Below, one piece after another: positions 1-64,000 of a DNA stretch of 64,000 nt (positions are counted from its first letter, which is position 1; each line of letters begins with the position of its first letter). Where the stretch lies: assembly GCA_963727825.1 (NCBI GenBank), contig CAVSHO010000008.1, positions 1-64,000 on the forward strand, written 5' to 3'. Source of the DNA: Ignavibacteriota bacterium. Lineage in GTDB: Bacteria > Bacteroidota > Ignavibacteria > UBA10030. The notes under the pieces were generated by a model. That model was not told the origin of the DNA. It was given only the letters and a program-made list of their open reading frames with translations, and searched no databases. Made by a program: the position numbers and the translations under genes.

Positions 1-75
1 GAAGAGAAGAAACGGATCCTTGATATCCTCACTTTCGAATCTTCCCGCAATACAGGAGGTTTGCCGAATGCGTAA
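1..75 (+). CDS. C-terminal end of a CDS entering from outside the window
   Basis: Frame 1 open (EEKKRILDILTFESSRNTGGLPNA*), stop overlaps next start. Confidence 0.4.
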   Translation, partial: EEKKRILDILTFESSRNTGGLPNA

Positions 76-448
76 ACTTCTCTTTTCAGTGCTATTGTTA
101 TTTCTTGTTTCCTGCAAGCTTCCAACAGCAGCAGATGATCCCAGCATTGTCAGCAATCTCCGTTTCACTCCGAGCGCGTTTGATTCGTTCACCAAGAACA
201 CAGAAGTCCAATACACTTTGAAGAATCCGGTTGCAGTAAATATCTCGATTGTCAAAAGGGATTCATCCGGACAGGAATTTCTCGTCAGAACCATCGCAGA
301 AGTGATTCACGAAACCAAGGGAACGCATCGACACACTTGGCTTGGTGATACAGAAAAAGGTCTATTTGCTCCGATCGGTACATACATCGGACTAATTCAG
401 ATCGAATCCCAACAGTTCGAAGCAACTGTTCTTGTCTATCACTTCTAG
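68..448 (+). CDS. Lipoprotein with FlgD-Ig/T9SS-CTD-like domain
   Basis: AGGAGG SD before ATG 68; lipobox LVSC; FTP..F..TEVQYTL...VRTI...G.H...W.G....G.Y pattern. Confidence 0.6.
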   Translation: MRKLLFSVLLLFLVSCKLPTAADDPSIVSNLRFTPSAFDSFTKNTEVQYTLKNPVAVNISIVKRDSSGQEFLVRTIAEVIHETKGTHRHTWLGDTEKGLFAPIGTYIGLIQIESQQFEATVLVYHF

Positions 449-516
449 AGCAAAAACATGACACAAAGAAATCAAAATGGGGGTTCATTCATCATTCACA
501 AATCAAAGAGGTTCAT

Positions 517-1329
517 ATGATTACCCACAAAAGTATCATCGCAACTGTTTTCGTTGCGCTTGTTGTTATTGTCATTCTTATCTCGTGTGAGAGAAGCAAG
601 CAAGCCACCGAGAACACATCATCCACTGATCTTCCTCAACTCCAATTTGAGGCAACTGGCGAGGATTATCTCATTTCAGCCCTCGACGAGCTCGACGCTA
701 TTGCAGATTGGTCGCCCGGCAAAGCAAATGCCAAAGGCATCTCTATCATTCCTTCAAGGAATCAAGTGAGTGCACTTGCAAAAACAAGCATCGACACAGT
801 CATCATTTACGGTGCGCTTACCGAGGATGGATATGGTGCTACCATCACTGAGCGATATACTCATCCCAAAGGCATTCCGTTGATTACAATCAGGAAATCC
901 TATGGGAAGGGAAATGGTCATGTCGTTACCGACACTAAGAGGTATATCTCGCATACTGACTACCTCAATGATAATGCGCAGCAGAGCAATATCACAGAAG
1001 TGTTCGGTCTTAGTTCCGACACAATCGTCACACACGTCCTTCGTAATGGAACACTTGAAACTTACACGTTCCGCTTGCCGGTTGTAACCCGAACTATTAA
1101 TCCTCTGGATGGATCGGTAAAGGTGTCAACACGATATGCTCAGGATAGCATGGTCGTTACCGAAGTCAGAGACGGAAATGGAATTCTTTCACAGCTCCGA
1201 AGGACATATGGTAGTTCCAATGGCAGTCTTGTCACTCGCATCGAATATGCAGACGGTACCTGGAGACAGACTCGCACACTTGGAAGGTCTGATGGTTCTA
1301 TCCTGCGTGAAATAACATCCGGCAACTAA
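517..1329 (+). CDS. Hypothetical lipoprotein, beta-rich
   Basis: 270-aa ORF with hydrophobic N-terminus and lipobox LISC; GAGG SD. Confidence 0.65.
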   Translation: MITHKSIIATVFVALVVIVILISCERSKQATENTSSTDLPQLQFEATGEDYLISALDELDAIADWSPGKANAKGISIIPSRNQVSALAKTSIDTVIIYGALTEDGYGATITERYTHPKGIPLITIRKSYGKGNGHVVTDTKRYISHTDYLNDNAQQSNITEVFGLSSDTIVTHVLRNGTLETYTFRLPVVTRTINPLDGSVKVSTRYAQDSMVVTEVRDGNGILSQLRRTYGSSNGSLVTRIEYADGTWRQTRTLGRSDGSILREITSGN

Positions 1330-1333
1330 TCAT

Positions 1334-2014
1334 ATGCACGGCATCCACAAAATAGGTTCCATCGTAACGAGCGTGATCCTGTTATCATCGCTCACGTGGA
1401 TTGCTTTGTATGGGCAATCCGTTCCCGTCTTTCCCCCCGAGGCGGGGGCGGTTCCCATTTATAAAATTATTGATAGCCTCCAATTACAACAGATTGAAAT
1501 CGATATCCAGAAGGCAGAGGAGCAAGTATCACAAACTAATTTCTTCCATCGATTGATTCCCAATATGAGCATCTCTGCAAGCTATGGAATCGGCAATCTC
1601 TTATTTATCGATCCGTCATCCAATGCAACATATGTAATGCCCAAGGATGCATATCGGCTTTCTTTGAATCTTTCATTAAGCGAGTTATTCTTTTCTTCAA
1701 AGCATTCAGACGCAATACTACAACTATCAAGACTTCAAACGGAGTATCAACATATGAAATATCTACAGGAAGCTAATCTAATGGCTCAACGATTAGAGCT
1801 ACAATCCATCGATGAGAAGCTCAAATTGCTTGAAACGAAAACTCCAGTGATTCAAGATTTGATACGCTTTAATGAAATGCGTTTCGAGCAAGGAAAGATT
1901 GAATATGATGCATTGGTAAGAACCAAACTCGAATTGCTCACTTTGCAATCAGATATCAATGCCCTCGAACACCAACGGACTCAATTATTACTCAAACTAT
2001 CGGAGAGACAATGA
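1334..2014 (+). CDS. TolC/OEP-family-like protein, half-length
   Basis: Signal peptide; IP.MSISASY and YRLSLNLSL beta strands; RFEQGKIEYDALVRTKLELL helix typical of OEP repeats; only 226 aa. Confidence 0.6.
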   Translation: MHGIHKIGSIVTSVILLSSLTWIALYGQSVPVFPPEAGAVPIYKIIDSLQLQQIEIDIQKAEEQVSQTNFFHRLIPNMSISASYGIGNLLFIDPSSNATYVMPKDAYRLSLNLSLSELFFSSKHSDAILQLSRLQTEYQHMKYLQEANLMAQRLELQSIDEKLKLLETKTPVIQDLIRFNEMRFEQGKIEYDALVRTKLELLTLQSDINALEHQRTQLLLKLSERQ

Positions 2015-2319
2015 GTATATATAAAATCCTTTGCTTCTTTGTTCTTTCATTCTTTCTTGCATCCTGCATCTACCTTGCTGCAGAAGACACACCAGCACAA
2101 AAGAAATCCACTGTTCTCAGATTTACGATTCAATCCGGTGATTCAGCAATGGTGACGGTGTATAATCTGATTGGTAATGTGATCGTGCAAAAGTCTTTTC
2201 ACGAACCCGGCCCACATCGAATAAACATAGAAATATTCAATCTCCCTGCTGGTATCTATCTTGTGCGAATAAAAACTTCGCACAGCACCATAATGAAAAA
2301 AGTGTATGTCATTCCATAA
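2011..2319 (+). CDS. Small secreted protein consisting mostly of a T9SS C-terminal sorting domain
   Basis: Signal peptide plus VTVYNLIGN...NLPAGIYLVRIK....KKV motif. Confidence 0.7.
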   Translation: MSIYKILCFFVLSFFLASCIYLAAEDTPAQKKSTVLRFTIQSGDSAMVTVYNLIGNVIVQKSFHEPGPHRINIEIFNLPAGIYLVRIKTSHSTIMKKVYVIP

Positions 2320-2331
2320 AGCAGGGAAGGA

Positions 2332-2676
2332 ATGATGATCAATGGCGCTGTCGAAATCATTGCCGGTGTTCCGGGGAAGCATCTTGACCCGCTTCTTCTT
2401 GCTCAATCGCAAACCACAGATTCGATCAATCTCATGGTAATCGCATATGAGATACCAAATCCGATTGTGAAAGAGAAGTTCTTCGATCTTCTCTTTCTGA
2501 GAGGTTCTAACATCTTTGATTGTGCTCGTATGAATCAAGATTTACGTTTTCGCTTACAGGTAGAAAAAGTCATTGCAACCTTTAAGACACGGTCCAGTGA
2601 CGAAGGAACAATGATTCATTTCTATAAAGCATCACAGGAATTCAATGGAACAATTTCGTTCGACATTTTATTATGA
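2332..2676 (+). CDS. Hypothetical protein
   Basis: 114-aa ORF with purine-rich SD, in operon order. Confidence 0.55.
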   Translation: MMINGAVEIIAGVPGKHLDPLLLAQSQTTDSINLMVIAYEIPNPIVKEKFFDLLFLRGSNIFDCARMNQDLRFRLQVEKVIATFKTRSSDEGTMIHFYKASQEFNGTISFDILL

Positions 2677-2717
2677 ACCTTGTTTAAAGATTCAGCTTGA
2701 ATCATTAACCAAGAAGA

Positions 2718-3647
2718 GTGTTCAAAAGCTTCTTATCCAGTTCAAGATGCAGACATGGTATAATTGAGTATAACGATTTCTCGCAATCCATTCCCAAGAT
2801 CGATTTGCAGGAAATCAGATCTTCTCAGGAGTTAATCAATTATGTCCCCGTATCAATGAAAGGTCGTTTACTTCTCTATGATATAGATAAGAACAACGAG
2901 CTTATTCAAGAACGATATGATTCCAACATGAACGAGCTTCCACTTCAGTTATCGAAACCAACAGTGCAGCAACATACGCTTATCCTAAAGAAAGATGGAT
3001 CTGATGGAATTCAAAACCAGCAATCTGAAATGATCAATGAAGCCAATGAGTTCGCAGAACTTGTCAAGCAGATGCTCAATAACCCAGCACCTAGACAAGA
3101 CACACCCGGAAATCTTGAATTTGAATTTCCTGAAATGGTCATCAAAACCTCGGATCAAAAACAAATTGATGTTAAGACAGACACTACACATCAGGAACAG
3201 CTTCAGTTCAAGCGCCATTCACGAAGGACCATAAAGAAGCAGACAGAAGAACCAAAAGAGAAAAAGGTTGAAGAGAAGAAAGTCGAAGAGAAAAAAGAAC
3301 AGCAATCTGAAATCATTACTCTCTTTGAACGCATCTTCCGTTCATTCCGCAGGGTTGTTTATGAATGCTTAGGTGAGAAAGGCGAGACGATCATTGCACA
3401 AGCCGAAAGTCAAGCCCGCTTACTGCATCCTGATTTCAGTCTTTCAGCATTAACAGAAGCCAATTCAATTGTCATTCTCGATGTCATTGAAAGTGTCATC
3501 AAGAACGTGCCATTGCTCAAGCGTTCGCGTGTACGCAATGCGGTAGTTATCCTTGTTGCAGATGCTTACAACAAGCAATACGATTTACTTGAACGTACAA
3601 AGGCACTCGACCGATTCGAGCAGTTCTATTATGAGTTAAAGAGGTAA
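2718..3647 (+). CDS. Hypothetical protein with charged linker and helical C-terminal domain
   Basis: 309-aa ORF; start uncertain. Confidence 0.6.
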   Translation: MFKSFLSSSRCRHGIIEYNDFSQSIPKIDLQEIRSSQELINYVPVSMKGRLLLYDIDKNNELIQERYDSNMNELPLQLSKPTVQQHTLILKKDGSDGIQNQQSEMINEANEFAELVKQMLNNPAPRQDTPGNLEFEFPEMVIKTSDQKQIDVKTDTTHQEQLQFKRHSRRTIKKQTEEPKEKKVEEKKVEEKKEQQSEIITLFERIFRSFRRVVYECLGEKGETIIAQAESQARLLHPDFSLSALTEANSIVILDVIESVIKNVPLLKRSRVRNAVVILVADAYNKQYDLLERTKALDRFEQFYYELKR

Positions 3648-3650
3648 TGA

Positions 3651-4727
3651 ATGAAGTGGTTTCATCACGAATGCGCAGCGCGATATGATTCCAAGCTCCA
3701 GATACTTGGCTCCCAGCATGGCGCTGAAGGCATTGGCATCTATTGGGGACTCCTGGAAGAAATCGGCCAGCATTCGGATACTTTTCATCTGAAAGTCATT
3801 GGTGTGGACGAAGAAATCGATCAAACTTTTTCAAAATTCTTGCAGAATTCCAAAGAATCCCAGCAAAAATATTTTGTAATCCCATTTACAGCAACAAGCA
3901 TACCAATACTTCCAATAAAAATTCTTAGCCGAAATCTCTTTGCCTCATCAAAACGAGTGATACAAGTTATCCAAACGGCCGCAGAAATCGGACTCTTCGA
4001 TCTGCAAAAATGGTCTGAATTCAATGTTTTATACAGCCAATCGTTCGAACAACGTGCGGACGACTACACCAGACGATTGCAGCGGACTACGAACAAAATA
4101 CGGACAGACTCCGAACCTTCTACGGACAATGTTCGAACACAATCCGAAGAGACTCCGAACACTCACCGAATTTTGTCAGAAAATGTTCACACAGAAACAG
4201 AAACAAAAGCAGAAACAGAATCAAAGAAAGAAAAAGAAACAGACATGCATGCAAGGGATAAATCTGAATCAAAGAAAAACGAAATCACTTATGAACAACT
4301 CAAAAACGAACCGTATTTGGTCGAATTAGATGAAAAGGGTTTTCAGGAATATTGCCAAACATTCCGCTCGAAGATCGTGAAATGGAACGAGGAACATCGG
4401 AACAAATTCAACTGGAATCCCGCAGATGATGAACTTCGGAAAATATTCCTTGGAGGAACACACGATCGAAAAGTCTCGATGTGCTATGATGCGTACAAAA
4501 TCCTACACGAAAAGATTCATTACCCGGAACTCGTTTTACGCGCTTTGCAGCTGATGCTGAAGGCAAGCGAGAAGACCCGAATAGCCAATCCTTTCGGTTG
4601 GTTGTGGACTTGCCTTCACGGCAATGGAGACGGAACAACTCCTTGGGTTCAGCTTCTCACAGCAGATGAAGAATCGAACATCGGAAACATTCTGCGAAAG
4701 CGTACGACAACTGGACATCCACCGTGA
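3651..4727 (+). CDS. Phage/plasmid-type replication initiator (DUF4373/replisome-organizer-like N-terminus)
   Basis: MKWFHH...DSKL...HGAEGIGIYWGLLEEI N-terminus; low-complexity linker with ETETKAETE; C-terminal NPFGWL. Confidence 0.65.
   Translation: MKWFHHECAARYDSKLQILGSQHGAEGIGIYWGLLEEIGQHSDTFHLKVIGVDEEIDQTFSKFLQNSKESQQKYFVIPFTATSIPILPIKILSRNLFASSKRVIQVIQTAAEIGLFDLQKWSEFNVLYSQSFEQRADDYTRRLQRTTNKIRTDSEPSTDNVRTQSEETPNTHRILSENVHTETETKAETESKKEKETDMHARDKSESKKNEITYEQLKNEPYLVELDEKGFQEYCQTFRSKIVKWNEEHRNKFNWNPADDELRKIFLGGTHDRKVSMCYDAYKILHEKIHYPELVLRALQLMLKASEKTRIANPFGWLWTCLHGNGDGTTPWVQLLTADEESNIGNILRKRTTTGHPP
4083..4181 (+). repeat. 11-bp-period iteron-like array inside the replication gene
   Basis: Eight consecutive 11-mers ending CG(A/G)A (e.g. 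cagactccgaa, gagactccgaa, ccttctacgga) plus one degenerate unit, followed by an A-rich tract. Confidence 0.7.
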
Positions 4728-4780
4728 TAATACGACCAAGAAATACAAAACTAAATCACTAATCAACGAAAGGAAATAAT

Positions 4781-5320
4781 ATGTTCCCGGACTCATTCGC
4801 GCGAGAAATCGCAGAAACATTTATCACAGATATCAAGGATACCTGTGAACAGATCGAAATAGTCGGTTCACTGCGCAGATATAAGCCTGTCGTCGGTGAC
4901 ATCGATATCATATGTATTCCAAAATTCATTCAGGAAGAAGATGAAACACTCTTTGGAGAGCCGGTTCAAACCAATCTTCTCGATAGACGATTATCGCAAT
5001 TTTGTTTTAAGGGCATACTTTCCATAGAATCGAACGGACCAAAAATCAAACGCTTCATAAAGTCGATCGATGGAGAAGATGTTCCAATAGACATCTACAT
5101 AGCAGACAAGAGCACTTGGTGGACACTCATGCTCATTCGAACAGGAAGCAAGAACCACAACATCATGCTTGCACGAGAGAGCCATTGACATGCATATGCA
5201 GCTCAAAGCAGATGGAACCGGATTGCTTTCTCCAGGAGGATCGATCATTCCCATCGAAAGCGAAGAGCATATTTTCGACTTTTAAATCTCCCATATAGAA
5301 TTCCGGAGGATCAGAGAGTG
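4781..5320 (+). CDS. Minimal DNA polymerase X / Pol-beta nucleotidyltransferase (palm+thumb only), frameshifted near 5180 and 5277
   Basis: VGSLRR, GDIDI, IDIY and RTGSKNHN motifs; continuation AIDMHMQLKADG...ESEEHIF and LLNLPYRIPEDQR in shifted frames. Confidence 0.8.
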
Positions 5321-6976
5321 ATTGCTTCCACTCATATCACATTCGCAGAATTCATCTATCTGCTTATTCTCACGACAACCGGTGTCGTTCTGAATGCCAC
5401 AAATGCAATTGTCATTGCTTTTGCGGCTGTCCTGCCGGATATCGATACAGCTGCAAGCATCATTGGAAAAATATGTCCCTTCATTTCAAAACCATTGGAA
5501 CGCCGATTCGGTCATCGGACATTGACTCATTCTTTGATGATGATATTCATTATCGCTATTGCAGGAATTCCAATCCTAATCCTAAAACAAGACATCTACA
5601 TTTGTTCCATAATCGGATATGCTTCACATCCTCTACTGGATACAGCGACAGTGAATGGAGTAAAACTCTTTTATCCATTCTCAAAAGTGAAATGTGTCTT
5701 TCCAATGGAAATGAATCATCCGCATTCCTATCGTCTGCAAACCGGAAGCAAGACGGATTTAATGCTTTCCGTAATCTTCTTTCTCGGCTGCATTCCAACG
5801 CTATTTATTGCTTCTCAGGGCTATGAACGCTTTATCCGTTCTACACAGCAAAACATCGAAGCAGCCGTTCGCGATTACAATGAATATTCCAAAGACTATC
5901 TTGTTTTTGCTGAAGTCCAGGCTTATGATATGTTCACAAAACGGCCATTAACCGGCTCATTTGAAATCGTTGGAGCTCTTAATCCTCAGACTCTCATATT
6001 CAAAGGACAAGACGGTCACCTTCATACACTTGGCAAGAACTTCCACGCAGATTATGTTGCTGAAAAGGTTCTATGCCAAAAAGGAAATCCTGTCTTTGCC
6101 ACTCTCCGTAATATCGATGTGAGCAATCAGATATTGGCTCAGATGTTTTCACTTATAGATACGTCAGCTGAGAACTATTTCTTTGGTGATCTATCAGCAG
6201 CGGATAAGGTCGCAGTGCCGGAAAATATTAAGCTATTTTCTCCGGTTACCGGCAGCAGCAATACAATCAAGCTCAATTATGCGACAGTTGAGGATATCCT
6301 TACATACAATCTCGAATCCGTTTTCATCTCTAAAGGCATTCTGACAATTAAAACCATAATCAAACGAGATACAGTCGCATCGACAATGTCATCAGTGCCA
6401 CCCTACCCAAAGATGGAAAACTATGCACAGCTTTCCATCTTATTGGATCCAAAGAGACAATCACTTTCCTGAAACAGAAAGGAGACACGTTGAAGGAGAA
6501 GGAAATCATTGCGCAGAAGAACTCGGCGCAGTTCTTCTTAGATCAGGTGAATCTCAACGAAGAGAAGATATTCTCCGGTCAACAACAATTTGATGCCTCA
6601 ATAAATGCGATTGACCAAAAGATTGCCAATGCAGAAGAAACCTTCAGAATCGATTCAATGAGCTACAAACATAATTCCCAGCTATCATCAAGCGGATATG
6701 TTTCTTCAAATAATCTTGAAACTGCAAAGTTGAAACTTCCAGAAAGATAAGCTTTTGCTTTCCCAGCTTATTTCTTCACGATCGACAGAAGCTTCGAAAT
6801 CTCGACTTGAAATACACAAACTCCGTTTATCCAATGTTCAATTGAAAGCACGAGCGAAAGTGGCAGAGCTGCAATCAGAAGTCCGTTCCAGAACACGAGG
6901 AATCTTAATCGACATTCGACAAATACTCCGTAATAACAAAACCCAGGTAACATTCATCGTAAAGAGAATAAACTGA
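5318..6976 (+). CDS. YdjM-like membrane metal-dependent hydrolase fused to a C-terminal coiled-coil/membrane-fusion-protein-like region (frameshifts near 6455 and 6745)
   Basis: TH, LPDID, GHRTLTHS and SHPLLD motifs; ORFs 6490-6750 and 6755-6976 continue as KGDTLKEKEIIA, a long heptad coil, then EVRSRTRGILIDI. Confidence 0.65.
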
Positions 6977-7760
6977 TGCAATACGAATGCAAACATTGCC
7001 ATCATATGTATAGCACATTTCATCTTTCGTGTCCCGATTGTGGCAGATGGAATTCTTTCACAAGTCAGTCCCAGCGATTATCGGCAAACCGATGCAAGGC
7101 CTATATCATTGCCCAAGATTAGTTAGTCTTCTGTGAAACGGATTAAAAACAATATAAAGGAAATTGATACAGTGTTAGGAGGAGGGTTTGTTCCCGGGAG
7201 TTCAATTCTACTGGTAGGTCGCCAGGTGTCGGTAAATCAACATTTGTGATTCAAATGCTTTCAAAGATGGATGTTCCATCTCTTGTATGTCACAGGTGAA
7301 GAATCAGTCGATCAAGTGAAGCTAAGAGCAGATCGATTAAAGATTCATTCGAAGGATATTTATTTACTCTTTGAAACGAATGTCAATAAAATCGTTTCTC
7401 ATCATGAGACATCGAAATTCATATTTTGGTAGTCGATTCAATCCAGACCATCTATACAGATACATCCGATACACTCCCTGGGAGTTCAACTCAAATTCGT
7501 AAATGCACTTACATTTTACGCCGTGCAGCTCAAAAGAAGAATTATATCCTCCTCATTATCGGACAAGTGACGAAAGATAAAACAGCTGCAGGCCCTAAAC
7601 TCTTAGAACATGCAGTTGATTTTGTGTTGCATCTTGAAGTACCGGATGAAAAATCAATAATCGTATTCTTTTTGCAAAGAAAAATCGATTCGGTTCCACA
7701 ATTCCAAAATGTGTTTTTTCGATGGGCAGCAAAGGGCTTGAATTTCACAAAGCAAAATGA
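6976..7760 (+). pseudogene. radA: RadA/Sms-like ATPase lacking the Lon-like C-terminal domain, several frameshifts
   Basis: YECKHC...CPDCGRWNSF zinc ribbon; EIDTVLGGGFVPGS; PGVGKST; VTGEES; VVDSIQT; GQVTK..AAGPKLLEHAVD; KNRFG; stop at 7758-7760. Confidence 0.8.
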
Positions 7761-7790
7761 CTGAACAATCAAACAGATCTTCGTCAGGAT

Positions 7791-8778
7791 ATGAGCTTCT
7801 TCGGAAGAACCGAAGAGCTATATCAGCTTGTAAAGAATCTCCAGAGAGGACGACACACGCTTCTCGTTGGAGACAAAGGAATCGGAAAGAGCCGGTTGAT
7901 GCTTGAAGCAAAATGGATTCTTATCCGGAAGGACAAAGAGGATTGATTTCAGTGCGAACTTTATGACGCAGATACGAGGACAGCTTGGTGTTCGCATCAA
8001 TCCCAATCAATACAAGATTCTCTTTATTGAGCATTCCAATCCACTCGGTGATTGTATCAAAGAAATGGCAGAGAAGCTCTATTATAATGGTGACCTTCAT
8101 ATTGAAATGGATTCAGAGCGAGAAGATTGGCTATGGTGAAGAAGAAACTGACAGGACTTGGCAGTGTTCGCTTGCAAGCCACAATCTTTGAAGGAATATC
8201 AAAGTCACCTGAAACATATCTGATTTTCTTTGATAACCTTGACCGGATATCCCCAAGCCAGCAAGCATTCATTGAAACCTTGCTCAATATCGCTGTTATC
8301 TGTGCGGCAGTCGTCGAGATGAAGGAAGATATTTGTTTATCAAACGCATCTGGGCATCGTTTGTGAAGATAGACCTCGAGCCATTGCCGGATGCAGTCTG
8401 TATGGAGATGATCAATTACTTCCTCGACAATTACAATCTACGAATCATCGACCGTGAGCTTTATCGGAGAGAAATCCTAAAGTCATCAAATGGCAATCCA
8501 TTCCATATCAAGAATATGCTTTGGCACGGTTCCCGCGAGAAGTATATCGATACCGAAGAAATCCGAAAACTACGACAAGTCGATGAAGGACATTACTTTC
8601 AACATGGGACCGATCTACATTTTCGGTGTGGCAATGTTCACGATCTTTCAAAATCTTCTCCATCGGAACAGACAATCGAGAGTTCTATATCTATTTCTCA
8701 GCACTTGGTTTTATCGCTTATCTCGTATTCCGAGTGTTCAGGACATTCTTTTTATTCAGGCCACAGAAATATCGATAG
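7791..8778 (+). CDS. AAA+ ATPase with two C-terminal transmembrane helices (reconstructed across about 5 frameshifts)
   Basis: FFGRTEEL...LLVGDKGIGKS Walker A; LIFFDNLD Walker B; SNGNP; hydrophobic C-terminus PIYIFGVAMFTIFKIF...FSALGFIAYLVFRVF. Confidence 0.7.
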
Positions 8779-8781
8779 GCG

Positions 8782-9024
8782 ATGAAGAAGCAGTTAGGTT
8801 CAAATAATTCAGGCGATCATTACGGACTTGAAGCCATAACAGCCGAAGAAATGCAGGAAGCCGTTGCCGATAGTCTTGCTTGTGCAATTGCGAGGATTAT
8901 TTATACCCAAATTATTAAAGAGCAACAAGAGAAACTTTTAACTGATGAAACGTCGGATGAAATGAGCATGATACTTAAATTTCAACCATTTTCCTTAAGA
9001 TTTGCTAAATTCCTCTATCCGTAG
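8782..9024 (+). CDS. Small hypothetical protein upstream of the recombinase
   Basis: 80-aa ORF starting just after the ATPase stop. Confidence 0.45.
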   Translation: MKKQLGSNNSGDHYGLEAITAEEMQEAVADSLACAIARIIYTQIIKEQQEKLLTDETSDEMSMILKFQPFSLRFAKFLYP

Positions 9025-9096
9025 TATTCATATCACAAATATTTTTTGGTATAAGAATACATGGATAAATAGGAAAGGAAAATATAGTGTGCAATA

Positions 9097-10781
9097 ATGA
9101 TTCCAGCCATCGGATATATTCGCTGTTCAACAGAAATGCAGGAAGATAGTCCTGATCAGCAAAAGACCGAAATATTGAACTTCAGTGCCAAGAATGGATA
9201 TGATGTAAAAGCTTGGTTCGTTGATTTCGGAAAAAGCGGGACAACATTTGATCAACGACCCGAATTCCAGAGGATGAAGAAAATTGTTGAAAACAAACCA
9301 AACTTTAAAGCTGTCATCTGTTATGATGAAAGTCGCTGGGGAAGGGCTATCGATGCAGAGGAAAACACTTTTTGGCGTGTTTACTTTCGTAAGTTTAAAG
9401 TCGATGTAGTCTTAGTAAAAACATCCATCGATCCGAAACATGAATATGCGCCAATGCTCAAGGCATTTGAAGGGGTGCAAGCTTCACAATACAGCAAGAA
9501 GTTATCTGAACTAACTCTTCGTGGAGCACTGAACAATGGCATTTATTCAAATGGTGGTTTTCCACCATTGGGCTATAAGCGAGTTGCAATCAATTTGAAA
9601 ACTGGTGTAGATCGTGAGCTGCGAGATGGTGAATGGTCAATCCCCAATCAGGAAAAAGTAATATGGTCTTGGGAGAAAAAAGCGAGGTGAAAACAGTAGT
9701 TACAATTTTCGAACAACGAGCAGTGGGTCAATCGTACTATACAATTGCACAAACATTAAATATGAAAGGGATACCCTCTATTAAACGAGGAAGATGGAAG
9801 AGCAGGGATGAAAAATGGAGCAAATGTTCAGTAAGATATATTCTTGATAACAGAGCTTATCTTGGTGAGCGTATCTATAATAAAAATTCGATGAGCAAAA
9901 TCATCGCATCTCAAAAGGGAGTAGATCTTAGGCTTGAATCAGTTTTTCCACACTGGAAGAAAAATTCTAAAGAATGGATCGTGACAAAGAATGCACACCC
10001 AGCAATTATTTCGGAAGAATTATGGGAGAAAACGCAACTGCTTCGACAAATACGAGCGCCTTATCATCCTCGATGGGATTCTCACAAAACTGAATATCTC
10101 TTATCAGGTATGCTTATTTGTTCGGCATGTGGATATCCGTTCCAAGGTTGGTCGGCCGCGAAAAAGAATCATCGATATTTCCGATATATGGATGGAGGTT
10201 TCAAGAATAAAGGAATTTGCTCGAAGTTGGTTCTTAAAAGAGATAAGTTGGAAAAGTTTGCTGTAGAAAAAATAAAAGAAGTTATGACGCATCCTAATCA
10301 TCTAGAGCGGATTGAAAAATACCTTGATCTCATGTTTAAGAAAGAGCCTCAGGTTGAACGGTCAGAACGTAGAGATCAGAAGAGGCAGCTCGATGAATTA
10401 AAAATGAAGATTCAAAATATTGTTGAAGCCATCGAGTCCAGGTCTAACGGTGTCAAGCTTGACACATTAATGAAACGCCTTGAGGATCTTGAAGACAAAG
10501 AAAGGGAACTCATGGAACAGTTGAATGCGAAAAAACAGAATGCGAATAGTGTTCAGGAAGTTCAAATTGTCAAAGATGCTGTATATTCGTTTATCCAGAA
10601 TTTCGAAAAGTATTTCGATACGGCTTCTTTATATGATAAGAAGCTTGTTTTTCAGAAGTGTATTAAGACTATTACAATAGATAGGAAAACGGAGATGGTC
10701 CGCTTCTATTTTCAACCGGTTCCCGCAGCAATCCCTCAAATTGGCGAAATGATGAAAAAAAACAGTCTTCGGCTGTTGTGA
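9097..10781 (+). CDS. Large serine recombinase (integrase), split by one frameshift near 9680
   Basis: YIRCST catalytic Ser motif, D.GKSG, RPEFQRM, SRWGR; recombinase domain; HPAIISEELW; YLLSGMLICSACG zinc ribbon; coiled coil. Confidence 0.9.
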
Positions 10782-10791
10782 GTAGAACGAG

Positions 10792-10865
10792 TAGCGGGGG
10801 GGGGATTCGAACCCTCGACCTGCGGATTATGATTCCGACGCTCTAACCAGCTGAGCTACCCCGCC
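10792..10865 (-). tRNA. tRNA-Met (CAT), elongator type
   Basis: GGCGGGGTAGCTCAGCTGGTTAGAGCG-TCGGAATCATAATCCG-CAGGTC-GAGGGTTCGAATCCCCC-CCCCGCTA cloverleaf. Confidence 0.93.
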
Positions 10866-10897
10866 AATTCAAGACTTTGCCCAGATCAACCTGCAAG

Positions 10898-11086
10898 GCG
10901 ATAGTCTCGCCACTTTATGGCGGACTGAGCTACCCCGCCAACTATGACATCACTCAAGTAAATTGGAATAGCGATAGTCTCGTCGCTTTATGGCGGACTG
11001 AGCTACCCCGCCAACTATGACATCACTCAAGTAAATTGGAATAGCGATAGTCTCGCCGCTTTTTGGCGGACTGAGCTACCCCGCCA
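10898..11086 (-). repeat. Three 43-bp repeats with 73-bp period, each containing the tRNA-Met 5' end
   Basis: Copies at 10898-10940, 10971-11013 and 11044-11086; each contains ctgagctaccccgcca, identical to 10851-10866. Confidence 0.95.
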
Positions 11087-11136
11087 TAAGAAAAAGATAG
11101 CGGGCAAGCTCGCCGAACATTTCTCCTATACTTTTC

Positions 11137-11165
11137 AATATAAAAAAAACCAGTTCTATCTGCAA
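11137..11165 (-). promoter_or_regulatory. sigma70 promoter for the repeat array and tRNA-Met
   Basis: TTGCAG-17 bp-TATATT on the minus strand. Confidence 0.6.
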
Positions 11166-11354
11166 CGGGAATTTCATTTTTCTAAAGTTGCAACTTTTGC
11201 CTTTACTATATAATGCGGTACTATCGACATCACGCGGTTGTCATTACCCGCGACGCTCGCCAGGAGTTTCTTTTCCAATTCCATTGTTCTTATTCACAAT
11301 ATAAAGGTATTAAAAAAACGAGACCAATGAAAATATCCGCGCGTATTGTTTGCA

Positions 11355-13373
11355 TCAATTGCGGATGTGCAGTGTTGCATAGTAGGTTCTTCCCGGCTCC
11401 GGATATCCTTCTGTGAATGAATAATTCTCATCAAAGATATTCTGAATGCCAGCATCCACCACAAACTGTTTGAAGAGATTCAAGGACGTTTTTATGTTGT
11501 ACACTGCGAATGACCCTGCCGTATAGATGCCATCGCTCGTACTATATCGTTTAGAATTGTACTCCATACTCGCGGTGATGTTGAAGGGGGGAAAAGGATA
11601 GATGCCCCCGGAGATTACGATCTTGTGGTCGGGTGTATCGAGAAATTTGACACCTGGGTTCGAAATATTCTCTCGTTTGAGGAGAGTGTAATTCGCACTT
11701 GCGCTGAGCATTGCAACAGGATGTGCCTCGATTTCAACCTCGCCGCCGTAGTAACGCGCTTTCCCAAGATTCTGCATCTGGCTGAGGTCTCCCTGTACGT
11801 TGCTTACCTGCTGAATGACATCTCCGAGGTCGTTGTAGAACATGCTTACCATGTACGAACCGATTGTGCCAATCATCTCCCGATATGCAACATCGTAGTT
11901 GGTCGCATGCTCGGGGATCAAGCCTGGATTTGGAATTGCGGTGCCAAGCTTGTACGAATAGCGGTCTTTCATTGTAGCAAAACGTGTTTTATGCGCTATG
12001 CTGAAAGAAATCTGACTTGTAGCTGATAAGTCAAAGATTCCGCCAAGTTGGGCGTTCAAAGCATGTGTATTATCCATGGGGAAGTCAGAGATGACCCCTG
12101 TTTTGCTGTTGTAGTCTTGTGCCTGCAATTCCTTCCGGAGATCGTAACTGATGCCACCGATGAGCGAGAATTGTTCGAATATGCGGTACACATCCTCGAC
12201 ACCGATGGAAGTGATCGCATCTTGCATGGCTCTCACTGGTTCGCCGAGGTTGTGCTCGCGATGAATATCTTGTTTCCAATGAAAAGCCAGCGTAATGTGC
12301 TGTTTGTTCACATAATCTGTTTTTGCCTCGATAACCGCACCCCATGTATCGTCATTGTAGTAGCTCTGGAACGAGCTATTCTTCAATTGCGTTGTGTATG
12401 TCGCGTCGTCATAAGCGAACAGTGTGTTCTTGAATTTGTCGTGAAAGAACCTGGTTTTTATCAGGACATTATCGGAAGATGCTTTGTTACCGAGCAATGT
12501 TTGAGAAATGAAGTACTCGCTAAACTTGTCCCAATCGGGCCACTGCCAGTACCGCACAGTGCCGCCGGGATTATACCCGGCATAGACCGGATTTCCTTTT
12601 TCTCCCTGCTGATTTATATAAGTAAACGAATATTCATCAGTTTCGTTCGGTGTGAAACCGGCCTTGATGTTGTACTTGGTATCCCGCCGGTACGAATTGT
12701 CACGCTCGCCTCCGTTCTCCGTCGAAGTCGGCACAAATGATTTCGACAATGGGTAAGAGTCCTGCCTCAGCCGTGACGCACTGCCGGTCACGTAATACAG
12801 TCCTTGATTAGTGCCGAGATTGATGGCATAGTCGTACCCGCCAGTGTTCATAGTGCCGATAGAGAGGTCGTACTCGTACAATCCAGTCGGTTTTCTCGAT
12901 ATAAGATTGATTGCGCCTCCCATAGCATTTGGGCCATATAAGACTGACGAGAATCCCTTCGTCACCGTAATCTCGGAGAGATCGAACGTTGTGAAGCGAG
13001 CCAGATCAACGTATCCGTCATAGGGGACATACTCGGGTATACCGTCGATAAAAACCGGAACCTGTCGAAGATCGAAACCGCGCACGTACACCATCGATTC
13101 ATTACGGCCGCCCACGTTTGACAGAGAAAGACCTGAGAGAAGATCGAGGGCGTGTGATGCATCGAGCCGAAGGTGATTATCCAACTCGGATTGCGGGATG
13201 ATGTTTTGCTGGAATGGCGATGACGCACTTTCCCGCGTGCCCATGACCACAATTTCACCGAGGTAGAAAACTTTCGAGCTATCTTTCAGATCTTCAGCTT
13301 TACAGTGCACCGAAACTTGAAAAATAAGGCAAAGAAATAACACATACAAAATAAGATCAGACAAGTGTTTCAT
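11355..13373 (-). CDS. TonB-dependent receptor
   Basis: Signal peptide; LGEIVVMG TonB box; plug motifs VRGF, VFIDGIP, ITVTKG.SSVLYG.NAMGGAINLIS; C-terminal NIFDENY...GRTYY. Confidence 0.92.
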   Translation of the reverse strand: MKHLSDLILYVLFLCLIFQVSVHCKAEDLKDSSKVFYLGEIVVMGTRESASSPFQQNIIPQSELDNHLRLDASHALDLLSGLSLSNVGGRNESMVYVRGFDLRQVPVFIDGIPEYVPYDGYVDLARFTTFDLSEITVTKGFSSVLYGPNAMGGAINLISRKPTGLYEYDLSIGTMNTGGYDYAINLGTNQGLYYVTGSASRLRQDSYPLSKSFVPTSTENGGERDNSYRRDTKYNIKAGFTPNETDEYSFTYINQQGEKGNPVYAGYNPGGTVRYWQWPDWDKFSEYFISQTLLGNKASSDNVLIKTRFFHDKFKNTLFAYDDATYTTQLKNSSFQSYYNDDTWGAVIEAKTDYVNKQHITLAFHWKQDIHREHNLGEPVRAMQDAITSIGVEDVYRIFEQFSLIGGISYDLRKELQAQDYNSKTGVISDFPMDNTHALNAQLGGIFDLSATSQISFSIAHKTRFATMKDRYSYKLGTAIPNPGLIPEHATNYDVAYREMIGTIGSYMVSMFYNDLGDVIQQVSNVQGDLSQMQNLGKARYYGGEVEIEAHPVAMLSASANYTLLKRENISNPGVKFLDTPDHKIVISGGIYPFPPFNITASMEYNSKRYSTSDGIYTAGSFAVYNIKTSLNLFKQFVVDAGIQNIFDENYSFTEGYPEPGRTYYATLHIRN

Positions 13374-13382
13374 GGAGATTTT

Positions 13383-15134
13383 CTATATTTTTGTTTTATT
13401 GTTTGAATTGATCTGCACTTCCATGATCTCTTTCAATAATTCTCCCGAGTTATTCCCATCGATTTTCCAAACGCATTCCGGAATGAACGCCCAGCGATAT
13501 TTTACTCTTTCGATAAGATGTTCCCGTACGGTTAGGATAATCGGACACGGAGATGAAGCGATTAAAAGGTCGAGTGAAGTTGCCCAGACTTTGTTTTCAA
13601 GTTCGAGTGGACCCACCTCATCGATGATAACGAGATCGCAAGTAATCAATAAAGACGGATCAAGGGCGGCACAGCCGAACCGTATTCCGTCATCCCGAAA
13701 TACCCACTCACCGATCTTGATGCCGCTCCCATCCGGCTCATTACGACAGAGAGGGACACGTTCCCCAGTCTGAATGTTGATGACATCATAGCCGATTCGC
13801 ACCGAGTCCATTTGCAGGGATGGCGAAAGAATTCCACCGACGCTACGTTGCCGTTGTCGAAATTCTTCGGTAAGCGCCATGAGCAAACTTGTTTTTCCAG
13901 ATGCACGATCACCTGTAACGATGAAGATTCTTTTAAAAGGAGATTCTTGTAGATCGAGCTCTGTCAATCGCTGTTTCGCGACAAGGAGGAGTCGGGACAA
14001 CGAGGTGACCGGATGACGTAACACATTGCGTTGTTCGCCGAGTGAAGCGATCAAGGTCGGAAGAGCGTCGAAAGCGACTTCCATTGCCGTGGCAAGCTGT
14101 CCCAATCCTCGCTGGAGAACCCATCCGATGATTTTAGGGTTGCGCAACTCGATGCTAACGACATTGAATGCGACAACCATAAAGATTGCTCTCAAACTCA
14201 TCTGGAGACCGATAAGGATTCCACTCCATGTCCAACCGGACTGCTTATTCGTAATTTCACCAAGTAACAGTCCCGCGAGAACAGTCACTGCGATCAGGCC
14301 GATCCATATTCTTGGCTTCAAAAACCGCTTCCAGGAAGTTGGGTACCGTGTCACGATGTAGACTATATATATTCCAACAAGCCCCGACGACCACGGCAAC
14401 GAAAGGCTATTGATCGCAAGAAGCATGAGTGGAATAAAAATTATGTTTGCAATCAGCATTAAGATCGAGAACCGCTGTGAAGTGTTGACTTGTACCAGTG
14501 AAAACGCCGGCGACTGAACCGCGGTTGGGGAAGACGAAAGCGTATTTGCAGCTGCATTTTTCCCGATAGCGATACCAAGGAATGCAGCGCAAAATCCGAG
14601 AAGTGCATTCAGCATCAGAAGCAATCCAAGCGCCTCATATGGATTGAGACTTTGAATGCCGAGACTTTTTACAGCAATCTTATATGCTTCAAGATAGAGA
14701 GTGGCAATGTTCAATCCATACACGATTAGTAGGTTGATCATGTTTTGAACGAACGGTAAACAAACTGCAACTCCACTTCCGATAACAACGCCGATTGATG
14801 CGCCTCTCGAAATTCGTATGAATAATTCGAGCGCGATGGCTTCCGTGAGAATACCGATCATCGGACCGATGATGACAGCGCTGGGAGAAATCGATTTCAT
14901 TAACGCACAAACGATTCCGGCCCGCCAGATCAATCCCTTTTTCTGCCATAGAGAATATCCACCGACGAGCAATGCTACGCCGATGGCAGAAAGAATTGTG
15001 CCGGTGAATGGTACCCGGAGATTGTGCAGGAAACTCCCAAGGATAATCTCGATTGAGCCCCACGTGCTGCCGAGCAATGCAGCTTTCGCCCAGATCGGAT
15101 TGAGATTCTTATATATAAGTTTTGTCGAGTGCAC
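13383..15134 (-). CDS. Multi-TM membrane protein fused to a C-terminal NTPase_1/DUF2478-like P-loop domain
   Basis: Many hydrophobic segments, then IVTGDRASGKTS, VGGILS, RIGYD, LVIIDEVGPLE. Confidence 0.8.
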   Translation of the reverse strand: MHSTKLIYKNLNPIWAKAALLGSTWGSIEIILGSFLHNLRVPFTGTILSAIGVALLVGGYSLWQKKGLIWRAGIVCALMKSISPSAVIIGPMIGILTEAIALELFIRISRGASIGVVIGSGVAVCLPFVQNMINLLIVYGLNIATLYLEAYKIAVKSLGIQSLNPYEALGLLLMLNALLGFCAAFLGIAIGKNAAANTLSSSPTAVQSPAFSLVQVNTSQRFSILMLIANIIFIPLMLLAINSLSLPWSSGLVGIYIVYIVTRYPTSWKRFLKPRIWIGLIAVTVLAGLLLGEITNKQSGWTWSGILIGLQMSLRAIFMVVAFNVVSIELRNPKIIGWVLQRGLGQLATAMEVAFDALPTLIASLGEQRNVLRHPVTSLSRLLLVAKQRLTELDLQESPFKRIFIVTGDRASGKTSLLMALTEEFRQRQRSVGGILSPSLQMDSVRIGYDVINIQTGERVPLCRNEPDGSGIKIGEWVFRDDGIRFGCAALDPSLLITCDLVIIDEVGPLELENKVWATSLDLLIASSPCPIILTVREHLIERVKYRWAFIPECVWKIDGNNSGELLKEIMEVQINSNNKTKI

Positions 15135-15279
15135 TGTCGAATCATTATTGTTTATCGGTGCGAATAAACCAAATCGTGTAAGTATGTTGGAAAAGATGAG
15201 ATAAACTTTGGTGAGAGATTGTACGATGTATACTATGCAAAAAAAACATTATCGCACTTCACCCTATATAGCTGATAAC

Positions 15280-15422
15280 GTTTCCTCCTTTCCAAACACG
15301 GGAGGCCCACCAATTTCTCGATGGACCCGTCTCGATTCAGATGATGAATCGGGAAGTCGCAACCGACTTACTGGTCTGCAACCGTATCAATGACGATGTA
15401 GGTTGGCAGACTCGGAGCAATA
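15280..15422 (-). ncRNA. Moco (molybdenum cofactor) RNA motif / riboswitch candidate
   Basis: Minus strand reads CTCCGAG-TCTGCCAACCTA...TACGGTTGCAGAC...GGGTCCATCGAGAAATTGGTGGGCCTCCCGTGTTTGGAAAGGAG, matching my recollection of the Moco consensus. Confidence 0.8.
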
Positions 15423-15908
15423 AATCAAGGAACGAATGGGTGTTAGTTTAGTGAATTATTCTTTATGTGGCAACTAGTATCGCAATAAATTTCTTAGACA
15501 TTCTTTCCAATAAAAACTGTCGCCTACCTTTAACGATGCAGAAGAGCGATAGCTAGTGCTTTTTTCTTTATGCTATCTAAAAGTATATCGGATGATCGAA
15601 TTATTGTAAGTACGGTGTTTTCAATATTTTTTATGGTTCCATTGTATCGCTGGTGCAGGATCAGGCAATTCGTGCAAAGGAATATCTTTGGCACTTTGTA
15701 TTAGCCGGTAGACTTCTTGATTCGTAGCTGAATTTACAGCACACTGCTACTTAAGCTCATTTTTCAGTGGGATCTGAAATACTATGGAATTAAAGTGACT
15801 AGATTGCAGAAGTATTATAATAAATGTCTTGCTGTTGAAGAGGAAAGGGTCTATACTGAGTACGTCATTGCATCGTCCAGAAAGTAACAACAATAATAGA
15901 TCTCTGTT

Positions 15909-16196
15909 ATGAACCTTTATAAAATGCGCGGTCTTGAGCTTTATGATTCCCACAACCGAAGAATTGCCATTACTAGAGGTGAAGATATTTATGATGGAAG
16001 CAATCGACGAATCGCTACGATTCGCGGTAATTTTCTTTTCGATTCAGACAACAGAAAAATGATGACAGTTCGCGGTGCGAATATTTATGATGCTGCCAAT
16101 AAACGAGTTGCCTCACTTTCAGATGCACAAAAATCGGTAAAAGATAAGCTGATCGGAATGCGATCTATAGCGCTCTGGTACTGTTTTATTCGGTAA
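15909..16196 (+). CDS. Small repetitive beta protein (beta-flower-like)
   Basis: Four repeats of RG..(L/I)YD..N(R/K)R(I/V)A. Confidence 0.65.
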   Translation: MNLYKMRGLELYDSHNRRIAITRGEDIYDGSNRRIATIRGNFLFDSDNRKMMTVRGANIYDAANKRVASLSDAQKSVKDKLIGMRSIALWYCFIR

Positions 16197-16353
16197 AATT
16201 TATTAAATCCAATACTATCTATTTATTGTTTATTTGAATACGATGTGATGATTCCCGTGTAGAATTGAATTAATGTAATCTTCTATAGCTTAGCTTGTAA
16301 GTAACATCATCTCTATCTTTAAAGTCGCTAAACAGAATTTTCAAAACCTTTCC

Positions 16354-16382
16354 TTGTTTTTCTACGGTTTTTTCGCTATTAT
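16354..16382 (+). promoter_or_regulatory. sigma70 promoter for tRNA-Val/thrS
   Basis: TTGTTT-17 bp-TATTAT, 18 bp before the tRNA. Confidence 0.55.
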
Positions 16383-16400
16383 TTTACCCACGTTATTTTG

Positions 16401-16475
<75 letters not shown>

Positions 16476-16559
16476 CGGTTACAAATATGGTGTTAAAAAG
16501 TAGGTAATAAAAGATACTTTTAACTTTCAATCGGACTGTGTTCCGATTTTTTTATACTA

Positions 16560-18500
16560 ATGAGCAAAATAAAGATCACATTCCCTGACGGGAACCAGAA
16601 AGAATTCGATCGCGATATTACCGGCAAGCAAATTGCTGAGGGAATTAGCAAAGGTCTGGCAAAAGAAGCACTTGCCGTTGAAGTGAATGGAGAAGTGTGG
16701 GATCTCAGCCGCCCGATCGATCAAGATGCTTCCTTTAAAATTCTCAAATGGGCTGATGACGGTGGAAAGCATGCCTATTGGCATAGTTCTGCTCATTTGA
16801 TGGCAGAAGCAGTTGAAACATTGTACCCAGGAGCGAAATTCGGTATCGGACCTGCTATCGAAACCGGTTTTTATTATGATCTTGATCTCGGTGACCACAA
16901 TCTCACAAAGGATGATCTTCAAAAGATTGAAGATAAGATGAACGAGCTTGCCAGTCGTGACGTTCCTTATGTTCGAGAAGAAAAAAAGTGGGAAGAGGCG
17001 GTCGAATATTTCAAGAAAAAAGGAGATCAGTATAAGCTTGAGCTGCTGGATGAGTTTAAAGGGCAGGTGATTTCATTATATCATAGTGGGAATTTCACCG
17101 ATCTTTGCCGGGGTCCACACCTACCTTCAACTGGGAAAATAAAGGCCATAAAATTGTTGAGTGTTGCTGGGGCTTACTGGCGTGGGAACGAAAAGAATAA
17201 AATGATGCAACGCATTTATGGCGTTACTTTCCCATCAAAGAAAGAATTGGATCAATATTTGTTCCAGCTTGAGGAAGCGAAGCGCCGTGACCATCGCAAG
17301 TTGGGTTCTGAGTTAGAACTTTTTCTTCTCACACCAAAAGTCGGCAGCGGTCTGCCGTTGTGGCTTCCGAAGGGAACCATCATTCGCGAATCGCTTGTAG
17401 AATTTTTACGTGATGAACAAAGAAAACGCGGGTATCAAGCAGTCATTACACCGCACATCGCAAATCTTGATTTATATAAGACATCGGGGCATTATCCGTA
17501 TTATAAAGACTCGCAGTTCCCGCCAATTCAAATGGAAGATGGCGAAGCATATTTATTAAAACCGATGAACTGTCCGCACCATCATCAAATTTATTCATTC
17601 AAGCCGCGTTCATATCGCGATTTGCCGGTTCGTCTGGCTGAGTTTGGTACTGTATATCGTTATGAACAATCCGGCGAGATGAATGGCCTCACGCGTGTGC
17701 GCGGATTTACTCAAGATGACGCACACATATATTGTGCGCACGACCAATTGAAAGCAGAGATCAAATCTGTAGTCGATCTGACACAGTTAGTATTTAAGAC
17801 ATTTGGTATGGAAGTGAAAATTCGCCTTTCTTATCGGGACGATAAGAATGTTGAAAAGTACGGCGGAGAAGCTGCATTCTGGGAACAGGCGCAACGCGAG
17901 ATCCGCGAAGTGGCGGATGAGATGAAACTTGATTACTTTATAGCTTATGGCGAAGCATCCTTCTATGGACCAAAGATCGATTTCATGGTTAAGGATGCTC
18001 TGAACCGTACATGGCAGCTCGGCACTGTTCAAGTAGATTATGTAATGCCTGAGCGATTTCAATTGGAATATATCGGTCAAGATGGACAACGGCACCGTCC
18101 GGTGATTATCCATCGGGCGCCATTTGGATCATTGGAACGTTTCGTCGGAATTCTCATCGAACATTTTGCCGGAGAATTTCCGTTATGGCTTGCACCGACG
18201 CAGGTTGCGGTTTTGCCCATCACCGATTTATTTGTTGAGTATGCAAAAGAAGTATTTAATGGATTGAAAGCATCCGGTGTGCGCGTTGATTTAGACGATC
18301 GCAACGAAAAAATCGGATATAAGATTCGTGATTGTGAAACGAAGAAAGTGCCGTATATGCTTGTGGTTGGTGAGAAGGAAAAAGTTGGCGGTTTGGTTTC
18401 AGTTCGTCAGCACAGGAAAGGCGATCAAGGGACAATGAAATTTGAAGAATTCCAGAATCAAATTCTCAATGCAATTAAAACAAGAGCACTCACAGTTTAG
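16560..18500 (+). CDS. thrS: Threonine--tRNA ligase
   Basis: TGS domain, HSSAHL, DLCRGPH, KPMNCP, RVRGFTQDDAH, HRAPFGSLERF. Confidence 0.98.
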   Translation: MSKIKITFPDGNQKEFDRDITGKQIAEGISKGLAKEALAVEVNGEVWDLSRPIDQDASFKILKWADDGGKHAYWHSSAHLMAEAVETLYPGAKFGIGPAIETGFYYDLDLGDHNLTKDDLQKIEDKMNELASRDVPYVREEKKWEEAVEYFKKKGDQYKLELLDEFKGQVISLYHSGNFTDLCRGPHLPSTGKIKAIKLLSVAGAYWRGNEKNKMMQRIYGVTFPSKKELDQYLFQLEEAKRRDHRKLGSELELFLLTPKVGSGLPLWLPKGTIIRESLVEFLRDEQRKRGYQAVITPHIANLDLYKTSGHYPYYKDSQFPPIQMEDGEAYLLKPMNCPHHHQIYSFKPRSYRDLPVRLAEFGTVYRYEQSGEMNGLTRVRGFTQDDAHIYCAHDQLKAEIKSVVDLTQLVFKTFGMEVKIRLSYRDDKNVEKYGGEAAFWEQAQREIREVADEMKLDYFIAYGEASFYGPKIDFMVKDALNRTWQLGTVQVDYVMPERFQLEYIGQDGQRHRPVIIHRAPFGSLERFVGILIEHFAGEFPLWLAPTQVAVLPITDLFVEYAKEVFNGLKASGVRVDLDDRNEKIGYKIRDCETKKVPYMLVVGEKEKVGGLVSVRQHRKGDQGTMKFEEFQNQILNAIKTRALTV

Positions 18501-18511
18501 GAGAAGAACTT

Positions 18512-19069
18512 ATTAAACAAGAACGAGCACGGGTTAATTCCGAAATCAAAGCACCTCAGGTGCGCGTCATAACTGACGATGGAGAACAGCTTGGCATTAT
18601 GACAATCAGCGAGGCACTGCGTCGTGCACAAGAAATGACATCAGACTTGATTGAAATTGTGCCGAATGCAACTCCTCCAGTCGCAAAGATCATGGATTTC
18701 GGAAAGTATCGGTACGAGCAAGCTAAGCGTGATAAAATTCAGAAGAAGCATCAACACGTAACACTTGTAAAAGAAGTTCGATTCCATCCGAACACTGACA
18801 CACACGACTTTGAATTTAAAACCCGACACGCTCGTGAATTTATTCTTGAAGGCAATAAAGTAAAAGCTACCGTTGTTTTCAAAGGACGAGAGATCACGTA
18901 TCAAGATCAAGGTAAAGATTTGCTTGTGCGCTTCACTGAAGCGATGTCGGATATTGCCCGTATGGAGCAAGAACCGAAAATGGAAGGACGCCAGATGGTG
19001 TCGTACTTCGTGCCGGAAAAAGTAAAGAAAAAAAGTTTAGAAGTAACCAAACAACAAACAGAGGAATAA
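18512..19069 (+). CDS. infC: Translation initiation factor IF-3 (ATT start)
   Basis: In-frame ATT at 18512 after AGGAG; [23 protein letters not shown]. Confidence 0.95.
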
Positions 19070-19074
19070 ATTCT

Positions 19075-19269
19075 ATGCCGAAAATGAAGACCCGGCGCAG
19101 TGCCGCAAAATCGTTTAAGGTCACTGCAAACGGCAAAATTAAACGACGAAAAGCGTTTCGCAGCCATATCCTAACGAGCAAGTCCACAAAACGCAAGCGC
19201 CATTTACGCAAATCAGGATTCGTTGCTGAAACGGAAGCGTACAAAGTGCGAAGATTTTTATTAGCATAA
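19075..19269 (+). CDS. rpmI: 50S ribosomal protein L35
   Basis: MPKMKT...[13 protein letters not shown]...HILT.KS.KRKR.LR. Confidence 0.97.
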
Positions 19270-19305
19270 ACTGAGTAGTTACGTTGAAAGAAAGGTAGAA
19301 AAGAA

Positions 19306-19653
19306 ATGCCGCGTTCACAAAATAAAGTCGCGTCGCATCGACGACGCAAGAAATTATTAGCTTCAGCAAAAGGATATTGGGGCGGTCGCAGTAAAGTGCT
19401 GACTGTAGCCAAGCATCACGTAGACAAAGCCGGACAACATGCCTATCGGCATCGCCGGACGAAGAAACGTGAATTCCGCGCTCTATGGATTGCCCGTATT
19501 AACGCCGCAGCGCGTATTCATGGCACAACATATTCCAGGTTGATTTCCTCGCTTGAAAAGAAACAAGTAGGAATTAACCGGAAGGTGCTGGCGGATCTTG
19601 CCGCAAATCATCAAGCAGCATTCGCCGAAGTTGTGAAGTTTGCAATGGCATAA
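19306..19653 (+). CDS. rplT: 50S ribosomal protein L20
   Basis: [30 protein letters not shown]. Confidence 0.97.
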
Positions 19654-19772
19654 TTTTAATCTTCTCATCAACTTTATCCGGCATTACGCCTGTTGGCGAT
19701 TTGTACCGGATTAAGAAAGGTCGTTGAGAAGATTTTTTATTTATTGTCCTACCAACGGTTCAATAGAGAATA

Positions 19773-20789
19773 ATGCTTATGCAGGAAAAAGTTGCACAAA
19801 CAAAGCAAGCTTTTACAGAAGGACTTCAAAAAGTAGTAACTCTTCAGGATCTCGAGCAAGTCCGCATCAAATTTCTTTCTCGAAGCGGAGAAATTGCTGT
19901 ATTGTTTGAAGGGATGAAAACGGTTGCTGCTTCTGAGAAACCGGCGTTAGGCAAGGCGCTTAATGAACTCCGACAGGAAGCTCAATCGCAATTCGATGCG
20001 AAAAAAATATTACTGGAACAATCGGCAAAACCGAAAGAAATTCCGTTTGATCTGACACTTCCGGGACGTCCCAGACCTATTGGCACGAAGCATCCGGTTG
20101 TCCAGGTAATGGAAGAGATGAAGCGCATCTTTATCAGTATGGGATTTTCTGTGGAAACTGGACCGGAGATTGAAAGCGATTATTATAATTTCGGGGCTTT
20201 GAATTTCGCACCCGATCACCCGGCGCGTGATATGCAGGATACGATTTTCATCGCAGATAAAATTCTCCTGCGTACACATACATCTCCGGTGCAAATCAGG
20301 GTTATGGAGAAACAGCAGCCGCCTGTTCGTGCTATAATGCCAGGCTGGGCATACCGCAATGAAGCTACAAGCGCTCGCAGCCTTGTTGCCTTTCATCAGA
20401 TTGAAGGATTGTATGTAGATCGCGGCGTCACATTCAGCGAATTAAAGGGAACACTTGTTGCGTTTGCAAAACAATTCTACGGGAGCTCGATCAAGTATCG
20501 TTTCCGCCCGAGTTTTTTCCCATTCACAGAACCAAGCGCGGAAATGGATATTACTTGCTTTATCTGCGGTGGCAAAGGATGCCGTATTTGTAAATATTCC
20601 GGCTGGTTAGAAGTTCTCGGCTCCGGTATGGTGCATCCGCATGTATTTCAATCGGTCGGATATGATCCGGAGGAATATACGGGCTACGCATTCGGTATGG
20701 GCATCGAGCGCACTGCGCTTCTCCGCTATAATATAGATGACATTCGGATTCTTTATGAAAACGATGTGCGGTTCTTGAGGCAGTTTTGA
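19773..20789 (+). CDS. pheS: Phenylalanine--tRNA ligase alpha subunit
   Basis: [43 protein letters not shown]. Confidence 0.98.
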
Positions 20790-20808
20790 ATGATATATAG
20801 GCATTGAT

Positions 20809-23229
20809 ATGAAAATCTCTCAAAATTGGCTAAAGAAATATATTGATTTTAAATTAACTCCAGAGCAGTTCACTGAAAAACTTTCGATGCTCGGGTTGGA
20901 AGTTGAAAGTTATGAAGATCTCGCAAAGAAGTTCGAGAACTTTGTCGTTGGTGAAGTTTTAGAACGCGCCAAGCATCCTAATGCAGATCGGCTTTCAATT
21001 TGTAAAGTGAATATCGGCAGTGCAATTCAAGAAGTTGTCTGCGGTGCACCAAATGTCGCAGCAGGCCAAAAAGTTGTTGTTGCGCTTATTGGCGCAATCA
21101 TCCCGCATAACCAACACGATTCGGAAGGTAAACCATTTGTCATTGAGCGGGCTAAAATTCGCGGAGTCGAGTCTAACGGAATGATTTGCTCTGAATTGGA
21201 ACTTGGGCTCGGAAAAGATGCGAGCGGAATTCTTGTTCTCGATGAAAAAGCAAAAGTTGGTACGCCTCTTGCTAAGTATCTTGGACAAACAGATATAATC
21301 TATGAAATCGGTATCACACCCAATCGTGCAGATTGCTTGAGCCATATCGGTGTGGCACGAGAAATTGGTTCATTAGTAAATAAAAAACTGAAAATGCCAA
21401 AGATTGTGTTAAAAGAAAGCGCAGCGACGGCATCGAAGTTTGCGAAGATAGAAATTCTCGATAAAGAAAAATGTCCGCGGTATTCTGCGCGTGTTCTTCG
21501 TAACGTAAAAATTAGTCCGTCCCCAAAATGGCTTCAAGATTTGTTGACTTCAATTGGAGTTCGGCCAATCAACAATGTTGTCGACGTGACAAACTATGTG
21601 CTAATGGAAACCGGTCATCCATTGCATGCATTCGATTATGACACACTTGCTGGACATAGAATTATTGTGAAGACAGCACAAGATGGCGAGAAGTTTGTGA
21701 CGCTCGACGGAAAAGAACGCTCGCTCACATCCGAAACACTGATGATTTGTGATGCTGAAAAACCAATCGCAATTGCTGGAGTAATGGGCGGCGCGAACAC
21801 GGAAATCAGCGATGCAACGACAAATATATTGATCGAAGCAGCATACTTCAATCCGGGCAACATACGCCGGACATCAAAATATCTTGGATTTTCCACTGAA
21901 GCGTCGTACCGATTTGAACGCGGCACAGATATCAATATGACTATTCTTGCAGCTAATCGTGCAGCACAGATGATTCAAGAATTAGCCAGCGGTGAATTGC
22001 TCAAAGGTGCGCTTGATGTTTGTCCCAAAAAACGAAGGTCTCTCACCGTCAAAGCAAGTGTTTCGAGAATCAATAAAATAATTGGTATCTCACTGAAGAA
22101 AGCACAAATCATTTCTCTCCTAAAAAAGATCGATCTTGTGGCAAAGTCATCTTCGAAAGATGAAATTCTTGTTACTGTCCCCAGCTTCCGCAATGATATA
22201 TTTGAGGAGATCGATATTATCGAAGAAGTTGCACGCATGTACGGCTACAACAATATAGAAACGAAAACGCGCGCAGCTATCGATTTTTCTTCCAATGTGC
22301 GAACCGATTTACTGCAAGATGAAATCCGCGATTATCTCATCGGTTCAGGATTCAACGAAGTGCTTGCCATCGGTTTACAGGATGAAGAGACGATGTCGCT
22401 TGCCGGAAAACCATTGGTGAAAGCAATCAATCCCGTCAGTGCAGAGATGGCGGCATTACAGGCGAGTTTAGTACCTAGTGCACTTCGTATCGTAAAGCAT
22501 AATCGAAACCACGGTATAAAAGATTTGCGTTTATTCGAAATTGGCAATATTTACTTACTAAATAAGGACAAAGCGCCGAATACACTCGATGCATATTATG
22601 AAGAGGAACGGCTGTTGCTTGTGTTGAGCGGCCATAATTTACCTGTGAGCTATGGAAGCTTTTCCCGCGATGTAGATATATTGGATTTAAAGGGTGAAGT
22701 GACGGCACTTCTTTCCAAGTTCTGCCTTGACAACCACCGTTTTATTTATTATGATTACCAAGAGCCTTTAAGTGAACCATGCATAGGCATTGAAATAAAT
22801 GGAGTTTATGCGGGGTTCTTTGGGCGAGTCCGGATACAGATTGCAGACAAACTTGGTATTGATGAACCGGTATTTGTATGCGAATTGAAAATCCGGGCAA
22901 TTAATGATGGCTGGGCAAGAGACCGAAAATTTTCTTCGTTGCCGAAATTTCCAGGTGTAACGCGAGACCTGGCTTTTACAATTGAAGCAGCGCTTCCGCA
23001 AAAATCTGTGGAAGATGTCATCAGGAAAGTTGGGCAACCGTTGTGCACAAACGTTGTCCTTTTTGATATGTATAGCGGTCAGCAAACGGGCACAGAGAAA
23101 AAGAGCTTGGCTTACGCTCTTGAATTCCAATCGCCCGATCGTACGTTGACTGATACAGAAATTGACGACGCGTTGAAAAAAATAATTGAAGCTGTGCGAC
23201 GTCAATGCGATGGTGTATTACGCAGCTAA
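20809..23229 (+). CDS. pheT: Phenylalanine--tRNA ligase beta subunit
   Basis: HPNADRL, CGAPNV, ITPNRADCLS, VVDVTNYV, RFERG, FDX-ACB C-terminus. Confidence 0.98.
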   Translation: MKISQNWLKKYIDFKLTPEQFTEKLSMLGLEVESYEDLAKKFENFVVGEVLERAKHPNADRLSICKVNIGSAIQEVVCGAPNVAAGQKVVVALIGAIIPHNQHDSEGKPFVIERAKIRGVESNGMICSELELGLGKDASGILVLDEKAKVGTPLAKYLGQTDIIYEIGITPNRADCLSHIGVAREIGSLVNKKLKMPKIVLKESAATASKFAKIEILDKEKCPRYSARVLRNVKISPSPKWLQDLLTSIGVRPINNVVDVTNYVLMETGHPLHAFDYDTLAGHRIIVKTAQDGEKFVTLDGKERSLTSETLMICDAEKPIAIAGVMGGANTEISDATTNILIEAAYFNPGNIRRTSKYLGFSTEASYRFERGTDINMTILAANRAAQMIQELASGELLKGALDVCPKKRRSLTVKASVSRINKIIGISLKKAQIISLLKKIDLVAKSSSKDEILVTVPSFRNDIFEEIDIIEEVARMYGYNNIETKTRAAIDFSSNVRTDLLQDEIRDYLIGSGFNEVLAIGLQDEETMSLAGKPLVKAINPVSAEMAALQASLVPSALRIVKHNRNHGIKDLRLFEIGNIYLLNKDKAPNTLDAYYEEERLLLVLSGHNLPVSYGSFSRDVDILDLKGEVTALLSKFCLDNHRFIYYDYQEPLSEPCIGIEINGVYAGFFGRVRIQIADKLGIDEPVFVCELKIRAINDGWARDRKFSSLPKFPGVTRDLAFTIEAALPQKSVEDVIRKVGQPLCTNVVLFDMYSGQQTGTEKKSLAYALEFQSPDRTLTDTEIDDALKKIIEAVRRQCDGVLRS

Positions 23230-23276
23230 TGCACAAATAATGTGCGCTATCATCTAAACTCATCGGGAGCTGAAGT

Positions 23277-23618
23277 TTGCCAGAACAGCTTATAGATGCT
23301 GAGACGGCTGAAAAGAAGGATTTGAGGCGACTTGAGGAATCTCTCCAATCGCTATGGGAGAAAGCTCGGCTTGTGTCCGACTTGCTTCTTCGATTGAAGA
23401 CGGAGAATAAGGAACTTCAGAGCAAACTTTCGAGTTTAGAATTAAAAGAGCGCCGTTGGACGGAGGAACTCCGGCAACGCGAGCAAGAGATGAAAGAGGT
23501 TCGTGCACAACTTATATACGAACAGTCAAATAGTAGCAGTCTCTTTTCAAAGGAGGAGTCAGAAGTACTCAAATCACGGCTGAAGGAATTGATTGTGAAA
23601 ATCAATTCGCGTTTATAA
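23277..23618 (+). CDS. Coiled-coil protein (ZapB-like)
   Basis: All-coil sequence located between pheT and zapA. Confidence 0.65.
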   Translation: MPEQLIDAETAEKKDLRRLEESLQSLWEKARLVSDLLLRLKTENKELQSKLSSLELKERRWTEELRQREQEMKEVRAQLIYEQSNSSSLFSKEESEVLKSRLKELIVKINSRL

Positions 23619-23643
23619 AGCAAACAGACGATGACGGTAAGTT

Positions 23644-23991
23644 GTGGAGAATTCGATAGACACTATTCAGTTAGTTAATACAATGAACGGCAAGAGCATT
23701 CGAGTTAAAATATTTGGAAATGAGTATCCGCTTCGTGGAGAAAACGAAGACTTGACAAAACGCGTAGCTTCTTATGTGGATGGTATGTTGATGAAGATCC
23801 ATGATAAGATTCCGGAACAACCGCCTTTAACGGTCGCAGTTCTTTCAGCGTTAAATATAACAGAAGACCTTCTGCAGGAACGGGAAAAACGAACACAGGA
23901 GGTAGCGCATCTGGAAGCGGAAGTAGAAAAACTTTCCAACTATCTTGACAATTGTCTTTTGTCAGAACCATCGGACGAACAATTTTTATAA
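23644..23991 (+). CDS. zapA: Cell division protein ZapA
   Basis: VKIFGNEYPL, VASYVD..M, AVLSALNI; the true start may be the ATG at 23682. Confidence 0.9.
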   Translation: MENSIDTIQLVNTMNGKSIRVKIFGNEYPLRGENEDLTKRVASYVDGMLMKIHDKIPEQPPLTVAVLSALNITEDLLQEREKRTQEVAHLEAEVEKLSNYLDNCLLSEPSDEQFL

Positions 23992-24040
23992 AACCGTCAC
24001 CTGTTCTTTATTAAAATAAGGATGCGGATTTTAGTAAAAA

Positions 24041-24283
24041 GCCGCACCATCAGCCGTAATCAATACCATATTAAAGAACCAAACAATTCTGTTAATATGG
24101 GAGCTTGACTCATAAGCGTGAAGCGCAAGCCATCTATTCATTAAATATGAATAGCCCTGCGATGACGTCTTTGCCTTTAGCGAAGAACGAGCGGGTTGTG
24201 GAAGTGTGAAATGCTTAGGCAAGTCCCCACCGTGTAGAGAGAGGTTCTTTCAATACACTTGATTATGGCAGATGCGTGCGGTT
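24041..24283 (+). ncRNA. ssrS: 6S RNA
   Basis: Conserved zapA-6S-rny synteny; terminal helix gccgcac-catc-agccgtaatcaa / ttgattatggc-agatg-cgtgcggt; inner aaagaacc/ggttcttt pairing around a central bubble. Confidence 0.85.
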
Positions 24284-24320
24284 TTGTTTTTTCAAGATGT
24301 TGTTTGAACAGAGGAATGAC

Positions 24321-25883
24321 ATGGAACCTTATATTCTTATTCTTATTGGAGCGTTGATCGGCATTGGATCGTTTTTTATGGGCTGGTCTTTAAACGCACG
24401 AAGCGGCCAAAACAAAATCATGGACGCTCAAGAACGCGCAAAAAAAATCATCGAAGAAGCAGAGAAGGAAGCGACGACATCTAAGCGTGAAAAGCTTCTC
24501 GAGGTCAAAGATGAATGGTATCAAAAGAAAAAAGAGTTTGAATCGGATGCCCAGTCTAAGCGATCAAAATTACAGGCGTATGAAAAGCAATTAAGTAATC
24601 GCGAGGAGAATCTGGAAAAAAAGCTTGATTTGCTGACTAAGAAAGAGTCAACTCTTCAAACCACGGGCAAAGAGATTGCGGATCGACAAAAAAGACTTAT
24701 TGAACATGAGAAAGAACTTGAGCGATTAGTAGAAGAGGAAAATCTTCGACTGGAAAAAATTGCCGGGATTAATCGCGAGGAAGCTAAGAAATATTTGTAT
24801 CAAAACCTGATTGAAACTGTTAAATCTGAAGCAACGCAAACACTCAAGGATATACGAGATACAACAAAGATTACAGCTAAAAAAGAAGCTCAGAAAACAA
24901 TTGTGCAGGCAATTCAGCGTTCAGCCGTAGATTTCACATTGGAAGCAACAGTCAGCGTACTGAACGTTGGCTCTGACGAAATGAAAGGCCGCATCATCGG
25001 CCGCGAAGGACGTAACATCCGCGCATTTGAAGCCGCCACCGGTATCGATGTTATTGTTGATGACACGCCTGAGGCAGTGATTCTTTCCGGATTCGATCCG
25101 TTCCGTCGCGAAATTGCGCGTGTTTCGTTGGAAAGGCTAATTGCTGATGGGCGCATTCATCCTGCTCGCATTGAAGAAGTAGTGGAGAAAGTGAAGAAGG
25201 AATTGGAGGAGGACGTTATCCATACTGGTGAAAACACTCTGCTCGAAATCGGTTTGCACGGTGCGCATCCTGAAATTATCAAACATATTGGCCGTATGAA
25301 GTATCGCTCAAGTTATGGTCAGAATCTTCTAGAACATAGTATCGAGGTCGCTTATCTAACCGGTATTATGGCAGCAGAACTCGGACTGGATCCGATACTC
25401 GCGAAACGCTCTGGACTATTGCATGACATCGGTAAGACGATTGATAAAAGCGTCGAAGGTCCGCACGCATTATTAGGATATGAACTTTGTAAGAAGTTTA
25501 ACGAACACTCCATAGTTTGCAATGCGGTTGGATCGCATCATGAAGACATCCCGATGGAGCATCCTATCTCGGCACTCGTACAAGCAGCAGACTCTATCAG
25601 TGGCGCGCGACCTGGTGCACGACGTGAATCGGTAGAAGAATATATCAAACGGTTAGAAAAGCTAGAAAATATCGCCAAGTCATTCAACGGTGTCATTAAC
25701 ACATACGCGATTCAAGCAGGGCGTGAAGTGCGCGTTATTGTGAGTCACGAGAAACTTGATGATGCCGCTGCCGACCAGCTTGCGCATGATATAGCAAATA
25801 AAATTGAACAGGAAATGGAATATCCTGGACAAATTAAAGTAGTAGTTGTGAGGGAATTCCGTTCTATCGCTGTAGCGAAATAG
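24321..25883 (+). CDS. rny: Ribonuclease Y
   Basis: N-terminal TM, coiled coil, KGRIIGREGRNIR KH domain, LLHDIGK HD domain. Confidence 0.97.
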   Translation: MEPYILILIGALIGIGSFFMGWSLNARSGQNKIMDAQERAKKIIEEAEKEATTSKREKLLEVKDEWYQKKKEFESDAQSKRSKLQAYEKQLSNREENLEKKLDLLTKKESTLQTTGKEIADRQKRLIEHEKELERLVEEENLRLEKIAGINREEAKKYLYQNLIETVKSEATQTLKDIRDTTKITAKKEAQKTIVQAIQRSAVDFTLEATVSVLNVGSDEMKGRIIGREGRNIRAFEAATGIDVIVDDTPEAVILSGFDPFRREIARVSLERLIADGRIHPARIEEVVEKVKKELEEDVIHTGENTLLEIGLHGAHPEIIKHIGRMKYRSSYGQNLLEHSIEVAYLTGIMAAELGLDPILAKRSGLLHDIGKTIDKSVEGPHALLGYELCKKFNEHSIVCNAVGSHHEDIPMEHPISALVQAADSISGARPGARRESVEEYIKRLEKLENIAKSFNGVINTYAIQAGREVRVIVSHEKLDDAAADQLAHDIANKIEQEMEYPGQIKVVVVREFRSIAVAK

Positions 25884-25909
25884 GGATTGGAAAATATATT
25901 TTTAGTAAC

Positions 25910-26548
25910 ATGCCGACACGTCAAAAAAATATTCTAAAGATCGGTGTTACCGGCGGTATAGGCAGCGGCAAGTCAGCCGTTTGTCATATCTTTTCGTGTC
26001 TTGGTGTACCAGTGCTCTTTGCTGATGATATCGCCAAAGAATTATGCAGCACAGATTCAACTATTCGTAAAAGACTGATTGCACTGCTAGGTGAATCGGC
26101 TTTCCAAGCCGACGGTTCTTTAAATCGTTCATTCATTGCCTCTGAAATGTTCTCTAACAAATCGCTGAAGCAAAAGGTCGAATCCATAATCCACCCGCGC
26201 GTCGAGAAAGAAATAGAACGGCAAATCAAAGAGTTGGCAAATCGTGGACAATTAATCGTCATTGTTGAAGCAGCACTTATTTACGAAGCTGGATTGCATA
26301 AAAAACTCGATGCCGTTGTCGTCGTTGATGCTGATGAATCCAAGCGTATCAACCGGGTATGCAAACGGGATATCTTTTCGGAAGATGCAGTTCGAAGCCG
26401 CATGATGGCACAACTTGATGTGAAGAAAAAACTAGAAAAAGCAGATTACATAATTTATAATAACGGAACTTTGGAAGAACTTGAGTTCAAGGTGCAATTT
26501 TTGTATATAGTATTCAAACAATTAGCAGATGAGGGTTCTCGTGTCTGA
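25910..26548 (+). CDS. coaE: Dephospho-CoA kinase
   Basis: IGVTGGIGSGKS, IIHPRV, ADYIIYNNG. Confidence 0.96.
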   Translation: MPTRQKNILKIGVTGGIGSGKSAVCHIFSCLGVPVLFADDIAKELCSTDSTIRKRLIALLGESAFQADGSLNRSFIASEMFSNKSLKQKVESIIHPRVEKEIERQIKELANRGQLIVIVEAALIYEAGLHKKLDAVVVVDADESKRINRVCKRDIFSEDAVRSRMMAQLDVKKKLEKADYIIYNNGTLEELEFKVQFLYIVFKQLADEGSRV

Positions 26549-27725
26549 ATCGATTTTTGAAAAAGAAAGTAAATATTTTTTTCACACATTCCATAGACTT
26601 CCGCTTGAGATTGAACGCGGCGAAGGAGTGTATCTCTATTCAAAGGATGGCAAACGCTACATTGATTTCTTCGGCGGAATTGCAGTAAATCCACTTGGCT
26701 ACAATCATCAACGTATCAATGCGGCGATCGAAAAACAAATTCATCGCTATATTCATCTTTCCAATTACTTCGTACAGGATAAAACAGTAGAATTGGCTGA
26801 AAGAATTATTAACGCGAGCGGTTACAAACGCGTTTTTTTCTCCAACAGCGGCACGGAAGCGGTTGAAGGTGTTATCAAAATAGTGCGTAAATGGGGACAA
26901 GGCAGCGGCAAGACGACGTTGTTGAATTTAACCAATTCATTCCACGGCCGGACAATGGGCGCTCTGTCATTGACCGAAAGGCCGCAATATCGCGATGGAT
27001 ATGATCCGTTTCTCCCGAATACAAACTCCGTCAAATTTAATGATGTTGAAGATTTATGCGCGAAGGTGAATAGTCAAACGCTTGGGGTTATCCTTGAATT
27101 TATTCAAGGTGAAGGCGGCATCAATGTCATCAGCAAGGAATTTGTGCAAAAGCTAAAATCACTGCAGGAGAATCTCGGCTTTCTTGTAATTGCCGATGAG
27201 ATTCAAGCAGGCCTCGGACGTACAGGAAAGTTTTTTAGTTTTGAGCATTACGATATACATCCCGACATTGTCGTTATAGCAAAAGCAATTGGCGGTGGAC
27301 TTCCGCTTGGTGCAATTCTAGGCAATGATAAAGTTGCTGATGTGCTGACATACGGCGTGCATGGGACAACTTTTGGCGGAAACCCTGTCGCCTGCGCTGC
27401 CGGTTGTGCGGTGATGGAAGAAATTATTGATAAAGGATTGATGAAGCAAGCCGGTATCATAGGCGAATATCTCAAATCGAAAGCGCTTGAATTGCAAAAG
27501 CAATTTCCTGCCATCATCAAAGAAGTGCGTGGATGTGGCTGTATGCTGGGCATAGACCTAAATCGAAACGGCCAGCCTATTGTAGATGAATTGCTAAACC
27601 GCGGTATTCTGATTAATTGTACAAATACCACCGTACTGCGTTTATTGCCACCATATATCATTACGCAGGAACAGTGCGATCAATTAATGTTTGAGCTGCA
27701 TTCAATTTTGAAATCGTTAAAGTAA
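26529..27725 (+). CDS. argD: Acetylornithine aminotransferase (class III PLP)
   Basis: NSGTEAVE, SFHGRT, IQGEGG, DEIQAGLGRTG, AKAIGGG.P, HGTTFGGNP. Confidence 0.88.
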   Translation: MRVLVSESIFEKESKYFFHTFHRLPLEIERGEGVYLYSKDGKRYIDFFGGIAVNPLGYNHQRINAAIEKQIHRYIHLSNYFVQDKTVELAERIINASGYKRVFFSNSGTEAVEGVIKIVRKWGQGSGKTTLLNLTNSFHGRTMGALSLTERPQYRDGYDPFLPNTNSVKFNDVEDLCAKVNSQTLGVILEFIQGEGGINVISKEFVQKLKSLQENLGFLVIADEIQAGLGRTGKFFSFEHYDIHPDIVVIAKAIGGGLPLGAILGNDKVADVLTYGVHGTTFGGNPVACAAGCAVMEEIIDKGLMKQAGIIGEYLKSKALELQKQFPAIIKEVRGCGCMLGIDLNRNGQPIVDELLNRGILINCTNTTVLRLLPPYIITQEQCDQLMFELHSILKSLK

Positions 27726-27844
27726 TAATTGCGTATTATCTGAGCATTGATGAAATAATACTCACTGAATCGATGAGTCTTATTCCTGCAAACATCGTTA
27801 AAAATGGGCAAAGTTTTCGATTCAGAAATGAAATAAGCCGATAA

Positions 27845-28864
27845 ATGGAACTCGAACTTAAACACATTCATGCACCGGAACTTTACGGAAGCTTCTGGCT
27901 GAATTCTGAACCGATTTCTCTCCGCGATCACAATGGTGAAATCATCTTAGTTGATTTCTGGGACTACACGTGCGTAAATTGTATTCGGACTTTGCCTTAC
28001 ATCCAAGAGTGGCAGAATAAGTATAAAGCATTCGGCCTTACAGTTGTCGGAATACACACGCCGGAGTTTGAATTTGCCGCTTTGCCCGAACGCGTGCAGA
28101 AAGCTATCGAGAATTTCAAGATAACTTATCCGGTTATGCTCGACAACGAAGCCATCATTTGGAATGCATATTCTGTTCGCCATTGGCCTACTCGTTGTCT
28201 TGTCGATCGAGATGGTTACTTACGATTCGTTCAGCATGGCGAAGGTGGTTATGTTGAATTTGAACGTGCAATCCAGCAATTACTCAGTGAAGCCGGCAGC
28301 CACGGCGAGTTGCCTGCTCTAACTGTTCCTTTCCGCGAGGAAGATCGTGCCGGCGCTGTTTGTTTTCGCCCGACTAGCGAATTGTATCTCGGATATCTTC
28401 GCGGTGCGCTTGGCAATCCGGAAGGGTACAATCCTGAATCGACACTCGAGTATACTGATCCGGGAATTTATCTTCCCGAAAGGTTCTATGCAACCGGCAA
28501 GTGGATGAATGAACGTCGATGTTTGCGGTTTGCCGGAAGCGAAGGAGAAGACGGTGCGATCGTTCTTCCATATCAAGCACGTGAGGTAAATGCTGTGATG
28601 GGTTCACGCGATGGCTCGATTTGCGAAGTTGCCGTTCAGCAGAACAACCAGCCACTACGCAAGGAAATTTCGGGAGAAGATATCGTCCAGTTTCCCAAAC
28701 AGCAATCATCTCTTTTTATCGATATGCCGAGAATGTACACGATTGTAAGCAATAAAGAATTCGGCAGCCACCTGCTTAAGCTGACGACTTCAAATCAGAA
28801 TCTTGAAATTTATTCATTCAGCTTCACTACCAGCGTGATTCCTGAACTGATTTCGACGAATTGA
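27845..28864 (+). CDS. Thioredoxin-like redoxin, DipZ-type
   Basis: DFWDYTCVNC, GIHTPEFEF, HGEGGY, ELYLGY.R C-terminal domain. Confidence 0.85.
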   Translation: MELELKHIHAPELYGSFWLNSEPISLRDHNGEIILVDFWDYTCVNCIRTLPYIQEWQNKYKAFGLTVVGIHTPEFEFAALPERVQKAIENFKITYPVMLDNEAIIWNAYSVRHWPTRCLVDRDGYLRFVQHGEGGYVEFERAIQQLLSEAGSHGELPALTVPFREEDRAGAVCFRPTSELYLGYLRGALGNPEGYNPESTLEYTDPGIYLPERFYATGKWMNERRCLRFAGSEGEDGAIVLPYQAREVNAVMGSRDGSICEVAVQQNNQPLRKEISGEDIVQFPKQQSSLFIDMPRMYTIVSNKEFGSHLLKLTTSNQNLEIYSFSFTTSVIPELISTN

Positions 28865-28950
28865 AAAGATTTCATATCGCACTTGGAAAATGTCCGGCTA
28901 ATTACTGCCTGCCCGCTGCAGGCGGAGACTCTACCCTTCACAAAATACAA

Positions 28951-28979
28951 TTGCTCTTCATCTCTTTGTTTTGTACATT
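28951..28979 (+). promoter_or_regulatory. sigma70 promoter for the metH leader
   Basis: TTGCTC-17 bp-TACATT, placing the TSS at about the riboswitch start. Confidence 0.55.
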
Positions 28980-28985
28980 TTTATA

Positions 28986-29033
28986 GTGGTGATTTGAAAG
29001 ATAGCTTGCGGCCACGATAAATAATCGCTAAAG
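28986..29033 (+). ncRNA. SAM-II (SAM-alpha) riboswitch aptamer
   Basis: GTGGTGATTTG...GCTTGCGGCCACGATAAATAATCGCTAAAG matches the SAM-II pseudoknot consensus; directly upstream of metH. Confidence 0.85.
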
Positions 29034-29056
29034 CGTCAACCGGAATAAACTTCGAT

Positions 29057-29087
29057 CCCGACGCTAACAACGTTGGGAATTTTTTTT
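29057..29087 (+). terminator. Intrinsic terminator (attenuator) in the metH leader
   Basis: CCCGACG-ctaacaa-CGTTGGG followed by AA and T8. Confidence 0.65.
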
Positions 29088-29118
29088 AGAGCCAACGAAG
29101 TGATGCGCAGCTAAGTCT

Positions 29119-32100
29119 ATGAATAAAACCTTTCTCGAAATATTGCGTGAAAAAATCATCGTCTTTGATGGCGCTACAGGCACACATTTGCAAGGCCAGG
29201 GTTTAACGCCGGATGACTTTGGCGGCGAGCTACTTGATGGATGCAATGAGTATCTTGTTATCTCAAAGCCATCGGCGGTAGAAAATGTTCACACCGATTT
29301 CCTCCAAGCTGGCTGTGATGTTATCGAAACGAATTCTTTTGGAGGTACACGTGTCGTACTTGCAGAATATGGTTTGCAGGATCGAGCGTATGAGTTAAAT
29401 TTCAAAGCCGCGCAAATTGCAAAGCGCATTGCTCAAGATTATTCGGAAAACGGGCACCAGCGCTTTGTTGCTGGTTCGGTAGGTCCGACTACAAAACTTC
29501 CATCACTTGGACACATAAGCTTTAAAGAAATGGCAGCTGCATATCAAGAACAGGCGAAAGGTCTTGTGGAAGGCGGCGTCGATTTGCTCTGTATTGAAAC
29601 ATGCCAGGATATGCTGCAGGCAAAAGCGGCGTTATATGGGGTGTTCGAGTATTTTTTTCAGGCGAAAAAGAAATTACCTATAATCGTTTCGGTTACAATC
29701 GAATCGGCTGGGACTATGCTGCTTGGTACAGAAATTTCTGCAGCATTGACAAGTATCGAACCCTACGATATTGACATTTTTGGAATGAACTGTGCAACCG
29801 GACCAAAAGAAATGTCCGAGCATGTTCGTATACTAGCCAATTCCAGTCCAAAGCCGATTTTTGTAATGCCGAATGCCGGTATCCCGGAAAATATTGGCGG
29901 GCACCCACACTATCATCTGACGCCAGAAGAGATGACGCAATATTTATCTCGTTTTGTGAAGGATCTCGGTGTAAATATAGTTGGCGGTTGTTGCGGAACA
30001 ACGAAGGAACATATACGCCAGCTTGTGCAAGCGGTTGGAAATCTTACACCGAAGAACCGCAATTATGAGTTTACTCCGAGCGCTTCGAGTCTGTATCAAT
30101 CCACGCCATTTCGTATTGAAAACCCGCCGACACTTATCGGCGAGCGGACAAATGCCAATGGTAGTAAACTCTTCCGCGATTTGTTAGCGAAAGAAGATTG
30201 GGAAGGCATCGTTGCAATGGGACGCGAGCAGGTGAAGGAAGGTGCACATATGTTGGATGTTTGCGCGGCATATGTCGGACGAGATGAAACAGTAGATATG
30301 CGCGAGATTATTACGCGCTTTAATCAACAAGTGACTATTCCGTTAGTGATAGATTCAACAGAGGCAAATGCGATTGAAGAAGCGCTTCAACATATTGCAG
30401 GAAAAGCTATAGTCAATTCCATCAATCTAGAAGATGGTGAAGCGCGTATCAACAAAATTGTGCCTTTGTGTAAAAAATACGGTGCGGCAGTAATTGCCTT
30501 AACGATTGACGAACAAGGAATGGCGAAAACTGCCGAGAATAAACTGTCCATTGCACGGCGCATCTATGACCTTGTTGTGAATAAATATGGTATGAAGCCA
30601 CACGACTTAATTTTTGATACGCTTACATTTACGCTTGGTTCCGGTGATGAAGAATTTCGTCAAGCGGCGATAGAAACAATTGAAGCCATCCGACTTATAA
30701 AAAAAGAATTCCCAGAAGTTAATACGTCTTTGGGTGTCAGCAATGTTTCATTTGGATTGTCGCCAGCAATAAGACAGGTGTTGAATAGTGTTTTCCTGCA
30801 TCACGCTATTGAAGCCGGCCTTGATATGGCGATTGTGCATCAATCAAAAATTCTTCCGCTTTTCAAGATTGATGAAAAGGGACGCGAGCTTGCGCGGCAA
30901 TTGGTTTTTGACGAAAGGCATTACAAAGGAGAAGGAGAGAATCGGAAAGTTGTCTTTGATCCATTGACAGAATTGATGGCACATTACTCCGGCAAGAAAA
31001 AGGAAGAGAAAGAATCGAAGGTCGTTGGTGGAACTATTGAAGAGCGATTGAAGAACCGTATCATTGATGGCAATAAAGTCGGAATAAATGTCGATCTGGA
31101 TGAAGCATTGAAGAATTATGCTCCTCTTGAAATAATCAATACTATTTTGCTCGATGGAATGAAAACTGTTGGGACTTTGTTTGGCTCAGGACAAATGCAG
31201 TTACCTTTTGTTCTTCAATCGGCAGAAGTGATGAAGTCGGCAGTAGCGTATCTTGAACCGTTCATGGAAAAGAATGTTGAGAGCCGCAAGGGAACTATGA
31301 TTATTGCGACTGTTAAAGGCGACGTGCATGACATCGGCAAGAATTTAGTGGATATTATTCTGACGAACAATGGTTATAAAGTAGTCAACTTGGGTATTAA
31401 ATGTTCGATTGAAAAGATGATCGAAGCGGCGAAAGAGCACAACGCAGATGCAATCGGAATGAGCGGTTTGCTTGTAAAGTCAACGCTAGTGATGAAAGAG
31501 AATTTGGAAGTGTTGAATGAACAGAACATCACAATTCCAGTAATTCTTGGCGGTGCAGCACTAACACGGCGTTATGTTGATCAGGATTTAAAACCGGTAT
31601 ACAAAGGGAAAGTCTTTTATGCGAATGATGCATTTGATGGTTTGCATTTGATGGAAGAAATTAAGAACGAGAAGACGAGAGATGATAGAAACGGTCATCG
31701 GGAAGTGGAGGATGAGGAAAAGTTAATTGGTGCGGAAGCAAAGATTGCATTGATACTTGCGGAAGAGGAAAAGACACCAAGGTGCTCTAATATTATTACG
31801 GATGTTGAAATTCCGATTCCGCCTTTCTGGGGATCAAAAGTTGTAAATGACATTTCGCTTGATGAGGTTTTTCATTACATAAACGAAGTCGCACTTATTC
31901 GCGGACAATGGCGAATGGTGCGTGGAAAGAAAAGTGAAAATGAGTACAAACGTATTCTTCAAGATCAGATCTATCCAGAAATAGAAAAAATAAAATTAAA
32001 AATTAAAAACGAAAAACTTCTTGAACCAAAAGTCGTATATGGATATTTTCCATGTCAATCGGATAGGAACGATCTTATAATCTATTCAATACCAGATAAC

Positions 32101-32637
32101 ATTTCGAATTTCCAATTTCCAATTTCGAAATTAAAAGAGTGGCTTCGATTTACATTCCCGCGCCAGAAAGATGATCGCTTCTTGTGTATCAGTGATTACT
32201 TCGCGCCGGTGAATTCAGGTAAGATTGATGTTGTAGCATTTCATCTCGTAACCATGGGAAGGGCAGCATCTGAGTACTCAATGAAGCTTTTTGATTCAAA
32301 TGAATATAAAGAGTATCTTTATTTTCACGGATTGAGTGTTGAGTCTACAGAAGCGCTTGCTGAATTCTGGCATAAAAAGATTCGTGAAGAACTTGGTATT
32401 GCCGGTAAAGATTCGCCGGATATCAAGCGGCTGTTCAGCCAAGGATATCAAGGTTCACGGTTCAGTTTTGGTTATCCGGCTTGTCCGAATCTTGAGGATC
32501 ATAAAAAACTTTTTGATTTGCTTAAACCTGAATGCATTGGCGTATCGATGACCGACGAATTTATGCTGGATCCTGAACAATCTACAGATGCTATTATTGT
32601 TCATCATCCGGAAGCGAGATACTTTAATATCAAGTAA
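29119..32637 (+). CDS. metH: Cobalamin-dependent methionine synthase
   Basis: GGCCGT, IGERTNANGS, TVKGDVHDIGKN B12 motif, GYPACP activation domain. Confidence 0.98.
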   Translation: MNKTFLEILREKIIVFDGATGTHLQGQGLTPDDFGGELLDGCNEYLVISKPSAVENVHTDFLQAGCDVIETNSFGGTRVVLAEYGLQDRAYELNFKAAQIAKRIAQDYSENGHQRFVAGSVGPTTKLPSLGHISFKEMAAAYQEQAKGLVEGGVDLLCIETCQDMLQAKAALYGVFEYFFQAKKKLPIIVSVTIESAGTMLLGTEISAALTSIEPYDIDIFGMNCATGPKEMSEHVRILANSSPKPIFVMPNAGIPENIGGHPHYHLTPEEMTQYLSRFVKDLGVNIVGGCCGTTKEHIRQLVQAVGNLTPKNRNYEFTPSASSLYQSTPFRIENPPTLIGERTNANGSKLFRDLLAKEDWEGIVAMGREQVKEGAHMLDVCAAYVGRDETVDMREIITRFNQQVTIPLVIDSTEANAIEEALQHIAGKAIVNSINLEDGEARINKIVPLCKKYGAAVIALTIDEQGMAKTAENKLSIARRIYDLVVNKYGMKPHDLIFDTLTFTLGSGDEEFRQAAIETIEAIRLIKKEFPEVNTSLGVSNVSFGLSPAIRQVLNSVFLHHAIEAGLDMAIVHQSKILPLFKIDEKGRELARQLVFDERHYKGEGENRKVVFDPLTELMAHYSGKKKEEKESKVVGGTIEERLKNRIIDGNKVGINVDLDEALKNYAPLEIINTILLDGMKTVGTLFGSGQMQLPFVLQSAEVMKSAVAYLEPFMEKNVESRKGTMIIATVKGDVHDIGKNLVDIILTNNGYKVVNLGIKCSIEKMIEAAKEHNADAIGMSGLLVKSTLVMKENLEVLNEQNITIPVILGGAALTRRYVDQDLKPVYKGKVFYANDAFDGLHLMEEIKNEKTRDDRNGHREVEDEEKLIGAEAKIALILAEEEKTPRCSNIITDVEIPIPPFWGSKVVNDISLDEVFHYINEVALIRGQWRMVRGKKSENEYKRILQDQIYPEIEKIKLKIKNEKLLEPKVVYGYFPCQSDRNDLIIYSIPDNISNFQFPISKLKEWLRFTFPRQKDDRFLCISDYFAPVNSGKIDVVAFHLVTMGRAASEYSMKLFDSNEYKEYLYFHGLSVESTEALAEFWHKKIREELGIAGKDSPDIKRLFSQGYQGSRFSFGYPACPNLEDHKKLFDLLKPECIGVSMTDEFMLDPEQSTDAIIVHHPEARYFNIK

Positions 32638-32739
32638 AAAGTGAAAAGTAAAATATTCGAAGTGAAGAGGAAAAAGTTAGAAGTAGCAATAGAAAACAAA
32701 TTGTCAATAGATGAACGTTAAATAAAAGGATACAACAAC

Positions 32740-33375
32740 ATGCCAAATCTAGTTCTTCTCCGTCATGGAGAATCACAATGGAATCTTGAAAATCGTTTTA
32801 CCGGCTGGGTCGATATTCCTCTCTCGCCAAAAGGCGAAATGGAAGCACACCAGGCAGGTGAAAAGTTAAAAGGATACAAATTTGAAAAAGGATATACGTC
32901 CGTTTTGAAACGAGCGATTGACACAATGGATATTGTGTTGAAAATTATAGGTCAGAGTAATCTTCCGCTTGAACGTGACAAAGCACTGAATGAACGTCAC
33001 TATGGTGCTCTTCAGGGATTGAACAAAGCCGATATCGGCAGGCAGTACGGCGAAGAGCAGTTAAAAATCTGGCGCCGCAGTTATGATGTTCCACCACCGA
33101 AAGATGTGACGGACCTGAATCCTGATGGTGTCAGTGAAAGTTTGAAAGACACGGCCGCTCGAACGCTGCCTTACTTTGAAGCAAAGATCATTCCTGATGT
33201 CCTCGCAGGAAAAAATGTACTTGTTACGGCGCACGGAAATAGTCTGCGTTCGATCGTTATGCGACTCGACAACCTGACAAAAGAACAAGTGCTGGAATTA
33301 AATATCCCTACAGGTGTTCCATTATTATATATCTACAACAGTAATGGGAAAATCACGGAACACCGATATTTGTAG
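32740..33375 (+). CDS. gpmA: 2,3-BPG-dependent phosphoglycerate mutase
   Basis: LRHGESQWN.ENRFTGW, LNERHYGALQG, AHGNSLR. Confidence 0.96.
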   Translation: MPNLVLLRHGESQWNLENRFTGWVDIPLSPKGEMEAHQAGEKLKGYKFEKGYTSVLKRAIDTMDIVLKIIGQSNLPLERDKALNERHYGALQGLNKADIGRQYGEEQLKIWRRSYDVPPPKDVTDLNPDGVSESLKDTAARTLPYFEAKIIPDVLAGKNVLVTAHGNSLRSIVMRLDNLTKEQVLELNIPTGVPLLYIYNSNGKITEHRYL

Positions 33376-33526
33376 AAAAAGGGCAATATTTTAGCAGACT
33401 TTCCGCTTGCATTTCGGTTGTCTCTTTAGCATATTCGATGCGTTAAAAATTGGAGTTGTAATTGCGTAAACCCAAATCGAAAAAGAGACAACTCATCATA
33501 AAAGTTTTTATTCAAGGAGATACATT

Positions 33527-33865
33527 ATGGCGACAAAGATAACTGAAGAATGTATTAACTGTGGTGCTTGCGAACCTGAATGCCCGAATACGGCAATTTA
33601 TTCAAGCGGCACAGCTTATGAATTAAATGGAAAAACATTCGACGCACTATCTAAAGATTTCTATTACATCGTTCCTGAAAAATGTACCGAATGCGTCGGC
33701 CACTTCGATCAAGAGCAGTGTGCTGCAGTTTGTCCGGTCGATTGCTGTGTTCCTGATCCAGATCATGTCGAGACGGAAGAGCAATTAGCGATAAAAGCGA
33801 AACAGATTCATCCTGAAAAAACTTTCGGTGAATTAGACGCATCGAACTCGCATTTCCGCAAATAA
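33527..33865 (+). CDS. YfhL-type 2[4Fe-4S] ferredoxin
   Basis: CINCGACEPECPN and CTECVG...QCAAVCPVDCC. Confidence 0.93.
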   Translation: MATKITEECINCGACEPECPNTAIYSSGTAYELNGKTFDALSKDFYYIVPEKCTECVGHFDQEQCAAVCPVDCCVPDPDHVETEEQLAIKAKQIHPEKTFGELDASNSHFRK

Positions 33866-33885
33866 TAAATTGGCGGTAAATTTTT

Positions 33886-33924
33886 AAGGTCGGTTCTTCC
33901 ATCATCGAGGGGCCGACTTTTTTT
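33886..33924 (+). terminator. Intrinsic terminator
   Basis: ggtcggttctt...gaggggccgact hairpin followed by T-run. Confidence 0.7.
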
Positions 33925-33958
33925 ATTTATGCATAGCTGACTCATCACTGATGATAAG

Positions 33959-34918
33959 ATGATATATTCCATTACACATCGCATCAAATTAAATGCGCTT
34001 GAACTTGGTTTTTCCAAAGTCGGTATTGCGCGAGTTGAGTCATTGAACGAAGAAGGAGTGCGACTGCGCGAATGGCTTGCCCGCGGTTATCACGCATCGA
34101 TGCAATGGATGGAACGCGATGCTGAGAAGCGTGCTGATGTAACGAAAGTTTTCCCAAATGCAAAATCAATAATCTGTGTCGCTCTTAATTATTTTACACC
34201 TTCTCAACAGTCCAATAGTCCTGCTCTTGGTAAGATATCAAGATATGCTTGGGGTGATGATTACCACCTTGTGCTAACAAATCGGTTAGAAAAGTTGTTT
34301 GAATTTATTAAGTCAGAAATTCCTGGAGTGGAAGGAAAGATTTATGTTGATACTGGACCTATGATGGAAAAAGCTTGGGCAGTTCGTACCGGAATTGGAT
34401 GGATGGGAAAACATACGAACGTCATTACGCAAAATTTTGGATCATGGATTTTCCTTGGAGAAATTTTACTGGACGCGGAACTTGAATATGACTTGCCAAT
34501 CTTAGACCATTGCGGTACATGTACTGCTTGTATTGATGCTTGCCCGACGCATGCGCTTGTTCAACCGTATATATTAGATGCGAATAAATGTATATCATAC
34601 TTAACTATAGAGCATCGCGGCGATTTGCCGAATATTCTGACATCAAAATTTGACAACTGGATATATGGCTGTGATGTTTGTCAGGATGTTTGTCCGTGGA
34701 ATCGATTTCAAAAAGAGACGGAAGAACAGGCTTTCCAGCCTCGAGAAGAAAATGTTGCGCCAGAATTGGCAGAACTTGTCAAAATGAGTCAGGAAGAATT
34801 CAATCGGAGGTTCCGAAGAAGTCCCATTAAGCGGACTAAACATTCTGGATTCGTTAGAAATGTAAAAGCTGTATTGGAATCTTTTAAGGATAATGCGCAT
34901 CTTATTAGTAAACAGTGA
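33959..34918 (+). CDS. queG: Epoxyqueuosine reductase
   Basis: SRYAWGDDYH, GSWIFLGE, CGTCTACIDACPT, CISYLTIE, GCDVCQDVCPWN. Confidence 0.96.
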   Translation: MIYSITHRIKLNALELGFSKVGIARVESLNEEGVRLREWLARGYHASMQWMERDAEKRADVTKVFPNAKSIICVALNYFTPSQQSNSPALGKISRYAWGDDYHLVLTNRLEKLFEFIKSEIPGVEGKIYVDTGPMMEKAWAVRTGIGWMGKHTNVITQNFGSWIFLGEILLDAELEYDLPILDHCGTCTACIDACPTHALVQPYILDANKCISYLTIEHRGDLPNILTSKFDNWIYGCDVCQDVCPWNRFQKETEEQAFQPREENVAPELAELVKMSQEEFNRRFRRSPIKRTKHSGFVRNVKAVLESFKDNAHLISKQ

Positions 34919-35018
34919 ACAGCGATGAGTGATCAGTGAACTGCATACTGCGACCTGATCACTGAAAGCTGAAACAATAAATTACTACATGGTAAATCGC
35001 ACAATCACAAAATCGAAA

Positions 35019-35960
35019 ATGTCTAATCATCGCAAAATTATTATTATCGGTTCAGGTCCAGCCGGACTTACTGCCGCACTTTATGCAGGACGCGCAAATC
35101 TCTCACCGCTTGTGTTCGAGGGACAGCAGCCCGGCGGACAATTAACAATCACGACCGATGTAGAAAACTATCCTGGCTTTCCGGAAGGTGTCAATGGCCC
35201 TGAATTGATGGACATCATGCGTAAACAGGCGCAGCGCTTTGGAGCGGAAACAGTATTCCATACGGTTGAGTCGGTCGATATGTCGAAGCGGCCGTTTAAG
35301 GTAGTTGCTGAAGGCGAAGAATTTTTTGCTGAAGCGCTTATCATCGCAACCGGAGCATGCGCGAAGTGGTTAAATATTCCATCGGAAGAAGAGTATAAAG
35401 GATTCGGTGTCTCTGCCTGTGCTACATGCGATGGTTTCTTTTTTCGGAACCAGCATGTCGCGGTTGTTGGTGGTGGCGATACTGCATTAGAAGAAGCATC
35501 TTATCTTACAAACCATGCTTCGAAAGTTTCTATTATTCATCGTCGGCAAGAGTTGCGGGCTTCTGTAGCGATGCGGGAACGGGTGAAGGAGAACCCGAAG
35601 ATTAATTTTATTTGGGATTCAATTGTGGAAGAAATTGTTGGTATACAGGAGAACGGTCACAAGAAAATGACCGGACTCAAGCTTAAAAATGTGAAGACAG
35701 GCTTGATAACTGAGTTTAAGTGTGATGGTTTATTTCTTGGAATCGGACATCAGCCAAATACATCGCTCTTCAAAGGTATGTTAGACATGGATAGTGTAGG
35801 ATATCTTATAACCAAACCTTACAGTACCGAGACGAATGTTCAAGGTGTATTTGCTGCGGGAGATGTTGCAGATCCCAAATATCGGCAGGCAATTAGTGCG
35901 GCTGGTACCGGTTGCATGGCGGCAATTGATGCAGAGCGATTTTTAGCAGAATATAAATGA
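35019..35960 (+). CDS. trxB: Thioredoxin reductase
   Basis: IIGSGPAG, VENYPGF, CATCDGFF, GGGDTA.EEA; start may be 34989 or 35019. Confidence 0.97.
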   Translation: MSNHRKIIIIGSGPAGLTAALYAGRANLSPLVFEGQQPGGQLTITTDVENYPGFPEGVNGPELMDIMRKQAQRFGAETVFHTVESVDMSKRPFKVVAEGEEFFAEALIIATGACAKWLNIPSEEEYKGFGVSACATCDGFFFRNQHVAVVGGGDTALEEASYLTNHASKVSIIHRRQELRASVAMRERVKENPKINFIWDSIVEEIVGIQENGHKKMTGLKLKNVKTGLITEFKCDGLFLGIGHQPNTSLFKGMLDMDSVGYLITKPYSTETNVQGVFAAGDVADPKYRQAISAAGTGCMAAIDAERFLAEYK

Positions 35961-36217
35961 CGACTATGTTAAAAATCAAAAATGAGAAAGGAAAAGTGAA
36001 AACATTTAGTTAATTGTTCTGACATTATATATTTATTGACCTGTTGTGGTTTCCAATCTCTATTGTCGAATTCCCCCAATTATTCGCTAATAAATTCATT
36101 TATTGTATATTTCTTTTTCCGCTTCTTTGTTTGACTTTCCGCCCTCTATTTCATAATTTGTTACGCCATAATAACTTACACTAAAGGCACGAGGCGAGAT
36201 AATCAAGCCCGATCTTC

Positions 36218-37129
36218 GTGAAATTTATGTCTAAAACTGCAAAATGGGTCATAGGCATTATTGCCGCACTCATATTCATATTCGGATTATTTGTCCTAAC
36301 GATAGTCTCGTGGATATTTTCTGACGAAAACGATGAGACGATATCGACTGGCGGCGAAAAGATTGCTGTAGTTGAACTAAAAGAACCGATTGTCTCTTCT
36401 GAAGATATTGTGAGGCAGTTTAAAAAGTATCGTGATAACAAATCGATACGGGCAATAGTTTTTCGTGTTGAATCTCCAGGCGGTGGTGTAGCGGCAAGTC
36501 AGGAAATTTATGAGGAAGTGAAAAAGACTCGTGATGCCGGCAGACCAGTCGTTGTCTCAATGGGCTCTGTGGCGGCAAGCGGCGGGTATTATGTTTCGTG
36601 CGGCGCTACTAAAATTGTAGCAAATCCTGGAACGCTCACGGGAAGCATTGGTGTGATTTTTCAATTCATGCATTTTCAGCAGCTCATGGATAAAATTGGT
36701 GTGGATCAGACAACATTCAAAACGGGAAAGTTTAAGGATTCAGGTTCACCATTTCGTAAGACAACAGAAGAGGAAAAGCAATACTTCAACATGCTTATAG
36801 GCGACGTGTACGATCAGTTTGTCGATGTTGTAGCTGAAGAACGCGGGATGGATCGCAAGGATGTACTGAAGTACGCAGATGGACGTGTTTTTACAGGACG
36901 TCAAGCATTAGAATATGGATTTGTAGACACGCTCGGTACGATGGAAGATGCAATAAATATTGCTGCGGAACTCGGCGGTATTCAGGGTAAACCGAGCGTT
37001 GTGAAAGAGACAAAGAAAAAAACTATCTTTGAGAAACTCATTGGTGATGCAGCAACAGAAGTAACAAAAATTCGGCAGGAATTTTTACAGCAGCCGGTTT
37101 TGCAGTACCGATTCACGTCTCCCAACTAA
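36218..37129 (+). CDS. sppA: Signal peptide peptidase SppA (short form)
   Basis: SPGG, AASGGYY, TLTGSIGV, GKFKD, DGRVFTG. Confidence 0.94.
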   Translation: MKFMSKTAKWVIGIIAALIFIFGLFVLTIVSWIFSDENDETISTGGEKIAVVELKEPIVSSEDIVRQFKKYRDNKSIRAIVFRVESPGGGVAASQEIYEEVKKTRDAGRPVVVSMGSVAASGGYYVSCGATKIVANPGTLTGSIGVIFQFMHFQQLMDKIGVDQTTFKTGKFKDSGSPFRKTTEEEKQYFNMLIGDVYDQFVDVVAEERGMDRKDVLKYADGRVFTGRQALEYGFVDTLGTMEDAINIAAELGGIQGKPSVVKETKKKTIFEKLIGDAATEVTKIRQEFLQQPVLQYRFTSPN

Positions 37130-37146
37130 TATTTCGAGGAGGTTCC

Positions 37147-37443
37147 GTGACAAAAGCAGATATCGTAGAAGTTATTGCATCGGCAACAGGACTAACGAAA
37201 GTAGAAACCGAAGCAGTGGTGGATGGATTCATCATGACGGTTATCTCTGCGATGAAGGAAGGAAAGAATATCGAGATTCGCGGTTTCGGCAGTTTTAAGA
37301 TTAAGAAACGAAAAGGTAGGATGGCGCGCAATCCGCGCACTGGCGCACAAGTAATGGTAGATGAGCATTTTGTTCCGACATTTAAGGTATCGAAAGAAAT
37401 GAAGCAAGTAGTGAATGAAAATTTGAAGAAGGGATTTTCATAA
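37147..37443 (+). CDS. HU/IHF-family DNA-binding protein
   Basis: TKADIV, IRGFGSF, ARNPRTG. Confidence 0.95.
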   Translation: MTKADIVEVIASATGLTKVETEAVVDGFIMTVISAMKEGKNIEIRGFGSFKIKKRKGRMARNPRTGAQVMVDEHFVPTFKVSKEMKQVVNENLKKGFS

Positions 37444-37581
37444 TAGTAAAAAGAAGTTTATCTCGAGGGCGAGAAATAAAAATAGCCGCTAATTCTTCCA
37501 TAAATTTAGGAAAGATGGTAGCTGATATTAATTCAACACAACTCACAACAACGAAGCAGTAATAACAGAAAGGAGCCGCGT

Positions 37582-37677
37582 ATGCCATGTGGTCGTAAGC
37601 GGAAACGCCACAAAATAGCGACACACAAGCGCAAGAAGCGTTTGCGGAAGCAGCGTCATAAGAAGAAATCTCGTTAG
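37582..37677 (+). CDS. Small basic ribosomal protein bS22 (AURKAIP1/COX24-like), missed by the ORF track
   Basis: AAGGAG SD; MPCGRKRKRHKIATHKRKKRLRKQRHKKKSR. Confidence 0.85.
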   Translation: MPCGRKRKRHKIATHKRKKRLRKQRHKKKSR

Positions 37678-37687
37678 TGTATTATCC

Positions 37688-37723
37688 TTTTGCCTGCCGT
37701 GAACTAAAAAACGGCAGGCAAAA
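37688..37723. terminator. Strong hairpin / terminator
   Basis: ttttgcctgccgt-gaactaaaaa-acggcaggcaaaa perfect 13-bp inverted repeat. Confidence 0.65.
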
Positions 37724-37831
37724 TAAGAATATGAAAACCGGGAATGTTAATGTGAGTTGATGAAGATTATAATTTAGATTTAGAATTATTTTCACTTCAA
37801 TTTATAGAATTGTCACATACAGGAGGTTGTA

Positions 37832-38164
37832 ATGGCACAGGAAAATGATGGCATGGCGAAGGGGCTTATTGTTGGGTTCATCACAGGCAGTATTGTGGGT
37901 GCGGCAATCGCGCTGCTTTATGCACCGAAAGCGGGCAAAGAATTGCGCGCCGATTTAAAAGAAAAAGCAGGCGATTTGATGGACGACGCTCAGGAATATA
38001 TGGCGCGGGCAAAATCGACAGCAGTTGATATTATTAATGAAGGAAAACAGAAAGCAGCCTCGCTGGTAGATGATGCACGCCGCAAAGCCGACTCAATTAT
38101 GGGCGATGCAGACCGCGTTATGAATCACGCGCGGACTAAAAGTGAAGGTGGAAAGAACACCTGA
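37832..38164 (+). CDS. YtxH-domain protein
   Basis: G.I.GSIVGAAIALLYAPKAGKELR. Confidence 0.9.
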   Translation: MAQENDGMAKGLIVGFITGSIVGAAIALLYAPKAGKELRADLKEKAGDLMDDAQEYMARAKSTAVDIINEGKQKAASLVDDARRKADSIMGDADRVMNHARTKSEGGKNT

Positions 38165-38219
38165 GCTAATTTTAAATCCAAACAACATTATTCACGAAAT
38201 CCATAAGAGGGAAACTCGA

Positions 38220-38615
38220 GTGGAAACATTAATTCAACTTACAGAAATATTAGCGCTGTCGAGCGCCTCCGCATTGTGCATCTATCTTATCGTTGTCCTT
38301 GTTCGCTTCAATGCACTTTTGCTGGTCTTGCAGCGTGAACTTGTCGATCTAAATAAAAACCTGAAACCTATCCTCGAAAACCTCAATTCAATAACAGACA
38401 AATTGCGGTTGATAGCTATAAAAGTGGATGAACAGGTCGACATGGTGCAAGGAGTTTTTATTGCGTTCAAGCGAATTACAGAAAACGTGACCCGTTTTGA
38501 AGAGCGTTTTCAGTATCTATTGGAAGAACCGCTCATGCGCGTTAGCGCATTGTTTAGCAACGTAATCAATCGCGTTGTATCCATGTTCGGGCGGCGCTCG
38601 CAGGATATCCTCTGA
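38220..38615 (+). CDS. DUF948/YoxC-like membrane coiled-coil protein
   Basis: N-terminal TM plus coil, adjacent to ytxH; GTG start after GAGGG. Confidence 0.65.
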   Translation: METLIQLTEILALSSASALCIYLIVVLVRFNALLLVLQRELVDLNKNLKPILENLNSITDKLRLIAIKVDEQVDMVQGVFIAFKRITENVTRFEERFQYLLEEPLMRVSALFSNVINRVVSMFGRRSQDIL

Positions 38616-38710
38616 CGCATTCCTGAGATTTTTTTTCTGACGACGAATACCCGCTTGTTTGTATAGCGGAGTGCGCGGCGTTGTCATTTTACGAATAGGA
38701 GAAAAACATC

Positions 38711-40822
38711 GTGTCAAAAACAACAAGTAAAGAATATTCAATTGATAAAATTCGAAACATTGCATTTATCGGTCACGGAGGTTCGGGAAAAACGACGTTG
38801 ACCGAGTCGTTGATGTTTGTTTCAGGAGCGTCTGACCGCATGGGACGTGTGGAAGACGGTTCAACAATCTCTGATTATCATTCAGATGAAATTGAACGCA
38901 AGATTTCTATCAATGCCGCTGTCCTTCATACCGATTGGCAGGGGACAAAGATTAATATTATTGATACACCGGGTTATTCAGACTTCACAGGCGAAGTTAT
39001 AAGTTCTCTGCGTGTTGCCGATCTTGCGGTTGTTCTTGTAAAAGCAGTCGAGGGCGTGGAAGTCGGCACTGAGATCGTGTGGAACTATACTAAAGCCCTC
39101 AATCTGCCTTCACTTTTAGTGGTTAACAAATTGGATGCGGAAAACTCCGAGTTCGATCAAGCGTTTGCGACAGCAAAAGATCGTTTTGGGAATGATGTCG
39201 TGCAGGTGCAGTTTCCAGTGAACCAAGGGCTTTCATTTGACACTGTCGTGGATGTGCTTAAAATGAAGCTTTTAAAATTCAATCGGGAAGGCAACGGGAA
39301 ATTTATTGAGCTCGATATTCCCGCCGACTTGCAGCAGAAAGCCGAGCAGCTGCATGAAGAACTAATCGAGAAAATTGCAGAAACCGATGAAGCTTTGATG
39401 AATAAATTTTTCGAGGAAGGCACGTTGAAAGATACTGATCTCGAAAATGGTTTCCGCATTGCTTTGCTCGCACGAAAAATTTTCCCTGTCTTTTGTACTG
39501 CTGCTACGTTTGGCATTGGAGTTGGACCATTGATGAGCTTCATTGATACTTATGGGCCGTCGCCGAAGTATCGAGGTGCAGTCAAAGCAACAAACAGTAC
39601 CGATAAAAAAGAAATTGATGTGGATCCTAATACAGCGAAAGAACCGTCGCTCTTTGTATTTAAAACGGTTTCTGAAGAACACGTTGGCGAGTTATCCTAC
39701 TTCCGAGTTTATTCCGGTACAATCACGCCCGGGCTAGACTTATTGAACCAATCCAATGGTAAAGGCGAGCGCCTCGGACAATTATTTGTGATGAACGGCA
39801 AAGAACGTCAGGAAATTACTAGGCTAATTGCAGGTGACATAGGTGCTGTAGTGAAATTGAAAGACACGCATACCAACAACACTCTTAGCAGTCGGACATT
39901 TCCGGTCGTGTACGCACCAATCATCTTCCCCGATCCGGTTATACGAATGGCGATTCATTCCAAAGTTAAAGGGGATGAAGACCGTATGGCAAATGGATTG
40001 CATTCTTTGCACGAGGAAGACCCAACATTTGTTATTTCAGTCGACGGCAAACTCAGCCAGACAATCATTGCAGGACAGGGCGAATTGCATTTGCTCATAG
40101 TGACCAAGCGTCTGAAACTCAAGTACAGTGTTGATGTAGACTTGACTGAGCCAAAGATTCCATACAAAGAAGCAATTCGTGCAGTAGCAGCAGATGTGGA
40201 ATATAAACACAAGAAGCAGACAGGTGGACGCGGGCAGTACGGACACGTGCATATTAAAATTGAGCCACGACCGCGAGGCGCCGGATTTGAATTTGAAGAC
40301 GCTCTTGTTGGCGGTGTTGTGCCGGGCCGTTTTGTGCCGGCAGTTGAAAAGGGCGTTATTGAAACTATGCAGCGCGGCGTGCTTGCCGGTTATGAAGTCG
40401 TGGATGTGAAGGTAACAATTTTCGACGGCTCTTACCACGCGGTAGATTCTGACGAACATTCTTTCAAGATTGCCGGTTCTATGGCGTTTAGAAAAGGTAT
40501 TATGGAAGCGAAACCTATTCTTTTGGAACCGATCAATATTATTGAAGTGACAGTTCCGGAAGAATATATGGGCGATGTTATGGGCGATCTCTCAGGAAGG
40601 CGCGGAAAAATTCAAGGTATGGAAGCCGAAGGGCATTTCCAAGTTATTAAAGCCACAGTACCGATGGCTGAGATTCATAAATACTCTACGATCCTTCGCT
40701 CTATGACACAAGGACGTGGAGTGTATAAAACAAAGTTCTCGCATTACGATGAGATGCCTCGCGAACAAGCAGAGAAAGTTATCGAAACCAGCGCGAAAAA
40801 TAAGAAGGAAGAAGAAGAGTAA
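38711..40822 (+). CDS. Elongation factor G paralog (EF-G2 type)
   Basis: EF-G domains with divergent G1 GHGGSGKTT and switch-I RKISI; KKQTGGRGQYG; not in an str operon. Confidence 0.92.
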   Translation: MSKTTSKEYSIDKIRNIAFIGHGGSGKTTLTESLMFVSGASDRMGRVEDGSTISDYHSDEIERKISINAAVLHTDWQGTKINIIDTPGYSDFTGEVISSLRVADLAVVLVKAVEGVEVGTEIVWNYTKALNLPSLLVVNKLDAENSEFDQAFATAKDRFGNDVVQVQFPVNQGLSFDTVVDVLKMKLLKFNREGNGKFIELDIPADLQQKAEQLHEELIEKIAETDEALMNKFFEEGTLKDTDLENGFRIALLARKIFPVFCTAATFGIGVGPLMSFIDTYGPSPKYRGAVKATNSTDKKEIDVDPNTAKEPSLFVFKTVSEEHVGELSYFRVYSGTITPGLDLLNQSNGKGERLGQLFVMNGKERQEITRLIAGDIGAVVKLKDTHTNNTLSSRTFPVVYAPIIFPDPVIRMAIHSKVKGDEDRMANGLHSLHEEDPTFVISVDGKLSQTIIAGQGELHLLIVTKRLKLKYSVDVDLTEPKIPYKEAIRAVAADVEYKHKKQTGGRGQYGHVHIKIEPRPRGAGFEFEDALVGGVVPGRFVPAVEKGVIETMQRGVLAGYEVVDVKVTIFDGSYHAVDSDEHSFKIAGSMAFRKGIMEAKPILLEPINIIEVTVPEEYMGDVMGDLSGRRGKIQGMEAEGHFQVIKATVPMAEIHKYSTILRSMTQGRGVYKTKFSHYDEMPREQAEKVIETSAKNKKEEEE

Positions 40823-40880
40823 AATATTTTTTCTATGTAGTAGGGTTCAATATATTGAACCCTACAGAATTAATTATAAT

Positions 40881-41267
40881 TTAGGCTTTGATATTAAGAG
40901 TTGAATTGACTTTCTCGAGGAGCACATCGAGAGTAAATCCTTTTGCAAGATATTCTACCGTCGCGCCCTTCTTCCATTCCTTGTACAATTGCTCATCAAT
41001 AGTCATCATTATTATAGGGATATCAGCCGTTTCCTTGCGCTCCTTTAATATCTCTAACATATTGTAACCATTGAGATTCTTCATAAAAACATCGCTGATA
41101 ATCAAATCAGGGTGGTGCTGTTTCGCAAGCTCAAGCCCTACAAGTCCATCTTCGGCTTCCAGTGTTTCATAGCCGCCTTTCAATTTTAGTGCAGCAGATA
41201 TAGATTTACGTACAGAATCATCGTCGTCAACAACGAGTATTTTTTTCCCCATAAGGAAACCTCTCAT
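40881..41267 (-). CDS. Single-domain response regulator
   Basis: ILVVDDD, PDLIISD, IIMMT, YLAK. Confidence 0.88.
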   Translation of the reverse strand: MRGFLMGKKILVVDDDDSVRKSISAALKLKGGYETLEAEDGLVGLELAKQHHPDLIISDVFMKNLNGYNMLEILKERKETADIPIIMMTIDEQLYKEWKKGATVEYLAKGFTLDVLLEKVNSTLNIKA

Positions 41268-41368
41268 TTTATTATTTTAATAATTTACAAAATTTCGCAC
41301 TTAATTACAAGGCGATAGGACAATCTCATTTTATCGTCTCCTTTTTTTTCTGTATCTTAAATTAATAT

Positions 41369-44194
41369 ATGACAAAACGAAAAAAAAGGGTACAAGAAAA
41401 CCTTCCGAAGGTTTCTCAGAAGCCATCTGATATAATTATTCGCGGGGTAAGAGTTCATAATCTTAAGAACATCAACCTGACGCTGCCGCGGAATAAATTA
41501 ATTGTCGTCACTGGAGTAAGCGGTTCCGGCAAATCAAGTCTTGCGTTCGATACTATTTACGCTGAGGGTCAGCGCCGTTATGTTGAAAGTCTTTCTTCTT
41601 ACGCCCGACAGTTTCTTGAGCGCATGGAAAAGCCAGATGTTGATTTGATTCAAGGTATTAGTCCGGCGATTGCCATTGAACAAAAAACCACTTCACGCAA
41701 TCCGCGATCAACTGTTGCTACTTCCACAGAAATTTACGATTACCTTCGACTGCTCTTTGGCCGTATTGGAAAAACGTATTGCCGCGTTTGCGGTAAATTG
41801 ATAAATAGAAATACTGTAACTACGGTTGTCGATAGAGTGCAGCAAGAACCGGATGGAGCAAAAGTGTATATAATGTTCCCTATGCATGAACATGCGGGGC
41901 GCACGATGAAGGAAGAAGTAGACGCTCTCAAGAAGCGCGGTTTCTTCCGGCTTTTTATAGACGGCGAATTGATCGACCTGAATGAATGGGATTTCAAAGC
42001 GAAATCAAAGAAGAACATTCATGTGTTGATAGACCGCCTTGTCGTGCGCAGAAATGAAAAAGAAAACGTAACGCGTCTGGCAGATTCCATTCAAACTGCT
42101 TTTGAAGAAGGAAGCGGATATGCGCATATTTATTTATTGGAGCAAAAACAACTTCTCCGGTTTTCCCAGCATTTCGAGTGCATCGAAGATGGCATTCGAT
42201 ATGAAGACCCGGAGCCGCGGCTTTTTTCGTTCAATAATCCGGTCGGTGCATGTCCCAGGTGCCAAGGATTCGGCAGAATCATCGGCATTGACATGGATCT
42301 TGTTGTGCCGGATCCCAGCAAGACGATTCGACAAGGTGCTATCTTACCGTGGACATTTCCCCACTGGCGGGAAAATCTTATCGATCTGCTCCGCGTTGCA
42401 AAGGAAGTAAATATTCCGGTAGATATTCCCTTTAACGAATTGACAAAAGAACAACTTGCCATAGTGATGAACGGCTGTAAAGGGTTCGATGGCATTAATA
42501 AGTATTTCAAGTTCATCGAACGCAAGTCATATAAAATGCATTATCGCGTACTCCTCAGCCGCTTTCGCGGATATACAACTTGTGAGGAATGCGGCGGTTC
42601 GCGTTTACGCAAGGAAGTGCTTAATGTTCGTGTCGGTGGAAAAAATATCCGTGACATTGTACAAATGACAATTGAAAATGCAAACCAATTTTTCAAGGAT
42701 ATTGTGTTCTCGAAATACGAAGAGGAAGCTGCCAAACGTATTTTAGAAGAAATTCGCAAACGGCTTAGTTTTCTCGATGAGATAGGACTTGGCTATATTA
42801 CACTTGATCGTTTGTCGATGACCCTTTCCGGTGGCGAATCTCAGCGCATCAATCTCGCAACTTCACTCGGCTCTTCGCTGATGGGATCGCTTTACGTTCT
42901 TGATGAACCGACCATCGGACTGCATCCGCGCGACAACGGACGGCTCATTGCTATTCTGAAATCATTACGTGATATCGGAAACACAGTGCTCGTCGTTGAG
43001 CACGATGATGAGATGATGCGCGAAGCCGATATGATTGTAGATATAGGACCGCGAGCCGGTGAACATGGCGGCGAACTTGTCTTTCAAGGAAAAATGGAAC
43101 AGCTTCTCCAGCACCAGATATCTCTTACTGCACGATACTTGAATGGTACATTGAAAATTCCAACGCCAAAATCAAGAAGAGCAGACAATGAGCAATCAAT
43201 TTTTATTCATCGTGCATCGGAAAATAATTTAAAGAATATTGATATCCGTATTCCGCTGAATATGTTCGTTTGTGTGACAGGTGTGAGCGGATCCGGTAAA
43301 AGTACGCTTATACATGAAGTATTGTATGCTGGAATAATGAAACGAAAAGGCGGCTATGATGGAACTGCGGGCAAATGTAGAGCGATCGATGGACTCGATT
43401 ATATCAATCGTGTCGAATTAGTGGATCAATCACCCATTGGCAGAAGTCCGCGCTCGAATCCAATCACTTACATTAAAATTTTCGATCTCATCCGCGACTT
43501 GCTTGCCCACACGCCGGTGGCGAAGACACACGGCTACTCGCCAGGTCATTTTTCATTCAACGTACCTGGCGGCAGGTGCGAAGTATGCGAGGGCGACGGC
43601 TTACAGCGCATCGAGATGCAGTTTCTCGCAGATATTTTTCTGCCATGCGAATCGTGCAAGGGAAAACGCTTTAAGCAGGAGGTGTTGGACGTCCGATACC
43701 GTGGCAAGAATGTAGATGATATTTTGAATATGACAGTAACAGAGGCAATGGAGTTTTTCTCTCTTACACCGGATAGCCGGCGCATAGCAAAACGATTGAA
43801 GGTATTGGATGATGTTGGGTTGGGCTATTTACGACTTGGACAACCTGCAACAACGCTTTCAGGCGGTGAAGCACAGCGCATTAAACTTGCTCACCATCTT
43901 TCCATTACTGAGCAGGAAGGCAAAGCGCTCTTCATTTTCGATGAACCTACAACCGGGCTTCACTTTGATGATATTGCAAAACTTCTTAAATGTTTTGATG
44001 CGCTTGTCGAGGCGGGACATTCCATCATCGTTATCGAACACAATATGGATGTTGTTAAGTGTGCCGACTTTGTAATTGATTTGGGACCTGAAGCAGGCGA
44101 ACGGGGCGGAGAAATTGTTGCAACAGGTACTCCGGAAGAAATTGCTCAAAATCCGCGTTCATACACAGGTGGTTTTTTGAAAAGGCACATCTAA
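41369..44194 (+). CDS. uvrA: Excinuclease ABC subunit A
   Basis: Two GVSGSGKS Walker A motifs, LSGGE signatures, zinc fingers, FSFN. Confidence 0.96.
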   Translation: MTKRKKRVQENLPKVSQKPSDIIIRGVRVHNLKNINLTLPRNKLIVVTGVSGSGKSSLAFDTIYAEGQRRYVESLSSYARQFLERMEKPDVDLIQGISPAIAIEQKTTSRNPRSTVATSTEIYDYLRLLFGRIGKTYCRVCGKLINRNTVTTVVDRVQQEPDGAKVYIMFPMHEHAGRTMKEEVDALKKRGFFRLFIDGELIDLNEWDFKAKSKKNIHVLIDRLVVRRNEKENVTRLADSIQTAFEEGSGYAHIYLLEQKQLLRFSQHFECIEDGIRYEDPEPRLFSFNNPVGACPRCQGFGRIIGIDMDLVVPDPSKTIRQGAILPWTFPHWRENLIDLLRVAKEVNIPVDIPFNELTKEQLAIVMNGCKGFDGINKYFKFIERKSYKMHYRVLLSRFRGYTTCEECGGSRLRKEVLNVRVGGKNIRDIVQMTIENANQFFKDIVFSKYEEEAAKRILEEIRKRLSFLDEIGLGYITLDRLSMTLSGGESQRINLATSLGSSLMGSLYVLDEPTIGLHPRDNGRLIAILKSLRDIGNTVLVVEHDDEMMREADMIVDIGPRAGEHGGELVFQGKMEQLLQHQISLTARYLNGTLKIPTPKSRRADNEQSIFIHRASENNLKNIDIRIPLNMFVCVTGVSGSGKSTLIHEVLYAGIMKRKGGYDGTAGKCRAIDGLDYINRVELVDQSPIGRSPRSNPITYIKIFDLIRDLLAHTPVAKTHGYSPGHFSFNVPGGRCEVCEGDGLQRIEMQFLADIFLPCESCKGKRFKQEVLDVRYRGKNVDDILNMTVTEAMEFFSLTPDSRRIAKRLKVLDDVGLGYLRLGQPATTLSGGEAQRIKLAHHLSITEQEGKALFIFDEPTTGLHFDDIAKLLKCFDALVEAGHSIIVIEHNMDVVKCADFVIDLGPEAGERGGEIVATGTPEEIAQNPRSYTGGFLKRHI

Positions 44195-44201
44195 TATCCG
44201 C

Positions 44202-44966
44202 TTAAAACAACGAACCGAAAGTCAGCGTTATAAATAATCCGCCGAAGTTCCTCATATAGCCGCCTTCCATAACTTCAATTCCATTTGGAAACTGTGCAAG
44301 GAAATATTTTACGCTGAGGCCAGTTAACGTTCCCTTTTCCATCCCAAAATATGCGCCCGCTCCAATATAGCCGCCAAGAGTGTATCGCATCTTACCATAC
44401 TTTAAGCTAGTGAAAAAATCTATTTTTCCGGGATCGGTATAAGCATACGTTCCATCCGAATAATAATAATTAGTCGGATTTGCATACGGCGAAACGTACA
44501 CCATTGTTGGTCCAAGTCCAGCATTAATGAATGGCCTGAAATTATCTACAATATCATCTTTGAATAATCGGTACTGTACACCTACCGTAAACGGTATCAT
44601 CAGAAGCCGGTTCTTTTTTCCCGGAATGTAACTGTTACCATAATAATCATATTGTTCAAATTCAGTTTCATCCTTCACGTCCGAGACGGCAAAGTTTAGC
44701 ATCATAGAAAGTTCGTCAGTAAATTCATACCGATAAAACATACCGAGACCGAATCCATTATTTGACATAAGAAGATCGAGTCCCCATGCCTTTACCATCG
44801 GTCTGTAACTTTGCGGCTGAATAAGATTTGGATTGGATGGTGTAAAGATGATCGTTGTGTCCGGTGTTGCAGGTGATTGCGCGAAGACGTTTGTGCCAAG
44901 GAAGAATATAACAAAGAGGAATAGGACTGTGCGATATGAGTTTGTGTTGTATTCCATCGGTTTCAA
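44202..44966 (-). CDS. Outer-membrane beta-barrel hypothetical protein
   Basis: Signal peptide, alternating aromatic strands, terminal Phe. Confidence 0.75.
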   Translation of the reverse strand: MKPMEYNTNSYRTVLFLFVIFFLGTNVFAQSPATPDTTIIFTPSNPNLIQPQSYRPMVKAWGLDLLMSNNGFGLGMFYRYEFTDELSMMLNFAVSDVKDETEFEQYDYYGNSYIPGKKNRLLMIPFTVGVQYRLFKDDIVDNFRPFINAGLGPTMVYVSPYANPTNYYYSDGTYAYTDPGKIDFFTSLKYGKMRYTLGGYIGAGAYFGMEKGTLTGLSVKYFLAQFPNGIEVMEGGYMRNFGGLFITLTFGSLF

Positions 44967-45033
44967 TTTAATAACAGTTTAATTTTACAAAATATTCCGC
45001 AACTACGCAGCACTTTTTAATAAACAGTGGAAT

Positions 45034-45202
45034 AATTCCCTCTCCTTTTAGGAGAGGGTTAGCCTGCCCGCCGCACAGAGCTTGCTTTGGCAGGCGGGAG
45101 TGAGGTCAAAAAAAGAAATGATCCCACCTTTGCGCCAGAGGCGCATCCGCCTCTGGCGGAAGTCCTCACCTATTCTCGCACAAAACGCGGAGGGGAGGAG
45201 AT
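45034..45202. repeat. REP-like inverted pair (ccctctcc...ggagagggttag.gtgagg family) with nested palindromic inserts
   Basis: ttccctctccttttaggagagggttag[cctgcccgcc...ggcaggc]gggagtgagg ... [gcgccagaggcgc-atccgcctctggcgga]. Confidence 0.7.
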
Positions 45203-45282
45203 TATATTGAAAAAATCTAGCACTATTCAAGACCATGTTGACTATTTACAAAAATACAGAAAATAACGAATACCTCATAAAT

Positions 45283-46446
45283 TTATCGAACAGCGAAGAT
45301 CGCAAATTTCAAATACTTCGTTTCCGGCATCGCTAGTATAACCGGATGATCTGGAGCTGCACCTGCAAATTCTAAAAGTTGCACGTACCGTTTCGCTTTT
45401 ACCGCAGCTTGTTCGATGGCGGAAAGAAATCCGTCCTCTGTAATATGGTGCGAGCAAGATGCTGTGACAAGAAATCCGCCTGCGTTTATCAACCGCATTG
45501 CCGCCGCGTTAATTTCTTTGTATCCGCGCAGTGCAGCCGGAATGTTCTTCTTGCTTTTCGTGAACGATGGCGGATCAAGTATAACCATGTCGATTTTTTT
45601 ATTCTCCTCACCAAGCAATTTCAGTTTAGCAGATATATCACCGATTTCAAATTCAACAGCAGCTGAGTTCAATCGAGCGTTCACTTTGGCTTTTGTAATT
45701 GCGTTCTCAGAAATATCTACTCCATGCACAGATGCTGCCTTTGCAAAGGCGGCGTGTAAGGCGAATCCGCCTTCGTTGCAGAAACAATCCAATACGGTTC
45801 CGCCAATTGCGTAGCGATGAATTGCTTTCCTATTTTCGCGTTGATCAAGAAAAAAGCCGGTTTTTTGTCCATTCATTACATCTACTTCAAATTTCACACC
45901 ATCATCTATAATTGTAATACCGGCATTTCCCCGTAAAACTTTTTTCTCTAATGGTAATTCTTCCAGAGTACGAATTGCAACATCATTCCGGGCAATAATA
46001 GCTTTGGGATGAAAAATTGTCTCCAAAACATTGCAAATTAATTCTGTTTGTTTGTCCATTCCTGCAGATAGAATTTGCAAGGAAATGAACTCGTTATATT
46101 TATCGATGATCAAACCCGGTAGAAAATCGCTTTCACCGTGTGTGAGCCGAAATGTTTCTGCGCCGGGGTAAAGCCGTTGCCGCAGCGTAAGCGCTTGCTG
46201 AATTCTTCTCTCAAAAAAACTAAAACCGATTTCTTCCGGCTCTGATGTAAGAAAACGGAAGGCGATAAGCGAATGAGGATGATAGAAACCGAGCCCAAGA
46301 AACTTTTGGTCATTCCGGAGCAGTTCAACGACATCGCCGATTTCCGGTGTGCCACGAATAGATGCAATCTCATTGCTGAAAACCCATTGGTGTCCAGCAG
46401 CAATTCTGTGCTCTTCGTTTTTCTTGAGTATAATTTGATTTTTCAT
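45283..46446 (-). CDS. RlmI-like class I SAM-dependent rRNA methyltransferase
   Basis: PUA-like GHQWVFSNEI, GQKTGFFLDQRENR, LDPPSF, SCSHH, PETKYLK. Confidence 0.9.
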   Translation of the reverse strand: MKNQIILKKNEEHRIAAGHQWVFSNEIASIRGTPEIGDVVELLRNDQKFLGLGFYHPHSLIAFRFLTSEPEEIGFSFFERRIQQALTLRQRLYPGAETFRLTHGESDFLPGLIIDKYNEFISLQILSAGMDKQTELICNVLETIFHPKAIIARNDVAIRTLEELPLEKKVLRGNAGITIIDDGVKFEVDVMNGQKTGFFLDQRENRKAIHRYAIGGTVLDCFCNEGGFALHAAFAKAASVHGVDISENAITKAKVNARLNSAAVEFEIGDISAKLKLLGEENKKIDMVILDPPSFTKSKKNIPAALRGYKEINAAAMRLINAGGFLVTASCSHHITEDGFLSAIEQAAVKAKRYVQLLEFAGAAPDHPVILAMPETKYLKFAIFAVR

Positions 46447-46828
46447 AAAGTCAAATTAGAGAGTTTTTGAAGGATAAGCAAGCTTGAGCATTTCACTCAA
46501 TCTGGGAGTTTGGGTGCGATAGAATTCAAAACCTCATTCTCAAAATCAGCGTTATTAAGATAGGCGAACAGGTGTTTGGGAATGGAAAAACAGTCGTAGA
46601 GTCCCCGCCCGCCTACATTAAGAATGGATTCCATAAGTTTTTTGTAATGAAATGTTTTTAATGAATCGTAAAATATCTTTTGATAAAGAGACAAGATTAG
46701 ATAAACGGTATTCCGCTTGATGCCTTTTGTGTTTATATTAATACTATACAGTGCGGTCGTTACTTTTTAGTGGGTTTCTGAATAAAGTAACACTCTTGAG
46801 AAATTATTATAGTAATAAGGAATAATTA

Positions 46829-47483
46829 TTGAAAAATATAAAATGTATTGTATTCGATATGGATGGAACATTGACGCAAACAAACCAGCTCATATATGAT
46901 TCGTTTAATTACATAGCGCAAAAATATGCCGGAAGAACATTTAATATCCCTGAAATAACCGCGATGTTCGGTCCGCCGGAAGAAGAAGCGTTGCTCGCTA
47001 TCGTTCACCCGGAACAAGTTGACAGTGCGATGAAAGACTATCTCTCGTTCTATCGTACACATCACAATCAATTGGCGCAAATTTATCCCGGTATGGAGAA
47101 CATTCTAAGTTCGATAAAGGAACGCGGTAAAATGCTGGCTATTTTCACCGGCAAGGGAACGTCCACCACAAAAATTACTTTACAGGAATTTCGTATTGAA
47201 AAATATTTTGAATATGTGAGTAACAGGGAATGATGTTGTCAAACGCAAACCATCTTCAGAAGGACTGTTTAAGATTATGAAACACTTTGCGCTTCAGCCG
47301 GATGAAATGCTGATGGTGGGAGATTCTGTTTCTGATGTGAATGCCGCACGCGAAGCCGGCGTAAAGATTGCAGCTGTTGTGTGGGATTCATACGCGAAAG
47401 AAACAGTGCTGCAGATGAAAACAGATTTTGTATTTAATAACACAAAAGAATTTCAAGACTGGCTGAATATGCAGTTCAATTAA
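46829..47483 (+). CDS. HAD-family phosphatase, one frameshift near 47219
   Basis: FDMDGTL, FTGK; VTGNDVVKRKP continues in the shifted frame into MVGDSVSD. Confidence 0.85.
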
Positions 47484-47579
47484 AAATATAAAACGAAAAA
47501 ATCATCCACCATCCTCGCTGGAAAGGCTGTGGCGACATAATATTGAATCCTGTACAACTTCAGTTAAAAGGAATAAATA

Positions 47580-48575
47580 ATGGAACCCTTGAATGTTGGT
47601 GTTGTCGGCGTTGGGCATCTTGGAAGTCTCCACACGAAAATGTATGCGCAAATTCCATCGGTTAAATTGGTCGGCGTATATGATGCCGACTCGCAGCGAA
47701 CACGAAAGTTAGCAAATGAGTTTGGGATCAAAGCATTCCCAACTCTTGACGAACTGCTGTCTCAAGTCGAAGCAGTCAGCATTGCAACAACAACACAATC
47801 GCACTACGATGTAGCGATGCAAGTAATAAAACGGGACGTGCATCTTCTAATCGAGAAACCGATCACCGCAACCATCGAACAAGCAAAAGCGCTGACAGAA
47901 CGGGCAGATATAAAAGGATTGAAATTACAGGTTGGACATATTGAGCGTTTCAACCCGGCAATCCTTGCGTTGGAACCGTACAATATTACTCCGCTGTTCA
48001 TTGAATCTCATCGTCTGGCACAATTTAATCCGCGCGGATCAGATGTGGCAGTGGTGCTTGACTTGATGATTCATGATATTGATTTGATTTTGAGCCTGGT
48101 GAAATCGAAAGTGACGCGCATTGATGCCAATGGTATTGCTGTTATCTCAGATACACCTGATATTGCCAACGCACGCTTACAGTTTGAAAATGGCTGTGTT
48201 GCCAATGTAACGGCAAGCCGTATTTCGCAAAACAAAATGCGAAAGATGCGAATGTTTCAACGAGACGCATACATATCCATAGATTTTGCACAGGGATTAG
48301 CAGAAGTATTTCGTTTGGTCGACGAACAAACACCCAATGTAAAATCAACGATGATGCTTGGCAAGATCGATCAAGGTCAGCACAAACGTATAATTGTGTA
48401 CGAACAACCAGAAGTACAAGAAGTGAATGCATTGAAGTACGAACTTGAGCGTTTTGTCGAGTCCGTGCAAAAGAACCTGGAAACACCTGTTACCGGCCGT
48501 GATGGCTTGCATGCGCTGGAAGTGGCACAAGAAATTTTACAGAAGATTGAATCGCAGAAAATTACTATGGCATAA
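47580..48575 (+). CDS. Gfo/Idh/MocA-family oxidoreductase
   Basis: GVVGVGHLG, EKP, GHIERFNP, DLMIHDID. Confidence 0.92.
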   Translation: MEPLNVGVVGVGHLGSLHTKMYAQIPSVKLVGVYDADSQRTRKLANEFGIKAFPTLDELLSQVEAVSIATTTQSHYDVAMQVIKRDVHLLIEKPITATIEQAKALTERADIKGLKLQVGHIERFNPAILALEPYNITPLFIESHRLAQFNPRGSDVAVVLDLMIHDIDLILSLVKSKVTRIDANGIAVISDTPDIANARLQFENGCVANVTASRISQNKMRKMRMFQRDAYISIDFAQGLAEVFRLVDEQTPNVKSTMMLGKIDQGQHKRIIVYEQPEVQEVNALKYELERFVESVQKNLETPVTGRDGLHALEVAQEILQKIESQKITMA

Positions 48576-48588
48576 TTATCCAATAGCT

Positions 48589-50025
48589 ATGATAACAAAG
48601 CGTATTGACATTCATGATGAAATTCTAAAACGTGTCGGTGCAGTTGCCGACCGTGAGAGTATCGCCGCGTACGTTGTTGGAGGCTATGTGCGTGATATTC
48701 TGCTTGGCAAGGAAGTTAAAGATACAGACATCGTTGTTATCGGTAGTGGCGTGGAGTTTGCAAAAAAAGTTGCTAAGGATTTTGGAAGAACAAATCTCAT
48801 TCTATTTGAAAACTTTGGTACAGCGATGTTGCCGTTAGATGATAGGAAATTGGAATTTGTTGGTGCACGGAAAGAAAGTTATCGGAAAGATTCCCGAAAA
48901 CCACATGTTGAAGTCGGAACGCTCAACGAAGATTTATCGCGGCGGGATTTTACAGTGAATGCGATGGCGGCAAGCCTGAATGAAAAAACATTCGGTGAAA
49001 TTACCGACCCGTTTGATTGTGAAAGTGACCTGAAGAAAAAAATACTGCGTACACCACTCGACCCGGAAAATACATTCGATGACGATCCGCTTCGCATTAT
49101 GCGCGCTATGCGTTTTGCTTCGCAGCTTGGGTTTGATATAGAGCCCGGCGTGCTGAAGGCGGCAAAGAAGATGGCAGAACGGTTGACGATTGTTTCACAG
49201 GAGCGCATAACAGATGAATTCCTAAAAATTATGGCAAGTCCCAAACCGTCCATCGGGCTTCAATTGATGTACGACTCGGACGTAATGCGAATTGTCTTTC
49301 CCGAAATTGCAGAGATGTCGGGTGTAGATCAGCGAAAAGATTACCATCATAAAGATGTTTTCAAGCATACGCTGCAAGTTGTCGATAAAGTTGCCGCGGC
49401 ATCGGAAAATCTTTGGCTGCGTATGGCGGCGCTTCTGCACGATATCGGTAAACCGAAGACGAAAGTATTCAAACCGTCAATCGGCTGGACATTTCATGGA
49501 CACGAAGACCTTGGCGCGCGAATGGTAAAGCGGATCTTCCGCCGGATGCGATTTCCGCTGGAGAATCTTCCATATATCGAAAAGTTAATTCGCCTTCATC
49601 TCCGTCCACAGGCATTAGTCGATGACGGCGTCACAGATTCCGCCGTTCGCCGATTGATGTTTGAAACAGGCAATGATATTGATGATCTTATGCTGTTATG
49701 CAGAGCTGATATTACATCAAAGAATCAAGAACTTATTGAGAAAGTGAAACGAAACTACGATCTTGTTATTACCAAGATGGTTGAGGTGGAAGAAAAAGAC
49801 CGTATTCGGAACTGGCAACCGCCGTTACGCGGCGAAGAAATTATGTCAATTTGTGGATTAACCGAAGGCCCGATGGTTGGAGTATTGAAAGATAGAATCA
49901 CGGATGCCATTCTTGATGGTGCTATTCCGAACGAGCACGAAGCAGCTTTGCAGTACCTTCTTTCAATTAAAGATGAAGTGATGAGTAAGCCGACTATAAA
50001 GAAAAGACGTTCTAATGAAAAATGA
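48589..50025 (+). CDS. tRNA nucleotidyltransferase (CCA/poly(A) polymerase family) with HD domain
   Basis: VGGYVRD, DTDIV, RRDFTVNA, DDPLRIMRA, LLHDIGK. Confidence 0.92.
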   Translation: MITKRIDIHDEILKRVGAVADRESIAAYVVGGYVRDILLGKEVKDTDIVVIGSGVEFAKKVAKDFGRTNLILFENFGTAMLPLDDRKLEFVGARKESYRKDSRKPHVEVGTLNEDLSRRDFTVNAMAASLNEKTFGEITDPFDCESDLKKKILRTPLDPENTFDDDPLRIMRAMRFASQLGFDIEPGVLKAAKKMAERLTIVSQERITDEFLKIMASPKPSIGLQLMYDSDVMRIVFPEIAEMSGVDQRKDYHHKDVFKHTLQVVDKVAAASENLWLRMAALLHDIGKPKTKVFKPSIGWTFHGHEDLGARMVKRIFRRMRFPLENLPYIEKLIRLHLRPQALVDDGVTDSAVRRLMFETGNDIDDLMLLCRADITSKNQELIEKVKRNYDLVITKMVEVEEKDRIRNWQPPLRGEEIMSICGLTEGPMVGVLKDRITDAILDGAIPNEHEAALQYLLSIKDEVMSKPTIKKRRSNEK

Positions 50026-50167
50026 AACAACCTAGCAATTGTTAGCGTCTAAAGGTGTTGATTGGATTAAAATTTTATTTAGTTTAATGTAACTTTACCG
50101 TAAATAGACCGTTTATATGATGTAGTTTTTAATTTCCTACCAATTTAGAAACAATGGAGAAGTATCA

Positions 50168-51517
50168 ATGAAAAAAATCATAGCTTTAATTGTATTGACA
50201 ATTTCAATTTGTGGAGCACAAACACAACCCGGAATAGCAAAAACACTTACATTAGATAATGCTATTACTATTGCTCTGCAACACAATTTAAATGTTGTGC
50301 AGGCGGCAAATAATGTTGATGCTGCACGAGGTGTTGAAGTTGCGGGATATGGTTCCTATTTGCCGACTCTTTCAGCTTCTGCTGGCTGGGGGCGATCACA
50401 AATAGAATCGCCCGTTGACTCAACATATAACCCATTTATCAATCAAAATATTGCTTCAGGAGGTAATTCTACTACAACCGGTTATTCTGCCGGTCTCAAT
50501 TTGAATTACACTATATTTGATGGATTGAATCGTGAGATGAATCTCAGCAAAGCTCTATCGGGGAAAACGATAGCCGATCAGAATTATTTGCGAACTAAAC
50601 AAGGAACTATATACTCAGTGCAGGCAAGTTATCTTAGTGTGCTGCGTAACGAGCAGCTTGTCCTTGTTAACCAGGAAAATCTGAAACGTGATCAGGAAGA
50701 ACTGGAACGAATTCAGGAATCTGCTCGAGTAGGATCATTAGCTATTGGTGACGTATATCGCCAACAATCTGCAGAAGCAACAGACGAATTTAACCTCATC
50801 AGTGCGCAAAATACGTATGATAAATCTATTGCTGATTTACTTGCTCTTATCGGATTGGATGTAGTGGATGAGTATCGAATTGTGGATTCCTCCATCCCAG
50901 TGGATATTGATTCGACGGAGTTTTCTCGATTACCTACCATGGGAGAATTTGATCAGTATCGCAAACAAGCTCTCATTGCTCGGCCGGATTATCAATCGGC
51001 GTCAGAAAATTTGAAAAGCGCGTCGTACGGCGTCACTTCAGCTTGGGGTCGCTATTTACCTGGTCTCAATGCATATGCAGGTTATAGTCTTAATGCGCCA
51101 GAAGTATCGCAATTATCAAGTAATAAGGATTACACGTGGGGCTTAAAATTTAGCTGGACACTATTTGATGGATTCCAAACTAACGAAGGGATCCAGAACG
51201 CGAAAGTTCAAGAGCGAAATGCTGAAATATCGCTTCTCCAAACAGAACTTGGCGTTAGTGTCGATGTAAAGAAGGCATTACTTGACCTTAATGCGGCTAA
51301 AAGGCAGTATGAAGCCAGCGTCAAAGCTGTAACTTCTGCAACACAGGATCGTAAAGTAGCACAGGAGAAGTATAATCTTGGTTCTGGAACAATAATTGAT
51401 TTACAGACAGCAAATGCAAACCTTGTGAATGCTCAAGTGACCAAAATAAGTGCAATATACAACTATATAACAGCCAAACGAAATCTTGAATATGTTACCG
51501 GTGAACGCACGTATTAA
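50168..51517 (+). CDS. TolC-family outer membrane channel
   Basis: Signal peptide, two OEP repeats (YLPTLS / YLPGLN), KYNLGSGT. Confidence 0.92.
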
Positions 51518-51565
51518 TCGGAACTACCAATTCATATAAGACAAAAAATTTTTGAGGGGTGAATA

Positions 51566-52834
51566 ATGGCAAATGGTAATGGGAAAAAGAAAAAGAAAAA
51601 AATAATCATTTTTTCAATCATTGGAGCAGTGTTGGTTGTTCTTGCGTTGCTTGTCTTTCTCGGCAGCCGGCGTGAGACTATTGTGACTGTTCAGACGGAA
51701 AAAATTCAACGAAGAACGATCACGCAGATTGTATCGGCGACAGGAAAAATACAGCCGGAAATACAAGTGAAGATAAATGCAGAGGTCAGCGGAGAAATTA
51801 TTGGATTGCCAGTTCGCGAGGGCCAAAATGTCACAAAAGGACAATTGCTTGTCCGCATAAAACCGGATGCATATCAGGCTCAATTAGAAAATGCACAAGC
51901 TACATTGGAGATGGCAGATGCTGGCCTTCGGAAAGCCGAGGCAGATTACAATCGTGCAAAAGGACTTATTGTGAAAAAACTAATTTCTGATTCTGATATG
52001 GATATTGCAAAAGCTAATTATCTAAGCGCAAAAGCGGGATATGACCAAGCGAATGCAAACCTTAAGCAGTATCTTGACCAGTATTCGAAGACCACAATTT
52101 ATTCGCCGATGACGGGTATTGTCAGCCAATTAATATCCGAACTTGGCGAGCGTGTCAGTGGAAGCACATTTACGCAGGGGACAGAAATAATGACGATAGC
52201 CGATGTTGCTTCTATGGAAGCACGTGTCGATGTCGGTGAGAATGATGTGGTAATGGTGCAAAAAGGAGATACAGCGAATATAGAAGTCGATTCATATCAA
52301 GATCGTAAATTTATTGGCATCGTTACGCAGATCGCAAACACTGCAACATCGACCGGCACAGGAACCCAGGATCAAGTCACGAATTTTGAAGTAAGAATCC
52401 GTATCAATACTCCTGAAGGTATTCAATTTCGGCCCGGAATGTCCGTGTCAGCGGATATTGAAACGGAAACTCATTCTAATGTTCTGACTGTACCCATCCA
52501 GTCTGTTACAGTACGTGCACCGAAGAAAGAAACGAAAGATGAACCTAAAGAGGGAGAAGCACAATTAGTTGCCTCAAATAAAAAGAAGGAAGAGGATAAA
52601 CTTGAAGAAGTTGTATTCGTTGTGAAAGATGGAGTTGCTAAAACTGTTCCTGTTAAACGTGGCATCAGTAATGATACATATGTTGAAGTGAAGGCAGATG
52701 GGCTTGAGGGTAAAGAAGTCGTGTCGGGTCCATTCAAAGCGATCAATCGTGATTTAGAAGTTGATTCAAAAGTAAAAGTTGACAATAAGTCAGCGAAAAG
52801 AACCGGTGCGAGCGCTGATCTGGATAAAAAGTAA
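51566..52834 (+). CDS. Efflux periplasmic adaptor (MacA-like)
   Basis: SATGKIQP, VREGQ.V.KGQLL, IYSPMTG, RPGMS. Confidence 0.93.
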   Translation: MANGNGKKKKKKIIIFSIIGAVLVVLALLVFLGSRRETIVTVQTEKIQRRTITQIVSATGKIQPEIQVKINAEVSGEIIGLPVREGQNVTKGQLLVRIKPDAYQAQLENAQATLEMADAGLRKAEADYNRAKGLIVKKLISDSDMDIAKANYLSAKAGYDQANANLKQYLDQYSKTTIYSPMTGIVSQLISELGERVSGSTFTQGTEIMTIADVASMEARVDVGENDVVMVQKGDTANIEVDSYQDRKFIGIVTQIANTATSTGTGTQDQVTNFEVRIRINTPEGIQFRPGMSVSADIETETHSNVLTVPIQSVTVRAPKKETKDEPKEGEAQLVASNKKKEEDKLEEVVFVVKDGVAKTVPVKRGISNDTYVEVKADGLEGKEVVSGPFKAINRDLEVDSKVKVDNKSAKRTGASADLDKK

Positions 52835-52856
52835 GAAAACTTAGGAATAAGCGATA

Positions 52857-53837
52857 GTGATGCAAAGACTTGCTCGAATATCTGGACTTATAGTTACAAT
52901 AATTTTGCTGATGCAGACCAACTTGCCGGCACAGACAATAGATGAAGGTGTCTCGCTTGTCCAGCAGAAGAAATATGCAGAAGCAAAAACGGTGTTTGAA
53001 CAAATTCTGGATAAGAATAAGAATGACGCTGAAGCGCATTATCGTCTTGGTTTGGTATTCCTTAATCGAGGATTTAAAGACCGAGATGTTAATGAAGCAG
53101 TTGATCAGCTTGAAAAGGCAGTCGATCTAAATCCAAATAATGCTGACTATCAATTCAGATATGGAGCTGCTCTTGCAGAAAAGGCCCAAAATGCTGGAGT
53201 GATTAAACAAGCATTTCTTGCATCGAAAATAAAGAACGCATTTAAACGATCGGTGGAACTCAATCCTCAAAATGCTCGCTCGCGAATTGCTTTGGCGCAA
53301 TTTTACTTACAAGCTCCTTCCATTATGGGCGGTGATGATGCCGAAGGCTGGAAGCAATTAGATGAAGCTATAAAGTTGGATGAATTTCAGGGCAGGTCTA
53401 CGAAAGCATATTTTTTAGGGAGAGCAAAGAAAAATGATGAAGCTGAGAATGAACACAAAATGCTCATTAAATCGTATTCGGAGAATTGGCGTGTCTGGAA
53501 AAACTACGGTTACTTCTGCTTGAATATTGATCGTTGCGATGATGCTGTAAAATACCTGCAGAAGTACGTGGTGATGCGGCCCGATACAGCAGATTCTTAT
53601 CAAAGTCTCGCAGAAGCTTTATTGAAAAAGGGAAATATTGATCTGGCAATGTCGAACCTTGATAAATCCTTAAGTATCGATAAAGAATATGTTCCAGCAA
53701 TTATCTCCTTGGGCGAAGCATATCAGGCAAAGGGACAAAAAAAGGAAGCAAAAGAAACATATCAGCGAGCAATTACGACGACGCAGAACGAATATTTTAG
53801 AAAACAAGCAGAAGAAAAATTAAAAGAAGTAGAGTAA
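52857..53837 (+). CDS. Exported TPR protein
   Basis: Signal peptide, multiple TPR motifs, AP.IMGG. Confidence 0.88.
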
Positions 53838-53853
53838 CAGGAAGGAAACCGGA

Positions 53854-54579
53854 ATGTCAAGTATTATTCAGCTCACGAACATCACAAAGTTTTATCAAGT
53901 AGGCGAAGAAAAAGTTCATGCCTTAGATGGTGTCTCAATCCAGATTCAGAAAAACGAATATGTGGCAATTATGGGCCCGTCAGGTTCCGGTAAATCAACT
54001 TTGATGAATATTATTGGTTGTTTAGACACGCCAACCTCCGGTTTGTATGAACTGAACAGTACGAATGTCAGCGACATGAACGATAATCAGCTTGCAAAGA
54101 TCCGGAACAAGGAAATTGGATTTATCTTTCAGACATTTAATCTGCTTGCCAGATCGGATGTTCTCCACAATGTTGAACTCCCGCTTATTTATGGCGGAGT
54201 CGGATCGATGGAGCGGAAGAAATTAGCACGCGCAGCAATTGATCGTGTAGGATTAACGGATCGAATCCATCACAAACCAAATGAACTTTCCGGCGGACAA
54301 CGACAGCGTGTTTCCATAGCGCGCGCGCTCGTTACACAGCCATCCATTTTACTTGCAGATGAACCAACCGGAAACCTTGATACAAAAACCGGCGATGAAA
54401 TTATGATGCTATTCGATGCACTGCATAAGGAAGGCAATACGATCGTCCTCGTAACCCATGAAGAGGATATTGCGTTACATGCACATCGTCGGATTCGTCT
54501 CCGTGACGGCAAGATGGAAGTTGACGAGCCAATCAAGAATCGAAAAGTCTTAACTCATCCGACGGCAGTCATGGTATAA
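53854..54579 (+). CDS. ABC transporter ATPase (MacB/LolD type)
   Basis: [27 protein letters not shown]. Confidence 0.96.
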
Positions 54580-54580
54580 C

Positions 54581-55813
54581 ATGAAATTTATTTTTGATGA
54601 ATTCAAAGAAGGAATGGCGATAGCATTTGCCGCCATCCGTGCCAACAAAATGCGTTCTGTGCTAACGACGCTGGGTATTATTATCGGTATTGTTTCTGTA
54701 ACGCTCATGGGAGCAGCGATTGAAGGACTGGATCGCGCCTTCAATAAAAGTATAGCGACTCTCGGTTCTGATGTGTTATATGTACAGAAACGATCATGGA
54801 CCGACAATGGACAAGATTGGTGGAAAACAAAAAATCGGCGGAACATACGCATTAAGCAAGCAAAGGATATTGAAAAGTATTCAGAAAGTGCGCAAGCGGT
54901 AAATCCTGCATCGGGAGCAACGCGGGATGTCAAATATGGGCAAAAATTTATTGAGAACGTCACTGTTGTTGGTACCGGAGCTTACTGGCTTGAGACAAAT
55001 GGAGCAACTATTGCTTTCGGCAGATTTTTTACCCCAATGGAAGCGGATGGAGGCCGGCCGGTGTGTGCCATCGGTTCTGAAGTAGCTGCGAATTTATTTC
55101 CAAATGAAAATCCAATTGGAAAAATTATCAGGGTCGGTGGGTATGCATACCAAGTATTAGGTGTATTTGATAAACAAGGCAATTTTCTTGGAGCACAAAG
55201 TCTTGATAATAGAGTTTATGTTCCGATCAATAGGTTCTTTCAAGAATTTATGTCGAAGAGAAGTGATCTACAGGTTATGGTGAAAGCAAAATCTGTGGAA
55301 GAATTGGATAATACGAAAGAAGAAATCCGGGGTATCATGCGTAAATCACGTGGCCTCAAACCGAAAGACGAGGATGATTTTGCAATTAACCAGCAAGAGA
55401 CGATCATCCAGACGTTTAATACAATTGGTGGTGTTATCGCAGCCGTAGGTTTATTTATCACAGGGATGTCGCTCTTCGTTGGTGGTATTGGAATTATGAA
55501 TATCATGTTTGTATCGGTAACTGAACGCACAAGAGAAATCGGTATCCGCAAAGCAATAGGAGCGCCTCGGCGTACTATTCTTATGCAATTCCTGATGGAA
55601 TCTGCGGCGTTATGTCTCATAGGCGGGATCATCGGTATCATTATTGCCTTTCCGTTAAGTTTGATCATTGATACATTTCTTCCAACAGCTATGCCATTGA
55701 GTGTAGTATTCATTGCCCTGCTTGTTTCGATTATTGTTGGAGTCGTTTCTGGGTTTTTACCGGCGTACCGGGCATCGCGTCTCGATCCAGTCGATGCACT
55801 TAGATATGAATAG
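54581..55813 (+). CDS. ABC permease (MacB/FtsX type)
   Basis: RSVLTTLGIIIG, GIGIMNIM.VSVTERTREIGIRKA. Confidence 0.95.
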   Translation: MKFIFDEFKEGMAIAFAAIRANKMRSVLTTLGIIIGIVSVTLMGAAIEGLDRAFNKSIATLGSDVLYVQKRSWTDNGQDWWKTKNRRNIRIKQAKDIEKYSESAQAVNPASGATRDVKYGQKFIENVTVVGTGAYWLETNGATIAFGRFFTPMEADGGRPVCAIGSEVAANLFPNENPIGKIIRVGGYAYQVLGVFDKQGNFLGAQSLDNRVYVPINRFFQEFMSKRSDLQVMVKAKSVEELDNTKEEIRGIMRKSRGLKPKDEDDFAINQQETIIQTFNTIGGVIAAVGLFITGMSLFVGGIGIMNIMFVSVTERTREIGIRKAIGAPRRTILMQFLMESAALCLIGGIIGIIIAFPLSLIIDTFLPTAMPLSVVFIALLVSIIVGVVSGFLPAYRASRLDPVDALRYE

Positions 55814-55855
55814 AGGGAACTTTTTCCTTTAAACTTTTTACTTGTGACTTGACTT

Positions 55856-57079
55856 ATGGAATTTTCTGAAATATTTAAAATGTCTCTTACTGCAATCCGC
55901 TCCAATAAACTTCGCTCGGTGTTGACCCTGCTGGGTATTATTGTCGGAGTTTTTTCCATTATTGGAGTAATGACAGCTGTTCAGGTACTTCAGAACAGTA
56001 TTGAAAATGGTTTAAGCGGGCTTGGAGCCAATACGTTTCAGGTTCAGAAGCAGCCGGTTATGGCAAATCATGCTCAATGGCTTAAAGCAATGAAAAGAAA
56101 AGATATACGCTATGAACAAGGATTGATCGTTAAGGAAAAGATGACACTTGCTCAATCTGTTGCTCTAGAATCCTGGAAAGATGCACAGACAATTCAATTT
56201 GGATCTCTGAAGACAAATCCAAATGTTCAAGTTGGTGGAGAAGAGCCAGAAGGTATCTCTACGAACAACTGGACAATTCAAGAAGGGCGAAGTATTAATG
56301 AAGATGATATTCGCTATGGCTCCTTTGTTACAATTATTGCTCAGGATGTTGTAAAAAAAATCTTTCCTCATGGTGGAGCTGTGGGAAGTGAGATTCGTAT
56401 CGGCGATGACCGATATCGTGTGATTGGAACATTTGATCTAAATGGATCAAGCTTGGGGGGAAGCAATGATAACTATGCCGTAATACCATTGAGCACTTTT
56501 CTGAATTCATATGGGAAGCTTCGCAGCATGCATATTATGATCAAAGCGAAAAATGCAGAAGTGTATGATGATTGTGTTGAGGAAGCGCGTATGATTCTTC
56601 GGACAATACGTAATGTAGCCCCGGGTGATGAAGATGATTTTACAATCTTCTCTAATGATTCACTCATAGCAACCTTTAATGACTTTACACTTTACGTTAA
56701 ACTCGGCGTTGGATTTATGAGTTTCATCGCGTTGATAGCTGCCGGTATCGGTATTATGAATATAATGCTTGTATCTGTAACCGAACGCACGAGAGAAATT
56801 GGCATTCGGAAAGCATTAGGTGCTCGCAAGTCAAATATCCTGTCACAATTTATCACTGAAGCTGTTGTATTGTGTGAAATCGGCGGTCTCATTGGCGTCG
56901 CGCTTGGCGTACTTGGAGGTAACTTAGCTGCTCTTGCGTTTAGTTTCCCGCCTGTATTTCCGATTGATTGGGCATTAATTGGAATTGCAATCACTACATT
57001 TGTCGGAGTAGTGTTCGGTGTCTATCCTGCATGGAAAGCTGCAAATCTTGATCCTATCGAATCTCTTCGATATGAGTAA
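55856..57079 (+). CDS. ABC permease (MacB/FtsX type), second paralog
   Basis: RSVLTLLGIIVG, GIGIMNIMLVSVTERTREIG, LDPIESLRYE. Confidence 0.95.
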   Translation: MEFSEIFKMSLTAIRSNKLRSVLTLLGIIVGVFSIIGVMTAVQVLQNSIENGLSGLGANTFQVQKQPVMANHAQWLKAMKRKDIRYEQGLIVKEKMTLAQSVALESWKDAQTIQFGSLKTNPNVQVGGEEPEGISTNNWTIQEGRSINEDDIRYGSFVTIIAQDVVKKIFPHGGAVGSEIRIGDDRYRVIGTFDLNGSSLGGSNDNYAVIPLSTFLNSYGKLRSMHIMIKAKNAEVYDDCVEEARMILRTIRNVAPGDEDDFTIFSNDSLIATFNDFTLYVKLGVGFMSFIALIAAGIGIMNIMLVSVTERTREIGIRKALGARKSNILSQFITEAVVLCEIGGLIGVALGVLGGNLAALAFSFPPVFPIDWALIGIAITTFVGVVFGVYPAWKAANLDPIESLRYE

Positions 57080-57080
57080 C

Positions 57081-57114
57081 AAAAAAGCCGGTGAAATGTG
57101 AACCGGCTTTTTTT
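57081..57114. terminator. Bidirectional intrinsic terminator
   Basis: aaaaaagccggt...accggctttttt. Confidence 0.8.
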
Positions 57115-57233
57115 ATTTCTTTAGTTCTCACCGACATTACTTGTCTCTTTTTCAGGTAAAGAATAGCATATTTTGAATTATATCCCAATTTATTGTATTA
57201 TGGTGCAAATATTATAACTATGATTGAGGTGCC

Positions 57234-57747
57234 TATGAAAAAAATTATCAATTTAAGAATGCTTTGCATGATGTTCATTGCGAGCATCATGTCCATCTCC
57301 CTTCAGGCACAATCCAAATCAGGAGCCGCCGTCAAGAATGACTCGATAAAGTACACAATTGAAAACTGCATCAACAAATTTTCAATAGATAAAATTGAAA
57401 AAACAAATGTCGGATACCAATACTGGTTCGCCGATCCAAATTTTGCAGACGGGAAAACTATAAAGATGAGTGTAGTCGCTCCCCATTCAGCGACGCACCC
57501 GCCGCATGTCCATGAGGAAGACGAGTTTTTCTTTATCCTTGAAGGAAAGGCCGAATTGTATTTAAAAGGGAAATGGACGCCAGCTGAACCGTACACAAGT
57601 TTTTACTGCCCCTCTAATGTTGAGCATGGCATTCGCAATGCAGGCGATACCGAATTAAAATATTTGGTGATAAAACAGTACCAAAAAGATAATCCGGTGC
57701 GGGTTGAGTTTTCTAAGAAACAAGGGAATGTAAAAAGCGGGAAGTAA
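57234..57747 (+). CDS. Exported cupin-domain protein
   Basis: Signal peptide; HPPHVHEEDEFFFILEG and PSNVEHGIRN cupin motifs. Confidence 0.85.
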
Positions 57748-57752
57748 ATATC

Positions 57753-57828
57753 ATCTCGTTCCCAACATCCCCGCCACAAAGAATGTCGGGCAAGCTGTTG
57801 GGAACGGAAGGAGTTGAAGCTCTGCTTC
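57753..57828. repeat. REP family A half (ctcgttccc...gggaacg + gaagctctgcttc) with nested palindrome
   Basis: Inverted near-identical copy (3 mismatches in 76 bp) at 61631-61706. Confidence 0.9.
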
Positions 57829-57844
57829 AGAACTAAGGATCAAA

Positions 57845-58464
57845 AGTTGTGAGGGAGATGCTCTCCCGAACTAAAACATTTTACTATTAAACCATGAGCC
57901 AATGGAAAATAATACTTGGTGTCAATTATTATTTTATCACAACTACTGTTGTTGAATGGCAGAGCGTGTTTGTTGCTATTCCATTGTTTGAAATAATCAT
58001 TGAAAGTCTGAAGTTTTGTCAAACTCATAAAGATTTACATCTACATGGCTATGTTATCATGCCCAATCATGCTCATTATATTGTTTCCACCAATCCGCCT
58101 GAGAAGTTATCTAATATTATGAGAGATTTCAATAGATTCACATCACAACAGATTACCGAAATCTTGGAAGAAATGCGAAGGTATGAATTACTGGAGGTTT
58201 TTCATCAAGCTGCGAAAGACGAACGCCGTAGCAATCGATATAAAGTGTGGCAAGATGGATTCCATCCCATCGCAATTGATACAGGAGATTTCTTTCAACA
58301 GAAGTTAGACTCCCTGCATGATAATCCTGTGCGCAAAGGATTTGTTGAAAAGCCATAACATTGGGTGTACTCGAGTATAAGGAATTATCTTTTAGATGAT
58401 CATTCGGTGATTACTATTGAATGTTTAGTGTGAGTGGTGTCGGGAGTATAACTCCCTCCCAACT
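57845..58464 (+). mobile_element. RAYT/Y1-transposase unit bounded by family-B hairpins
   Basis: Left end agttgtgagggagatgctctcccgaact (57845-57872); right end gtcgggagtataactccctcccaact (58439-58464); the same two ends recur joined at 59038-59136. Confidence 0.7.
57894..58433 (+). pseudogene. REP-associated tyrosine transposase (RAYT), inactivated
   Basis: YFITTT, YVIMPNHAH (HUH), VWQ.GFH, HDNPVRKG; catalytic Tyr position reads Ser (LDSLHDNP); in-frame TAA at 58356 before HWVYSS. Confidence 0.88.
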
Positions 58465-58608
58465 TGGAATTCGTATACCACGGTGTCTATCAATGTTCCA
58501 AGCAGAGCATAGGAACGAGAAATAAAAGATAACCGGTGCGAATCGCATTTCCCAGAACTCAGAAATCGGGACTATATAATCCTGCCGTTATTTAATATTG
58601 GTCGCTAA

Positions 58609-58640
58609 TAAAAAACCACCAAAAGAACGGTGGTTTTTTA
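58609..58640. terminator. Bidirectional intrinsic terminator
   Basis: taaaaaaccacc-aaaagaac-ggtggtttttta. Confidence 0.75.
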
Positions 58641-58665
58641 TCGTGAACTAGATATTTTATTCACT

Positions 58666-58995
58666 TTATATTTTTTCTACAACGACAGCTGTTCCGTATG
58701 CCAGTACTTCTGTAACTCCTGCGGCAATTTCAGTTGCGTCATATCGAAAAGCAAGCACAGCATTACCGCTAAGTTGTTCTGCATGTTGAATCATAAGCTC
58801 GTATGCATCACGGCGGGTTTGTTCGCATAGTTGAGAGTAGAGACTGATGTTGCCGCCAAAGAGAATCTGAAATCCAGCCCCGATGTTGCCGAAGAGCGAG
58901 CGCGATCTGACAATAATACCGCGTACCACGCCAAGGTTTTTTATAACGCGATATCCGTCAAGTTGGATATTCGTTGTAACGAGTTTGTGATCCAT
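58666..58995 (-). CDS. YbjQ/UPF0145 family protein
   Basis: LGVVRG..VRSR, GG.I..Y, EVLAYGTAV. Confidence 0.92.
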   Translation of the reverse strand: MDHKLVTTNIQLDGYRVIKNLGVVRGIIVRSRSLFGNIGAGFQILFGGNISLYSQLCEQTRRDAYELMIQHAEQLSGNAVLAFRYDATEIAAGVTEVLAYGTAVVVEKI

Positions 58996-59037
58996 ATTGT
59001 TATCCCTTCGTTAGATATTGAGAAGCTTCTGTGACCT

Positions 59038-59136
59038 AGCTGGAAGGGAGTTCCAACTCCCGACCTTTACCTGTTTTGCATTCCAGTTCGGGAGAACATT
59101 TACCCGCCATTGGTGTGGCGGGTCTCCCTCACAACT
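59038..59136 (-). repeat. Non-autonomous REPIN/MITE-like derivative of the family-B RAYT unit
   Basis: Reverse complement equals left end (with a 24-bp insert) + 20 bp + right end. Confidence 0.8.
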
Positions 59137-59216
59137 TGGGTAGTTAATGAAATTATAAAATTAGAGCCTCAGATTACAAATCTAATTTTGCTCCTGCAAT
59201 TTATAAACTCACAAAT

Positions 59217-60441
59217 TCATTTAACTAATTGTCTCACCGTTTCATAATATTGTTGAACCTGTCGTTGGTATTCTTCGCCTGTGCCGGGACCGTTGAAACC
59301 AACATGAATCTTTCTCACAACACCTTTCTTATCCACAAAGATTGTTGTCGGGTAGGCATAAAAGTTATTTAATTGAGAGCGCAGTCTCAGTTCAACGTTT
59401 ACATCGTTTGTACTTCCGCAGAATAGTACTGGATAAGTAATGCCATATCGTTTTTGGAAAAGCGTAAGATTCTTCTTTGCTACTTCTGAATTGTTACTAA
59501 TCTCAAACGCAAGTCCAACTACTTCCAATCCATCTTTTCCGAATTCAGAGTATATCTGTTCAAGAAACGGTGCGGCATCCATGCAGTTATGGCACCAAGT
59601 TCCCATAACATCGATTAAAAGCGCTTTGTCTTTGAATAAGTTATCCTTACTGCTCACAACTTTACCGGTCGATGTCATCATTCCATAAAATGAGTATGGC
59701 GCTTTCGGATTCTTCATCGTTGTTATGAATTCTGATTTTAATTCTGACGTTGGCTCCGATTGTGGAACGAGCCTAAATGCCATCGGTTTGCCGCTTCTTG
59801 CATACAAACTGCCATTCCAATTTGTGCCTTGTCGCTCCAGTTCCATAATAAATGCCTGCCATCCGGTGAAGCGAGTCAACGTCGCCTTGGAACCGACCTG
59901 TATGCCGGCAAGCAAACCATAGTCTCCGTCCGGCGCAATAAGTGTTCCGAAAACACTATCGTTCTTCATCCAAAAATTTGCTGTGGTAGCACTATCGATT
60001 CCATTTGCGTTTGAAATATATGCTTGATATTTGCCAACGAGCGGAAGTGAGATTGAAATTGCGGATGCATTGTTTTCTTTAACCATTTCCTTTTGTGTTG
60101 ACACAAATTCGTTCCAACTTGTATCTGCGCGATAGCGGAAGAACTTGCCGCGCCATTCCTTGCCATCCCAAATTCCGCACATTGCTGCACCGTATTCAGA
60201 AGAAGATAAACGAGAGCGAATCGCCATAGAATCGAATTTCAGGAATCGAAGTTTGTTCTGTGCCGTTCAAAAAGTAACCGGCAGGTGCAGCGGAATTCAA
60301 ATCAAGAAAAAGCCGGAAAGGAATCTGCTTATTCTCTCCGATCATGATGGCGCCGGTCCACATTCCTTTTTGTGGAATATTTTTTTGACATCCCAGGAGA
60401 ATGAAAATACATGCAATGAAAAGAAATCGTTTGGTATTCAT
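59217..60441 (-). CDS. TlpA-like disulfide reductase lipoprotein, one frameshift near 60197
   Basis: Lipobox LLGC; GTWCHNC; AYPTTIFVD; ORFs 60196-60618 and 59217-60227 join at SLSFIF/SEYG. Confidence 0.82.
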
Positions 60442-60505
60442 AATTAAATTAGCCGATGTTACGTAAAGCCGGCGTATATGCTTATAAACATGGAATGTAA
60501 AAGTA

Positions 60506-60590
60506 CACCACCCCTTAATCCCCTCCTCGTTTGAGGAGGGGAAATCCCGACACGATGCGAAATCGGGTCGGGAAGGGGAGGTGGACAACT
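60506..60590. repeat. REP-like element (cccctta atcccctcc...ggagggg) with a nested tcccgac...gtcggga insert
   Basis: Hairpins cccctcctc-gttt-gaggagggg and tcccgac...gtcggga. Confidence 0.6.
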
Positions 60591-60618
60591 TTAAAGAATA
60601 TGCGGTGCGTATTATCAT

Positions 60619-61122
60619 TTAAATAATTCCCGGATGTTTCCCGCCACCGGCTACCGACAAACATAGAATAATGATAATGAGAATGAATTGAACGAAATAA
60701 AAAGTCGTGATGCTTTTACTCAAGATTATGAAAGTACTCTCTACGTCTTCGATTGTTGTTTTCTCTGTGATGCCTTGCATTAATTTTGTTCGGCGGCGGA
60801 AAAGAATTGGACCAAAGACGGCTCCGTTTATCAATAGAAAGGCGAAGAGAATAATCTTTGCCATTAGCCAACCTTCGGTGTACCAGAGATTAATATTGCC
60901 TTCGTAAAGGTTAAAGATGTTCACGATGCCGGTAAGCAGCATAATGACGCAGGCGATAGGTGAAAGCAAGCTGAAGCGGCTGTTGATTTTTCCAACGTAA
61001 AGTTTTTGATTCCAATTCTTCTCAGTGCGGATTCTTCTCTCAATAATCCACCCACCAAGAAGTGCTGTGAAGACCAACCCGAAACCAATGAGGTGAAAAA
61101 TAAAATTAATAGAACCTCTCAT
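60619..61122 (-). CDS. Four-TM membrane protein (DUF2269/CopD-like)
   Basis: FHLIG, MLLTGI, WLMAKIILF. Confidence 0.7.
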   Translation of the reverse strand: MRGSINFIFHLIGFGLVFTALLGGWIIERRIRTEKNWNQKLYVGKINSRFSLLSPIACVIMLLTGIVNIFNLYEGNINLWYTEGWLMAKIILFAFLLINGAVFGPILFRRRTKLMQGITEKTTIEDVESTFIILSKSITTFYFVQFILIIIILCLSVAGGGKHPGII

Positions 61123-61235
61123 GCCGGCCTCCACGAAAAAACAATTTAAATGCTTGCAATTGTTAACCGCAAGATAAGAAAATGATTTGATAAAAAGGAA
61201 ATGCAACCAAGAAACCTTTTGTTAGAAGAATTATT

Positions 61236-61706
61236 CTCGCTCCCAAGCTCGCTTGCCCGCCATTTTTTGCCAAAGGCATCACTTCGTGATTGGTGGGGCT
61301 TGGGAGCGCTGATTGGAAGCTCCGGTTCCATAATATGAGAGGTATTTAATGCAACAATGTATTTCTTAGGTCTGTCATCAGTAAACTCCTTCAGTTCCCA
61401 AACTCAGTTTGGGAATGAAGTATTTCGGGGAAAACCGATTCGAAAGCAAGAACCACCCGAAGAAAACTATTTACGTATCCAACTTTAGAACCTTCCGAAG
61501 GTCTCAGCGGATCTAGTTTGACCTTCGGAAGGTAACCTTGTATTCCTCGTTCCCGAGCTCCTTTATCCGCCATTTGGTGGGCGGGGCTTGGGAACGCCAC
61601 TTCTGAAAGCTCCGCTTTCTTCCTTGTTACGAAGCAGAGCTTCAACCACTTCCGTTCCCAACAACTTGCCCGACATTCTTTGTGGCGGGGATGTTGGGAA
61701 CGAGAT
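61236..61706. repeat. Cluster of family-A REP hairpins, several with nested inserts
   Basis: ctcgctcccaagc[...]gcttgggagcg; gttcccaaactcagtttgggaat; ctcgttcccgagc[tccgccatttggtgggcgg]gcttgggaacg; inverted copy of 57753-57828. Confidence 0.8.
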
Positions 61707-61714
61707 ATTAGAAA

Positions 61715-62302
61715 TCATCTAATCCATTTTATGTTGTTTGATTGTGATCTAAAGCGTGCTTTCCATTCGTCTGCCGTCATACCATAAACGAACAAATCAA
61801 CATAATGGTCGTATAAAAACTCTGCTTGTCTTATGGTTCCTTCTTTGATGAAACCGAGGCGCTCAATTATAGCATTACTTTTCTTATTACCGGTAGCACA
61901 TCGAATTTGAACACGGTTGAGTTGGTATTCGTAGAAAGCGTAATCCACAAGAGCGCGGCATGCTTTAGTCATAATCCCGTGACCTTGAAATTCTTCGCCA
62001 AGCCAGTACCCGATTTCAACATTCCTGTTCATCCAATCGATACCATGAAATCCGATGATGCCTGCAAATGCACCACGAAACCAAATACTGCATTGAAAGC
62101 CAAAATTCAATTTAAGTTGTTCTTGAGTTGAAAGGATGAATTGCTTGCTGTTTTCGAGTTTTGTATTTGTATCTACCCACGGTAGCCACTGACGTAAGTA
62201 TAATCGATTGCTATCGACCAAAGCGAATAGTAAATCAGCATTTTCTGGCTCAAGAATCTTCAAAACAATTTCGTCATCAATGCGGAGGGAAGGCATGTTC
62301 AA
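61715..62302 (-). CDS. RimL/RimJ-type GNAT acetyltransferase
   Basis: LRQWLPW, EIGYWLG...GHGIMT, N.KS...ERLGF..EG. Confidence 0.9.
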   Translation of the reverse strand: MNMPSLRIDDEIVLKILEPENADLLFALVDSNRLYLRQWLPWVDTNTKLENSKQFILSTQEQLKLNFGFQCSIWFRGAFAGIIGFHGIDWMNRNVEIGYWLGEEFQGHGIMTKACRALVDYAFYEYQLNRVQIRCATGNKKSNAIIERLGFIKEGTIRQAEFLYDHYVDLFVYGMTADEWKARFRSQSNNIKWIR

Positions 62303-62432
62303 TTAGAATTAATAGAAACTACTCAGCATTTCTATTTAATTAGAATAATTCCCTCTCCTGATAGGGGAGGAGATTAAATGACTGAAAATATCGCAATAAA
62401 AAACATGCTAATCAGTTAAGATAAATATCATA

Positions 62433-62909
62433 TTAATTATTTGGTTTATCAGGTTGCTTTTTGAAGAATTGATAGATATTGATGCCTTGATCTCGGACAA
62501 ATAACAGCCACACGCTTAAGACAATCAATCCGCAATTCTCTAAAATTTTTTGATAACCAATTCTACTGGCATTCGGATCTTGAGTGAAACATCCGCATGA
62601 TATATCAAGTCCGCGCATAAGAGCGGAAGCGACGAGGATGGTAAAACCAACAAGCATTATGGTGATGAGCAATGTGCTTCCGCGTGGATAGATGCCTATA
62701 ATTAAACTCATGCCGCAGAGAAGTTCCAACGATGGAAGAATTGTGGCTATACACATTGCTAGCGTAGGTCCGATGACCCTGTATTGAAGTACAGAATTTG
62801 CGAATGCTTGCGAATCCGTAATCTTATCTAAACCAGCGACGACGAATAATCCGCCGAGAAAAATTCGGACGAGGAGAATAAGAATTTTATTTGAGAGAAG
62901 CGATTTCAT
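62433..62909 (-). CDS. MauE/DoxX-family membrane protein
   Basis: RIFLGGLF..AG..K, LPSLE, RGLDISCGCF. Confidence 0.88.
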   Translation of the reverse strand: MKSLLSNKILILLVRIFLGGLFVVAGLDKITDSQAFANSVLQYRVIGPTLAMCIATILPSLELLCGMSLIIGIYPRGSTLLITIMLVGFTILVASALMRGLDISCGCFTQDPNASRIGYQKILENCGLIVLSVWLLFVRDQGINIYQFFKKQPDKPNN

Positions 62910-62985
62910 TTTGTATTCTTTTCCCGAAGGGATGTCCGAAAGGACTCCTTCGGAGGATTCCCAGAATGCGATAAAGTAGAGCCAA

Positions 62986-63441
62986 TCATTTTTCTATTGG
63001 CAGTTTAGCAGAATTCCATTCTTGCCAGCCGCCGAAAAAAACTTTTACGTTCGTGAATCCCGACTCCATCAGCTTCACCGCCAATTCGATGCTGGAGTTA
63101 CATTCGGAGCCGTCGCAATAAACAATCAGTAATTTGTCCTTTGAAATTTTATTCAACCGTGCAAAATGTGCGTCGAAATTTTTCAAAGCCACATTCACAG
63201 CGCCGCGAATGTGGCCTGCTTGGAAATCGAATTCATGACGTGCATCGATAAAAAGTGCGTTGTTGGATTCGAATAATTCCTTTGCCATCGCAAGCGAAAT
63301 TATTTCTATGTTGGAAGGCGCTGCAGTCTGAAATGATTGAGTCTTAGCGAAAAATCCCTGCTTTGTTATAAATGTATATGCAACACCCAATACAATTGCC
63401 ACAACGATTAGCAAGAGCGCTTCAAGAAGTGATCTACGCAT
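62986..63441 (-). CDS. Rhodanese-domain membrane protein
   Basis: IDAR...F..GHI.GA, VYCDG.EC, GGWQEW. Confidence 0.88.
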   Translation of the reverse strand: MRRSLLEALLLIVVAIVLGVAYTFITKQGFFAKTQSFQTAAPSNIEIISLAMAKELFESNNALFIDARHEFDFQAGHIRGAVNVALKNFDAHFARLNKISKDKLLIVYCDGSECNSSIELAVKLMESGFTNVKVFFGGWQEWNSAKLPIEK

Positions 63442-63443
63442 GG

Positions 63444-64000
63444 CTAATTCTCTTTCACGCACACATAAGACACTCTAATTTCTACATTGGGCTGGTTCTT
63501 GCTATCGGTTTCAATCGTAAAATAGTCGCTGCCATAGCCGACTTTATCTGGTTTGATTGTTATCTGAACGTCAAGCGTATCATTCGGATTGAGCATCTTC
63601 TTCTCTGTCTTTATACTTATAGATGGCGAAGAAGCTATGAAATTTATAATTTTAATTCTGTGGTCCGATATATTTTTTAAAGATGTTCCCTGCGTAACGG
63701 TTTTGTTAAGATCGATGTTCCCGAGCCATATAAACGTGGAATGAGTAATAGACTCAAGTTCTTCTTTTACATCGGCAATTAACCTTACCGAAGAATATTG
63801 TGATAAGGGGTCGTTTGTAACGATGTTAATGTGTTTTTCCACTTTTCCGTGGTATCCACTGGAATTGAATTCTAATTCTGCCACATCGGACTCAAATGGA
63901 AGGAGAATGCTTTTGGGCTGTTTAACAGTGGTACAGCCGCACGAAGGTTGTACTGAGTAGATTCGCAATGTATCGTTACCGGTATTTGTCAGCACAATCT
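63444..64000 (-). CDS. DUF1573-domain protein (5' end outside window)
   Basis: NTG.DTL.I..VQPSCGCT motif plus Ig-like domains. Confidence 0.85.
   Translation of the reverse strand, partial: IVLTNTGNDTLRIYSVQPSCGCTTVKQPKSILLPFESDVAELEFNSSGYHGKVEKHINIVTNDPLSQYSSVRLIADVKEELESITHSTFIWLGNIDLNKTVTQGTSLKNISDHRIKIINFIASSPSISIKTEKKMLNPNDTLDVQITIKPDKVGYGSDYFTIETDSKNQPNVEIRVSYVCVKEN

Follow-up and report, generated by a model that had tools for sequence, protein, structure and literature searches.

Repeats that include part of a tRNA gene are known from several settings. At the E. coli tyrT locus, tRNA-linked repeats lie in tandem downstream of the gene and repeat the tRNA 3′ end, and to our knowledge no hairpin element or nuclease is associated with them. 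Short GC-rich palindromes of the REP/REPIN type multiply alongside dedicated HUH/Y1 genes (RAYTs); we know of no REPs that split tRNA genes or bring restored gene copies. Following Williams in 2002, tRNA fragments at att sites are said to come from integrating elements. Such fragments are 3′ parts, with kilobases of integrase-bearing element between fragment and gene, in a later account (PMC9897764). SegB of phages T4 and T6 is a free-standing GIY-YIG nuclease that causes a segment with a tRNA gene to be amplified in tandem, the joints of the tRNA-containing unit showing microhomology; it is a phage gene, and the available text describes no split tRNA genes, restored partial duplicates or hairpin tags (PMC13096335). 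The Ssn proteins are single-domain GIY-YIG ssDNA nucleases with NTS/SRM hairpin repeats, which have a TCCCGCG-type core with GTCAT upstream and ATC downstream and are present in many copies per genome (Chenal et al. 2025, PMC11893778). The word ‘tRNA’ occurs 0 times in the available text of that paper.

Here we analyse a repeat array beside a tRNA-Met gene of an Ignavibacteriota bacterium, in a 64,000-nt stretch of DNA that we call the window (assembly GCA_963727825.1, contig CAVSHO010000008.1, positions 1–64,000). Like the tyrT repeats, the array is tandem, adjoins a tRNA gene and includes a short tRNA piece. It shares with att-site fragments a partial tRNA copy beside an intact tRNA gene (PMC9897764), but its copies are 15-nt 5′ parts that follow one another every 73 nt, and a hairpin occupies the break. 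The likeness to SegB lies in small GIY-YIG genes adjoining tRNA genes and in selfish behaviour (PMC13096335); by contrast, no nuclease gene is part of the window array, and as the amplified tRNA piece is just 15 nt long, no extra tRNA is gained. Unlike the Ssn-associated NTS, the window hairpin (TCCGCC...GGCGAGA) has neither the TCCCG core nor the GTCAT flank.

Results

A repeat array upstream of tRNA-Met

The intact tRNA-Met of the window (Table 1) has an identical or near-identical counterpart in 20 relatives and is the functional gene from which the units are copied. Three head-to-tail units (11086–10867) lie upstream of it (10865–10791) on the minus strand, confirming the array of three units of 73, 73 and 74 bp that an earlier note on this DNA had described. 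Each consists of TGGCGGGGTAGCTCAG (T plus tRNA nt 1–15), the 27-nt segment TCCGCCAWAAAGYGRCGAGACTATCGC and a 30- or 31-nt spacer, without an ORF in its 73 nt, and TRF recovers the array at period 73 (2.6 copies, 96% matches, score 357). Within the 3.12-Mb genome the 16-mer TGGCGGGGTAGCTCAG has four matches at up to 1 mismatch and the 27-mer TCCGCCAWAAAGYGRCGAGACTATCGC has three at up to 3 mismatches, all at the tRNA-Met locus; the reversed control patterns of both give 0 matches in the same 3.12 Mb, which places the array far beyond chance.

Table 1 Features of the tRNA-Met locus in the window
Feature	Position	Strand	Details
Large serine recombinase gene, two overlapping ORFs	9097..10781	+	Pfam
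Recombinase ORF with Resolvase domain	9097–9690	+	Pfam
Recombinase ORF with Recombinase domain and zinc ribbon	9633–10781	+	Pfam
Intact tRNA-Met, anticodon CAT, elongator-like	10791..10865	−	ARAGORN; Rfam tRNA model 63.4 bits
Unit 3, 74 nt	10867..10940	−	T + tRNA nt 1–15 (10940–10925)
Unit 3 spacer B	10897–10867	−	
Unit 3 hairpin segment	10924–10898	−	
Unit 2, 73 nt	10941..11013	−	T + tRNA nt 1–15 (11013–10998)
Unit 2 spacer A	10970–10941	−	
Unit 2 hairpin segment, one stem-breaking G>A	10997–10971	−	
Unit 1, 73 nt	11014..11086	−	T + tRNA nt 1–15 (11086–11071)
Unit 1 spacer A	11043–11014	−	
Unit 1 hairpin segment	11070–11044	−	TCCGCC-AAAAAGC-GGCG(A)GA + CTATCGC
Leader hairpin GGCGAGCTTGCCCGC then T-run	11091..11114	−	
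TTGCAG-N17-TATATT motif, candidate promoter of the tRNA transcript	11137..11165	−	Read by eye

The break in the tRNA copies lies within the D-loop, as the earlier note had it, and falls after nt 15 (GCTCAG^CTGG), with a hairpin element at the junction, and a tRNA-Met copy in genome G042 carries a full double hairpin at the identical junction. Two features of a hairpin-tagged partial tRNA duplication are present, a same-strand 5′ copy upstream (nt 1–15, three times) and a palindrome at the loop break (TCCGCC-N7-GGCG(A)GA after nt 15); a GIY-YIG ORF between fragment and intact tRNA-Met is absent from the 73-nt units. A tblastn search with nine GIY-YIG proteins of this genome (E ≤ 1; one noise match, E = 0.28) found no GIY-YIG gene or remnant, either at this locus or in the relatives’ tRNA-Met loci of 3 kb. 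Having neither ORF nor nuclease remnant, the units are therefore filed as a nuclease-less relic or non-autonomous unit, and any nuclease link at tRNA-Met is an analogy drawn from other tRNAs.

Units 1 and 2 are identical at 71 of 73 positions, and the sole stem change, a G>A in unit 2, is uncompensated. Unit 3 matches unit 1 at 55 of 74 positions (hairpin segment 25/27, spacer 14/31), and its divergence from units 1 and 2 equals that of the units of other species. Its tRNA-proximal spacer had been called unrelated; however, every window unit can be aligned from end to end with the single units found in G007 and G008, and spacers A and B are connected through intermediates at 19/31, 22/31 and 19/31. 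The two spacers are, on these alignments, diverged homologues. Leaving out the pair of units 1 and 2, conservation between units is 22–26 of 27 in the hairpin segment and 14–22 of 31 in the spacer, and the stem is conserved across the aligned units whereas the loop varies. RNA folds return UCCGCC...GGCG(A)GA as the stable element, in place of the GGCGG:CCGCC pairing proposed before.

Upstream of the array, the leader hairpin and its T-run stand at −249 in the window and at −29 in G013, where the hairpin adjoins the tRNA directly; hairpins resembling GGCGAGCTTGCCCGC are also found in G005, G001 and G009. The promoter of the earlier note fared less evenly: its TTGCAG...TTTTTATAT motif is seen by eye in 12 of 14 genus loci, but an over-strict regular expression recovers it in 3 of 14 and a sigma-70 scan of the tRNA strand yields no promoter call. 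On the other side, the serine recombinase gene converges on the tRNA-Met 3′ end, has weak CcrB/XisF-like NCBIfam matches below cut-off, and is a neighbour outside the array. Pfam matches among the 14 nearby ORFs comprise recombinase, TonB plug, NTPase, OEP, Por_Secre_tail, Lin1244_N and YdjM, with DNA_pol_B_palm below cut-off and five ORFs without a match.

The comparison with a CRISPR array does not survive. Unique, unrelated spacers are wanting, as two are identical and the third is homologous in an array of only three units, and neither a Cas family among the 14 nearby ORFs nor a CRISPR repeat RNA family in Rfam was detected. Run at permissive thresholds on the window locus and eight related loci, Rfam places only the tRNA model above its gathering score; matches far below gathering (Plastid-ycf2, psbl-rps4, GlsR10) fall on or adjoin the tRNA, none in the repeats.

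Units in related genomes

Beyond this genome, the unit is seen in three other genomes and three metagenome contigs. Comparing copy number, as the earlier note had advised, reveals 0, 1, 2 or 3 units among relatives. Among 86 genomes of the family and 277 of the order, unit and junction occur in 5 and 4, respectively, always at the tRNA-Met locus and never elsewhere, and the 27-nt segment, once suspected of being a dispersed element, is confined to a single locus in every genome searched. Units are missing in G013, in G011 and in most of the genus; in G013 the leader hairpin is joined straight to the tRNA. One metagenome contig joins position 10850 to 10998, leaving one unit. Contig L102 likewise has one unit, and contig L101 has two non-adjacent units whose 27-nt segments equal that of window unit 2 except for its single G>A stem change.

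The hairpin segment is conserved in at least five lineages, and hairpin-split 5′ copies of tRNA-Met lie upstream of tRNA-Met in several genera. In these copies the 3′ side of the T-stem and the 3′ acceptor strand are missing, and because of this we reject a reading as intron-bearing or split tRNA genes. Genome G082 has a match with 1 mismatch in a short locus where no full tRNA was detected. A further sequence in relatives, AGCCGGAGGCCTG after tRNA-Met nt 1–41, was considered as the mark of an integrated element and set aside; it occurs once per genome, only at the tRNA-Met locus (6 of 86 genomes).

Genome-wide tRNA fragments, hairpins and small nucleases

The array belongs to a pattern of tRNA self-fragments that runs through the whole genome. 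Counting same-strand 10-mers within 800 nt and outside other tRNA genes, 21 of 45 tRNA genes have pieces of themselves nearby, compared with 4 of 45 in a backwards control. Throughout the genome 5′ pieces lie upstream and 3′ pieces downstream of the tRNA, and the fragments are split by GC-rich hairpins in D, anticodon and T loops. Gene-less units accompany Asn, Arg-tct, Gln, fMet and the C12 CAT tRNA, those of Asn (2 × 123 nt) and the C12 CAT tRNA (2 units) being tandem as well; at Leu-cag a tandem 2 × 346-nt repeat includes a nuclease gene.

Hairpins of the TCCCG...CGGGA type are enriched in the genome (123, versus 7–49 for ten control feet) and near tRNAs (18 within 700 nt, versus 2.6 expected). 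They match the Ssn NTS core TTCCCGCG...CGCGGGAA (PMC11893778), and one hairpin copy, at C14:46556, fits the NTS consensus letter for letter. The unit hairpin has other feet, TCCG...CG(A)GA, which equal the left half of the double hairpin in tRNA-Ser, tRNA-Asn and G042 tRNA-Met fragments. Full double hairpins (TCCG-X-CGAGA.TCTCG-Y-CGGA) lie inside tRNA fragments in 4 of 4 cases, inserted at G^CTG, and TCCG...CG(A)GA hairpins are found near tRNAs (12/86, versus 0–1 for six control foot pairs). In this genome a near-identical hairpin occupies the same D-loop position of another tRNA-like fragment (C11:148476), and the D-loop junction recurs in two tRNA backbones and two genera. Classification of the array itself as an NTS/SRM repeat was rejected on its TCCGCC/GGCGAGA arms, its GCTCAG upstream flank and its three copies at one locus.

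Small nuclease genes accompany these fragments. Twelve of the 14 GIY-YIG matches over cut-off in the genome are small genes, among them those at C9:167024, C7:94606 and C7:171193, and 10 of the 12 lie at most 424 nt from a same-strand tRNA; two that are remote from tRNAs are flanked by TCCCG...CGGGA-type repeats. Pfam confirms GIY-YIG domain ORFs (E = 1e-17 and 3e-15), the best solved relatives of the proteins are the UPF0213 proteins 1ywl and 1zg2, and the only NCBIfam match of the nuclease, to a group I intron endonuclease, is below cut-off. In length (about 80–95 aa) and in flanking 20–50-nt hairpin repeats they resemble the Ssn proteins (PMC11893778). Longer versions carrying a nuclease ORF, for which the earlier note had suggested a search, do exist with GIY-YIG genes, but at other tRNAs. 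Fragments of tRNA genes occur together with hairpins and small GIY-YIG genes in other phyla as well: among 54 public loci with relatives of one single nuclease protein used as query, 37 have a same-strand tRNA within 400 nt, and 28 of these 37 carry fragments of the adjacent tRNA beyond the nuclease gene with the polarity that the model predicts, the fragments being split by palindromes.

The genome also has nine Y1 transposase genes, each with its own flanking hairpin type, and 0 of 9 lie within 5 kb of a tRNA. With no Y1 gene near a tRNA and a 27-nt segment restricted to a single locus, the array differs from REP/REPIN sequences with their RAYTs, and that class was rejected. However, one Y1 element in the window is bracketed by hairpins with TCCGTTCC...GGAACGAGA feet, as in the tRNA-Ser double hairpins and much as in the unit hairpin, and a Y1 enzyme is therefore also a candidate mobiliser.

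Discussion

We think it fairly probable that all three units are what remains, without coding capacity or nuclease gene, of hairpin-tagged partial tRNA duplications like those around the tRNA genes of this lineage. They resemble scars left by small selfish DNA elements of a kind that clusters at the tRNA genes of this bacterium. A unit would comprise the displaced tRNA-Met 5′ end (nt −1 to 15), half a hairpin and former leader, the hairpin being the left half of a GC-rich double-hairpin element at D-loop site G15^C16 and the spacer about 30 nt of the former tRNA-Met leader. From the nuclease-bearing loci at other tRNAs we infer, by analogy, that the gene-less unit descended from a nuclease/hairpin system or was made by one in trans. 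One unit would already have been in the common stock of G000, G007 and G008. Because the same 16-nt direct repeat brackets every unit, copy number would have been altered by unequal recombination or replication slippage, the presumed mechanism of amplification, and nuclease-induced breaks may stimulate such change. SegB is a published precedent for a GIY-YIG nuclease that amplifies part of a tRNA locus in tandem (PMC13096335). The outcome would be three tandem copies here and, after precise loss via the same repeats, an ‘empty’ site. A dedicated function of the array is improbable. With the likely promoter on one side and the tRNA on the other, it should be transcribed as leader, and the co-transcribed leader, array included, would presumably be removed by the RNase P cut at the tRNA 5′ end.

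Some observations stand against this reading. The hairpin segment (22–26 of 27) is far better conserved than the spacer (14–22 of 31), which a purely neutral relic would not predict; the segment could be under constraint, as a structure or as the site of a protein, or units could have been re-created several times from one source. In addition, the window hairpin is a half element without the TCCCG core and the oriented flanks of NTS/SRM, and neither a GIY-YIG gene nor a remnant of one was detected at the locus.

Re-creation is what one would expect of an active non-autonomous mini-element, a possible but doubtful origin, close to the proposal of the earlier note, in which some 73 bp comprising a hairpin, a short spacer and a replacement 5′ end are repeatedly inserted into the tRNA-Met D-loop by a trans-acting nuclease, Ssn-like GIY-YIG or Y1/RAYT-type, each event pushing the old 5′ end upstream. 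The outlasting of spacer by hairpin segment, the shared D-loop junction in two tRNA backbones and two genera, and a tRNA-proximal unit 3 as diverged from units 1 and 2 as are the units of other species would all fit; upstream of the first unit stands a leader of the ancestral type, as insertion predicts, and the 12 small GIY-YIG and nine Y1 genes offer plentiful candidate enzymes. Yet unit and junction are restricted to tRNA-Met in 5/86 family and 4/277 order genomes, no donor copy or free form was detected in the genomes searched, and units 1 and 2 (71/73) are plain recent duplicates. The L101 units, too, were duplicated along with the following tRNA 5′ half, an arrangement that looks like segmental duplication. 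It is likewise only tentatively that we entertain the 73-bp unit as a self-contained, target-restoring mobile unit that enters the single-stranded D-loop at G^CTG and leaves a tandem record upstream. Replacement of the displaced 5′ end would let an essential single-copy tRNA gene survive, and the enzyme that moves the hairpin in trans would be either a GIY-YIG ssDNA nuclease resembling Ssn or one of the Y1 type; if so, about half of the tRNA genes of this genome would be under continuing attack by selfish DNA unpublished so far.

The array could instead be a functional leader RNA, with repeats that are kept because the transcribed hairpin and decoy 5′ ends influence how pre-tRNA-Met folds, how RNase P processes it or how stable it is, or because small RNAs arise from them. 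We regard this as improbable. Co-transcription is likely from the position between likely promoter and tRNA, the stem is kept while the loop varies, and both the persistence of the hairpin segment in five or more lineages and the upstream hairpin-split tRNA-Met 5′ copies of several genera speak for a function. Against it, close species (G013, G011 and most of the genus) manage without units, copy number runs from 0 to 3, no compensating change accompanies the one altered stem position, and the fold z-scores of the units are weak (−2.3, −1.6 and −1.7), values that neither favour nor disfavour the relic reading. The one RNA contig maps to the recombinase gene only and leaves the array untouched. 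About half of the tRNAs share the architecture, including downstream 3′ fragments and nuclease genes, which suits selfish DNA better.

An assembly artefact, in which a locus with one unit or some other number was mis-collapsed or mis-expanded, is very unlikely. The assembly has 14 contigs with 6.55% estimated contamination, and no independent read or contig crosses the three units: none of the contigs from four sequencing runs (X1, X2, X3 and X15, each with at most 0.27 of the sampled words) covers 10874–10975, so that a copy number of three comes from the assembly. But the unit itself recurs in the three other genomes and three metagenome contigs, and the copies differ by point changes and by the distinct spacer B, as would not be expected from an error of collapse or expansion.

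Least credible of all are att remnants left by the neighbouring serine recombinase or another integrase, even with a large serine recombinase gene abutting the tRNA 3′ end, several tRNA-Met 3′ fragments elsewhere in G013 and the standing of tRNA genes as classic integration sites (PMC9897764), since the repeats are 15-nt 5′ ends 73 nt apart with no element between them, the recombinase is on the other side, and the two do not co-occur in relatives, G011 having the recombinase-side downstream flank of the window but no units and G007 and G008 the unit with a different downstream flank.

For nuclease-less relics of hairpin-tagged duplications, the preferred reading, we found no published description: the papers found concern fungal mitochondria and phages, and none of them deals with GIY-YIG/hairpin cassettes that split tRNA genes on bacterial chromosomes. 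We also know of no duplications of short 5′ ends like these made by serine recombinases. If the preferred reading is true, tRNA genes, in Bacteroidota/Ignavibacteria-like bacteria as well as in other phyla, would be hot spots for tiny nuclease-and-hairpin elements that break the tRNA gene in a loop and always leave a working copy alongside. Such elements would be a third source of prokaryotic tRNA gene fragments, which confuse tRNA annotation, besides integrating elements and CRISPR spacers; they would give Ssn ssDNA nucleases and hairpin repeats a concrete genomic target and would supply natural nuclease/hairpin pairs for tool development. The tRNA-Met array would then be what remains after loss of the nuclease gene, with hairpin-tagged gene ends expanding and contracting in a tRNA leader.

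The tRNA-Met array

Three head-to-tail units stand directly before the tRNA-Met(CAT) gene, numbered here from the most upstream (unit 1) to the tRNA-proximal one (unit 3), and their tandem arrangement is as the earlier note had described it. Each unit consists of TGGCGGGGTAGCTCAG (a T plus tRNA nucleotides 1–15), a 27-nt segment TCCGCCAWAAAGYGRCGAGACTATCGC and a spacer of 30 or 31 nt, and TRF returned a period of 73 with 96% matches and a score of 357. A search of the 3.12-Mb genome recovered the 16-mer four times and the 27-mer three times, all at the tRNA-Met locus, with 0 matches to reversed control patterns of either.

Located 5′ of unit 1 are a TTGCAG-N17-TATATT motif and a hairpin (GGCGAGCTTGCCCGC) with a T-run. 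The motif was not called by a sigma-70 scan; motifs of this type were seen by eye in 12 of 14 genus loci, and a regular expression that proved too strict matched in 3 of the 14. The hairpin, of the form GGCGGG-loop-CCCGCC, comes just after this candidate promoter, ahead of the tRNA-Met leader, has a stem similar to the tRNA acceptor stem and recurs at the equivalent place in six relatives (G013, G005, G001, G009, G011 and G019); it resembles a terminator or attenuator located where the tRNA transcript begins. A serine recombinase gene stops 10 nt short of the tRNA-Met 3′ end, within a flank common to G011, and may mark where an integrated element ends; the ORFs upstream of it (Lin1244_N, YdjM and a weak match to DNA polymerase beta palm) are not clearly phage genes.

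Features at the tRNA-Met locus and the Y1 element of the window
Feature	Coordinates	Strand	Remark
tRNA-Met(CAT)	10865-10791	minus	ARAGORN
Three head-to-tail units, 73, 73 and 74 nt	11086-10867	minus	immediately upstream of tRNA-Met(CAT)
Leader hairpin	11091-11114	minus	
Large serine recombinase, two overlapping ORFs	9097-10781	plus	Resolvase domain; Recombinase plus zinc ribbon
Y1 element	57753-61706		81-nt inverted repeat, 94% complementary, encloses about 3.95 kb
Y1 (IS200/RAYT-type) transposase gene	57894-58358		inside the 81-nt inverted repeat, with other ORFs

tRNA fragments and GIY-YIG genes across the genome

The array exemplifies a pattern seen throughout the genome. Scanning all 45 tRNA genes for exact own 10-mers on the same strand, at most 800 nt away and outside other tRNA genes, revealed own fragments near 21 of 45 genes, compared with 4 of 45 for a control in which the tRNAs were read backwards. 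Fragment polarity is regular, upstream pieces being 5′ and downstream pieces 3′; the pieces are collinear, and the hairpins between them fall in the D, anticodon or T loop. Units often occur in tandem (Leu-cag, 2 × 346 nt; Asn, 2 × 123 nt; two units each at the C12 CAT tRNA and downstream of Arg-cct and Gln).

Longer versions carrying an enzyme gene, as envisaged in the earlier note, exist at other tRNAs, where a short reading frame encoding a GIY-YIG domain (Pfam E-values of 1e-17 and 3e-15) often lies between fragment and intact tRNA, whereas the array units themselves lack a nuclease. An HMM search of the genome gave 14 GIY-YIG matches above cut-off, 12 of them small genes; for 10 of these 12 a same-strand tRNA is no more than 424 nt away, and for 9 no more than 190 nt. 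The two tRNA-distant genes form a second subfamily, with hairpins such as agtcatTCCCGCGTACGCGGGAatctta on their flanks.

Hairpin families

The genome has 123 hairpins of the form TCCCG...CGGGA whose stem is 6 or longer (ten control feet, 7–49); 18 have a tRNA within 700 nt, against 2.6 expected. Their core matches the NTS/SRM repeats of Ssn, a family of single-domain GIY-YIG ssDNA nucleases, and the copy at C14:46556 agrees in full with the published NTS consensus (PMC11893778). Clusters of two or three different hairpins of this form in fixed order, resembling REP/BIME mosaics, occur at C9:74375-74457, C9:49903-49953, C12:61790-61872, C8:109386-109468 and C1:104686-104737; some clustered hairpins fit the Neisseria NTS consensus, and the genome has two Ssn-like GIY-YIG genes flanked by such hairpins.

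Another type, a double hairpin with two-fold symmetry, reads TCCG-X-CG(A)GA and then TC(T)CG-Y-CGGA. All four full copies in the genome split tRNA fragments at G^CTG (Ser twice, Asn twice), those at tRNA-Ser share cassettes with two GIY-YIG genes, and a tRNA-Met copy in the relative G042 carries a double hairpin at GCTCAG^CTGG. The 27-nt segment of the window starts at this same junction and has the double-hairpin feet, including the bulged A (TCCGCC-N7-GGCG-A-GA); the 7 nt that follow (CTATCGC) look, by eye only, like the beginning of the right arm. The 27-mer is confined to the tRNA-Met locus; a near-identical hairpin (TCCCGCCAGAAAGCGGCGGGA) stands after GCTCAG in another tRNA-like 5′ fragment, at C11:148476. 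The region C11:148476-148600 holds two such fragments (GAGGTCGTAGCTCAG plus hairpin, then GAGGTCGAAGCTCAGCCTGGTTAGAGCGACTGCCTGTTACG); no intact tRNA was called in the surrounding 700 nt, and the region may be what such events, or an integrated element, left of a tRNA gene.

Of 86 hairpins with TCCG...CGAGA feet, 12 are close to tRNAs (six control foot pairs, 0–1), and 8 of the 10 well-formed copies are at tRNA loci. The other two are the arms of the 81-nt inverted repeat around the Y1 element; the repeat contains a long hairpin whose feet, TCCGTTCC...GGAACGAGA, equal those of the tRNA-Ser-fragment double hairpins. Because such hairpins also bracket this element, their mover could be a Y1 or a GIY-YIG enzyme; however, 0 of 9 Y1 genes in the genome lie within 5 kb of a tRNA, whereas double hairpins at tRNA-Ser share cassettes with GIY-YIG genes. 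A further hairpin, (T)CCGCC-AWAAGRTRARGCAY-GGCGG(A), has three settings: at C7:140377 and 141816, beside a Y1 gene (C7:141971); at C12:53453 (minus strand), in a hairpin-split copy upstream of the C12 CAT tRNA; and at loci L014, L018 and L027, within tRNA-Met pseudo-copies of three relatives. Its conserved loop suggests a putative specific recognition element.

Nuclease loci in other bacteria

A public scan with one small GIY-YIG protein of this genome as query, one genome per species, returned 54 loci in Bacteroidota (including Ignavibacteria), Patescibacteria, Verrucomicrobiota, Zixibacteria and others. A same-strand tRNA lies within 400 nt of the nuclease gene in 37 of them (18 upstream, 19 downstream); several of the 17 loci without one are very short or at contig ends. 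At 28 of the 37, pieces of the adjacent tRNA occur on the far side of the nuclease gene, beginning at nucleotide 1 when the tRNA is downstream or reaching the 3′ end when it is upstream. Short palindromes split the displaced fragments, and the 20-nt palindrome of the Leu-cag units is present in a Mucilaginibacter and a Giovannonibacteria locus. Judged by these closest nuclease relatives and by a T9SS sorting domain, the source organism is probably a Bacteroidota/Ignavibacteria-like bacterium.

In the literature searched we met no account of small GIY-YIG/hairpin cassettes that split chromosomal tRNA genes and leave restored copies. A survey explains tRNA fragments of prokaryotes by integrating elements and CRISPR and mentions neither hairpin nor endonuclease (PMC9897764). 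Hairpin repeats are described for Ssn nucleases, in an article that lacks the word tRNA (PMC11893778), and a nuclease near tRNAs for phage SegB (PMC13096335).

Origin and turnover of the units

We searched the DNA of 40 relatives and compared loci side by side. We found the window-type junction in 5 of 86 family genomes (at most one mismatch) and, with the hairpin required, in 4 of 277 order genomes, always at tRNA-Met; the array is found only in the source genome. Copy number, for which the earlier note had proposed a comparison, ranges from 0 to 3: G013 has the leader hairpin fused straight to the tRNA, G007 and G008 have one unit each in an upstream context unlike the one here, and metagenome loci L102 and L101 have one unit and two non-adjacent units, respectively. 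In L101 a tRNA-Met start follows each unit, the first being a 5′ half fused to AGCCGGAGGCCTG. One contig of sequencing run X2 joins 10850 to 10998, leaving one unit, and the middle of the array has no coverage in any read set, so that the three-copy state is known from the assembly alone.

Many other loci have bigger upstream copies of the tRNA-Met 5′ part. Nucleotides 1–41 followed by the conserved AGCCGGAGGCCTG segment occur in 6 of 86 family genomes, once per genome and always at this locus; in other copies, segments 1–15, 16–26, 27–41 and the T-arm 5′ side are near-exact with long GC-rich hairpins between them. G024 has a hairpin-split copy and G042 two units of about 360 nt. The nucleotide 1–41/AGCCGGAGGCCTG fusion stands upstream of tRNA-Met at L015, L022, L018, L011, L012, L016 and L101; after AGCCGGAGGCCTG comes a hairpin whose pairing is kept with differing sequences (ATCGACGAAGTCGAT / TCACGCAATGCGTGA), then TCAAATTTG.

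On the best reading, the units derive from the tRNA/hairpin/GIY-YIG system as relics that lack the nuclease or as non-autonomous units. Each would consist of a tRNA 5′ end that was displaced, one half of a hairpin element sitting where the D-loop is broken, and some sequence from the former leader. Because 16-nt direct repeats bracket them, units could be gained and lost whole, by unequal recombination or slippage; such events could also erase them precisely, so the 'empty' G013 site need not be ancestral. In phage, the GIY-YIG nuclease SegB has been shown to drive tandem amplification of a tRNA-gene segment (PMC13096335).

All five units (three here, one each in G007 and G008) align end to end. 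Units 1 and 2 are identical at 71 of 73 positions, units 3 and 1 at 55 of 74 (hairpin segment 25/27, spacer 14/31). The hairpin segment is thus clearly better conserved than the spacer, which speaks against a purely neutral relic, and unit 3 is either old or of separate origin. Both points leave some room for the earlier proposal of repeated insertion, with a trans-acting enzyme as its agent, which we nevertheless consider unlikely. Hairpin conservation would also fit a role of the units in the leader RNA, an even less probable reading. Integration scars are rejected on anatomy, and the neighbouring recombinase and the units do not co-occur in relatives. The CRISPR analogy likewise fails: the tRNA-proximal spacer B, thought unrelated to spacer A of units 1 and 2, is linked to it through the G007 and G008 spacers (19/31, 22/31 and 19/31) and is therefore a diverged relative rather than foreign DNA.

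Returning to units derived from the tRNA/hairpin/GIY-YIG system, we argue that the array probably has no dedicated function, because most close relatives lack units and copy number varies, a stem change in unit 2 is uncompensated, fold z-scores are weak (−2.3, −1.6 and −1.7) and half of all tRNAs share the same architecture.
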